The notes under the pieces were generated by a model. That model saw only the letters and a program-made list of their open reading frames with translations. It did no database searches and was not told the DNA's origin. Below are positions 1-64,000 of a stretch of 64,000 nucleotides of DNA, piece by piece. Every line of letters begins with the position of its first letter. Positions within the stretch are counted from its first letter, which is position 1. Source of the stretch: Fimbriosthenelais zetlandica (lineage: Eukaryota). The position numbers were made by a program, and so were the translations under genes. The stretch spans positions 31,186,001 to 31,250,000 of the forward strand of contig OZ365110.1 in the NCBI GenBank assembly GCA_977030845.1, in the 5' to 3' direction.

Positions 1-760
1 CAACACACACGCCCCGTTAAAAATCACCCTCGCCTTATCTTCCTGCCCGCGCCTCGCGTTGTAACGGGTAGAAAATAGACCACCCGTCGACTACAATGGG
101 CCTCCCCCGCGCCAATCCACGTCACTTCCTTTATAAGCACCAAGGAGAACGTCAAGCGCTCCACAATGACACAGCGACATTCATGGTCACCGATACTCCT
201 AGTCAGAAGCGGTTATCTCTAGCCAGGACGCCAGCGCTCGATCGTTCACCTCTCCATTATTTATTTCTCGCTCATTCATCATCATTGCCCGTCGTTACTC
301 GCTCCCGTTCATCCCTCCTCCGCTCCTTCTTCACGTGCCCCACAGTCCTACAACTTCCGGCTGAAATTTCCCGACCGGAAATGGTCACGCGCGCAAGCTC
401 GGAGTCATGTCAGTGCCACCGGAAGTCAGGAGTTGTTTTGAGGTTTGCTCGCCAGGGGGCAAAGGGCCATTTTGGGGGCATACACGGGAGGAAATGAAGG
501 ACCCCTGGTGGTGTTGGTGCTGGTGATGTTAAGAGGACCTCTGGATGGTTCCTCTGATCACCGTTAGGTGGCCGCGTGTCAGAGGTGAATCCGCCAGGCT
601 TTAATGTGACGCTGGCGGGACGCTGCTGATGTCTTATGAGCCAATTACCATTTAATCAGTTGACCCGGGCGCCGCGCCCGCCCAACAGTTAATTATTTCT
701 AATCAATGCAGTAGGCGAAGGCTATTGTTCGTCCGCTTCTGACGGCGACAAAGCCAACCC
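1..760. promoter_or_regulatory. CpG-rich promoter/enhancer-like element inside coe intron 6
   Basis: CCAAT followed by CACGTCACTTCC near 113-129. ETS cores CTTCCGG (about 354-360), CCGGAAAT (375-382) and CCGGAAGT (419-426). High CpG. Confidence 0.45.
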
Positions 761-3700
761 GTTATATTTCCATAGACACACAGGCCAGACAGGCTCCACC
801 TCAAGTCCCCATCACAGCCATCACCGTTATTTCCTGAAGAATCTGAGAAGAATTGGGCGATAAAACCAGCCATTTGATGTTTCATAACACCACGTGGCAT
901 GGGCTGAGAAAGAGGATGCAGTATTTATCAGCGTCTCCTTTTCATGCAGTCCCATGGTGGTCTTCCGCATTTGTTCCTCACTTCTCACAAAAATTCTAAT
1001 GTCATTTCCTCCTTTTAGACAAAACATCACACTTTTTGAAAATCATATTACAAAAGGGACCTGGAATGAATCGAGTATGAATGGGAAGCATGCGATGGGC
1101 CCATGATTTTAAAATTTCAACATGGCACATTAAATAAATATTGCACTATTAATGATGAAAGGGAGAAGCCATTGGCCAAGATAAATGCTGATTTAAAAGC
1201 AGGGATTCATTTATAGGGCCCATTTATTTATCTAGACGCTATCAGTGAATGGTCATCCGATTAGCGGTGTCCAGCAGCGGACATCTGACCATCAGCTGAT
1301 CCCCCCTTCACCCTTGAATCCCATGAGTTCTAATCCTCCGGGCTTGGAGTGGAGGAAAACATGGATACTCCAGTCTCTATTGTCCTCAAGGGGCACCAAA
1401 CAAGTGGCAGGAAATAGTTCTATTCAGGATCGAGGGCTGGGTAAGCGAAATGGAAGGTAATATTGAGAATGAGAACCGACTATGACATGATACTATAACA
1501 CTACTTATCACCATCCCCCGCATTCAATTCTATTAGAAAGGAATGGTTTCACATTGAAGCTTCTATGACTATTAGTTGAGGATATAGAAAATGGATGACC
1601 GCTCAATGGTTGTCACGTACAAAGCCCCATGGGAGAGGCGCTACAATAACCAAGTAGATGAGGCCGAAACACGATTATACTAAGCGTGGTCACACTAGTT
1701 CAATGTTTATATATTTGCCCAGTACTTTGAAACTGTTATTCCTTTCCCATAATTCGATAAGGGATTCATACGGCTAATATAAAGAGAGTGTTGGCAGCGC
1801 ATAAGAGTTGATCCTTTGTTTGCATTCAGGACATGGTGGGGGGCTGGGGCGCACTCAGCGCCGCCTGTCGAGTGCTGTGTGAGATATAAATCTGAAGTGT
1901 CAGGCGGCAAGGCGCTGAATTCATGAAGGCAAACCCGCGACCCATCGGCATTCTGAATTCACAGCATCTCCAGCCAAACACCATGCGAATGGGAATCAGA
2001 ATCATGGCCGACAATAGTCATACTTCACACACTTTCCACGCCTGCGCAGATAGATGAGGAAATATCATCACCGGAAGTGGATTTGAAACCTTGGTATAAG
2101 ATGGTGAGTTGTGAGGCCTGAACATTTGGAATATATAATATTGTATTGTAAGACCTGAATGCTTGGAATATAAAGATGCTGTGGGATCTGACTGTTTGAT
2201 TTAGAGTCAGCGGTCGCCTATAATAGAGGTCGGGGTGTGTGTACTGAGATGAGCAGCTATTGTCCCTGATGACCTTGATGTTCTGCCACCCCCTCCTATG
2301 CCATCTGGCGGGATACCTTCCCCGTCAAACCTGTTTTATCCTACCCTCGTTCCTTCCCACTCAGCCTCGCTACATCCCCCTACTGTGCCCTTGTCCACAA
2401 CCACCGGCGTTGTCAACCCAAGTCACCATAGAAACAAAGGCATGACAATTGATCCTAGTTTGCATTTTTATTGGCATGTCGAGCCAGGCCACACCCTTTC
2501 CAAACCAACTCTCTCCAAACTGTCAAACAGTTAAATTATAGACATCCTGATCTCTGAGCTTACCAACTGTCCATTTGAGCAACTCAGGATTAACTCACAA
2601 AATGAATGCCCTTCAAAATAAAAAATAAAAAACTGACGACAGCAGTCGATGAATCTACAATGCAAATCCCGCTGCATCATTTGCATTAACCAATGGTCCG
2701 ACGCATGATTTTACAAACAAAATGCAAGTATTTTGCATGTAACCAAGAAAGGGTGACAGGAGTGTGAGGGAAGGATAAAGATGGAGAATTGTTAGAAAAA
2801 GAGGGCGAGAAAGGAAAAGAGAGCAAGAGGGGAGGGGTCTGTTTCTCACCGATATCAATAGAAAATGCAAATGGCAGATGGTGTTTCAATTTTATAAGGC
2901 TATATCATGCATATGCAAGATTCTATCAGTGTGATTAAATTGTCTGGGGTTCCCTAGCTGTGAGAGATACTGGATGAGGTGATATGAATATGTGATAAGA
3001 AGGGTAAATATGACAACCTGATCCAGTTTACGACCAAGAATGCAAAGCGTTTGAGAAGACGAGGGAAGAAAAGAAAGTAACAAAAAAGTCTCAGGATTTA
3101 TAAGAAGGAACATGGGCAGGATAATTGATAAAATGAAGTTGGTAAGGTAATGTCACAATGATGATCCAGCTGAACGGGGGATGGGATCCGAATTGATCAA
3201 AAAGCTCTGGGCCTGTCCATTAGGGCTGAACATTAAGTATGGGTAAACAACAAGGGGTGAACTGGCCCCCTCTCAGCCCCCAAACGCCACATTCACATAA
3301 AATGAATTACAGCCCCCAACCTCACATATTAAACAATCATCCGCCAAAGTTGAATACAATTACAATTGATTAAAAGTGCAAGTTGTCACGGCAAAAGTCA
3401 CCTCTGGACTGGCAGATAAAAGGGGGCCTAGGCTCGGTAGCAATTTACATTAAAGCGCTATGGTAATGTAGACTCCATAGACCGAGGGCACCTGTTAGCC
3501 CCATGGCCTTTGCCAAGGGAAAGCAATGTAGCATCTGCTGCCTCGGCTAACCTTTTATGGCGATTGCCTCCCAACTGGAAGCGTAGTTCAACCCACTGAG
3601 AGGTAAATAGATTATCCCTTAATTGATAAGTGGTGCCTTATGTTACTTTTTGTTCTATAATTATTCATTTCCCAAAGCTATTGTTCGTAAGCATTGATCT

Positions 3701-6700
3701 ATGTGATGGGGGCATGCTGCTTGCAGGGGATCTTTGGTAACTATGGTTGTCCATGGTACATACATGTATTATGTGCATATTGTTGCAGCAAACTGGGGCT
3801 ACACGCATCCCTGATCTTCTTGAAAGGTTGCAGGGATTTTTTGTAACAAAAAGAAGGGACTGCAATTAATTAGTGAAGCGCTATACAGGAATCAATCTAG
3901 ATATAGCTAGGCACTTGAAGTTACTGACCTAAATACGTAAGTGCCTATATACAATATAAACATAATGATTTCTATGTAGAGTTTCTGTTTAAAACGAACA
4001 TATCAATATATATCAGTAGATTTGTGGCAGGCAGAAGATATGGAAGATGGTAATGAGAAGAAGGCGACATAAAACTGACAGGTTTTGCACCCCTAATTAG
4101 GCAGATGAGTAACAGCAGTAAAATCCTCTCATTTCACCCAATATCGCCCAATGCAAACTGACTCGTCATTGCCACGAATAAGCCCCAAGCCCTGACGTTA
4201 ATCCCACACTCCTAACGTGACAGTTATTGCCAGTACATATAGCAATATTACCATGTCAGCCACAATCACCCATTTTACTATGAATTAAGGAATCCCCCCT
4301 CCGTTTTCCTCGACCCTCAAATCCCGCTCCAGGAGCAATTCCAGTTAGCTCAGCCATTGTAACCACCTCAAATGATTGATTGTCTCATTGGGTAAGAATC
4401 CCAAGTAAGCATTTTCTATCCAAGCACCCTAAAGCCTTCTTGTCCCACTTAAGCATACTTAACTCAGAGTAACTTAAGGGCTTAGCACGGACCATACTTA
4501 ACTGATAGACACAGCAGCATATCTTGCCTATTGTGAACTTGTTACCTTGAAAAAAATCCTAGGTTGAGTTAACGAGATGGGTGGAAGATGAGTGGGATAT
4601 ATATCATTTCCAGCCCGACTGCCTCCACATGCCAAGCACAACCGATATTGTTCTATTCTTTTGTCGTTAATCAGCCTATTCTGGCACTGGGTTATGAAAA
4701 AAATGCACACAGCATCTTCCCATAGACTAACCATTGGCTAATGGCTAGCGCTCTTTTTATGAAACGCATCCCTGATCTGTTATACAAAAGAAAGATGGGC
4801 GGGGGGTTAAAAAAGAGGGAAGCGATAGCAGATGGAGGTAAAACAGGGACGGAGTGATTGATTTAGATGGGCTGAAAAGTGGGTGGGGTAGGCTGGGCAT
4901 ATTTATTACTGTGTGTGGCATAACAAATACATAACCAACACCATGCATAGTGTTTAAATTCAGGGCTTAGGGTGTTTAGTTCTTGATCGGTACCTCACCA
5001 GTTATGAATGTAGAACGAGGACAACGATTGAATAAATCTAAGGGTTTATATGATTTATTCAGAATGTTTAATCATTCTAATAGTAGGGCTTACTCCCAAG
5101 TAATATTCATATTAGTAGCAGATGCCATTCCTAAGATTGATGAGGGTTATAGGGGGAAGCCATGTTATATGGAAGAAGCCACGCTCAGGAAGCCACAGGA
5201 AGTGACCGAATCACACACACAGTCACCTCTACCCCTCTCTGGCCTCCCACCCACCCCCATCAGGGCCCCTAGAGATCTCGTGGCATTCTCGCCTTGCCTC
5301 GTCCGGCGCGAGATCACAGACGAGGCAAGTCCCAGGATGGGACCAGGGAACGTCGCCCACAAACTCGGGCAAGCTGATAACCTAATTGTATACGTCTTTA
5401 GCAGCACTAGGCCACATCGTGTAGACCCCCCATATGACCCGGAAAAAGTCACATCTTAGAGGCTGGAGGTGATTCTCCAGGGTTTTACCGGGGGACAGGA
5501 GGAAGGAGGGAAACAAGATGGTATCCATCGTGACTCTGGTCGCCTGGTTTATCCGGTTACAACGCGCATGCTCACAGTGATCACTCACAGTTGGATAGTA
5601 GCAACCAAATGGTTCACTTAAAAGCAACTACCATGTACACGAAGGAATCTGTACATTCTTTAAGCTTGAGTCATCTAAAGGTCATGTATGCATGCAGGCG
5701 AAGTGAATATATGCCATATGAATATATATATCATTTAGGATCTATATACATTTAAGCCTAAGCAGCGATGATATTCGGTTGTTGATTTTATATTATAATT
5801 AAAGTAGGACTACGTTTTTAAAATAATTGCATTCTTCACTTGTAACCTACACATGTACAAGAAGATAAGATTTTCCTATCTGTCAAAGAGAGATAGGCCG
5901 TAGATATGCATGCTGTTGATAATAAAGAGAACACACACAGACACCCATGCATCAATATCAATTTTCTAAAGGGGTGGAACAGGGACATTTATATTTCCCT
6001 TCAGCCCAAGTCCCAAGAGGATAGTGGGCGGCCGTCCGAGGTTTTGGAGCTCGGGAAACATTTTTCCTGTTGCATTCCAGTCCCACTCAGCCGCGCCCAT
6101 TTGGCAGGGCCAAGCCTGAGGTATAATGCTGGCTGTAAAGTGCAGTACTCATGCGTTTAGATGCACCGTTGCCTTCCAAATAACATAGGGCTTTATTAGA
6201 AGGGAATCATTAAATTAGTGTGGGACGGGCCGAGGCCACTGCCCAGGGCTAAATGTATCTAGGAGATGAAACCGGGCGTATGGGAGGGACCCCGTGGGAC
6301 CATCACTCAGTCCCTGGTCTCCTTTCATCCTTATGCGACCCATGTTTTACTCCAATAAATTAAGACATGAAAGATCCCTTTCTCTGGGCATCCATTTTCC
6401 ATTGATCTTTTTAATACTTTTACACTGGGAGGAACCGGACGGTAATGGGGTGGCTGGACCGTGTGTGGGGCTGGGAATTGGTTGGAGGGGGTGGCGCTGA
6501 ATTTGAAAACACAGATCTGAAATGATGAAGGACTTAAACAGAAATGTCGGGGATTTTCAAAGCAAGTCAATTTTTTCTTGGTCTGAAATCAGATATATAA
6601 TATATAACAACTCCAAAGAGGCATAATAAAAGGCCCTATGTACATGACAATCCCTGGGATACTTTTGTACAGTGGGAGAAGCGTTTGCTACAACGTCAAG

Positions 6701-7723
6701 CCTGATTTTTCTCCGCGCGTGGAGAAGATACCGCGCCAAAGTGTCGCTCTGGGACCCGCCCATAACAAGAGGTCATAGAAGGAGAGCACCTCACTGGACG
6801 CCTTCAGCTCCTCCAGGTGAGCAAATAGGGGAGTGAACAGGAGGAAGGATGGGGAGAAGCAGGAGTAGTAAGGGCAAGACAGAGGAAGGGGTAGCAGTGC
6901 GCAGGGCCAGAGATGGTTGTAATTCATTGGTTGTCTTAATACACCGGGGTATACGGGCTGGAAATCACCTTATTGTGTAGGGTACTTGTCGCAACTAGAG
7001 TAGATAATCAAGTGTCTCTATGGGCGCATCTTGACATGCCAAAAGGTGGCTGTTTACAGACCCCGGTGAAGGTTTGACACCTCATTAACATTATCTTTAT
7101 GACCAAACCAGCAGATCTTATAGACATAAAGAGCTTTGCTCCTAGAGATAGAAATTCGAACAGGTAGGCTACATGATGAACAAGAACCGAAATGTATGGT
7201 ATGAGGAATCAGCCTCTAAGGAAAAGGAGCAACTGGAGGAAGCAAGTTAGCAACCTTCTCTTTTCCTCCAGTGTTTCTAGATGCCCTGGAGGGACTAGCA
7301 ATGGTGGGAGGAGAAGGAGAGTAGAAGGAAAGAGCCCTAACTAGGTTGGTTGTGTGTCGTGAGAATGCTCCTTAACACGAACCGCACCTTAATCAAAAGT
7401 CTCCGCGGACCCACACTCCAGGCGCCCGGGCTTGCTCCAGGGTGGCTAGAGGTCAGGGATGAATCCCGATGCGCCTTCTAGGGCGCTGACCTATCCCCTC
7501 TAATGCTGTAGAGGCGCCCACCTGGAGGAAATGTATGGAGGGAGTGATGGGGGCGGACAGGTACCATATGTGGTCAACTCCACTCTCATCTAGCTCTCAT
7601 GGGGGAGCCACCGTCTTAGTTAAAGCACCGGCGTTCATGTAATTCCCTTTAAATGTACATGTCCTAAGCACATTTTCCCTAAAATTCGACTCAAAGGTTT
7701 ATTTTAAAACAGGGTTATCTCTT

Positions 7724-7812
7724 TAATCGGATTAGGTCACGTGCACTTAATCCAAGTGTAACCGGAGAAACGCTTTGATCTTGATCTTGACTGGGTCACG
7801 TGATTGTAATCC
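7724..7812. promoter_or_regulatory. Candidate enhancer with a duplicated GGTCACGTG-N4-TAATCC composite
   Basis: Composites at 7735-7753 and 7794-7812. TAAT-CGG-ATTA palindrome at 7724-7734. CTTTGATC lies between the two composites. Confidence 0.5.
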
Positions 7813-10800
7813 GGGTATTTTACTGGTCAGCGGTCAGATCAGGAGGAGGCTGATCCCGATGGGACGTCCTCTAGTGGTCAAATGGGGAAGGTGGTCAATA
7901 ATGCATCAATAAAGTCGGTGTGGATAGCAGAGTCTAGGCCAAGTAATGGCTGGACATTACAAACATCATTGACCGCACTGCCCAGATGGAAAAGCCAGCT
8001 GAAAATCACCCCTGGCAAGTGGTAATGATTTATATGCCTTCTCTTCAAGCATACTGAAGCTTTGAATTTAAAAAACGATTTTTTAAAGGGCAAAAACCGG
8101 AACCTTGAATTGGAAATTCAAGGAGGCCCGCGCACGACCCCGTTTTTCTTATACTACTGGGTGGCTGAGTTATTGTTGGAAGGCACATTTTAGTGGCAAA
8201 AAGTCGAGTCTCGAAGTGCCATCAATAACGGATGGGGAGTACATTTGTATACCGAGCAGGTTGCACATCGATTATCAATCCTACCAAAACAAGTTGGATT
8301 TGGCCTGGAGAAGATAAACGTGAGCGGGTGATGTTTTATTCGGTTAGCGTGAGCAGCTCAGGCTTACTGGAGGACAATAATGATGAGGCCTCTGTCCAAG
8401 AGTGGCTCCCTGGAGACGCAGAGGTTCACACATATTGTACCGGTGGTCCCAGTGGGCACACCCGTCACCTGAGCCCGACCTGTCCTCCTGTCCTCTCAAC
8501 CATCACCCTCAACCCATCCGTCACGACCCTGGAGGTGGGTTTTCACCGCCTGGAAAGCCCCTCGAGGGACCTTCACGTCACCCCATGACACCACCCGCCT
8601 TTCTCTCTCCTTCCCTCCCTCTTCTTCCCCAGCGTTTTCATGTACATTTCATGACATTTTGTCCACGCCGTTGGAAGCGTCCTCTGACGGCACCTAGCTT
8701 TGTCCCTGATTATCGCTCACTCGGGGGAATACTCGGCGCGGTCCCCGGATGAAGTTCCCCCTGACGACATTTCACACCTCGCTATTTTGCGCGCGCAATC
8801 CTGGATTTTGTCCCGCTTGGCATTGGGCTCAAAATACAAACAACCGACGGCTTTAGTCGGCAGAAAACTAATGGAAATGCCGGCCGGAGTCTGTTGAAAC
8901 ATGTCACGTTGATTAAAGGAAGGGAATCCTGATGCATTTCTGGGAAATTGGAAGTTGTGACGTCTTAAACTCGAAACTTGAAACGAGTAAAGAATTCTCC
9001 ACTCTGAATGGCAACTTCAGCAGATATTCAAACTTAAATTTATGTATTTATCCATCAGAAATCTAGAACTAGTCGGCATTTTAACCTTTTTGTATTTGTT
9101 CTGAGAGAAATATCAGGAATTTCGGACATCTTTTTTCCCAGACAGCCCATCTCATTGCATTGAGAGTGAGAGCCATATATCATAGTGAACTGGCAATGAT
9201 GAATAGATGCCAAAACTAATGTACATTATTGACGACTTTGTCCTGCGCTTAATCAATTATGGAATGGCATGGTAGGCCAAAGCCAAGCGGTGGCCAAATA
9301 CCGATAAACTAGTCCCAGAGGACCAAATCTCCAATCAGCCAAAATTCACTCCACATTCCAGAACTTTGGCCAATTCGGGCTTTTATCTGTAGTTTATTTA
9401 AGAACTAATTATGCAATACATTACTGGCTATTTAAAATTATTTCATTTTTAGAGTTCTATATTTCCCTTTTTCTGAGGTTAGAACAAAAGCCCCATTCAC
9501 CTATTCGGTAATCATGTGAATGACCCGGACCTAAAACCTTTGACCTTAACGTTAGAGTAGTTTTAGTCTGACTATGCATGTTGCACTCTCCTCCCCTGGC
9601 GATGGTGGAGGTGGGGGGTTTGGCAATGACTTGGTACAGGCAGAAAACCCCACTGCCTTCCTCTACCCGACCGAAAGAATAGCTCAGAGCTCCTCGCTTC
9701 TGCTCAATGAATATTTGAGGGTGACGTTTAACATGAGAGTAGTGGTCTTGTCCTCAGGGAACACGCCGGAACTCCCAACGGACGCCCGAAATGATAACGC
9801 ATGATAAAGAGATTTGGCAGGCGGTAGAGGAGCGGGGGTCCCTTAGGGATTCCACTACATCAAACATTTACTCCGCTCACCTGTAATCAGCCAGCGACAA
9901 GGCTACCTTAACTGTACTCTTTAAAGTTTAACGTGGACCGCACTCGGGGAATTGGTGGCCGGGGGTCCGTTGGGAATGAGGTAAAAGCTATTGAGTGTCA
10001 GGTGAGTGTAAAGCACTCAAGCGTGGAGGATGTATAGATGGCTCCACCAACATGGGTAGAGAGAGAGTAGTCGTGATTTGAGATCATGGAAATGATATCC
10101 CAATATGGATGAAAATATTACCTATATACATGTATAATTCACATTATATATAGTTCTGGGCGATAATGAAGGCAATCTTTGAACAAGCTGCAAAATCTCT
10201 AGTGTCAGATTTAGCTCATTCCATTATCCTCCACATTCTATTTTTCACTTAGATATAATACCTTTTTGAATTCTTCTTTATAACCTATATTGTCAATGAC
10301 ATATAAAGGAGGATATATGCAAACAACGCCCGTTGGTGTGTTTGAAAAGTGAAACAACATAATACAGTGGAAGACGCATTTCAAAGTGAACACTGTTACT
10401 TTAAGCCAGTCTTTTACTATTTACTGACACAAGATCTTGATAACATATCGAGGGAATTAACTTCAAACGAAGTCAATAACAGCCTCCAACACATCCTTCT
10501 TGGAATAATGAAGATTTACAATACAGCGTCACACAGGTGTGTTGATTTTCACTGTCTACTCGCGTCACCGAAGCGTCGCCTTTGTGACTGATCGAGCAGT
10601 GTCTCAACAATCGATCGATTACACTTAGTTAATCGGGTAACGCCCTTGGTATACACATCTCCTTTTACATCTCCTATGCTTTCTCAACCTTCCCCTCCTC
10701 TGTTACATTTGCTTATATCATTGGGCGTTCAAAGTAAGGCTTTCTCCCCTCTCTGTCCTCATTTACATTTTAAACGCTTCTGAAACTTCACCTGTCAGCC

Positions 10801-13800
10801 AAAGCCAAAGAGAGTGAAATCTGACACGCTTTCCTCTCTAAATCGAAGGAGCAATTAGGTTTGGTTTTGTTTGAGGAAGTTACCTGACCGACAAGCCTAA
10901 GTACTTTTTTTTGCATTTTCAACATGGTTTAATTTCTACTTGAAGGGGCACATAATTCATTGTCAATGCCCATATAAAGCGTCAACAGGAGCTATGATCT
11001 ATGTATAAAATACTATACAAAGCTGAGTTATACGTGAATGATCCTTGAAAATTACTTATAAAGGATTGACAAGGATAGAACTGCTGAGCTCTGTGGGTGA
11101 GCACTCGTTCGAAAGATTCAGAAGACCACCAAGAGAAGCTTGATTAAGTCATTGCCAGTAGGGGAGGCAGGTTGTCCTTCTTCAGCACAAAGAGTACCAG
11201 AGAGGGCCTACTAATTGTCTCCTATCTTGGTGAACCAGCAGTGGCGCTCGTCCACGCTTCATTCACTCTTAACCACAAGGAGAGAGGCCTTGTAAACTGA
11301 CCCTTGTCCCCTTTACATTCCAATATTTTTCTAATTCATATAGCTAGGAATGGCAAATACATATCATGTAGTTTTGATGGCACCCTATTTTTCTAGAGGA
11401 GTTGAAGTTTAATTAAATTATGCAGGGATTTTAATTAAATATTTTCATTAAAAATAGAAAATGGCCGAACTTGGCAAGTCTATGTGGCCTGGTGCCCTGA
11501 AGGCATGGTCCTAACTGTTTGACTAAAGGCTAAATAGAAGTGAGGGTGATCAGGGGAGAGAGAGGACGCAATGTAGCGTCAACATACTTATCGTAAAAAC
11601 GTCACCACTCACTTCCTCAAATAGCCGCTTGAAACGCTGCTGATGGGGCTTGGACTATTATCGCCGAGGCGCGGCACGGGGGGCAGGGCTGACCAGAGTG
11701 TGATACAAGACAGGACAAAAAGAAGGATATAGGGTTATCGTGCCATGTTAAAAACGTGTTAAAGACATGACGAGTGGTGGGAACTGGAAATAAAGCTGAA
11801 TCTGCTATTTCTGGCGAAGGCGTTTTTAACGCCTTTTAGAAATATATAGCTATTCAGTATTATTTTCTCATATATTACATAAGAGAAAACAAGGGTCAGT
11901 AGATTTTACAGTGATTCTGTCTTGCCCATGAAAGAGAATCCACTCCTCCTCAGAGTGAAAGACGAGGTCGTGAAAATGCCATTACTGGCGGACCTCCCTA
12001 TCCACTACACACCACTGACAGCCCAATTACCGATAAAAAGTTTCTAATTTTCCTACAAAACCTGCCCTCTCTATTAATTTGTACTTATCTGGGGTGCCGG
12101 AAGGGGTCGGGATGAGAGGGAATGGGAGGGCGTGAGGGGCAGGGCATCGGTATATCTATATAGATGTCCCATGGGGCTTGAGGCAGGGAAGAGGGATCCT
12201 AGAGGGGTCAGATCCATGGAGAATGACATGCCTAGATATAGGTCTGGCTCAATCAGCTGTTTATATTTTGGTTGGAGTGAATACTTGTGAAGATACATAC
12301 ATATCTTCCTCAAAACCTCTCCCTAGCTATTGTAACTGTTGACATTCCAGCACTGAAAAAGGCATTCACAGATAGAAAATGTTCACACCCTTTGAATCAT
12401 ATTAAATCCTTTAGTCGTTATTCCGGACATAATTAATCACATATAAAACCAAACTAAATGGCCGCAGAGTGACGTAAGGTCTAGTTGAGCCCACTTATCA
12501 CTTATCTACATAAGGGGGAGGGCAGAGAGTGAGGGAAACATCTGTAACGTTTACGGGATACTTTTGGGTGCCGTAATGGCGGGACTTTGAGGTATGCAAG
12601 TATTCGTCCTATCATAACATGACTGGTGTTGCCAGCCATCTCCCACAGCGTCCCTGTTACAACTAGCATATCAGCAGGCGCTGGTAACACGCCTATAGTG
12701 TGACAGTCTTGATCGGGAATTAATTAACTAAGATAAACAACTCGCTGTGGGGCTGGCGCGCCAACCAGGTGTCAATTTCATCGTGCAGAAACGTTGGCCT
12801 CTTTAATTAACCAAAGGCTCTGGCTTGTTTACAAAAAGATGTGGTGTTACTCACTATAGTACAAGCCTTTCATACATGGACACAACACGATGTTAGCTTG
12901 ATTTTCTCCGAAAGACATGTGATTTATGATTTTGGACGTCACTTCCGGTTTAGCAGAAGATATTTGAGAGGTGCGTCGATGCCATCTTTATTTGGTGGGA
13001 AGGATCGATTGTGGGGCATTCTGGGAGGAAATGAAGTGATCAATTGGTGCCTGGTGATCCATAGGCTGCTTGACCCGGGATCATACCTTGCGAGGGATGA
13101 GGATGAGAGAGAGCAGTAAAAGAAAACCGGAAAGCGGTACGGAAAGCGAGAGAGAAGGGGATAGTAGAAAGATTATGCTCGTATGAATAGCGTAACGTAA
13201 ATGCAAGATTGGGGAATGCAAGAAACAAACAACCGAGGAAGATACTGAGTGAGTGATCAAGTCCACTACATCTTATTATAGCCAGTAAAGGAAACCTCTC
13301 CTGAGCTTTTCCATCTTTTCACACCCAGACCACCAACCTTAGCACTCCATACGCCAATCTTCAGTGAAAGATGAAAATTCTGGGTGGCGAGAGAAGGAGA
13401 GAAGACAGTTTTTAGCCGGGATCAAAAACCTCATCCCCCTTGATAGACACACGTGCTATTGGTTATGATATTGTCGGGAGAATTTCGAGTGGCGAAGGAT
13501 CTTGGTTTTAGCTTTCAAAGGCCTGTTTTTGGCGGGGACCTGGGGACAGGAGACGTGAGTGCTCCAGCTCCTCCTTTGATGTAGGATTCCCCACAAAGAA
13601 AACGGATTCATATCTCACATCTGCTGCAGGATTGGCCTTCTTATAAGGTCTTCGTTGCATGCATAATGAATGGGGGAGAATATAAATTTTCGCCCGGGAT
13701 GAAAATGAACTCTTCGGGACTATCTATCACATGGGTCTCTTCGCTAAAGGCTTTGCGTGGTTGAACCAACCAAGCAATTCCTTGAGATACAACATTCCAA

Positions 13801-16800
13801 AACAAAACAACATAAGGAATGAAACAATTCCACCAATTGGGTCATGTATTAATACAGTTTAGATTATTTTCCAGAAATGACTGCAACTAAAAATCGTAAT
13901 TCAGGTGTAGACATAACAATGTTATATAAGACAATTAACTTACACTAGTAACTAACAGGCAATTGAGAACGTTTAAAATGGATTACGTTGAAATATCAAA
14001 GGAAAGGTTATCGATAACATTTACTCGAGGAAATATCAGTAATATGTCAGATAGGAGATTAGGCATATCACAATTTGTTCTTTTAATCAACCCCCTTTGA
14101 TGGTAACAAAATATGTCACCAAAGCTGTCACTAACAAGCTAATCCATACCACTTAATTACCTCTGACAGGGCGGGACATACATACATAGATGTTATCTCT
14201 AGCCAGCCATGCCTTCACATAAACCAAAAACCTGGTACTCATCTTATTAAAGCTCTCTATTGGTTGCTATGACAACGAAAGGGTGACAGGTTGGAAGCAG
14301 ATTGCCATGGGAACGTATGAGTGTAGTGATCTTGTAATATACACCTAACTGTCACAGTAGGGTGGTATCTTTTGGTATCTTTTATCTTCGACCCCCTGAG
14401 TGGGTAAAATTGGGTCTTAACCCCTCCATCTGCGTAATATAACTGATGATTAGATAAGATAAAGGCTAACGAACTAAATGTTTTCAATTAAAAGTCTAAC
14501 ATTTAAAATATCTACGGGGAAGTCAATTGCGTCTTCTATAATATTCTACTTGGAAACTAACGGGATATTCCCTATGACATGGCTCTTCTTTTTTTTGCTA
14601 GGTTAGTACCAGAGAAAGATAAGCGCCTTCTGATTGGATGACTGACAGCCGGGGCGCCATCTATGGGGAATATGATGCGGCGTATGTTTCCTTTAGTACA
14701 GACGATATGGCGATAATAAGAGGCAGAGAGGCAGATGGTCTAGATTACCCAAGAGCTTTCCTTCCACTCTAGCTTCACTTCTACATTCCAAAAAGCTCTT
14801 GTATATACAATATCATTCCCCACTTAAGCTTGAATATCAGCAACTAGGGTTGATGGGAGATATCGAGGAAATCCATTTCCTTTTTATCACAAATATAACA
14901 ATCACTGCCCTGTACAAGTATAAGGATGCAGCGGTTTGGGGTTGGATAAACACACTGGTAAACCCACTGTTGGTACTGCATGTATTTCTGAATAATATTT
15001 TTGGACTAAAAGCAAACTTGCTGTTCAGAGAGTATCCGAGCAGGAATGGAATGGGCAATTGTTGGTTTGCGTTTCTATTTAGGATTCCTGTCGCGCAGCG
15101 CCCGGACGGTAGGGCCATATACTTCGCCTGGGGGGCATTTCCTAAAAAAATTATTCCAACCAATGACGCATAGTTACTATTGCCTAAACGGTGCGCATAT
15201 TTTATGCGATACAAGCCCTGGATTTCTACTTGTCGTCTGACTTCTAGCCTCGCTTTGGCGGTAACGCGCCAATTTACTGGCAACTCATCGGAGGAGGAGG
15301 GAGAAATGGACGATTTGTTTTCGCTTTTACATTTCATTTCACCGGACGTGATTGGAAAGCCTAGTGAATGGGTGAATAGAAAGAATGGGAGGTGGGAGTC
15401 CAGGAAGTGTTAGCAATGTAGACCTAGCTGTGGTCTGATGAATAGCAGTCACAGGAGTAAACAATGCAGGAAAATATTATTCACATACAGTGAAGTTAAT
15501 TCCTGTAATTTTGATCTTATATAATGTACATGTATATTCCCTAGTCTTATAACATTTTCATTATAAAGTTCCGCATTTTAATAATATTTGAGTTTCAGAA
15601 AAATCATGATACATTGTGTTTGACTTCTATAAGCTACAAATTGAAGAATGAATGTCTCCTAATTACCAGTATCTCGGATAGAATATGAGGTAAAGAATTA
15701 GAACACGAAAGTAAATGAGGTATCGTGGACGAGAAATTAATATTTTACACTCATAGAAAATACCAAGTCTTATTATGATCATCAATCTAATATGAAGGTA
15801 GTGTTATTTTATTGGAGCGTCTCGTCGTTCTATCTTCATTGAGAGAGGAAGAATGGATAGCCCCGTGCATTATCATACACCTATTCTCCCGTGTGCTCGT
15901 TGTAATATAATGAGTTTCCTAAATGATCTCCTGGGCCTGAGCTCTTAGATCATAACCACTGACACTCCTGATGAGCTATTTTCAATGAGATCAAGTGCCA
16001 CTTCCGCCGCATTACACCCGACAGACGGATATAGCTCCGCCGCTGGAAACACGTCCACGCCCGGCGGAATGATACACAGGGCTCGGCTGTAGGGTACTAG
16101 ATCAAAATATGACAAGTACGCGAGGCCATTTCCGCCAATTACCATTCAAATACATCAGCTTATCCGATTGAAGTCGGATAATGGATAATTCTTCTGATCT
16201 ATGTATAAGCTGGTATGGTCGGGGGTTGAGTTGGACTGATAGAGACGCGGCTGTTGCTGTATATAAAATTATCAAAGGGAATGGTGTCCATATTTAATGT
16301 TGGGCTTGGTTACCAGATAGGGATTAGACTTAGAGGGCCTTGTCAACAGCCCCGCCTGGCCGTCTGGCCTTAGGGCCATAGGGGGCACGCCGTGTACAAC
16401 CCTCACATGGTTAGCAGTATACCTTTAGCACGGACCCAAGCCCAGGAATAAGGAATAAGCCTGTAAGGTCCGGCCCTGGTATTGATCGAAGAGCGCCATA
16501 TTCATAAAACATAGGCGCGCACATAAATTATAAGCATGCCGGGACGTTGAGCGGGGGTCGCCGGGACTGGGGATCCTCTGGGACACATTACACCATAGCG
16601 GAATCATCACTACATTTTAACCAGAAAATTAAGCTCCCATACCCTATTCCTCTTGCGGGGCCCCCAGAACATAAATTATTAGTCCCTTAAAGAAGAAAAC
16701 TGCGGTCAGATCGCGAGGAGAAAGGGAGAGGCATTAGCTTGTGAATAAATCAGGTATCGCACAACAAAATCAAGGCGGTCTGAAAATGTGGATTATTGTC

Positions 16801-17388
16801 GTCGCATTTAACGCACGGGGGAATGATAATAATGTGGACTGGATTGGCAGACAAGGTGTGGGGGGTAAATCTGACATGAATGAGGAAGATGTGATGGTAT
16901 TGTTGTAGGTTTTGAGTGATGAGGGAGGCAGCCCCTACCTTCTCCTTCCCCTCCTCCCGTCTCGTGTGGTTAGATGGATCGGGTGGGGGAGGGAGAGGAG
17001 TCCCGGTCCCTCGGGGCTTGACACATGGACTGTAGTTGAAAACCAGAGTGCTGAAACGGCCACTCACGCAAACCTTGATCTAGATAACCATGAAACAGTG
17101 CCCACCTACTTACAATCAGATAAATACATAACTTCATAATCACCAATTGACGAGACAAAATCAGTGGCACCGACAACCAGACAAATTGTAATTAAGGGCA
17201 TTTCTATTGTATTTTTATTTATATAAAGAAGACTCACAACATAAATCCATTACTTCAGGCCAAATCAAGTATAGAGAATAAAGACGAGAGAACGTTCTGT
17301 ATACATGTATTCTGAATTGTTTTCGTATAGAATACCTTGATTGGAAGGGGTTTTCCTATTGACCTAGTGACCCAGTAAGTGAACTAGA

Positions 17389-17398
17389 TCCCCGGGGA
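17389..17398. promoter_or_regulatory. Single perfect COE/EBF palindrome
   Basis: TCCCCGGGGA matches TCCCNNGGGA. Confidence 0.35.
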
Positions 17399-20300
17399 GT
17401 GCTTCCATTACGTGCGGTTTCAGCGAAATCGACCAGCAAAAACAAAACATTGGAGTACATAGTTACCGCATGGAAAACAGACTAATAACTTCCAATCAAG
17501 CACATTGACCTTTTTTAAACAATGTCTAGCGGGTAAGTTTCAATTTGATTCGAACTGAATAGTAAGCCTAATACGGTATACTGACCAATCGTATAAATAA
17601 ATTACTAACACTAATAAATTATTCATTGTAATATAGCTATAATAAATTAGCAACATAAGGTCATATTACTATGCCTGAAATATGTTAGGCCAATATTGTC
17701 CTATAGACTTGCCATCTGTCTTCACTCAATATTTCCTATATTGGCATTGACAGAAGGACCCTGGCCTTGCATGAGGAGGAGGCAGCAGGTTCCACCCATT
17801 GAAAATTGTCAACAGGGCTTGGGCTGGAGCTGATGGGCTAAGACATGTTTGACAGGGGATAGCTAGCACTTGGCCCGGCCACTGGTCAACCCAGGGACGT
17901 GGATGGCATAAATGGCTGCTTGGCTTCGAGAAGAAAGGCCCCTCTCACTGACGACTGCTGCTACTCAATCGCTTTCCTTCTGCACTGGGTACAAGACAAA
18001 GGAAATGAGCCATTCCAACCTTAAATCTAGAGTCCTCTCCATCTCTATGACTAAGGTTATGGCTGTATAATTTTTATAGAAATAACTAATTTGGTTGTAA
18101 TATTTCCTATGTGCGCGATGTGGAATATCTTTGATATGAATGTACCTATAGATTCGTTGTATGAATGAAGAGTCAACATTTTGAATATAGACCTGATTGA
18201 TTTATAGGTTATAGGTATTCCTTAGAGCCCCGGGGGTCAGAGACCCTGGTGGTAGGAAGGATCTTACAGGGGTTGATCAGGGTGTTATTAGATCTCCCTC
18301 TATCCCTGCTCCTCCTGTCAACACCCACAGTGATGGATCTCTTCCCTCGGCATTAGCTTCTTCATCTACAAGCAGCCGAGAAGCTACAAATGCGAGCAAG
18401 CTTAAACTACCATGTGATGTCTTGGTATTGGCCTTCAAATTGAGCAGAAATCTGCTCCGTATAATAGTTATATTGCCTGAGATTTGGACCATTATCCAGG
18501 TAGACAGTAATATATTCCAGATAAGGCACATATTATACATAATATGGATCTTCTTGAGCGAGGGACATAAAATTCAAATTGAAGATTGAAGGAAGACAGT
18601 ACTCGGCAATCTTTTTCTTCAAGAAAATCCAAAATGATTATAGGTAAATTGAATTTAGATTAATGTCGTCTCCTGGGACGTAAGAAACACAACCATTAGT
18701 ATAGAACTGTCAATGTGAGTAGAAATAACCTTGATTTCATTTGTCTCTCCCTGGTTTAAAAAAGAACTTCTTGTTTTATTGGGGAGAACACCAGCGGGGA
18801 GCGATTGTTTATTTCTGGCACATTACTTGAGTTCCAGCTGGTGCTTTTGATAAGGCCGTGGGAAGTGAGAGGAGGGAATGGTAGGGTTAAAGTCCCTTGG
18901 TGGTGGTAGCTGGCTGGGAGGAGGAAGGATGGAGTAGTACAGGGCATTGGGGGTTTGACTATGGCCTCCTCATACGCTTACACACCACTCTTCAATCCTC
19001 TTTAGACTCCTTAGGGAACGGGGCAAAGTAGTACAGAATAGACCTTTGAAAAATGTGTCAAGAAGGAAGGAAAACTGATTGAGATACTGTTAGGAAAATC
19101 TCAATATTATTAGAACAAATCTCTGAAATGTATCATAATTCCATTGTAATTAACATACAAAATCATTGGCATATAGGCTATATATCTGCCTATTTCATAA
19201 CAAACTCTGTAATCCAAAACGTATATTTTTGGAAATTAACATAAAGATATAATCTATGGTAAAAGGGTGAATAATGGTGGAAGTGTCCCATATTTCCATA
19301 GGGATGCGCTGTTGCATTAGAGCAATTGTAAACAGTGTCTTGTCAGTCAATTGACCGTGTAATCAGACCACACGGGCAACTGCTTCAACACTCATCCTGA
19401 CCAACCATTGTATTCCAATGAACTTGGATTTTCCCCCAACTTGCTCGTCACAAGCTTGTGAAATGTGCTATTTCATTCTGGCCCGAACCCTGACCCACTC
19501 ACTAACTCCTGTAGGTGGTCGGTCATCTGATGGAGTGACCGGTGAGAGGCAGCAGGCCAGGAGGTCAGCACTGACCGGTATGGATGGCTATTGGTCACCA
19601 TTAGTAGAGGTGGACTGGCTTCTATGGCCATTACAGGGCCACAATGAGCCTTGCAGCACTGACTAATCCACTCAAGCCCGGAGCAAGCTCACCGCCTATA
19701 CTAACTGAGCGACCTGCTCCAGTCTACTAATAAACCACCGACTTTACAGATCAACACACTCATCCATAAGCCCGGCTTAGTAAAAGATACCTTCCAATTG
19801 TACATTTTCAATTTTTAATCACATTTAGGCCATATAAACTGGTGGGATCACCGGTAATGGATCAAACCTTCAATCAATTACCAATTCCTCAAATTGCGAT
19901 TGTTTTGTCCACAGCAACACAGAGTCCAAATTTCATTAGACGGCCTGCCAATCCAGCTCATTGTGTGACAAAGAAATGTGCATGTCTGGTGCCAATAGCT
20001 ATTCACCTGCATCTGGGCTACAGAGTATAAAGGGGACCCAACTAGGATATATGCACTTCATTTAAGAGGCTAGATCTGAAAGGTTTTGTACTGTTCCTGG
20101 GGTGAACTCAGCCATGTAGGTTAAGATGACCCAACTAAGCTGCAGGTTAGAGGGGAAGAAGATGACACGAGCCATGTCTTGACCTTCGATACCCAATGAC
20201 CATTTATCCCGACCCAGACCATCCTTTGCCACATCAATGTTATCCGCGACAAAGCTGTTTTAGCCGGGGCTCAGGACACCATAAAGATCCCCCATGGCTA

Positions 20301-22000
20301 CAAATTGGATCCTGACCATCTGTACTTCAAGCCAGCTGGGCAACATCATGCTGAAGGCCGTGACTTTTCCCTGCAAATACTCCCTGAAATCATTAACTCT
20401 ATTCCTACTAAAACCATACATTTCATTTTAATCATTTGCTAAGCTGAAACCATTCATTTAAATATACATGTGCGTCGTAAATACTATGTCATATTTCTCC
20501 GAGGTGGTCAGGAATTGCTTTGTACTTAGTTGATAAACTAAGGCCATCTATTCCATCCTGGTTCACGGCACCAATGGGAGTGTTCCTACTGACCTGTATG
20601 TTCCTCCTGCAGCCTCAGGCTCTCAGGAGGCTTGACAAAGTAGGTCATGACATAAGGAAAGCCTGCTGCTCCAACATACATAGCCTCAGGCTTCTATTTA
20701 CAATCTACACTATATCATGCACTTACAAGCCCCTTCCTTCAGGTGGTGATTTAATCCACCAAATAATAGTGCTTGACCATAATTTGTAGAATGTATTCAA
20801 AATTACGGTCGAGGACAGGACCGATCAGATGGCCAGCAATAATGGATTATGTGTTACAGAATAATAGAAGTATGTTAACACCTGGTGCCTTCATTAAGAT
20901 AATTACACATTATTGCTGTTACATTATGATGTTATTTCAGGATACCTGTCCATGGCAATTTCTCAACTAATCAAGCACATATTAATTATTGATGGAGGCT
21001 TGTGTTGATGCGCCCATGGACCGAGCCCTGAGAACCCCTCACTCGCCAATATGGGTCACAGGTCTAGAGGCCCGATGAATGATGAATCATTTGTTTTCAT
21101 TACGACATGGCCCTTTTGTTTCCCTATCAGACTGTCATTAGATTGTAGAGCCCTTTAGCATGTTGCGGCATTAACCCTTAGGATCCCATGGCTTTGACCT
21201 GTTTGGCTTCCTTCCCTTCCTCCTTCCCATTCCACGCTTTCCGCCACATCTCCCTTTATTCCGGAGAAAGGTGAGATTGAGTGTGGATTTTCCACCGGAT
21301 GTGTTTAAATTAGTGTAATGGGAATGATACTGGTGGTCCCATCTGAGTTCCATGGGGGTAATGTTAACCAGCAAAACGTAGGGAATGAGCTGGTCCGAGC
21401 TCAATAGGAGCTACTCAATAATGAATGCTTTCGAATAGAAGAGTCAGTTGGCCCCACCTGGGACCACAATTATAGCCTACAGGTCTCTGTCACACAAAAC
21501 AAACCTCTCGCCCATGGCAAATTAAATCATCAGAATACCCCAACAAGTGTTCTTTTTTCTCCCCTAAAGATAAAGGCTAATAAGATTCCTGCTTAAAGAG
21601 TGATTAAGGAAATTTAAATTTGGAGCGACTGAGGAGAGAGCAGCACCTCAATGGAGTGAATAGCATTTTACTCATTTAAATGGTAGCGGTCCCTGGAGGG
21701 CGTGCATCCCTATAATAATATAAGTGTATTTCTGTAGATCTCTACATCTATTATAAACATTCTTTTATTGTCCCTTGTTCTTTTTTCTGAGCGAAGGAGT
21801 GTAATACTATGTTTTCAGAGACGGACCTTTAAATGTACCTGGTTAGGGACTTGTCAGAGGACCTCAATGCCCAGCAACAATGACTGGGAGCATCTTCTGT
21901 GAGCAGCTCGTCATAAAAGGGCCATCCTAAGTGAGGTCAGAACAGAGGATTTTTCTGATTGGAACTGACAGGCTCAGAGGATGATTGTCTCAGATGGAAT

Positions 22001-22024
22001 AGAGAGAGAGTGTGTGTGTGTGTG
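22001..22024. repeat. Compound (AG)n(TG)n microsatellite
   Basis: agagagagagtgtgtgtgtgtgtg. Confidence 0.85.
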
Positions 22025-25000
22025 CAAGGTAGTGGGAATAGGTGAAGAAGTGTAGTTAAAGCAGGTCGCGGGTACCTGAACAGGGGCTGGAACTGAAGGA
22101 AGGGAGGGGAACATAATATAGGACAGCAGAAAACAGGGATCCAAGGGTGATGCAGTGAAAGAGGAGCTCCTATCACCCTGCAGCAGATAGAGGTTATGAA
22201 TTTAGCATGTTGTTGGGCAGGGAGGTGATTCGGTTAGGGCAGACAATGATGGAGAAATGAAGTGGATTGGGAATGGGGTGTTTGCTAGGAGCTTGATGTT
22301 CAGGATCACGCACACTGCTTTACTCGAGAAGGGGGGAAAGAAGAGAGGGAAGTAGGAGGATATGAAAGGGAGAGGGGGGATGATACAAGAAAAAAAGAGA
22401 GATTGGGAAAATGAGGAAGCAAAAGAATGGGAGAGGCAAGTGTAATGGGTTTGTATATGAGTGAACAGATGGCCCACTCATGCATGGATTGAGTCATTTG
22501 TACTCTGGATGGGGGAACACTTTCACACCCCCCTCCTACCCATTTCCCACCCACACTACATCTAGAATCTGCTTCCCTCATCTCCTCATGCTCCCTCCTC
22601 TCTCTCCTCAACAACCGCAATACTGCCTGATGAAATATTTATGCAGCCACAAAGGATCCCCCAATTTCTGCTTGGTTGCAGGCAAAATAGGCCACATCTA
22701 TTGGAACAATGTTGTAGCTGTTGTACCCAAACGGAGAGGTTTCCACATACCAGATTGTCAAGGACTAACATGACCTACAATTACTAAAACAAGTTAATAA
22801 AAGCACAAAATATATCCCAATAATAAATATTTATGCCGGTGAATGCAAAATGACAATATTCTATGAAGAGTATTGCCCCGGAAACCAGTGTCTCATTCTT
22901 GATGAAATTAACTGAAATGCATTCATAAGCCATTAGACGAAACAAGCAGGTCATCCGTATCAAGCCTGTTGATCCACATCAGAATTGGCTAGGTCAACAG
23001 CCACCATAAATGAATCCATCCACCACCAATTATCAATGCAATCAAAATATCAGTAAGTTATATCACTCCCCTTCCCTCTAATTATCCCTTTTCGAGGTGA
23101 CTAATCGCAGGACGGAGGGGGTTGAGTGTTGCCAAATTGTATTATACTTTCATTTGTTTCCCTGCATTAATTTGATAATATATTGAATAAGTGGTTCGCC
23201 TCGGCCACATGTTACTGAGTGGGGTGAGTGCATTCAGCATTTCAAGGACATTGGAAGCGGTTCATTTGGCTATGCTGTTGATTAGAAATAATGAGGGCAA
23301 AGAAAGCAGGATGGCTTATAATAATGTATTACTAACCGTGTCTACCACCTGTGAGACCTTGCCCTTCTAAGTGTTCTGCAAAACTGCTGACATGAATTCT
23401 TTATTTCAGAACCATTCTATATGTAACTGTTAGGTCCATCCGTCATCAGGTCAACGAGACCTGATGGTAAATGACAGATTCTCGCCACCGTGGAGCAAGC
23501 CCTCCAGGTACTGCACATACATATTCTCCAGTCCAACGCCCCAACCCATCCCCCCTCGCTGTATATAGACTCTCTTCATCCTCTTCATTCTCCATCAGTT
23601 TGACCCTTTGACCTTGGGGGTCAGTTGTCAAACGCCAGAGTCTGTCGTGATGTGTCTATCGACAATGCAGCCAGGCATGGAAATGGCTGACGGGAGGGGT
23701 TGGTCTGGGTACAGGGAGATAATCTTTCCCGGTGCAGGGAAAGCACCAGCTCCCCCGTATTACGATGCTAGGCCCTGGGATTCAAGGGGTTAATATTTCA
23801 AATCCCCTTCCTTCTCTTCATAATGAAAGTCAATTGGGAGGGTTTTTATTATAATACCATTTCGCTGTGAAAAGATTATGTGGATTCAAGCTATGTTTCT
23901 CTCGAGGAAAAAAATAATTAAATTACAGTGCAGACAGTGCATTATTTAATATCATCAACGGGAGGGAATCTCAACCACTTAGTATCCCAAATGCCTTTTG
24001 TTTGTTGATAAAATTATGGAACTAGATACAGGTTTAGTCCATTAGAAATTTATTTTATGTATCAATTTTCTCTATGAAGAGCCTTTTTTCTTTTCGCAAT
24101 GCATGTTGCCTATAAATTCATTCATTCCAAATAGCAGCCATTCCATGCATTTATTATAACTCCCTCTTGCCATTCAATTTCCTCAGTCAGACTAGATCCC
24201 TAGCGACCAACCATGACCTAATTATGTCTCAATACTGACCTAGTTATTTGGCACCATATATCTAAGCACCAAGGCGTTGAGTGAATTATTATTGGGTGAA
24301 GCCACCCACATCCCCATCCTTCTCCCCCATTGGGCTTGGGGACGGGGGGTTAACACAAGGGCCTAACCTTAGGATTTTATGATCAGGCCAATTGATCAAA
24401 TTTTCCCTAGGCTTAAGACTCTCCAGCGGAGAAAATGTCATTCATTTCGCGCTTTTTGTTATGAGCGACATGTCATCGCACGAGTCGCTCCAACTCATTC
24501 TGAGCAGTTGGTAAAAGGAGACGTATTAGCCTGGAGCAGTGAGACGTCAACGAGTGGTTTGATTACGATTAAAATGCCATGACGAGGATTAAGGCTTGGC
24601 CCATCTTGTCTGTGTTTACAGTTGCCGATCCTCCCAGGCGAAGATTGAGTAATGAAGTCAACCCTCTGTCAACCAGACGTGTTCCGGAATGAAGGCACAA
24701 AAGAATGGCACGCCTGGCACTATTGGCACGCCTTGACTCTCCCAGAAGCCATTCACACACAATGGAGCCATCAGCCTAATGGTGGTAATCATAATTACCA
24801 CAAGTCCTTATAGTAAGAGGGTATAATAAGTACCTATAGCTGCCTATAGAAGTAAGGGCTGATAGCAGTATGTGGAAAATGGGATTTTCCCAAGGCACTC
24901 TGTAAACTCATTGACCCAGGCAGTCGCGGATGTGGTAGTGGTGAAGTGGGGCAATAGCTTATCTAATTAACCTAGATAAGAAGGTCTAGAGGAGGGGTAG

Positions 25001-25189
25001 ATTAGGAAAGGGCGTATTATGAACCCTTATTTGATAACATATCATTGTTATAGGGAGACATTAGCAAGAACTAGCAAGGTGGGCCTGGCTTATTCAAGAA
25101 CCCATGCACATCAGACTAAGAAGTGGATGAAGGAGCTGGAAATCCCAGGCGGCCGGGGGCTCCAGCTAGGAGGAGGGTCGACTGCTCGA

Positions 25190-25221
25190 TCCCGGGGGAG
25201 GGGCGGGTAGATCCCGTGGGA
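25190..25221. promoter_or_regulatory. Tandem COE/EBF binding palindromes
   Basis: TCCCGGGGGA (25190-25199) and TCCCGTGGGA (25212-25221) both match TCCCNNGGGA perfectly. Confidence 0.55.
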
Positions 25222-28200
25222 CTCGGCTCCGATCCGGGGCCCTGCTCGACCGCCGAGACTGGAGGTCACAAGGCCTCATTTCCTGACAAAGACCTGGAGC
25301 AGGCCGTGGAGGAATTGTATAGAACTCCTCCAAGGGACTAGGGTCGCCTATAGCCTGTCAGCAATGCGGGGGAGTTAGGTCTAAGTCTCCAGAGGCTAGG
25401 ACGGCCGTCTAGTCTCCAGCTCAATGAGCTTAAACAGCTGAGAGTTTGTAAAGATAGAGAATGTAGAATATAGAGCAATTGCATATTACAGAACTGAGTA
25501 CAGTATAAGGACTGTAAAGATGGGGGAGTTATTTTCAAAACATTTGAGTGAGAGAAAGAGGGGTGAAATCAGACAAGAAGTAGACATATAAGGCCAGGAA
25601 GGGCAGATCTCAGAACTAGATCCTCTAATTCATCAGCGCATGATTCAAGCAATCCAATTTAGTGATTATTTCACCCAGAGCGCATCAACACGGATCGAGC
25701 AGGCTTTATGTACCCGGCCCCACTGCTAATTGAATGTTGCCCGAGCTAAGAAAACACTCCCCATCCGTCTACACGGCACTCCGACCGAAAATAACAGCAA
25801 AAGTTACACCAATACACCATTAGGGAATTGGAATCGGTCATCTCGATGAAAGACACTTGTATAGGTAAAGGGAAACTGATCCGGCTGAATTATCCGAGCA
25901 CGGATGGAAGGGTGAGTTGAGTGTGGACAACATTGATGGAATAGTGATTGTAATTTCCATTGTGTTTCTGGATAGGGATGGTCTATAGAAGAATGCAGAT
26001 ATTATCTGGACAAGGCACTATTATGGTAATGTGCAACGCATAAATTGAGCAGTAGCAACTTAATTCAGAGCCTCTAGGTCATTTAATTTAATTGCATGAA
26101 GGAAGATACCATCTTAAGTACATGCATTTGACACTCTAGAACGATGTGTGTGGGGTGTAAATAGGAAAATGGGGTTGGTTATTACTGAATGGAATAGTGG
26201 GGAAAGGTTGAGGCGAGAGAAAGAGATGAAAAGGGAAATTTTTAGCTGGTTTGTAGAAGCAGACGACATTTTGATGTGAATTGGCGGGGAAAGTGTGGGT
26301 CGCCAGTAGGTGGCGATAAATCGCCATATTGCGGGTTGGTGGCACTATCAACATAACGTTTCCGTGGTGCTTTATGGGTCAGCCAATGGCCCAACTTGCC
26401 CTTTCCGGATGCCTACCTCAGGATGGCGATAGAAATGACCAGTCTTCTGAAAATGGGGCCAAACTATCAGGCGGCCCCATATGGGCTAGAGCTCAAATTA
26501 ACAAGCTTACAGGGCTTAGGGAGGTTGGCTGGCTCTGCCAAGGCCCTTCCAAGGCTCGATCCCTATCTACAAGCACTGGATGCCATTTTCATCCCACCCA
26601 CAACCACTGATACAGTGGCCCTGGGTAATAGAATAACAGACAGACGCTATCAGCATCAACATCTGCAGCAAAAATGAATTAGCAATATTAGTATACTGAC
26701 AGATAGCCTGACAGTCATGTAGCTGGCGTCTGAGGTGTCTATGTGTAGCCTTGTTATTACAAATAAATGATCCGAGTCTGGTTTGTGGTCATTTTTACAT
26801 GAACAAATGGATTGTTAACACTGATATCAATCAGATAAATATGAGGTTTTATCATATATACCATCCCATTAACTTACCCTATTATCGCCCACCATAGCTA
26901 AGGCCTACACATTTATTATGACACATTTTTATGGCACTTCTAAGAGTGGGACAAAGATAATGGTAACGATGATGAACAGACGTGTAACCTGGCCTCTCTC
27001 TCACAGACAAACGGCGGCCATTTTGAAATGAAATGAGAGCGGCCTCAACAAGCCACTTGAGTGCGTCCATCCGTCAAACCTCATTTCCGCTCGGCACGTG
27101 ACAATGCCTCTGCGTTATCCCCACCTCGGCAGCCTCTGATAGGCCGGGAAATGAAATCAGTTAACAGCATAACAGGCAGAGTGAATTCTGTTAGCTGGTG
27201 TTATCGGCAAGAGGAATTGGCCAATAAAGCGCAATGCTTGTTGGTTCGGTGAAATGGTTGGCTCGCAGGAAGAGTGGGGGATGGTTGACTTACAGAAGTT
27301 CATTATATTTGTCCAGGCCGGAATTCCCAGGGGGCCAGCCAGTATAGGTCAATGGTCACAGGTGGGAAAGGAACATTAGAGAATTGAAGAGCACTAGAGG
27401 GGTAGGTCATGTTGTCATCCGTCAATGACTAGGGGCATGTTGTATTGTGGGTTCATGATTCTGTAATTACTGAGGATCAAATAGCACTTCTCACTTAACC
27501 AAACACTGCTTCATTGGATTAGCATCAGAGCTTGCCTACAGGTGCGAGAATAATTGTAATCATATCATGAAATGGACGCAGTCATTTGATCTAGACAAAA
27601 TGCTATGAGAAACGTATTATATGAAATCAAGATTGATTTTAATCTTTTAATTATTTTGGATGCTAGACTCTAACATGAGGTCTGTTGGTACAGTGCATGC
27701 CACTGTCTATAGCTTGTTTGTATACCAGAAAAAATCGCCAGCCCTGCCTGCGTGATCATGAACTTTGCTTTAATTAATTTTTGATTGCGTGAGATCAAGC
27801 ATTTGGCAGAGAGCCATACAGACTTGTCGAACACTCCCGATTTGGTCTCAACCCAACGGTAAACTGGCCAGCAGATCCTTGTTCAATTACATGTGTTGGG
27901 GAGCTCAATATAGGCATGTGATTAGCATGGAGCTACACATGTTCATGTGCCTCTGACATGGCCTTGATTACAAGATGCACGTGAGTCATTCCCTGCCTCC
28001 CAACTAACACACACATTCACACACACTGGAAGGATGGATGCATGACGTGAGGAAGCTTATCATTGGGGAACACCTGTGTAGGTTCATTAACCCGTTGATG
28101 TTTTAATTGGCAGTAGGCTGGATATCTCCCCTGCCAACCCTGTCTCTCTTTTGCAAAGCCCAGTCAACTTCATGCATGGTACCTTCTTCGGTCCCAATTC

Positions 28201-31200
28201 ACCTATAATAGTATTAGGTATTTTACATTACATTTACCTGTATTTAGATGATAATTAACACACATTGATATACATGTATGTATATATACAACGTATGTAA
28301 ACACATACAGATCTGGAACTGCATGTGCAAAATAGCATTGATACTGTCTATACCAATACATATAGATGTGTACAATCTACATAATATGTTTTTCCTTGGC
28401 CACTCCTTTGGATGATAGATCTACATTGACTTCCTTCAGTTCCTTCTATAGTTAGACCTGATACCACTTTGTTCCCAAGCGTTCCCTGAGGACATATCTA
28501 TTGCTATGGCCCGTCAGAGATCATCTGACCACTGGCCTGATCCCGGACCTCAAATTCCCACTCTGGCCCCAGCCAGCCAGTTCAGGGAGGATTACTCTAT
28601 CCTCCCTCGTGGGCAATAGACTCCAATACTTGCCCTGCTTTTATCTTCTATCGTTCAGAACAGAGCAATATGATTCTAATCATTATATCCAAGCTAATCT
28701 TCCCTTACCGTCTCGCATTCCTTGGTCATTGTCTTGTATGGTTGTACAATGGGAAACGAGGCTAAAGGAAGGTAAAGAGATTGAGGTTTTGCAATACTTA
28801 GGCCTAGTGGAATTAAATCTTTTTGCAATAAGCATTGTACCTCAGTGTTCCTCTTAGGATATATTTAGACTAGCTCAAGCCTGAAGGCAATGGAAGGAAA
28901 AGGGCATATCTTCCCTCCTGCTGCCAAAGGAGCAACTCTTCAGCTCACTAGTCTTGCTTCATATCTCAGCACTTCCTTCTGTAGCTGAGTAGATAGTCTA
29001 CTGTAGATCCATAATGCCTTTGATTTATAGAAAGAAAACCAAGGATAGACATATATTTTTGATCATGGATAATGGTAGATTTCATTGGACTTCAGGCTCA
29101 TTAGGGGCATGGTGAAGGTCCCAGGATAGTTGTGCTAATGATGTCATCGGGTCTTGTGCAGAGAAGCTGTGATATAACAGGGCGAGTGTTCCTCGGTCCA
29201 TCCCTTGGGCCTTCAGGGGCCAAAGCCACTTGCCTTGGCTCCATGGTATTACCATGATTAAGACCCATACAAATTAAAAGCGGGTGACTTTCTTATGTGA
29301 ATGAATCCATACATTTGGTTGGTGCTACTGCTCCAGTAGTCGTTGCCGCTGCTTAGACTGGACTCGATTGGTTTGGGCTATTATGGCGCGGTCAGTTGGG
29401 CAGCCTAATAGCATGCCCTGGAGACGTTTGGACAGCCAAGCCCATATGGCACCCTTTTGTTTCTCTGGTCACTGGCAACCTCATTGCATGCAGACAGTTC
29501 CATTATCCATTTAGGGTTCCCCTCATGTTGTACAAAGCTGGGAGCATGTGGTTTGTGATGGCCATTTTTACCATGCAGGCTCTTATTCATCTAATCTCTA
29601 TACGGAGGGATGCCTTTAAAAGGTATCTAAATTATAATAATATTTTTTCATTGTAAATCAACAAAATATCAAGCCATGTGGCTTAGTATAATGTTTACAT
29701 CATATGCCTCATCTTAATAAGGCATTATAATAATTAGAAAACTGCATTAACGTATATTTTATGTATATATCGATCTGTTATAATGTACACACAATGCTAT
29801 TTTTCTCCAATTCACTTATTCAGGCCTTTTTGTTGTATGTGAACCAGGCTTCTTAAGCACACCCTGCGTGAGAAAATACCATGACTATACCATTCCAAGG
29901 CCACAAAAATATAGCGTTCCACCCGATACGTGAATATATATGGGATTAAAAATCAAGTCATAGCTAGCAAGTAAAATGTTAATGCCTTCTATGCACCCAT
30001 CGCCTCCCATCTTTCAGTGAGTAGGTATGGATTCAAGCTCGATCAGATGCGATCTACTTTGCGGTTTTAAAGCGCAGCTTTAGATGTTGATGTGAGCTTT
30101 CAAGCGGTGGAAGGAGAGAGAAGTGAGTCTAGGTTACAGGCACATTTGCCGTGCACAAGTGGGTTGTCTTTGTTTTATTTCTCACATGTGAGAGCTCGGT
30201 GAATCGGATATCACCTTGGGGACTTGCCGGATGATGTCTTGTCAGTCGCTCAATTCAGCTCGCCCAGTTTTCCGCGAGCAGCTCCCTTCCAACGAGCACA
30301 TGCACTCACTATCCCCGGCCCATTTATGGCTCTAATACACTCTAGACCCTGAGAGAGTTCTATCAGGAGCTACATCATAGTTCCCCCTCATGGTTATCCA
30401 CAGCCTCCGATACAACAATCATACCCCCACCCACAGCCACAGCCTCAGCCCCTGACATCCAATTTTCCTAAAGGCCATGAGGAAGCAATATCAAGGAGGG
30501 AGGGCTCGTGTTTTGTTCATGTTTTGATTACTACTAGGTCATTGTTTCAAAGCCAGCTACAAAATTGAAAGGCCAATTTCATTAAAAGACAAAAGATTCC
30601 ATAGCTTTCCATAGGGCAAACGGGGCATTTCTTTGCCTGTGTTGGAAATAAAAGCGTTCACTTCGTTATCAATATAATACCATTAGAATGAAATTCCGGT
30701 TCCGTGTTTTGGAAGGCAATGAAGGCCCCGAAGGAATCGCCGGGAGATATTAAACATTTAAAATCGCCAACTGAATTTTTTGTAACCCCCATCTCCGCGA
30801 GCTAATGGAAAAGGATCAGTTTTGATTGAGGGCGATTATTATCGAGTGACTTTTGTGTGTGTGGAGGGGGATAATAAGCATATTTCATACTCCCACTCCT
30901 TGTGCTTACAGATTACAGTTTTCTATTGTGAGCCATTTTTCAAATGCATCAAGCCAAAGTCGATATAGATTAAGCTAAACGACTTCACTTACACATTGTT
31001 AAAAGAAACTCACAGGTGAAGTCCCTTTAAGAACAGCGGAAAATGTAATTAAGACCCCAGCTGGGTTTAAAAAAAAATCTAAACCCGTTTCATTTCCCAT
31101 AATACATTTACCACATGTATTCAATAAAGATGGTACTTTACTTTTATAGTGCTATCATATTAAATACCTATTATTTTTATCAGTGGTTTCCTATTTTTGA

Positions 31201-34200
31201 AAGAATGGAAGATTGACGACAAAATAGAAGAAAATGGTAGTCAATGAGATGTGGTAGCTCTAATTGTGGGGTTTTGACACTGATGTAGCTTGGAGAGTGA
31301 CCGTTGACAGTTTCCTATTGCTCGGAAAGCCATCGGACGCCAAGAAGCGTCAGTGAAGAGTGCTATTGGTGGCGCGTGGCGCTTATTTAGCGTCATTAGA
31401 ACGCTTTATTATAGCTCGGCGGAGCGCTGAGTGTTTGTATGTGTGCGGGCCCGGGATTCAGCCCGAGCAGTGAACGGGGAAAGAAAGGGGGAGGAGCGGG
31501 GAAACTAAGCCTCCTCCCACGGTCTCCCGACCCCCGACAATTCCTATTGTCCAGCTCAGCGGGGGAACCATAGATGGTGGGACAGGTTTAGAAAATAGAC
31601 AGCTGTCACTATCAAACCACACAAGAGGTAGTAGTGTATCATTCTACCCCCATTTATTACACCCTTAGAGTTAATTAATGTTTTCAACTACATCTGTAAC
31701 ACATTTGCGCACACATTATACGGCACAATAGCACATTTAATACTTATAAAATACACCTTAATGTTTTTATAAATAACATTCCCCAGAGGCATTTGAATTT
31801 CTTAGTTTGTGGGAAATTATTTGACAGATGGCCAAATGATATCAATAAAAACTGAGTGTGGTAAAGTCTAATATCCTGAACAGTTGGATGTTGCAGCTAT
31901 TTTTCCTTGCGAACACTGACTTGTTTCAGGGTTAAGCGGGGTTGAGCGCCAGCTAGTGGTCAGCGAATGAAAGGACAAGCCCCGGGATTAGATGGGCTTA
32001 GGTAAGGTCATAGAAACAGGGGGGTTTTCCGATAGGACCCATATCGAAGGAGCGCGGGCAGGATGGAAGGGAGGCTTTCCCATTTGCTTCTTGACGGGAG
32101 CCATGGCTCCAATCTCCGGTATGATACCTAACCATGCTCCGGGAAGCCAACCCCACACACGATCTATATCCAAAGTATAATTACTTTAATACACTAGGAC
32201 AATTTTACCACCGGTTACCTAAACGTTGACCATTAAACTAAATGATAAAAACTTGTATATGTATTATGATTTAAATAAGCAGAAATAGACTTTTCGATGT
32301 AATCAACAGGAAACAAATCGATGGGAAATCGATGAAAATCGATTTAGTGAACATAAGGCTCAAGGACAATTCGTTGTAGCTGGTGAGGCAAGAAATGATT
32401 AGGTTTATGGAGAGGACAAGGGATGTTCTACAAGCCCAGGGTCGGATGGGGTTAATGGGGCTTCTTCAGGCTGGTCGCTGGCCCGTGAGGGTCCCAAACT
32501 ACCTAACTCAGGCTTTCACAGACACTGCATCTTATAGGCTTGTCCACGCCTAGCCTCTACAAACCAAGTCAAATTGAATCAAATGCTTTGGTAGGCACCG
32601 CTTAGTCAGCCTAGCCTTGCGTACGTCCCGCAAGTTGACAGGTCCTCATCCAGGGTATTGGCCCCAGATTGAGGGGGACATGTTAGGGTCACGAACAAGA
32701 ACAATACAACCCTACACATCACTCTATCACCTCAGAAATGCAGCTCCATTCTATTATAATATGTAAGGGAAATTCATGTACAAGTATCTTGAATAACCCA
32801 AGGTGAATTAGTTTCATAGCTGCTCGCATCCCTTAATATTCTACCAAAGTATAAGTAAACATACCCCATATATAGGGGCGAGCAATTAAATTTATACTAT
32901 GTACTGTATCTCCCACAATAGTCCATCGGGTCTATACAGTGATCGTCTACTATAGTGATATACTACATAGGAACGTGCCTTTTCACTCGACTCACGTACA
33001 GAAGTATGCAAGGTCATGCCCCTGTGTTTTAATTACAAGAAACATGATCATATCCCTGCACCCATTCTCCCCCCACTCTCTAGTTAACCTCCCCCACACA
33101 ATCCCTCTCTCTTCGGAAGACATAAAGATCAGCGCCGATTGCTGACCCAATCTTGTCCCACAGCTATTACATTTGCCCCACCAGTTCCAATTGAATCCAT
33201 TGGGCTCGTTGACTGACCAGTCTACAAGCCTATACGGCGGGCCTCTTGGCCTGTTTGGACTGAGGCCCAGATCCCGCAATTTGCATCTCTTCTATAAAGA
33301 GATGGGGCTTGGATCAGTGACACTTAATCAGCTGCAGGGGAGTAGAAGGAGGAGGAAGCCAGGAGCAGAGACTAGTGCTGGCCCACCCAAGTTGGCCTAT
33401 CTGCCCAGAGCACATGGCTTCAGTACTCAAGATTGACTTCACTTGCACTGGATAGCGGACTTGTAAACCTAAGAATTATACACTGAGATCATTCTCTAGG
33501 GTCTGATCAGGAATGAGAAGTAAAGGAATGCCTTTGTATGAAATATGTGGCTTCCACTTTTGTATGTGGCTTCCAATAAGGAAGCTGTTCTTTTACTATG
33601 ATTGAGGGTTATATTCTCCTGATAAATATAGTCCGTTATGCTTGGCCATAATATTTGTAGCCTGCAATATTCAATTCCAATCTACAGAGCGAGAGGGAAA
33701 GGGGGGGAAGATAGCTTGAGAGTTCATCGCATCTTGTCCTCCCTCGCAGACTCTCTTCATCCTGTAGTGTAATTATACAGCAAGGAGGATCAATCTTTGA
33801 TGGCTTATTGCGACAATTGGTCACTAGATGCAAAAGGGTCAGATAGTGTCATGGGGAGGACAAGAGATAAGGTGGAGGCCCAGGAAGAGTGGGGGCTGCT
33901 CAGAGCTGCTGGAAACAGCTCACTGAGGTCAAGAGAGAGCAACTGGCTGTGACCTTTGCCTGCCCGAGTCATTGCAACGGCTCACCAATGGGCAAGGCAA
34001 TGGTGAAGGGAGGGTGAGTAATATTGGCTTGCCGAGGCATTTGTATTGACCTTATTAATAAGTCAGTAGGCGCAAGCAATACATACAGATGAGCAGGATA
34101 ACATTGTATGGGAGCAGCTCTCTGAGTGGGAATGTGTGGTGGTCAGTGGGAATCATAACCAAGTACAGACACGCTGTGGGTTAACATAAATCTGCCATGG

Positions 34201-35020
34201 AGTCATTGGCCCCTCCAAATACCCATACTATCCGATGCTATCTCCCACTATTGTAATGCCACCACAGGATGTGATGTGAGTGGAAAAAATCTACTTCTGC
34301 TTAGATTGGGGAATTGTCCCATGGCATCATCAATATCACCCCTTCAGATGGAGATATACATATAAACACCCTCCTCGGGGGGTGTGGACTATGCAGGCAC
34401 AGCCCTCCCTTTCCGTTTTCACCCCTGGATTTTGCTACCACCCCCCGCCAGAATCCTCTCCGAGTGAGTTGATTGTAGATTCCGCTCCAGCTATTCGCCT
34501 ATAATTGCATCCATACAGAATCATCGGGGTGTCCGAAACCCGTCCCCGTTTTCTATCATCGTCTGAATATTTTAAAAGGTCTTATGTAATGCGTTACATG
34601 GACGACGGGGATAGCATAGCACCCGGGGCAGAGATGTCTGACCTAGTCGGCAGTATCACTAACAAGTCAGAAATAGTAAACTTAACATGATACAAAGATT
34701 CACAGTGGTGAGCACCGCTGGAGACCCTCACTCGCTAGCCCTCCCCTTCAAACCAAACCCCACGACACTCCCTATAATGAAATAGAAGAAACAAGCCACT
34801 CAAAACAACAAAGAACCCCTAGTGTTGTCCCAAAGATGAGCTCGGTTCAGCCCCCCGCTGCAACAAAATGCCAAACAAACCAACCCCCTAAACGTAATCA
34901 CTTATAATGAAACTCGTAACCCTGACTCAGACTGGCTGAAGATTGAAGGAGGAATTTTGCTGAAAAAGATGGAGGTTGGATGAGTGGAGAAGAATAGGTG
35001 ATTATTTGAGGACCACCTAC

Positions 35021-35089
35021 CTGTCAATGATGACTGGGTCTGAGGGGGTTTCATTCCTGTTTCCACAACTCTTCTTATCACAGCAACGA
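35021..35089 (-). CDS. coe: COE/EBF coding exon 6 ([23 protein letters not shown]), completing the H-X3-C-X2-C-X5-C zinc knuckle
   Basis: Contains the invariant [23 protein letters not shown]. Acceptor tttctgctccag, donor GTAGGT. 69 nt. Confidence 0.98.
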
Positions 35090-35380
35090 CTGGAGCAGAA
35101 ATAATGAAGGTATAAGATCAGAGAGGCGGGAGGCAGTGAGGCGTAAATAAATATCAACTTGTTGGGATGAGAGAGAGAATCGGGAGCTCTGATCACTTTA
35201 CTGTGATACGAGATTAAGTCTGTACTGGTAAACAGGGGGAATTTCTTATATCATTCTTAATTAGGATATTCACTGTCCTCATTCAAACCTTTGATAAAAA
35301 TTGAATTTCGTCAAAATTGTGACATCTTCATTTAACGGACAATGAGTAGGGTAAGATTAAAGGAAATACTTGTAGACCTA

Positions 35381-35533
<153 letters not shown>

Positions 35534-38226
35534 TTATAAGACTAAACAAATAAAAATGATGACCAATGCAAGGTAATGATATCTTAAATATTTGAAATTG
35601 AGTTTCGTATTACAAAAGGTTTATGTGGAAGTGTATAGCAGCTGGGGAAGGGAGGGGTTAACATAAGTGAACTCGGGAGATAATCAGCTGACTCGGAGCT
35701 GAATAGACTGTCATTTCTCCCGCTTTAGCCCTGGTGATTGTCTAGCTAGGTAGAAGTTGTCGGCACCTCGCTCTATCTAGACTCTCTCCCATGGGGAATT
35801 AGGTTTAATCGGGTCTTTGTCAGCAGGGCGTCGCCCAGTAAAGATACCACACATGTAGCCTAAATACAGGGATTAAATACAGCCAATGTTAGATTATTCA
35901 ATGGACAACTTCCTCTAACCAGGCAGGCACTTAAGATCTTCATTCTTTTTGCTTCAGGACATTCTGAAATAATTACCCTTTCCCATTTTATACAGTATAT
36001 TTATAGCAATAGTATACTCAAAATGTTAAATCTGAAACTCTTGAAGAAATATATAGAAGAAATATCCTGGTCATGCTGTCATTGTCTGAAGTATAAATAA
36101 AATGTATAAGGATGCTGGGATATCTCAAGTATATAAAATGAATTTAGGAGGAAAAAGATCAGCAGGGCCTTCTTTCATGTAATATTCCAGCCATATGCAA
36201 CTCGAGCTGTGCAGATTGGACATATGGCTTATATGAAAACACATGGCGTAACACATAGCGTGGTCTGGCATTTGTAAAGCTGTCTAACAGGTTGGCTCAG
36301 ATTACAAGCCCGCCAATTGATTGAAGATAGGAATCTCTTCTGATTAAACCGACTCACTGTCTATGGCAGGAACCCAGGCGCTGGTTTCCTCATAACCAAT
36401 TATCCCTTGATTGGTAAAAAGACTCAGATTCAGTGATGTATAAATCTCCTCCTTGTGGTGCGGTTCAAGTTTTTTCACCTTTCTCCATGCACGTATTTAG
36501 CCAATCTGTAGGATGGTTGAAATAAACAACCATACGAACTTCCGTGTAAATAGAGAGCGTTCTACTAGCTTTCAATCCAATCAAAGATTTGTGATATTGA
36601 AATAGCACTGCGTTAACCATCGACAGGGTCCAGTTTTTGTAATAGTCCATTTCACGAGTGAACTTGGGGATGGCTTTATTTATGAATAAATATATTTATA
36701 TTTATGTTAGATACATAAGACTCCTAATAGAAAAGTGGAAATTTGCAACAATGTGTGTCAGTTGCTATATCTCTGATTATGACGCCCTGAATAAACAGTT
36801 GGGCAATCTGATCCCCAACCGGATTGCATGACGGGATGAGGCTGACATAACCAGTGTGGGCATCTGTCGAGGGTGTCTGTTCATTAATTGGAAGTGCAAA
36901 TTGTGGTTTGTTGTCCTTGTGAGAAACATAACACGTCTTATACATGTGTTACTAGTCTTCCAGACTCGCACAAAGGTAAAGGTGTGAGTAGGTTGTTGAT
37001 GAATAAGGAGGAAAAAGGTGGAGATATGCACCACAACACCTCAGACGGAAAACACAGCCATAATGGCGGCCACTTCGTACCCACGCCGTTGCAGCGCACG
37101 TTTCTTTTTCATTCTGTGCCACTTCCGCTTCCGGTACTACTGCTGCTTACATATTGAACAGTGAAAATGGATTCGTCACCTTGACAGCGTGAGTCGTGAC
37201 ACATTCTGTGAGTTTCTTGTGTATTGAGTAATTCCATTCACAATAAATTATATTCATAACGTGTCAAATGATGCCTTACCTTTTCTTTGCAACACCCAAA
37301 GAATGAAGGGCCATTGCTTTAATTATTATAAATATCTTTCTTTGCTTACAGCATGGCCGCCGATCGGCTAAGCAAACTCTGGCCTCAAACAGGGTGAAAC
37401 ACAGGTGTCAACACCTTGTCGGGAGAGTCAGTCAATTGGGTCATGTTGGTTAATACCCCTGATGATCGGTTTACAGAGAAATCAGTGTTGTGATACCTGA
37501 GTGGAGTGGCCTAGTTTTATTTATCGTCACCTTCTGTTACAGGTTATACAGGGGATTACAAGGCCAGACGAGGAGAGCTCTAATCCCCGTCCATATCCCG
37601 ACAAAACAAAAGGTTAGGTCCATTCCCTCAATACGAAGGTCTCAATTTGCTCACTAAATCATTCTTTTTTATTATGAAATATCAGATATCAAATGGGACG
37701 ACATTCACGCGTTTCACTGTTTTATCATGGCTCACGTGAATCACAGTGCGAATTCTTGCTGTCCTTTTCAATGGATAAGGTATGGAGTGTATGGAATACT
37801 CACTGGGTGTTGAATGTACATTTTCATTTAAACGCACTTTATTTTATTCGGGAAGGGGTACAAAGCATTACAAACAGTATACCAAGCTGCCTATTTTTAT
37901 CCCTATTTCAATGCGTGGGGTAGAGTATGAAGCGCTGGGAGAGAAGGCCAATGTCTGGTATTGAGGAATAAACTGGAGCCATTAGCATGAGAAGGCCTGG
38001 ATGGGGAAGCCTGGGGCGTGGTGTAGGTTCAGTCATAATTCAGGTAAGGTCGCTGAGCCCTTCTGTCTCTAACGCTCAGTAACAAACGTTCAGGCGATAG
38101 ACCTGTGCTGGTCGGCTGGTGGCGAAGCTTGCCTAGTGACCTCACAGCCTTACCCAGAACCAATTAGTCCATTATCAAGTCACTGAGACGGTGAGAAATT
38201 ACCCTTGGTGGGTGATGGATGGGTGG

Positions 38227-38260
38227 GAGCAGGAGGAGGGAGGAGGAGCAGGAGGAGCAG
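38227..38260. repeat. (GGA/GCA) trinucleotide low-complexity tract
   Basis: gagcaggaggagggaggaggagcaggaggagcag. Confidence 0.65.
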
Positions 38261-41200
38261 CTCTCCGAGTTACTCGCTAATCCTAGCTTCACCTTCTCCC
38301 TTCACCCTTTAAATGTCCGGCCAGGGAGGAGGCTATTATATAGCCATCTGAGCAGCTTTAAATGCCAGGGTTTGAAAGGGGGAAAAGATACCATGAACTT
38401 CATCCCATATACACCTGAGCACAGTCAAAAGCAGCTGCACATTTACTCGAAATATCCCTATAATCGGCCCTCTAACTCATTCGCAAGGATGCAGATGGAT
38501 ATAATAGAAGAAAGGATGATAAACACAAATAGTATACTAAGAAATCACACAAACACAGTGAAACATCTAATAATGTATTCAAGCCCGAGTAATGAGTGTT
38601 TTCATATAACATTGCCCTAACCCCATGGGTTCTAGTCTTAAAGGGATTTCCACTCTGAGGTTGCTGGAACAAGCTCCATTCACTGTTATTGGCAAAGGCT
38701 TCGGCTGGAGAACCCCCTACTGACCAAACGACCTGAGCTGGAGAATGGAGCCGAACCCTCTGACCATCTAACAAGCCATCCGGTGCCTGCCCCGCCCCCC
38801 AAGCGTCAACTACAAAACGCTATTAGCATGAATTAACTGGCCCCGGTGACCCAGCAAAACCTCGCCAATGGGGCGTTAGCGTCCCAATATGGGAATCCAG
38901 TGTGGGAGAAATTACTTGGAATTTCTCACTCGCATAGGGGTGTCCCCTTTAATATGGCTTCCATCAAAGCCATGCATTATTTACCATGCCTCAGTGATAC
39001 ATTCTCGAGGCTTTTCTAAAATGCATTGCCGATCACTCTCTCCATCCTTCATTCAGTCTTTAGGTCAGAGCCTATAGGCTTTGTTTACAATTGATGTATA
39101 TACCCCACAATTGTGTTTAAACCAATGGACATAGTTCTTAAAGAACACCTTCAGGCTATTGATCTTTAAGCAACGAGAGTTTTTCAGTTCTCTTTGTCCT
39201 TAATGAGACAAATACTTATTTCTCCTGACGCAGTGAATATTAGATATCTAAAAATAAAATTAGCTTCATGCAAGTCTACAGGGACCTCTAAGTCTGTTAT
39301 ATTAAATGTGTCAAAGCTAGTAATGACCGGGACACTGATTGATGAAGGAAAAGTTGCCAGTCCATTTAAGGAACAATATTTGTCGATAAAGTGGCTTGAG
39401 CATTTAGATGGCGAGGGGAGATGTAGGGAAGGGAGAGCAGTTATTGGTGCTGGGTCTGAGCTGCTCGCACCAGGCCTGGCTAAAGCTTGAGTCGCTGGGA
39501 AGCCAGCCAGCTCTGGGTGGCACGAATATTACCCTGTCTTCATTAGGATTTCCAGGCTAAATATCTGCCTACTAAATGATATTGCTTCACTAATATCAGG
39601 TTTATACCTCTACGGTATTGTACCGTAAATTAAGGTCAAGATGTCATTGAGTTCTGTTCCTAACTTATTATCTATGATTGTGATATAACCGCTGATATGT
39701 AAATGCATTGGTTAATTAACAGGGAGAATACATTAACTTCCAATTTCAGTCGATATAGATATCACACAATATAGTTTGCGTTAATGAATATGACATGTGA
39801 TAACCTCAAATTATCATGAGGAAATGTATTTCTTATGAATAACCCAATTAAGATTACGCTAAATGATGAGATGTGTATGGACATTAGTTGTAACAACCTG
39901 AGTGACCAACATAATGAGCCAATAAAATCAAACCAATCGTGATATCTTTAGCTATACATTTTTATCTCTCTGAGCCTAACCTTCCTATCTTAACCGTTGA
40001 TAAGCTCATATATGAATGAATCATCAAAGGGCAGCACCATATGTACGCACGGAAAAGGATTCAAAGGTTAATCTTGGAGGAGGGAATAAATTGAAATAAT
40101 TCATAGGGATGGACACAGGAATGTTGGAAATGAATTCCATTTTGTGTTTAATGGTGAAGGTCCAGATGGACAATATAATTGTTGTAGTAGCAAGCATGGA
40201 GAGTGAGATAATGGTTTCCATGGCAGTCCCCAGGCTATCTGTACTGATCTGACTGCATGTGACTGCATGCCCTGCCAGTTCATCTACAATAGCCTCTCAC
40301 ACACAACAACGTCCTTATAGCGCCCAGTACAGAGTCAAGCAGCCATTCTCTGACCCCCCCAATAGTATTTGGACGCTGGCCACTACAGGGTTTACTAAAA
40401 TAGACGGCTATAGCCCTCGTCAGAGCACTAAGCAAATCTTCCAAGCACCAGTCTGTTAAAGAGGTCTAAAACATGTTCATTTTATTCACCTCTCTCCAGT
40501 ACTCTGTCACGGAGTATAACCCTTGTTGCTGCTGGTCAGTTCTGACTGGCAGTATGTATAGCGCATCGGTGCTGGCGGATGATTTGGCCCGAGGCCGAGG
40601 GCCTCGTGATGACCCTCGGTAATTGGTAGTTCTCAACCCGAGTCAAGTGTCATTCACTCGTTGACGGCTTTGGTATAGAGAGAGAGAGGCAGAAGGCCTG
40701 CATTTGCCTGCCACTCTTTTTGCTTCCAACTATATCCATAGACTTGCCAACATACTTCATATATTCCATATAAATTTCTGTATTGTCTCAACGTATTAAC
40801 ATTAAAGGCATCTTCAGCTTGATGCATTATTACAAGTGAGAAAACCGTTTGGCGGCCATTAGTAAATCCGATTTGGGGAACCGGAAGTTCAGCCTTAGAA
40901 ATTTGAAACCAGTGGAGATTAATTATCGGAAGCCTGCATGGGGCTGCGGGAGGCTCTGGTAGATCAAAGATATATTAATATGTTACTTCTATGAATAGAT
41001 GGACTTTGTTTTAAATACGGGCCTCTAGTTACAATTAACACCTACTATAGGGATAAAGGCCAGTCTAAAACAGCAGCGACCCAAGCAGATGTTATATCTA
41101 TATCTGAACCAACCAGGTTAAATGCTTGTGACTGTTTCAGCAGATGGCACAAGTAGTTTGTGCATTGTCGCCCAAGTCAGAATCATCAGAAACAGGTCTC

Positions 41201-41717
41201 TGTTCTATTAAATATAATATTTGTGTCCACTTCATAGACCCTAGTATCCAGTTGATTGCGAGCTATGCCACATCTACGTAGCCATCATTTTAAAGCCTGG
41301 GTCAAATACTTCCATCTTTATACTACTCAGTCTTTCTGATACGTGAGTCACAAATTACTGGGAATTTTAAGCCATCCACAAGGAACTAGGAACTAGGTTT
41401 TGTGTGAAAGGGTAGATATCAATGTTCGTGGCTCCCCTATGAACTCATGCAGAGACGGGGTGAAAGTGACTCTAGTTTTACTGGGGATTTGCTCTGCTGG
41501 GCTTAAATAGGCTGACAGATTGGACGTCCGGGGTGTCCTACACAACCATGACAACATCTCCACGTGGTGGGAAGAGAAGGGGAAGAGGGAGGGGGTAAAG
41601 GAGAAGGGGAGGGGGAGAAGGTCGTTTCAATAATTCACGCTTTGCCACAGAAAGCGGCCTAGCTCACCGACAAGTGAATAATTGATAAGAAATGTGAAAC
41701 TCTCCGCTAGCACTCAC

Positions 41718-41773
41718 CGTTTTGGCGACCGAGTCAATGAGGCGTATGTACAAGTCCTGTTCTTGTCTAACTC
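41718..41773 (-). CDS. coe: COE/EBF coding exon 4 (G-VRQEQDLYIRLIDSVAKT)
   Basis: Matches the conserved R(T/Q)EQD(L/F)Y(V/I)RLIDS. Acceptor ...ggaccaaag, donor GTGAGT. 56 nt. Confidence 0.96.
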
Positions 41774-44700
41774 CTTTGGTCCGATCATCGCAGCAGGCAT
41801 GAAAAAAAGATAAGCCACAGATTAGTATTGTTGTGTAAAACCATTTTAAAGGGGATGAATATTTAAAAACGTAAACAACAGTGTGATATTTTCCTATTCA
41901 GTGCAATAGTTCAATGGTTCATTTCTGATGATGTGCATGCATGCATATACTCTATTCTGAAATTACTATATGGCAAAATGCATTTATCAATTGTGCAGTT
42001 TAAAATTCAGTGGTTATAATTACATATATTTAATTCTGAACCTAAATCTTAATTATAGCACCTCATTGATTATAAAACATTGATTCCTATCATAGAAATG
42101 AGCGTTTTATTGTGAGGACTACCCCATGAAACCGAAACTTTGAGATCATATGGGGAATGAGTATAAGTGTTTCCTTTTAGCCCACGAGTAATGTCAACAA
42201 TCGAAGTACAAATTTGATTCCCACATTCCTAGATTCCTTACGGGTCGTCTTTATAAGCTACATGTGGCAAAAACAGAGAACCTTCTGGCACATCAATAAA
42301 GACACCGCCAGGCATATCAGAAAACAATAATTTGTGCTTTAGATGCAATAATTGGGTGCCAAGCTCGAGGCTAAACTACTTGCTACCCGATTCAACAGCC
42401 TTCCAGTAATTCAATTATTTGGGTTACGCAAAGCGACCGAGAGCTTCAAGTAGGCAATGGTTGGCACTACATAATCCCGCGTTGGCATCAATTCTGGCTC
42501 TTAATTTGCCCCATTGAATGCTTGATATTTCCCCTTCCGGCCATGCAAAAAGGGGCGCTTTTTAGACTGATTTCATGGATTTTTGGAGTGATTTTGGCTG
42601 CATTGACTGACTGAGGGGTATAAATCCATGGGTTAAATAGTGAAGGCTTGCTTTGAGGAGGAGGAAGTGTATGGGGTTGATTTTTCAGGGCTGGAGATAG
42701 AGGGGAGAGGCAGCAGGGTAAGTGGAGATAGGAGAAGGAATCAATAGGTCAGTGTAATGTGGGCGATAATAGGCTTTTGAAGTGAGCGATGCTGGGGGAG
42801 AGATGGCCCAGTCAGATTTGGTCAGCGATCGGCAGAGTTAGCCCTCAAGCACAAACTCCACACTGTAAAACTAGAATAGAATCTGGTTTGACTTGATATA
42901 AAGTGTGAAACGGTAAACTGTGCCTTGAAACGCGAAGAATCCATTCTGTAATGATTCTATATCAATTATGTCAGTTTGAATTCTAACATTGGTCTATGCC
43001 TATTATTCTCGCAATCATAGCCTTGGATCAATTCTCCAAATTTCCACAGTGATTTTACTAATTTTCCACGTTTTACAGAATATTTCAGAGTTTTAGAGTG
43101 TGACCACTGATCAAGCATCTCAAAAGTGCCGATGCCGAGTGGTGCTTTAAAAGCCTGAAAGATTAGAAGGCAGAGTTTGGTAAAGTAATACCAGGATTAT
43201 CCCAGCCTCACCCACTCCTCAAATAGAGTTAGGCTTTCTTATTAATCAACTTAAACTTCTTCAAGACCAAAAAAGCTTTAATTATAGACCTGTATGATGA
43301 TATTCCATCATCCGTAGGGCCTGCCCATAATGATTTGTAATGGATTTATCCTATTTTACTGCAAAATATCGAGCCCCTTTCACATTGAGGATGAAGTAAG
43401 GTTGTGTGGACTATGCCATGTATTGCCTATTATGGTTTGCGTGTGTGAGACCCACTTTAGCATACAGACTAGCGCGCCAGCAATGCATCTTACTTCCCAC
43501 GGCCAGAGCATCTCACGCCCGAGCTGTTTCCACAGCCCGTGTTTATATGGATTAATGTCCCGACCATAGATTGACATACATGTGTTGTGTGCTAGAAGCT
43601 GGCATTGTGGGTGCACGGGATCACACTCATAATATTCCATGACAGATGGCCAGCGGGTGACCCCCGCGAGCCGGGCTATTGTCGGCAGGGTATGGCGGGA
43701 TGAAGACGGGTGGAGGCGGGGAGAGAACCACCCCCGCTCTCCCAGCTGCTGAGCCACTCCCATTCATCCACCAACGGCTTCGGTGGGTGGCTGGGAGAGC
43801 GCCCGTGTAGGAAGCTCGTGCCACCGCCTTTGCGGCTGCGTCTCCGGTAGAGCTAGCCCTGGCAACCCCGTCCTCCCGTGGGTTACTCCAACCCGCGTCA
43901 AAAGCCTCTAATCCTCCAGCTTTTCACTCACGCCCCCAAATCTTCATCAATTATTCAAATAATATCAAAATGGAATTGATTCACGCGAAACCGGGTCAAG
44001 GAATGAAAGATTGTCCTCTACTAAATTCCAAGGTTCCATTCAGATGGTTGGTAATAGAAAGAGTGAAATGCTGGGAGAGAGCAGGTTGGATCTTCAGGGC
44101 CACAGATGGTTGATGGGTCGGCGAGCCGTCTGCCCGTCTGCCATCCTCTTCTAGTTTATGAATAAACATGCTCTCCCGACCGGTCACCACTTAGGAGCAA
44201 GATGACCAACCCAACAAGGATTTATAAGCCTTTCCTTTTAGTCCCCAAATATAGCCAGCGACCAAATCATTCCTTGGATCTTTTTCCTTTGCTTTTAGCT
44301 TAAAAAACAGCCATTGGTGATAGCACAGAGAGGGTCTTGCTATTTTGGCTTTATGAATAAGACCCTTGTGGATAATTGTGTATATCTCATTAATTTGGCT
44401 GTCCAATTAGTAGGCTATCAGCACATCGGGGCCTGATGTTCTCCCATTAAGGGCTGAGCGATATGAACCACCAGTGTGTCAATGGAGTGCCCGAGATGCA
44501 TACATTATTCTCTGACAGTATGTAAACATTGGCGCCCGCGCCCTCCCGGCACGGGCAATGCACGGGCGACCGGCCCACCATATCAACCCATTCAATGTCC
44601 TATTGATACACCACTTAAGGAACCCCTCAATAACAAAAATATTATCCCCTAAAGTGTCTGATGTCGAAAAAGAGACACTGTAGCTGAGGAGTGGATAGAA

Positions 44701-46244
44701 ATAAAACATTCAAAGGGTTTATCTGCGGGACTAGCGGTGGAATTTGATATTCTGTTGGCATCTATAGTATTATTTATCAGCATCCTATTGCATATATGGT
44801 GATATCGGATGTTCCTCGCTAAATAATAATGTTCAAAAGATCCAGATTGAATCATAGAATATTGGCGCGTGCGAGGTCTGTGCGCGCGCCCACCCAATCG
44901 ATTGCATGTATATTTCATCAGGCTCGTTTCAACACTATTTCAACAAGGTTATAGTGTCTAATTACATTGCCAATACACCATACAGTGCCAGCAAGGTTGT
45001 ATGTTTGGCTTTGCAATCAGTCCAAAGTCCATCAATCATTGGCCAGGGCTTTGGTCCTTGAAGTTCGGTGTCAAGTGCAAATACCGTCAAATACAATTTG
45101 GATTTCGAGACCCCCGAAATATATTCGGCCTGTAACCATATGTGATATATAGTATGAAATAAGATATCCAATAGACGTGTTTAAAATTTCCCTCCCATTG
45201 CGAATAGAAAGAGAATATTGAAACAGAATGGAAAAAATCAATGTCGTCATGTCCCTACTAATGATATTACACAACAGGAGAAGTGAATAATGGTCTTAAT
45301 CATAACAGCCATGCGCGACAAGCCTGAAGCAAACCCGGGCTTATGTTCCTTTCCAATAGTGATAAATTACCAGTCTGCCCTGCCCAGATGAATTTTACAC
45401 TTCTCCATTTTGAATGAAATAAATTATTCCCGGGAAGATTCAAGCTCTCTCTTAATGCAGTATACATCTCGTAAATTGTCACCCATTGCGGGATAATACT
45501 ATGCATTCCAATATAAGGAAAGGTCTATTGTTGTAGGCCTAAGTAGCTGACTCCATTCCCCCTAAAACCCTTAATCTATGGGCGGGGTTGACTTATGATT
45601 TTGAATAGATGCCCATGTCAGTTAATGTATATCTTTCAATCAAGATTATTTCGGACCGAGCGCGTTTGAATACCAAACGGTCTTGTGGCCATATTTTTTA
45701 AGCTGACGAGGAAAAAAAGAAGCAGAAAGTCCATAAAAGCTATACCCCCACCCGTACTAACCCTTAGCGTGGGGTATTCTGTCCGAGACATACCCCACCT
45801 GCAACTGGTCGGTGAATCTGCCACTTGAGTGGTCATTTATTGGAGGGAGTTGAGGGTTGAAATCGGATTTCTGGCCGTGTGATGGGAGAGAAGATATGCG
45901 GGTGTTTTCGTGAGGTGCACGCCCGTGGCACGTGCGACACAATGTCAATTCTCCTTTTTGTAATCAATGATGATTTGATCGGGGAGAGAGAGGGCGGAGT
46001 TGGGAGTTAATGAGGCAGAATATTAGCCAGATACGTCCAAAAATCCTCCATATTGAGTTATAGCAATAATGTACTCCGGGGAAGTAGAGTTTCTGATGTC
46101 CTTCAGTGAGTTTTTGCTCGGTTTTCAGTCCTTTCTGAGCGTACATAGAGGTTCCTCGGGGTCATATTTTTTGCCCCTTTAAGAGTTTTCCATACAAGTT
46201 TATCATGAAGAATAAAATAAAATGAATTAGGGAAAATAACTTAC

Positions 46245-46308
46245 CGTTGGCGTATAGCAGTTGTAGCCGGTAGTGTATTCCATTATTTGTTTTGGTGGCC
46301 GAATCCTC
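46245..46308 (-). CDS. coe: COE/EBF coding exon 3 (EDSATKTNNGIHYRLQLLYAN-G)
   Basis: Matches the conserved KTNNGIHYRLQLLY(S/A)NG. Acceptor ctctaattgcag, donor GTAAGT. 64 nt. Confidence 0.98.
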
Positions 46309-46881
46309 CTGCAATTAGAGGTAAACAAAACAAAGAGATAAATATCTCAGGTGAGAATAAGCGGAGAGGTGTTACCTCTCTTGTTAGCGAGGTGTCGCTA
46401 GTGTGGCGGTGAGGTTTTAATTGCGCCATATGGCCTGTGGGCTTACTGAATGTAATTCTTTGTAAACGATAACAAAAACCTTGTCGCCCTACCTTTCTTT
46501 TTTTATTCTTACCTGTTCTGCTCCTTGTGTTACCTGTATATAATAATTAGTTAACACACACACGCGTGTTAACACATGCGAATGGGCGCGTGGGCGAAAT
46601 CACCCACAATAGATGCAGAAGTATTTTACATCTGCCATGATCATTTGTGCTTTGATCATATTATTTTTAATTGGAAGAAAATTTAGTTACTTGATTTGCA
46701 AAGTAATTATATGATTCATGAATTATATTTCCATTGGACAATTGGCGAAATACTTCGCAGTTACCAGATAAGAATGGGGAAAGCTTATCATTCACGAATA
46801 CTTATCCGTTAATTGAATTGGACAAATTCAAAATACAAGAATTTAATATTGATAATAAACTGTCAGTGGAGCTTCTCTTAC

Positions 46882-47035
46882 CACATCTTTTTCAACAAAA
46901 TCGATGTAAGCTGTCCTTTCTACTTCCACTGGCTGTCCGTGTTTGTCATAGAGTGCGAGAACAAAGTGGAAAAAGTTACTTTTCCTCAAGTTGCTTGGTG
47001 GCTGTTTCTCAAAGTGCGCCCGCCCGAGTCCAACA
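46882..47035 (-). CDS. coe: COE/EBF coding exon 2 ([52 protein letters not shown])
   Basis: Contains the COE signature [26 protein letters not shown]. Acceptor ttttccag, donor GTAAGA. 154 nt, in frame with exons 1 and 3. Confidence 0.98.
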
Positions 47036-47852
47036 CTGGAAAAAGAAATGAAAAGTCCGATAAAATGGAAGTTTAAAATTAAAGATGTGAAAGACTCCTA
47101 TGACGATATAGGCCCTATCTGTAATAAGCAAAATAGATGAACGGATCCCAAGATATATTAGAAAGTCCCGTTGTTTAAAAGAAAAAGGGTGTATAATGTA
47201 CTAGGTCTCCCAATGTGATTTTAGTTGATATGTAGAACATTAAAGGTAAGGGACCAGCACCTCCTCCGTGGCCTCAGCTAAATAAAACCTAATTCTGACG
47301 GGGGACCACTGGGCTAGTGTGCTAATTGCGTTGAGACTAAATAACCCGAGCCCTTCGAGAATAGTTAGTGGGGCATTGGGAGGGCCTTTTGGCACTCTTC
47401 ACATGGCGCCTTGGTCGCGGTTAAATAAGTGATACTGTTGGGATTTGACAGGGGAAGCCGGGGTCCGGCGGCAAGGGTATAAGGAGGCGAGTGAGGGATA
47501 AGGGTCCACCACAAATTTGGCAGGTGAACTGGCGGGTTTTTACAGAGAGAAGTAAAAATACTGGTAAACTGATGAATTTTAACCTGATTTGAACACGTGT
47601 TTGGATATAGGAGGCAATGATATGAGGCAAAGTGGAAAAACGGGCAGGCATGAATAAACGAAAAGGAAAGTTAAAGTTCAGGGGGGAAAAGTTATCCACT
47701 TTCTTTACGGGTACCTATGCATTGATGTATCCTTTTTCGAGAAAGAAAGTAGAAACGGGAATGATTTAGAGATACCAGACAAAGAGAAAAAGGTGAAAGG
47801 GGATAATTTCAACATTTGATCGGAAAAATCTGAAAATGGAAAATAAACGCAC

Positions 47853-47986
47853 CTGGCCGTGGAGGTTTGATCGACCACTGAGGGCTGCATCCAGTTGCGT
47901 ACAGTCCCCAGTTGGGTTGATAGGGGTTCCTCCTTCAGGCTGGTTACCGGCCCTCGGGGCTGAATACTATCCTGTATCCCGAACAT
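47853..47986 (-). CDS. coe: COE/EBF transcription factor, coding exon 1 (MFGIQDSIQPRGPVTSLKEEPLSTQLGTVRNWMQPSVVDQTSTA)
   Basis: The N-terminus closely resembles the EBF start MFGIQES...KEEPL...WMQ. ATG at 47986. Donor AG|GTGCGT at 47852, phase 2. The ORF-track extension to 47705 is intron read-through. Confidence 0.95.
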
Positions 47987-48889
47987 TTTCTCTCCCGACC
48001 CCGGCTACCCTCGGGTCACCACTCAGGAGAGGCACAGGCGGTGGTGATGGAAGCTTGGGAGACCAACAAGGGTCTCTGGATGACTACTACTCCTCCTCCT
48101 CCTCTTGCTTCTCTCCTCCTGGTCCTAGTCCGGGAGGAATTTACAACACGGGGTGGTGCTGCTGGTGGCAAGAGTGGTGCTGTGGTGGTGGATTTAAGGA
48201 TGGGTCAGTAGTACTGGCGATGGCGGGTGAATACAGGTGCAGGAGAAATGTCCTCGGTGACACCTCGGAGAAGAAAGCAGGTCCTCTTGGTAGGAATAGA
48301 TGTGGAATAAGAGGCTTTCTCCTGGAGATATTGGAAGATCTGTCTCCAAAAGGGATTAGAATTTTTTTCTCCTAAAGAAAGGAAGAAAAACCCACCTGTG
48401 TGTATGGTATGTATGGTTGTATGAATGGAGTAAGTATAAAGTTCTCCTGTGTTTTAAACCCTGGAGGGATATAAGTGTAAGTAGGCTTATAGTACTTCCT
48501 ACTAGAGGAAACGGTGGGAGGGAGCTAAGGGGCTGAGTGGTGTAAGTCCAACACACTGGAGAAGCAATGAAGGATAACAGAGTGTGTGTTGTAATAGATC
48601 ACTGGAGAAGCAACTGGAGGAGGCGCCCTGGAGAATGGACTGGAGAAGGAGTTGCAGTCCACTAGCGGCAGATGGCGGTACTTCACTGGGCTTCAAATGG
48701 AGCAATGTGAGAAAAGAGGGTCCACTGGTTCTAAAGTGGTTTTACAAAGTCCAAATACTTCATGTATATTGTTCTTAATAAACCAGTCCTTTCCGTGGAA
48801 AAGGGGTAATATGTTCTCTTCAAAAGTAAATTGAAGCCCAAGGATAACTTCCAGGATTTTCTATTATTTTCCAGGGTAAAGGATGAAGT
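47987..48889 (-). other. coe: Putative coe 5' UTR (about 900 nt)
   Basis: No minus-strand ATG from 47987 to 48760. The only upstream ATG is at 48763. The 5' end is inferred from TATA/Inr spacing. Confidence 0.55.
48555..48649. repeat. Short degenerate tandem repeat of CTGGAG(A/G)A (5 copies)
   Basis: Copies at about 48555, 48601, 48613, 48628 and 48639. On the minus strand each reads YTYCTCCAG. Confidence 0.7.
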
Positions 48890-48920
48890 GACGCAGTGTA
48901 TATCAATGGAGATATATATA
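48885..48920 (-). promoter_or_regulatory. Putative coe core promoter: TATA-like TATATATA (48920-48913) and Inr-like TCACTTC (A at 48889)
   Basis: The TATA start lies 31 nt upstream of a YYANWYY initiator, the canonical spacing. It sits at the 5' end of the ATG-depleted leader. Confidence 0.5.
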
Positions 48921-49019
48921 AATTGTCTTGATTATAAAGAAGAAAGTCCTTTCTTTTTGTAAATGAAATGAGTGTGACAAACTGGCTTTCCTTGATTTTG
49001 GTGGTTGTTGCTAGGAAAG

Positions 49020-49560
49020 CCAATGATGTTGCACATCCTTGTGATTATCAAAGTGGTAAAGAAGTCCAGTTGGAAAAGATTCTTGGTCACTGATCGCCCG
49101 TGTACGCGTAAACGTTGAACGAGAGCGTACTGAGAGGCTTGGTCTCTCGGGCCTTGCTTTTGTTGCTATCAAGTGCTGCTTGCACTGTTGGGCTATTCCC
49201 TTCAGCATCCCAGCCCCCCGCGGGACCCAACCTCTGCCAGCCCAACTCCCGCCGTGCCGGCCAATCAACGCGCCCCGAGACCTCATTAATATTCATGAGC
49301 TGCCATATAAGGCGCACGGTCGGCACCTCAATGCACGAGCGACCAATGGGAGCAAAGCAGAGGGGGAAGAACGAGCGGTGTTCCGCACATGAGATTATCA
49401 TGATAATTTTCAGTTACATTGACAATATACCGAGCACATGGTGTTTGTGTTTATGTGTGGGCACCCGCGAAAAGCCCCGCCCACATGCGTTCCTCTGTGG
49501 ATCCCTCCACGCGGGTGGATCCGGATCGGCGGCGCTGGTCGGGGACTCTAGATCACTTCT
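49020..49560. promoter_or_regulatory. CpG-rich proximal promoter region with CCAAT boxes
   Basis: CCAAT at 49020, 49261 and 49343. High CpG density from about 49090 to 49560, immediately upstream of the inferred TSS. Confidence 0.6.
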
Positions 49561-50262
49561 CAGTATGCTAGTTCCAGCATAAGAGAACACACCAGCTCCC
49601 CTCAAACAGCCCATATGAGACCTTTAACTCCCTCCACGGGACTTAGCCCTAACCACCTCCCCATCCTTTTCGCCTTTGCCGCCTGTAATATAACCCTCTA
49701 GTGTCATTATCATTCACAACTTGTTCTTATTCAAACTCTCTCACACGACCTCTTTTACTACGTCCACACTGCGACATTTTCTCTTTTTTTCAGTCTCCGA
49801 GATCATGAGATATTTTTAGGTTAACAGTGGGAATAGAATCCACATTAAGTTAAGCTTTAAAAGAGATATCATGGACCGCGAGCTGAAGCATTTTAAACGA
49901 ATCCTTCCTCGGACGATTCTTTACCACTTTTACCTCGTTTAAAACGACGAAGAAAAGAAAGCGGAAAAACGCGATTTTCTGTGCCATATCCGACTAAAAC
50001 CCACCAACAGTCACACTCTATGATGAAGCAACGGTGTGTTAACGAGAAATTTGACGGAAAACAATAGGAACAAACCGGCGAAACAAAATAATTAGGGACA
50101 CCATGGCGGCAGCGTCTTTATGTGGAGAAAGATCAAAGGAGAAGGCTGCTGTGGGCTTTCTACAGAGGCAGCTATTTTCACCACCATGGTATGTTGTCTG
50201 TACATTCTCATTTCTCGCTCTGAACCATTGTTTTAACCCCAGTTTCCTTTGATCGTGAACGC

Positions 50263-50298
50263 GCCGCCATTTTCTGGGAACTTCCGGTAGACTTCCTG
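50263..50298. promoter_or_regulatory. YY1/STAT/ETS-like composite upstream of coe
   Basis: GCCGCCATTTT, TTCTGGGAA, ACTTCCGGT and ACTTCCTG lie back to back. Confidence 0.4.
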
Positions 50299-53200
50299 AA
50301 ATGTTTCCGGAGCAGTCTAATGGGTGGAGAGTAGAGAGCAGGTAGGATTGTTTAGATGATTCCTGGCAGACAGCCGCAGACAGTGGCAGACAGGTGGTTA
50401 ATTGACTTTCATCGTTAGTTTTATTGTCGGTAGGTAGGACCGCCTCCGCACACACTCTACTATTGTGTATATGCGCCAGATTTTATTTTAATTCGTATTA
50501 AAATCAATTAATCTACTAGGTGCTTTTAAAGCGTTGAAGCACGTTAACTTTCCAAAGTGAAAGTCCTGTCCAAAGTTGTTCCATAAAATAAATATGCTTA
50601 CTGGTAATTAGCAGAATGTATTCATCTCTATCATGCGTTTATAAATTTTAAATCATAAATGTCTATAAGCATCTGCCATGCTGTAAGACTTATTTTTAAT
50701 AATCCATACTAATCCAAACATTTTCCGTTGCCATCCCTTCTTTTGGTTTGCGCATCTTCTGTTTATTTTCTTCTATTTTCTACCCATGCAGGGTAATCAC
50801 TCCGAAATATATGACACTGATCTCTGCGTATACTCCGCCTATTCTTCTAATCCCCATGTTTGTATATAAACATATTCATCCTGTGTCCTCCCTGATTAGT
50901 GGGAATCAGACAGGTAGAGTCTGAATGCCCCGCTCTCTCCCCCAATACCTCTCCGAGCCTGCCACGTTTTACCCCCCGTGGACTAGGAGATGAACCCTCG
51001 GCAGGGTACCTCCCTTCCGCTTCACCCCCCATATACTCTCCCCAATATTTCCCATTGTTGGAGGTGCGAGAAGCAAGGATGTAGCTTGAACTTTATCGTC
51101 TTGTTTGACTAAACTGTCAGTTTTTTGTTTGGGTAGAATCCCGCGTCAAACTCAATGATTAGCGCCAGGTTGTAACGTCTCATCTATTGTCATTATTGGA
51201 TGCATTGGTTGCCATTATAATATATTTTCTGCGTTGAGGGGATGAGTAGGCTATGTCGTGTCAGGTCAAGGTGTTGTCCCTAAATTGGAAATTAACGTAC
51301 AAGACATACTTATAATCATTGTTAATCATTTTATCGAAGCTAATAACAACCTAAAAATAAAATAATGTTAACCGTTCCCACTATAGTTGAGAGAACTTTC
51401 ATGTAATTCATACAACAAAGATTATTATAGGCCATACCTGAACAAATTATTTCGAAAATCAGTACAAAAATTAACAAATTCTATATTTAATTTTATTATT
51501 TACCACGCGCACGCTCTAAGGGCATAATTAACATACTATTTTTGAATTATAAGGATTGTCTGCATGACACTCACAGACAGATATGGATATACCATTTAAA
51601 TAACAATGAATGGAAATAAAGTTATTATTCCCCAATTGGATATTCATAATACTTGCAACAGCCCATCCCATACCTGCAATACATAATAAGTATCCTCTCA
51701 TAATAAGAGAGGTCAGGGAAGAGAGGGAGAAGGGGTAGAGAGTAGCTATATAAAACACTTATGTACCAGCTCTCTATTGACGACAGATGGGACCCACCAT
51801 GAGCCTGCATGTGTGTGATGCAGAGAGCCTGGGGGCTTTCTATTCACAACATGTTTTCATCTCGTTTTACCCCCAACTTCCTGCCTTTGTACTGACAGCC
51901 TCTGACTATGTGGCTTTGATTGGGTAATAAGAGAAGTGATACACATGTAGTGGATATAAAAAGTATAAATTATAAACGGACACACACGGACTATGCCCCA
52001 ACGCACAGCGCAACACCATCCCACGCGAATTTTTAGACCTTCATATAGGCACATCCCAATTAAAAGCCGTCTCCCATCCACCCTCCGATACTCCACTCTT
52101 CTCCAAAGCATATTTTATTTTGTATACGATGAATATAATCCTTACGGAAAGATCATGTAGTAAATTAAGATCTAGCAGACAACACATATAAAAATTATAT
52201 GATCAATGTATCAATTCATCCGAACTGTATTTCTAAAGCATCCAATTAGGCTATTCAAATTGAATTATCCTCATATAGGCCTATCTTCCTTAATATGAAC
52301 TTACTATCTGTATTCTAGTATTTCCTAAACTCACTCTTTATCTGACTATTTCTGCCTCTCTTTCCTCATTATTCAAGTAGTATACGGAGGGGCTCGTTGA
52401 AAATCCATGCATCTCCAGCACTTCTCTTCCCTGGGAGGCTACCCGCGACAGAGCTGCCACCTGGTATAGCTTCGGGCAACCAAAGCGGCCAATTCAATTA
52501 GCTTCTAATTGGAGCATATTTTGATATTGGTCATAATTTCTTATTAAAAACCGAGGCCTTGCCTACCGCACGGGGGCCTATATCAGCGTATGGCCCTAAT
52601 CAATATTAATAACTACTCTAACGCGAAACACATGGCGCGTCCGCCAGTTTTTAACCAGTTTTCGCCAGGCCCGCCTGGCGTTTTGTTTCCACGATCAAAT
52701 TTAATCTGGCTGATGTATAGGTGGGGGTGTGAATGCTTAATCAGGCGCTGAAAATCATGATTTAATCAGTGGCTGTTCTGCTATGTGTGATGATCCAACT
52801 CTAACGACGATATACTGGCTGCTTGGCCAGGGACCAGCAAGTAATCCATTGAAATTAGCGGGTGTTCACCAAGCACGGCCCCAGCACGTGTATGAGCGGT
52901 GGTCCCCAATTAAAACCCAGACTAATCGATATGTGGCAGATATTTATGATACTAATCCCATGAGGAATAAAATGAGGTTAATTATCAGTGTGTCGAAAGA
53001 TTTTTCGCAAAAATAATTACTCATTCGAAGGATAAAATCCACCAATTTCATCGCATTCACATTTAAGAAACTTTATTTGAGGCTCTTTAAGAACCACATG
53101 ATCTTAAATGTATTAAAAGCATTTTCTATTTGTATCTGAAGATACATTCAGAAAACATTGTATTTTTTTTTCTAAAATGAATACCGCAGTTTTACACTCA

Positions 53201-53989
53201 AACAACCACTGGCATTTTGACAGCCCAATTAGCATGCCAAACCTTATTTTCCCTCTGGTTTATCTGAGGGACGAGATTAAAATGTTCCAGGAGTAAAACC
53301 CTGTCTTAGTTCTCCCCTCCCTGCAAAACTTCTCTCTTTTTGTTCCATTCACCTCATCTCTCTCGCTGGTGTGTAGAACAAAGGCTCATTGGACTGGTTT
53401 TTTATCGCTTGGTGACAATTTGTAAGGCACTTCTAGAAAGGAGTGTCAGCCATTTCCCAGTGAGAGCAAAGGACGCATGCTGTGAGCTCCAAACCGTTTT
53501 TATTGTCCTCTGTTATCTACACTGAACATCCCCATTCTTTGATTGACATCTGTCACTCACCACAGTACTGCTAATCACACTAAAACACCCCTCCTCTCTC
53601 TCAAACTTATTAAAACTTTCCCAAAATGTTGTGTTTTCTCCCCCGTCCCCACGCGCCAGAGCAGGACTTTAGTGATTGCGACACCTCCACAAAAGCGGAA
53701 GCACTTCCCAAGAAGTTGGCGCTATGGATTCTGGGTATTTTTAAAAGGCGTCCTCTCACGGCTGATGAGGAAAACAAAGCAGGAGGGGTTATTAATGATA
53801 TCCATTACGATAATTAGTTCTGGTCTTAATTGGTTCTTTGGTAGGCAGTTAATTAGGTGTGAGGGTTAGGTTAATGGGAGTGGAGGAGAGGTCCCATTAC
53901 AGACATGCCTCGGTTGGGGACTCCCTCGTGAATCTCTATGTCGTCTTGATGAAGATTTGATTCCTTCTCTCTTCTCCTTCTCCTCCCCG

Positions 53990-54013
53990 GGAAGGAAGGA
54001 TGGATGGATGGAT
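53990..54013. repeat. (GGAA)n(GGAT)n tetranucleotide repeat
   Basis: ggaaggaaggatggatggatggat. Confidence 0.75.
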
Positions 54014-54429
54014 GATGTTTCTGTATAGAAGGGTCAGGGTGATCTGAGTTTACCAGCACATCCAGCTCTGTATGCTGGGACTGCTTCAGTAATGACATCA
54101 TACTTCGGTTATTAATATAATATTGTATGTACCAAATAATTAAAAACTACAATTAAAGAATTTACATAATATCCCTTATTATGCAACAAATAATTGGCGT
54201 GAATCAAATACATACCACCTAATTAGTATATCATTAATTTTTGTTAATAATTAATTAGAAGTAATTTTAGTTTATACAGATATAACTAAAATACACCAGC
54301 CGAGATAAGAGGCCTACGTTCGATCCCAAGAGAGAGAAAAGAAGAAGAAAATGTTAAAAACACATCAAATCCAGATATGCCATACAGAGATATGGAGAAT
54401 ATACACAATTCCACCAAGAATCCCACAAT

Positions 54430-55260
54430 GAATTTTAGTGGAACAGTTCGCCTGTGACGTCGGTCGCTCCTCCTGGTGCGGCCTCGGACGGTCCCGGCGG
54501 GAGACCCGAGGGACGAGGGCTACCGGAGATCCCGAGCGCTAAATCCCAGGGGCGCTGGCGTCCAGTAATTAGGTCCCGGCTCATCAGAACTGGAGAGAAC
54601 GTTCTCATTGTCTTCCCCACTTAATTCCTTTTTATTATCACCCGGGCCAATGATATAAACGCTGTTGAAATCTCTGTCGCGGCGATATCTGATATCTCTA
54701 TGTAAGAAACAACAGGCGAGGTGTCCCTGTCGTCTGCATTCCCCGCGGGATTTCCCCAGTTCTGCCCAGGAATGGCGGGAAATCTACAGCTGTCAATTCT
54801 CACGTCGCGCGCGCTCATAACGCAATTGATGCTCTGATTAGAGTTGTGAATTAATCTTTTAAGAGGGAAACTTCTTCTCCAGAGAGTCCTTTTGGGCCCT
54901 TCTTGCGGCTCATGAAAGGGAAACATTGTTTCTTTCCAGTTAGTCAACCATGAAGTGGAGAGAATCCCTCTGTCTGCTCGGAGGAGGACACTTTTCTTGG
55001 CAGATGTTTAAAAACTTTTCCTCTCTGCGGGATTCGATTGCTTCGTGTCCCTCGCGTGTTTCCAAAGTGACGTAACATCTCTCAGACACCCTATCATTTC
55101 AAGCGGCGACGTTTGATTGGTGTGATATTTCCAGTTGCCTCCCGTTTCAGAAGGGAATTTAATCGAGGTGAGAGATAGTTGCTTTTCAGCGTGACTCTAT
55201 AACAATAAGTGAATCTATTGTAAGAAAGAAATTAGAAAGAATCGCTTCAAACGGCAGCAC
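54430..55260. promoter_or_regulatory. CpG-rich upstream regulatory block
   Basis: Very GC-rich at 54430-54600. Contains GGGATTTCCC (NF-kB-like), TGGCGGGAAA (E2F-like) and TGACGT half sites. Confidence 0.4.
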
Positions 55261-57118
55261 AAAGAATACAGGTCCAAGTTTCTATTTCCCTCATTGCGTC
55301 ATTTGTGTTGTGGACCCAGTAGGGGGTGGGGTTTGCCGGAGCTAATAATAGTGGTCATCGTTTGGTCATCTTTTGGTCAGACAGACTAGTTATCCCACCT
55401 GGGTGGATGGCGGCAGGTGGGGTCAATAACAATAAAAGATGGAGATTTATCTTTTCTCTCCGCGGTTACTCGGGGTCAGTCATTCATCTCTAGAAGTGAG
55501 ATGGGCGTGTGTAAGGGATTAGTAAAAGAGAAATTGACGATTGATTACAATTGACTTGACCACAACCAATTTCCATCACAAACACATGATAATGAACATG
55601 CTGTTATTGATTAATGATTGAATGAAAGCAAAAATGTCACATTTCTAATCACAATACTGAGTGACATGTTTATTATATTTGTTCATTGGTGTCATAGTAT
55701 GAACCTTATTATTGTCCGCGTCCAAAATATTAACTTGGAACATAGGTACTCTACATCATGATTGTTTAGTCCAATTATATATGAGAAATATGTATTGATT
55801 GGCAATACATGTATCTTATATATATGGACCGATCTAAAGAAAAGAATTCCAACTCACGCAAAGTCAGAGAATAATATAATAAAATGCATTCCATCCATTT
55901 CTATAAACAATACACATTCATATAAAACACCGCCAATTTAGATCCAACTCAACTGAATCCTGAGCCTTTGACAAATTGAGATTCAGAAAAAGAGAACAAA
56001 TTATCCCGAGTTTCCCTTTTGAGCGTGACTATAGTTCAGCATGAGAATTTATGTGCGCCAGCTTTCCCGTCCACCACACACCAATAAGACTGGGGCGACA
56101 TGGGGGCACCCACCACTGGTTCCGCGACAGGTCAGCGTCCGCCCAGCTTCCGTGAGGGATAAAACATTTTTGTCTGGGACTATAGATAAGGCGTGCCCCT
56201 AGCTGTGTGACACCTGGGGTCCCCTGCTTCAACCCCTTCTCCATCCTCTCCCTGCTTCCTCCTGGGTCCGCCCGGATAATGACCGCGTCCGTAGACACTG
56301 GTATCCAACTGGATCAACTCACTCTCACACACAACACAAATATCCTCCACATCCAAAGATCCAATGATCCAAGTGCCCTTTTTCCTTTTTTCCTCCTGGG
56401 GGGATCCAAACGCCTATACATGACGGATGGTGGGCTCCGGATTTACCAAGACTTCAATGTTCAATGTTTCTCAATGGAAATTCAATGCATCGAGTGGTCT
56501 GGATTTTCCGGGCGCGGCACTGAGTGTTTCACTATAGAAATTCAATGCTGGGGCGGGGAGAAGTAAGGCTTTGTATGGTCGGGTATAGATGCTGATAGCC
56601 ACCGGGATTGGAGTCCATTTAGCACGGGTTTCACCACTGCTTACAAAGCCACACTTTAGAAGGGAAGTTCCGGCAACAGAGAGGGACTTTTGTGGTGGCG
56701 CGTCCGCCGTGTTTCCTGTGTGGAGAGCTGGGAGACCCCTCCACATCCCACACGGCCCCGGTACTTTGGGAGGTTATTGTTGTCCTGTATGAAAGAAGAA
56801 AACAGTGAGATGTGTAGGAAGTAAGGAAATGCAAGAATATTGAAGTAGCTTCAACTGTTGTGAAGGAGATTTGGTTGAGGAGATACTTGATAATCCGCGT
56901 CGCGTCCATTCATTAAAGTCGCGACCACTCAAATCTCAATTTGCCTTCCCACAATTTCAATATTTAACTTCTTTAAAATTTCTTTAAGCTATTGGCTATA
57001 TTATATATAGCTTTATCAACAGGTTTTTATTTTAATGCGAATAGCCTACACTTCCAGGCTGTCTTTGAACTTCCCATTGGATCTCCAGAAGACGCGTCAT
57101 TTTTTCCCACTATCTACA

Positions 57119-57174
57119 CTCTCTCCTTCTGCTCTCTCTTTCTCTCTCTTTCTCTCTCTCTCCTTCTCTCTCTC
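57119..57174. repeat. Imperfect (CT)n microsatellite
   Basis: ctctccttctgctctctctttctctctctttctctctctctccttctctctctc. Confidence 0.85.
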
Positions 57175-59989
57175 ATTTCCTGTCCTATCTCTCATTCTAT
57201 TCTACGGTGTTCTGTCCTATGTCTGTCCTAAGTCGTTTCTCCCCCAAATCCTACAAAACATTGTGTGTCGCGACACTATAAAACAGGGGAACTCAATGAT
57301 ATGACGCGAATATAAAATTTAGGTCGATTTCAGAAATATATGAGCCATAACTAAAACCCACCCAGCGCGACCCAAGAAAGAGAGGTAGGAGAAGGATTGA
57401 GAGGCGGACCGGGGTGGTAGGAGCTAATGAGGCGGGGACGCGAGTTGCTCCTTCCCTCATTCTCTCCACAAATAGCACCTAAATGTGTTCACCCAGCCAA
57501 GGTATACACGCGCCTGATTAATCATTCCCCAATACCCACAAGGAAGGAGGGTCTGTAAGGAAATTAACATCATGAAAATCGGCACACGTGTCAAGACGAA
57601 ATGAAACATTTCCTCCTCAAATATGATTAATCGCAGGCTTGGTCCCCCGGCCAAGTTTTTCCCCCAACCTGTCCGCGTCCAACTCTTCCCTGCGACTGCC
57701 ATTATTTTCTTTGGGAGACAGTCCCCGCGCACAGCTCCAAAAACAAAGGACCTGAAATTGATTCTGGCAGGCATGTAAGTTTCATTTGCCTATACTATTA
57801 TAAGATTTCCCCAAAGAGCCTACTCATGTTATCATCTCTATGACTGTATTAAATAGGGCGGTCCTCTTGAGTGCAATTAGTTTAGAGAAGTTTGTTTGGG
57901 TCCGTTTGGCCGAGCACCGAGCTTCATCGCTCATTGAGATGGGCGATATTATAGGAGAGATGTAAATTCCATGTCGGCGTTAAATGGGCGGGAAGGAAAG
58001 GAGATAAGTAAAATGGTTTCATGCTTGCCTGAGCGCCTCCAGAGCGGGTCTAGCTACTGTGGGGGTCGCCCTGGGGAGTGGAGAGTTCATCTGCAGCAAG
58101 ATGGCGCAGTTTCAGCGCATCTTGTGCGCTCACATCCAATCTCTGCGTATTGTATAATTATGCTGCATTCCCATGGCGGTATACACAAAAAGCGTGATTA
58201 TTATTCCACGTTGACGTGGGTTAATAGTCTAAATTTATAAGAGATATATTATAACATTTATCATTCTTATGATATATTCTATAGATGTCCACTTTAACCC
58301 AAAGTGTTGATAAATACTGATAATACGTGTATGTACATGCAGGGCCTATCTTACAATTGCATGGTTGTCTTCATTTTTGCGATAACGAAGTTTCTTATCA
58401 TTTTATATCTCATAATGACTATAATATAAATATGTTCCATTTGCATGGGCTTTTAAGTTGGGTTGATATATACCTTTATAGCTTATTTACTTTGATTCCA
58501 GAATCATGTGACGTTTTTGCATTAAAATGTGTGGAGCATTGTTAATTATTTTTTACATTTTAGTTGATATTATAATGAATGGGACGCGAGTCACTAAATC
58601 ACTCCGTTAAAGGCCGACCACCCATTAATCTGTCTGACATATTAATCAATTGTAACTTAAATCACTCGGCACAGATCAAGGTTTACCTCCCCTGGCCAAT
58701 CACTCCAATCATATCGTCCATGTTCATATTTGATGTATTGGTGTTTGATTATTGGCCTGAGGGAGCCTTTGGTGCAGTAGCAGGAATACAAAATAACCAG
58801 CCTCCAGTCGTACGAGTTTTACTTCCGTACGCCTCCCCACTCCACCAATCTCTCTCTCTGAAAATATCTTGGGAGTTGGCCAGGCTTTAACAAACTGCAC
58901 AGCAATTAGAATATGTCATACTCTTCTCTCTCACTTCCAAGCTTAGAAAGTTTAAAAGACAAATGTTCATTGTTGCCTTGGGATGAGTCATACTTGGAGA
59001 GAGAGGAATAAGGAATATGTTAAAATGAAAGATCAAATATTAATGTAGGGGCCTATAGCAGCCTGCGCGCACTAATTGAAAACTGAAGCTAGTAATTTCA
59101 CTATTGTCATGCAGGCTATCTATCCACTTACTTCATGATTTGATTTTTAATTTCAATGAAAGTACCTATCATATTATTTAAGAAGAAACCATAATTTATA
59201 ACTTTCAATATATATGATTGGACCAAAACAGTTGTAGGCTTTGGGAAACTGTTATATACCTTACCAAACTGAAGACAGGCTAATAGAATTTCACTTGACA
59301 TAACTATAACGATATTCTACAAATCTTTAGTTGAGATTCTCTGTAGAATAACATTGTCCTGTCCACATTGTATTGATACAGTCAGTCCCCATGGTAATTT
59401 ACCATAGCAACATGCCGCACAAATTAACGTCTACTTTCCGCCTGTTTTCAGGGGACCACACAGAGCCCGCGCATTAGCCAACTTTGGTAAGTAGTTTTAT
59501 GACACTCCCTGTTCTGTGCATTTATCAATCACTCGCCCAAATCGCATCATCTCCGAGTTGATGGACAACACTGTTTGGCTCAGGCCGTGTGATTACTGTC
59601 CATAATAGATAGGCATGTAGGCTGCTTGCTCTCTAATGATGAGGCCGATCTGAACACCATGTTTGGGGCTTGCCTTCCCCTTTCCCCAGCGGTCCATCTC
59701 TCACGCGCTCATAAAACCAGCTTCGTTGCCCTTCCCCAAAATGCTCCCTATCTGAGAAAGATTACTGCCACCAAGCACTTCTGACCCCAGAATATTGATA
59801 AATTCAGAGCTGATAAAAAGGCCAATGTTAGCGTGAATATGGAGAATTGCTATAGGGAAGTTTGAGTGGATCGCGTAAAGGAGGTGCGATTTAGTTAAGG
59901 AGGAGAGACCACTGGGTTGCTTCGGTGACCTCTAAATTGATCAATCGAACCTGCATATTAGAGATAATGGCAGGGGTAAACTTGTTTTT

Positions 59990-60820
59990 GGAGCTCATTC
60001 TGTATACACCGCGGCCTCTCGGACGCAGCCCACGTCCCATGACCCGCGCGTTTCATAGTACAACTCTCGCGAGATTTCACGAATTCGCGAGAGCAAGAGG
60101 GCGGGACGGTTGGCAACCTTCGGTCGGCAGATCATAGAGTCGCAACAAGGTCCAACCTGCCACTGTCCATTGTCACTTAGCATTCAGATGTCACTCACAA
60201 AAGAGACGTGCAGAATTCGATCATTTTCGGCTTCGATTAGGTGATCTCTGACCAGCCCTGGTCACGCCTGCTGGGACCGGAAGTCAGCCGGACCGGAAAT
60301 ACGATCAGAACGAGGCAGAAGCAGACGATCAAAGACTCACTACTCGCCCTCCTTGCTAACACGACTCAGTAAACCTATTGGGACACGCAAAAACAAACCT
60401 TCTGCCCTCCTCATCCGAGTCCGTGACTTCGAAGTTTCAATTTTCGAATGATTGCATAGATTTGGATGTGAGATTTGATTCATTTTGCACGCCCGGCGAA
60501 GTCCGTTTGTTCGATCAGCAGTGAACATAATCCACCGAGGGAAAAGCCTTCGAGTAACTCAATAGCCGAGCAAACTGCGCCTTCGATTCACTCATTTTTG
60601 CCCGACTGATTGGACCGAAGCAATGCGCGTCCGCAATTCTCTATGATTTTATGGGCACAGTGTCTCCTCCGAGAATTGTCCAATTGGACTGTGTGATTTA
60701 AACTGCCCGGGTAAAGTTGGAGGAGCGTGATTTTCTGCGTGTAGACTTTCATGCGCGTCGCTAATACAATATCGCCTAACAAGGCGGCGTGGATGGGAGA
60801 CGCATGTTCCGCACTACAAC
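59990..60820. promoter_or_regulatory. CpG-island-like promoter element of an unidentified transcript
   Basis: TCTCGCGAGA palindrome (60065-60074) with a second TTCGCGAGA, GGGCGG, GTTGGCAAC, and paired ETS sites (60276-60300). Confidence 0.5.
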
Positions 60821-61495
60821 ATATTTCTATGGGTAAACATGGGATAATCTAATCCAGGCAGAGACATTGCAAATGAGATTTGGAGGGAAGAGATCCATGC
60901 AAATCGCGCCGCTTGTCAGATTACTGACAAGACATTTAGAGATTATCAGATGTTGGGCTTCAGGAGCGTGAAGTTTAAAGTCGTTAAGGCCTTGAATTGA
61001 CAAGAAGAGGCAAGAAATAATATGATCTCACGGAGAATGGGATATGTCACTATAACAAGGCTCCTTCATATTACATTCAAAAGGCAGATCACAAAGTATT
61101 ATAGATAAGATAAATTATGACAGTGATATTTTCTTTTGCCCTGACACCAATTATTGAGGCAAATCCCCCTGTGTCTCTAGCGGCCCCTCTTCTCCCTATT
61201 TCTGTATGACGAGTTAGAAGCATTTACATTTGTAATTGGTTTAAAGATAATAAAACAGTTTAAACAGCATTGTATATACCTACCATTTAAATGTCCCCTG
61301 TTCACATCACCAACCCTCCTTTGACTTAATGTTTAGTGTTGGAAATATAAATTCCATGATAGAACAGTATACACCTGTCCATCTTGGTCCTTGTCTCTTT
61401 CCTTTTCCTCCATGGAGTTAGAATAAGGAACATAACAATTGGATTAAATCAAAACTTTTCTGAGGCCAAGAAAAGCCAACTGATTCAGAGGAATC

Positions 61496-61516
61496 GAGAG
61501 AGAGAGTGTGTGTGTG
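61496..61516. repeat. Compound (GA)n(GT)n microsatellite
   Basis: gagagagagagtgtgtgtgtg. Confidence 0.8.
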
Positions 61517-62637
61517 TTGTGACTGCAACGTATAAGAGTATATTGAGGTGGGGAGAGTGTCTCCCCCTTTATATGGCAAGGACTAGTGTTGTTTTGGGAA
61601 AAGGCCGTGTGGCCATGTCTTCCTCTGTGGTTTCCATTGCCATTCCCCAGGACAGTCGTGTACTGGTGAAAATGGCAAATATGGAGCTGGGGGACTCTTT
61701 GATGTAGAGGCCTAGAGGGAGAAAGGGGCGATGGCTGGGGTGCTGTTTCTGCTAGTCCGAGTTGACCGCTTCCTAACCCCCTTGAGGGGTGGCTTAGTTT
61801 TACCATTGCACGCGACCCAGGGACTTGCATAGCTCTGAACATTCACCTTGACACTGATTTTAGGCTGTGATCTATGAATGGGAGGGCTCGATCTTACATG
61901 TGTTCAGGGAGGCTTAAATCCAGCCTCTGATAATGGGCAAGAGATTAAATCAAATCTGTCCAAAACGATCCCGGCAGTAGAGGGATCAAAAAGCACCCCA
62001 TGAGCATGAAGCCATCCCTCTCTCCCTCGCTCGGCCTGTTTGTCTCTTCTCTATCATTCTCTCTCCCAAAAAACAAGTAGAATCACCCACAAGTGAGTGG
62101 GCGATATATGGGCCCTTTCTTCATCAAATCCCCCATTCATTCAGTGAAGGAACGCCTCGGTTTTTAATCCACAGTGGAAGTAGATCAATAGAAAGTTCGC
62201 ATGATTGGGTTATGGCCTGATTAGTGTGATCCTGCCTTGTGCCATGGAACCTGTTCCAATCGAATATGTGAGTCAAATATCTATGTATAAGGTAATGGAA
62301 TTTCCATTTAATTTTATCGAACACTATTCCATAATTTTAGAAAAGGATTTTGAGAAGGAATCTGGGATAGGGGGAGGGGGTATGATGCCCGGGCATGCAG
62401 GCTGGGAGTTTGGTGTGGGTAAGGGGATGAAAATGTAGGTGGAGACTGCCTTCTGACTATTGATTTGTATTATCAAACTTCCCCTCATGGCATAATGAAG
62501 GCATTATAGTGTTGTTTGAGGCAGTTAATTCACGGTTACCTTTGGGACAACCTAAATACAGGCTTAATTAGGGTTGGCTTGGAGGGCCAGGGTTGAGTGG
62601 GCCCCCACAGACATCAAAAGCTCCCAATCAGCTTGCT

Positions 62638-62683
62638 CCCCCCCCCCCCTCTCTCTCTCTCCCTCCTCTCTCTCCTCACTCTC
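62638..62683. repeat. Poly-C followed by a CT-rich low-complexity tract
   Basis: A C12 run followed by (TC)n and TCC units. Confidence 0.75.
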
Positions 62684-64000
62684 CATCCTAAGTTTTTCAG
62701 TTATTCAGAGGAGGAATGCAACAATAAATTTTGAGTATAGCAAGCCAATTAATATAGGTGAATGACTGAGAGGCACAAATTAATAAAATCAAATAATGTA
62801 TTAATAACTTAAATTTACAGATGCATAGGCCTATACATACATGTATGTTATAACGTGCATGATATAACATACATGTTCCCCGGGGTTTGGTCGTGTGCAC
62901 ATTCAATACACATTTTACCTGGGGAGGAGCATAATTGACAGACAACCTACCCCACCAACAAAACACAGCTATACTCTCAGTAACTGTCAATATTTCACAG
63001 TTTCTTCATCACACCATGCACCCCTCACATTGTGTGTGTATTTTGTTGGAATGAGAAAGCAAATGCTTCTTTAATACTGAAGCCTGGCAAACTGCCATAA
63101 ATCACTTATGCCATACTAAAACATGGAGACAAACACACAAAGCATGAACTACAAACACCCAGATCAGTCCATCCACCCAGCCGCCTCCTCTAATACGATT
63201 GTCCTAGTCAATCGGATTAGGCCACCCAACCCCCACTCATATTTCCCTAGCCTACCACTGCCTTCAAAACTCGGATTATTGTACATATGGCACGGACCCT
63301 GCCTCCATTATTCCCTCTATTCATACCAAAACAAACAAGAGTAATCAAGTGGCAACAGTCTATGAATTTCTGAGAGATCTTTCTTTCCGTTCCAAACCGA
63401 TGACAGAAGTGCATTTACAAAGGACTTATTGCCTTTACGACCGAAAAGCAAAAGTAACTGCGTGCTTCATTGTCACTTTGGTGAGCACGTTAGCACCTAA
63501 TTTATGATGGATGCCCCGCGGAGAAGAACAAATCTCAAACTACAGTTACTGGTTGTTTAAAAGGCAACAATGAAAGTTAACAATGAACGGGGAGTGAAGT
63601 AGGCATGAAGCAACGTTCACACATAGCTTATTGTGGTTCATACCTTTGAAGTTCACCTGGCTCCGGATCTCTCACAGGGGGATGTCTCTTCTATGCCCAC
63701 GCTAAACCTACACGACCGATTGCACCTAGTCCCTCTAATGGGCCTCAGATCTAAGAACATAAATCTTTCATAATGATAAATATTTAAGCTTCTTCAGAGC
63801 TCGCTAATGAGGGTGTTTTTATTTAAAGTATAGAAATATGCTCTAGATATATCGAAGAAAAGCCTAATGATTTCTTTTGTGTTTTTCCTGGAGAAAGCGT
63901 TGTATAGTGGATCAAAGATCTCTGTTAAATATTATTTTGAATTAGTATAATATACAAGGGTATGCCTACAACATAAATTATTATGGATCTAATCTATCTA

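Follow-up and report, generated by a model that had tools for sequence, protein, structure and literature searches.

In C. elegans, COE sites in the promoter of unc-3 and in its first two introns repress the gene, as demonstrated by ChIP-seq and CRISPR mutation (PMC13192591). In Drosophila, the collier CRM col2.3-0.9 contains a Col site without which expression is not maintained in one cell type (PMC4512700 and references therein). The consensus bound by Col in vivo, as obtained by ChIP, is CCCnnGGGA, and AT flanks raise COE affinity without being essential (PMC4512700). In the mouse, an EBF1 site in the distal promoter of Ebf1 gives positive feedback on the gene (reviewed in PMC4312928); an earlier note on the DNA described here had cited Ebf1 as autoregulated. 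The COE core is given as TCCCNNGGGA in PMC4312928, PMC4512700 and PMC13192591. A COE dimer closes like a clamp around a single 10-bp palindrome, and a loop makes contacts beyond it (PMC4312928). A published study of annelid coe expression (PMC3117877) contains no cis-regulatory analysis.

Self-regulation of COE genes through cognate sites in promoters and introns is already known as a kind. To our knowledge, direct regulation of this type has been shown in mouse, fly and worm only. COE/EBF factors are dose-sensitive terminal selectors, of which EBF3 syndrome and unc-3 provide examples.

The stretch of DNA analysed here, referred to below as the window, is 64 kb long, and all positions are given in window coordinates. 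Pfam matches to COE1_DBD and COE1_HLH identify a coe gene on its minus strand. To locate the exons, COE proteins of lophotrochozoans were mapped to a 154-kb region around the window. Exon 1, which holds the start codon, lies at 47861–47986, exon 2 at 46885–47037, exon 3 at 46243–46311, exon 4 at 41721–41777, exon 5 at about 35384–35455, and exon 6, which carries an intact zinc knuckle, at about 35020–35091, all on the minus strand. Exon 7 (DBD) follows on the same strand about 15.7 kb before the start of the window, with further exons to about -33 kb. The gene spans 83 kb, and intron 6, which starts just below exon 6 and is 50.7 kb long, is its largest intron.

The exons that encode the DBD, with the zinc knuckle among them, are intact, and the domain is about 90% identical to the COE proteins of other animals. 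The COE protein of this species is therefore expected to recognise the same palindrome. The best protein matches come from a spliced metatranscriptome contig and from an mRNA of Platynereis dumerilii, both encoding COE, with 79–85% identity in the variable first exon, which marks the animal as annelid-like. A 5.7-kb contig from a relative could be aligned over exon 2 only, at 78% nucleotide identity.

The earlier note had reported two perfect COE palindromes inside this gene, and both the sites and their location are confirmed. Site A (TCCCGGGGGA, 25190–25199) and site B (TCCCGTGGGA, 25212–25221) are exact matches to the 10-bp palindromic core, and each is directly preceded by GA. Their starts are separated by 22 bp, which leaves a spacer of 12 bp. 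Because exon 6 is at about 35020–35091 and exon 7 lies before the start of the window, the pair is in intron 6. The distance down to it is 9.8 kb from exon 6 and about 22.8 kb from the ATG. With 10.5 bp to the helical turn, 22 bp corresponds to about 2.1 turns, which is near a whole number. The extended SELEX optimum, ATTCCCNNGGGAAT, is matched by none of the four half-site flanks (GA/GG for one site, GA/CT for the other), and the central dinucleotides GG and GT of the two sites are not known to be the commonest ones in published EBF matrices.

One close parallel is unc-3, which like the present gene is a single invertebrate COE gene with cognate TCCCNNGGGA sites in its own promoter and introns, several of which act together. 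The repression of unc-3 has been established by ChIP-seq and by mutation with CRISPR, whereas the present sites are candidates. The unc-3 gene is also compact, its intronic sites falling in the first two introns, in contrast to the present pair, which is spaced by 22 bp and lies in a 50-kb intron 6. The Col site of collier is likewise in the gene's own locus, but it is one imperfect upstream site (TGTCNNGGGA) that acts positively, in contrast to the two perfect intronic sites found here. The Ebf1 element belongs to the promoter of a vertebrate paralogue and is not an intronic pair; it resembles instead the conserved promoter block of the present gene (49141–49268, discussed below), this being a likeness of description.

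We propose that the pair is a candidate COE autoregulatory module, positive or negative in its action, within coe intron 6. We regard this as probable, if only modestly so.

The earlier note had placed the pair in a GC/CpG-rich patch, and this is borne out. The segment 25130–25270 has 70% GC and contains 13 CpG, with a CpG o/e of 0.77, compared with 43% GC and a CpG o/e of 0.60 for the whole window. It forms part of a single-copy island (25120–25288), which is the sole place in the 64 kb where a 140-mer reaches at least 70% GC. The wider stretch 25100–25420 has a GC content of 0.61 and a CpG o/e of 0.61, which is marginal with respect to the criteria for a CpG island (200 bp or more, a GC content of 50–55% or higher, and a CpG o/e of 0.6 or higher). 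The degenerate copies of the core noted at 25143 and 25233 are present but weak. The first has two mismatches to the core and the second has four, with only CGATCCGGGG in common with CGATCCCGGG.

The 12-bp spacer contains GGGGCGGG (25200–25207, plus strand), identified by eye, which we take to resemble a GC box of Sp/KLF type. Because this core fills the spacer, the island may in truth serve other factors. It would then be a regulatory or CpG-island-like element, bound by Sp/KLF proteins at GGGGCGGG and perhaps by a Su(H)-like factor at CGTGGGA, and the COE palindromes within it would be incidental. The retention of CpG in what is the GC-richest stretch of the window is consistent with such a role, as are the marginal place of 25100–25420 within the looser island criteria and the position of the GC-box core exactly between sites A and B. 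However, two perfect COE sites are improbable even at the dinucleotide content of the patch itself (P = 3e-4), 11 other places in the window equal or exceed the patch in CpG per 200 bp, and the motifs concerned were assigned by eye only. We consider this explanation an improbable one.

Runs of G5, G4, G3 and G3 extend over the spacer and site B (25200–25221) and were seen by eye as a possible G-quadruplex on the plus strand.

Another explanation is that the patch derives from a transposon or other dispersed GC-rich repeat, from a tandem array now decayed, or from a small RNA or coding sequence of which it is a remnant, and that the two sites are copies and did not arise independently. A 12-mer is indeed common to sites A and B, with 11 of its 12 positions identical, and 21 bp further on there is a third sequence of this kind, CGATCC(C)GGGG. 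Nevertheless, searches of the 447-Mb genome with 451 bp, with 6.5 kb and with a 34-mer (up to 3 mismatches) returned only the self match, using a method that skips very common words. On these searches, the patch is not a copy of a dispersed GC-rich repeat; such an origin was among the findings that the earlier note had named as counting against its reading. TRF finds no tandem repeat at the patch, and masking the two 12-mers leaves no signal at a lag of 22; if a 22-bp duplication gave rise to the pair, the sites alone have survived. The likeness of TCGATCCC to a B box suggested a tRNA or SINE, but ARAGORN and Rfam were both negative. A 72-aa ORF over the patch has no protein homologue, and neither this ORF nor the other three that were scanned has a match in Pfam. 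Folding z-scores of -0.6 to -1.3 indicate no excess of RNA or DNA structure, and the GC-rich patches of the window are unrelated to one another. The reading of the patch as a repeat or remnant, which we think very improbable, is already largely refuted. The patch is also not a copy of the promoter block, since the promoter profile described below has no match there.

Single COE sites are not rare. The earlier note had expected well under one perfect site in the window, which is too low: dinucleotide shuffles give 1.18 per 64-kb window, and the density in the genome (5840 perfect sites in 447 Mb) gives 0.84. A reversed control motif occurs 5950 times in the genome, so that the COE core is not the commoner of the two. 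The window holds three perfect sites, starting at 25190, 25212 and 17389.

A close pair, as the earlier note had supposed, is rare, and it is so under all three nulls that were applied. In dinucleotide shuffles of the patch, at least one perfect site was found in 3.4% of trials, and at least two in 3e-4. Among the 255 other palindromes of the form 4-NN-4, four have a pair 10–40 bp apart in the window. In the genome as a whole there are 54 pairs of COE sites with a gap of 0–30 bp, many of them inside satellites, compared with 139 for the reversed control motif; this corresponds to a chance of about 0.006–0.01 of finding one in the 83-kb coe gene. Depending on the null, the figure is thus roughly 0.03–1.6%.

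Some satellite arrays have units of 27–33 bp, each with a perfect TCCCNNGGGA. They include arrays at C21:9085033-9085465, C10:12477453-12477615 and C11:55025593-55025701, and a large part of the COE pairs counted in the genome is due to such arrays.

These numbers bear directly on the possibility of chance, namely that two short palindromes rich in CC and GG fall by coincidence in the most GC-rich part of a 50-kb intron, and that COE is idle there. About one perfect site is expected per window in any case, similar pairs exist in the genome for both the COE core and its reversed control, and a genome contains hundreds of transcription-factor genes, so that a 1% coincidence is to be expected somewhere. 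The lack of optimal AT flanks at sites A and B points in the same direction. Against this stand the rarity of the pair under each of the nulls and three further observations, on the rest of the gene, on the same intron in other species, and on the promoter, which are taken up below.

Cognate sites within the coe locus exceed the background rate. The 154 kb examined contain six perfect sites, every one of them within the 83-kb gene body and not in the 71 kb of flanks. For the gene body, between 1.6 (first-order Markov model, P = 0.007) and 1.9 (third-order, P = 0.03) are expected, and TCCC ranks first among 64 composition-matched palindromes. This excess, which argues against chance, is confined to perfect sites: those with one mismatch number 44 in the gene vs 41 in the flanks, and the absence of enrichment among near-consensus sites is in favour of chance. 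Intron 6 by itself holds four perfect sites, compared with 1.37 expected, at a nominal P of just 0.05. Sites A and B, in this intron, are the strongest cluster of perfect COE cores here.

The coe loci of five other lophotrochozoans, each with 10-kb flanks, were compared with this one: the nemertean Tubulanus and the molluscs Lottia, Solemya, Tegillarca and Pinctada. Gene structure is conserved among the species, the large intron being intron 6 in each of them. The five loci together contain 10 perfect COE cores, whereas 1.50 are expected from a third-order Markov model (Poisson P = 4e-6). Among 256 palindromes, the COE core is the third most extreme in these loci, after the TATA and ATAT microsatellites. 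Tubulanus has no perfect COE site in 61.6 kb. All five of the intragenic perfect sites in the molluscs are in intron 6, compared with 0.56 expected (P = 2.8e-4), and they are single sites, not pairs.

Alignment to the orthologous introns, which the earlier note had suggested, gave a divided result. The patch could not be aligned to intron 6 of the molluscs (for example Lottia) or of the nemertean Tubulanus, the exons being the only parts of these loci that align to the window; on the other hand, perfect sites are enriched in the same intron. The intron-6 sites of different species have no similarity in their flanks, and a metagenome scan for the two-site pattern gave 20 matches, all of them unrelated tandem repeats. 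That the patch fails to align in other phyla favours an accidental pair; the excess seen independently in intron 6 of the four molluscs speaks against one.

In the coe promoter/5′ region, a conserved block at 49141–49268 (minus strand), identified in a six-species alignment, contains ATTGG, a COE-type site, a second COE-type half site, GCAACAAAAGC and ACCCGAGAGA. It is orthologous to blocks that lie 290–416 bp upstream of the ATG in the four molluscs and the nemertean. When the other five species are used to build a profile, it has one significant match in the 154 kb examined here, at 49141–49268 on the gene strand (E = 5.8e-7), and the block is single copy in this genome. Its distance upstream of the ATG is 1.2 kb in this genome and 0.3–0.4 kb in the other five species.

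The first COE-type site of the block (TCCCGCGGGG, 49216–49225, minus strand) has one mismatch, and at this position the site is perfect in all four molluscs. The second (49197–49206, minus strand) is 19 bp downstream and retains the right half, GGGAAT, while its left half is degenerate. In each mollusc the perfect site lies 341–416 bp upstream of the ATG and is followed 19–21 bp later by a second site in which the GGGA half is intact. The Tubulanus promoter has two sites with one mismatch each, 17 bp apart, at -307 and -290. All six species thus have two COE-type promoter sites 17–21 bp apart. Because this distance varies from 17 to 21 bp, a strict helical phasing is not conserved.

Tegillarca and Pinctada, which are the two pteriomorph bivalves of the set, have a TATA-like run (GGGATATAA, GGGATAAAA) directly after the perfect promoter site, so that binding of COE might compete with the basal machinery, or position it. 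In the coordinates of the loci compared, the perfect promoter sites are at L012:9585 (Lottia), L042:9631 (Solemya), L043:9660 (Tegillarca) and L044:9647 (Pinctada).

The excess across species, in promoters as well as in intron 6, indicates that most of the perfect COE cores present in the coe genes of lophotrochozoans are no accident. Chance does not predict conserved paired sites in the promoter, and with all of this taken together we think it rather unlikely, though not negligibly so, that sites A and B are accidental.

The candidate autoregulatory module may therefore be restated in terms of a mechanism. The two palindromes would form a homotypic COE-binding module in coe intron 6, in which a COE dimer would occupy each 10-mer in cells that express COE. 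Both cores, with 12 bp between them, can probably be occupied simultaneously. Such occupancy would alter the output of coe, and the module would be one of several cognate sites through which COE feeds back on its own transcription. The earlier note's proposal of an autoregulatory element is in part strengthened by the present analysis: the cores are perfect, single copy and within the gene's own body, the pair is rare, and there is an excess of sites across species. The flanks, of which none of four is optimal, count against it, as do the central dinucleotides, the lack of enrichment among one-mismatch sites, the modest nominal P for intron 6 of this genome, the absence of perfect sites from the Tubulanus locus, the occurrence of the mollusc intron-6 sites singly, and the failure of the patch to align across phyla. 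The note's further proposals, a positive sign and cooperative binding on the same helical face, are conjectural, and in C. elegans the intronic sites of unc-3 are repressive.

The spacing of 22 bp resembles the 17–21 bp of the promoter sites, which suggests that two dimers side by side may be the working unit. The recurrence of a spacing of roughly two turns makes a two-dimer unit plausible. More tentatively, a pair of COE-type sites about two turns apart could be an ancestral unit of coe self-regulation in Lophotrochozoa, fixed in the promoter and recurring in intron 6 here; we view this broader idea as possible but on the doubtful side. If it is true, the ancestral paired unit implies cooperation between dimers of COE proteins, of which we know of no description.

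As judged from the alignments and site counts, the paired sites within a conserved promoter block, and the way in which intron 6 is used repeatedly, are provisional findings of this analysis. If the pair is real, direct COE self-regulation reaches the third great bilaterian branch, and the element responsible is compact (32 bp) and open to mutation. Together with the promoter block, it would hint that pairing of sites is an ancient arrangement, and one that can be tested.

A number of other COE-like sites occur in and around the gene. Besides sites A and B, the gene body has four further perfect cores, at 17389–17398, -5271, -27700 and -28648, two of which are in intron 6. The one at 17389–17398 (TCCCCGGGGA) is the third in the window, lies in intron 6 and has GA before the core. 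Read on the gene strand, all four of the perfect sites in intron 6 have GGGAT, and three of them have GGGATC. Also in intron 6 is a pair of sites with one mismatch each, TCCTCAGGGA and TCCCAACGGA, 22 bp apart at 9751–9782 (starts at 9751 and 9773), which is weak and was picked out post hoc. It belongs to a cluster at 9740–9990 that includes a third one-mismatch site at 9966 and, near 9840, TCCCTTAGGGA with a 3-bp centre; the cluster has no significance once the whole window is scanned. Upstream of the gene, a GC-rich patch at 54420–54608 contains two more COE sites with one mismatch, and the 10-mer of the promoter site recurs 5.5 kb further upstream than the promoter, as CCCCGCGGGA on the plus strand at 54741–54750.
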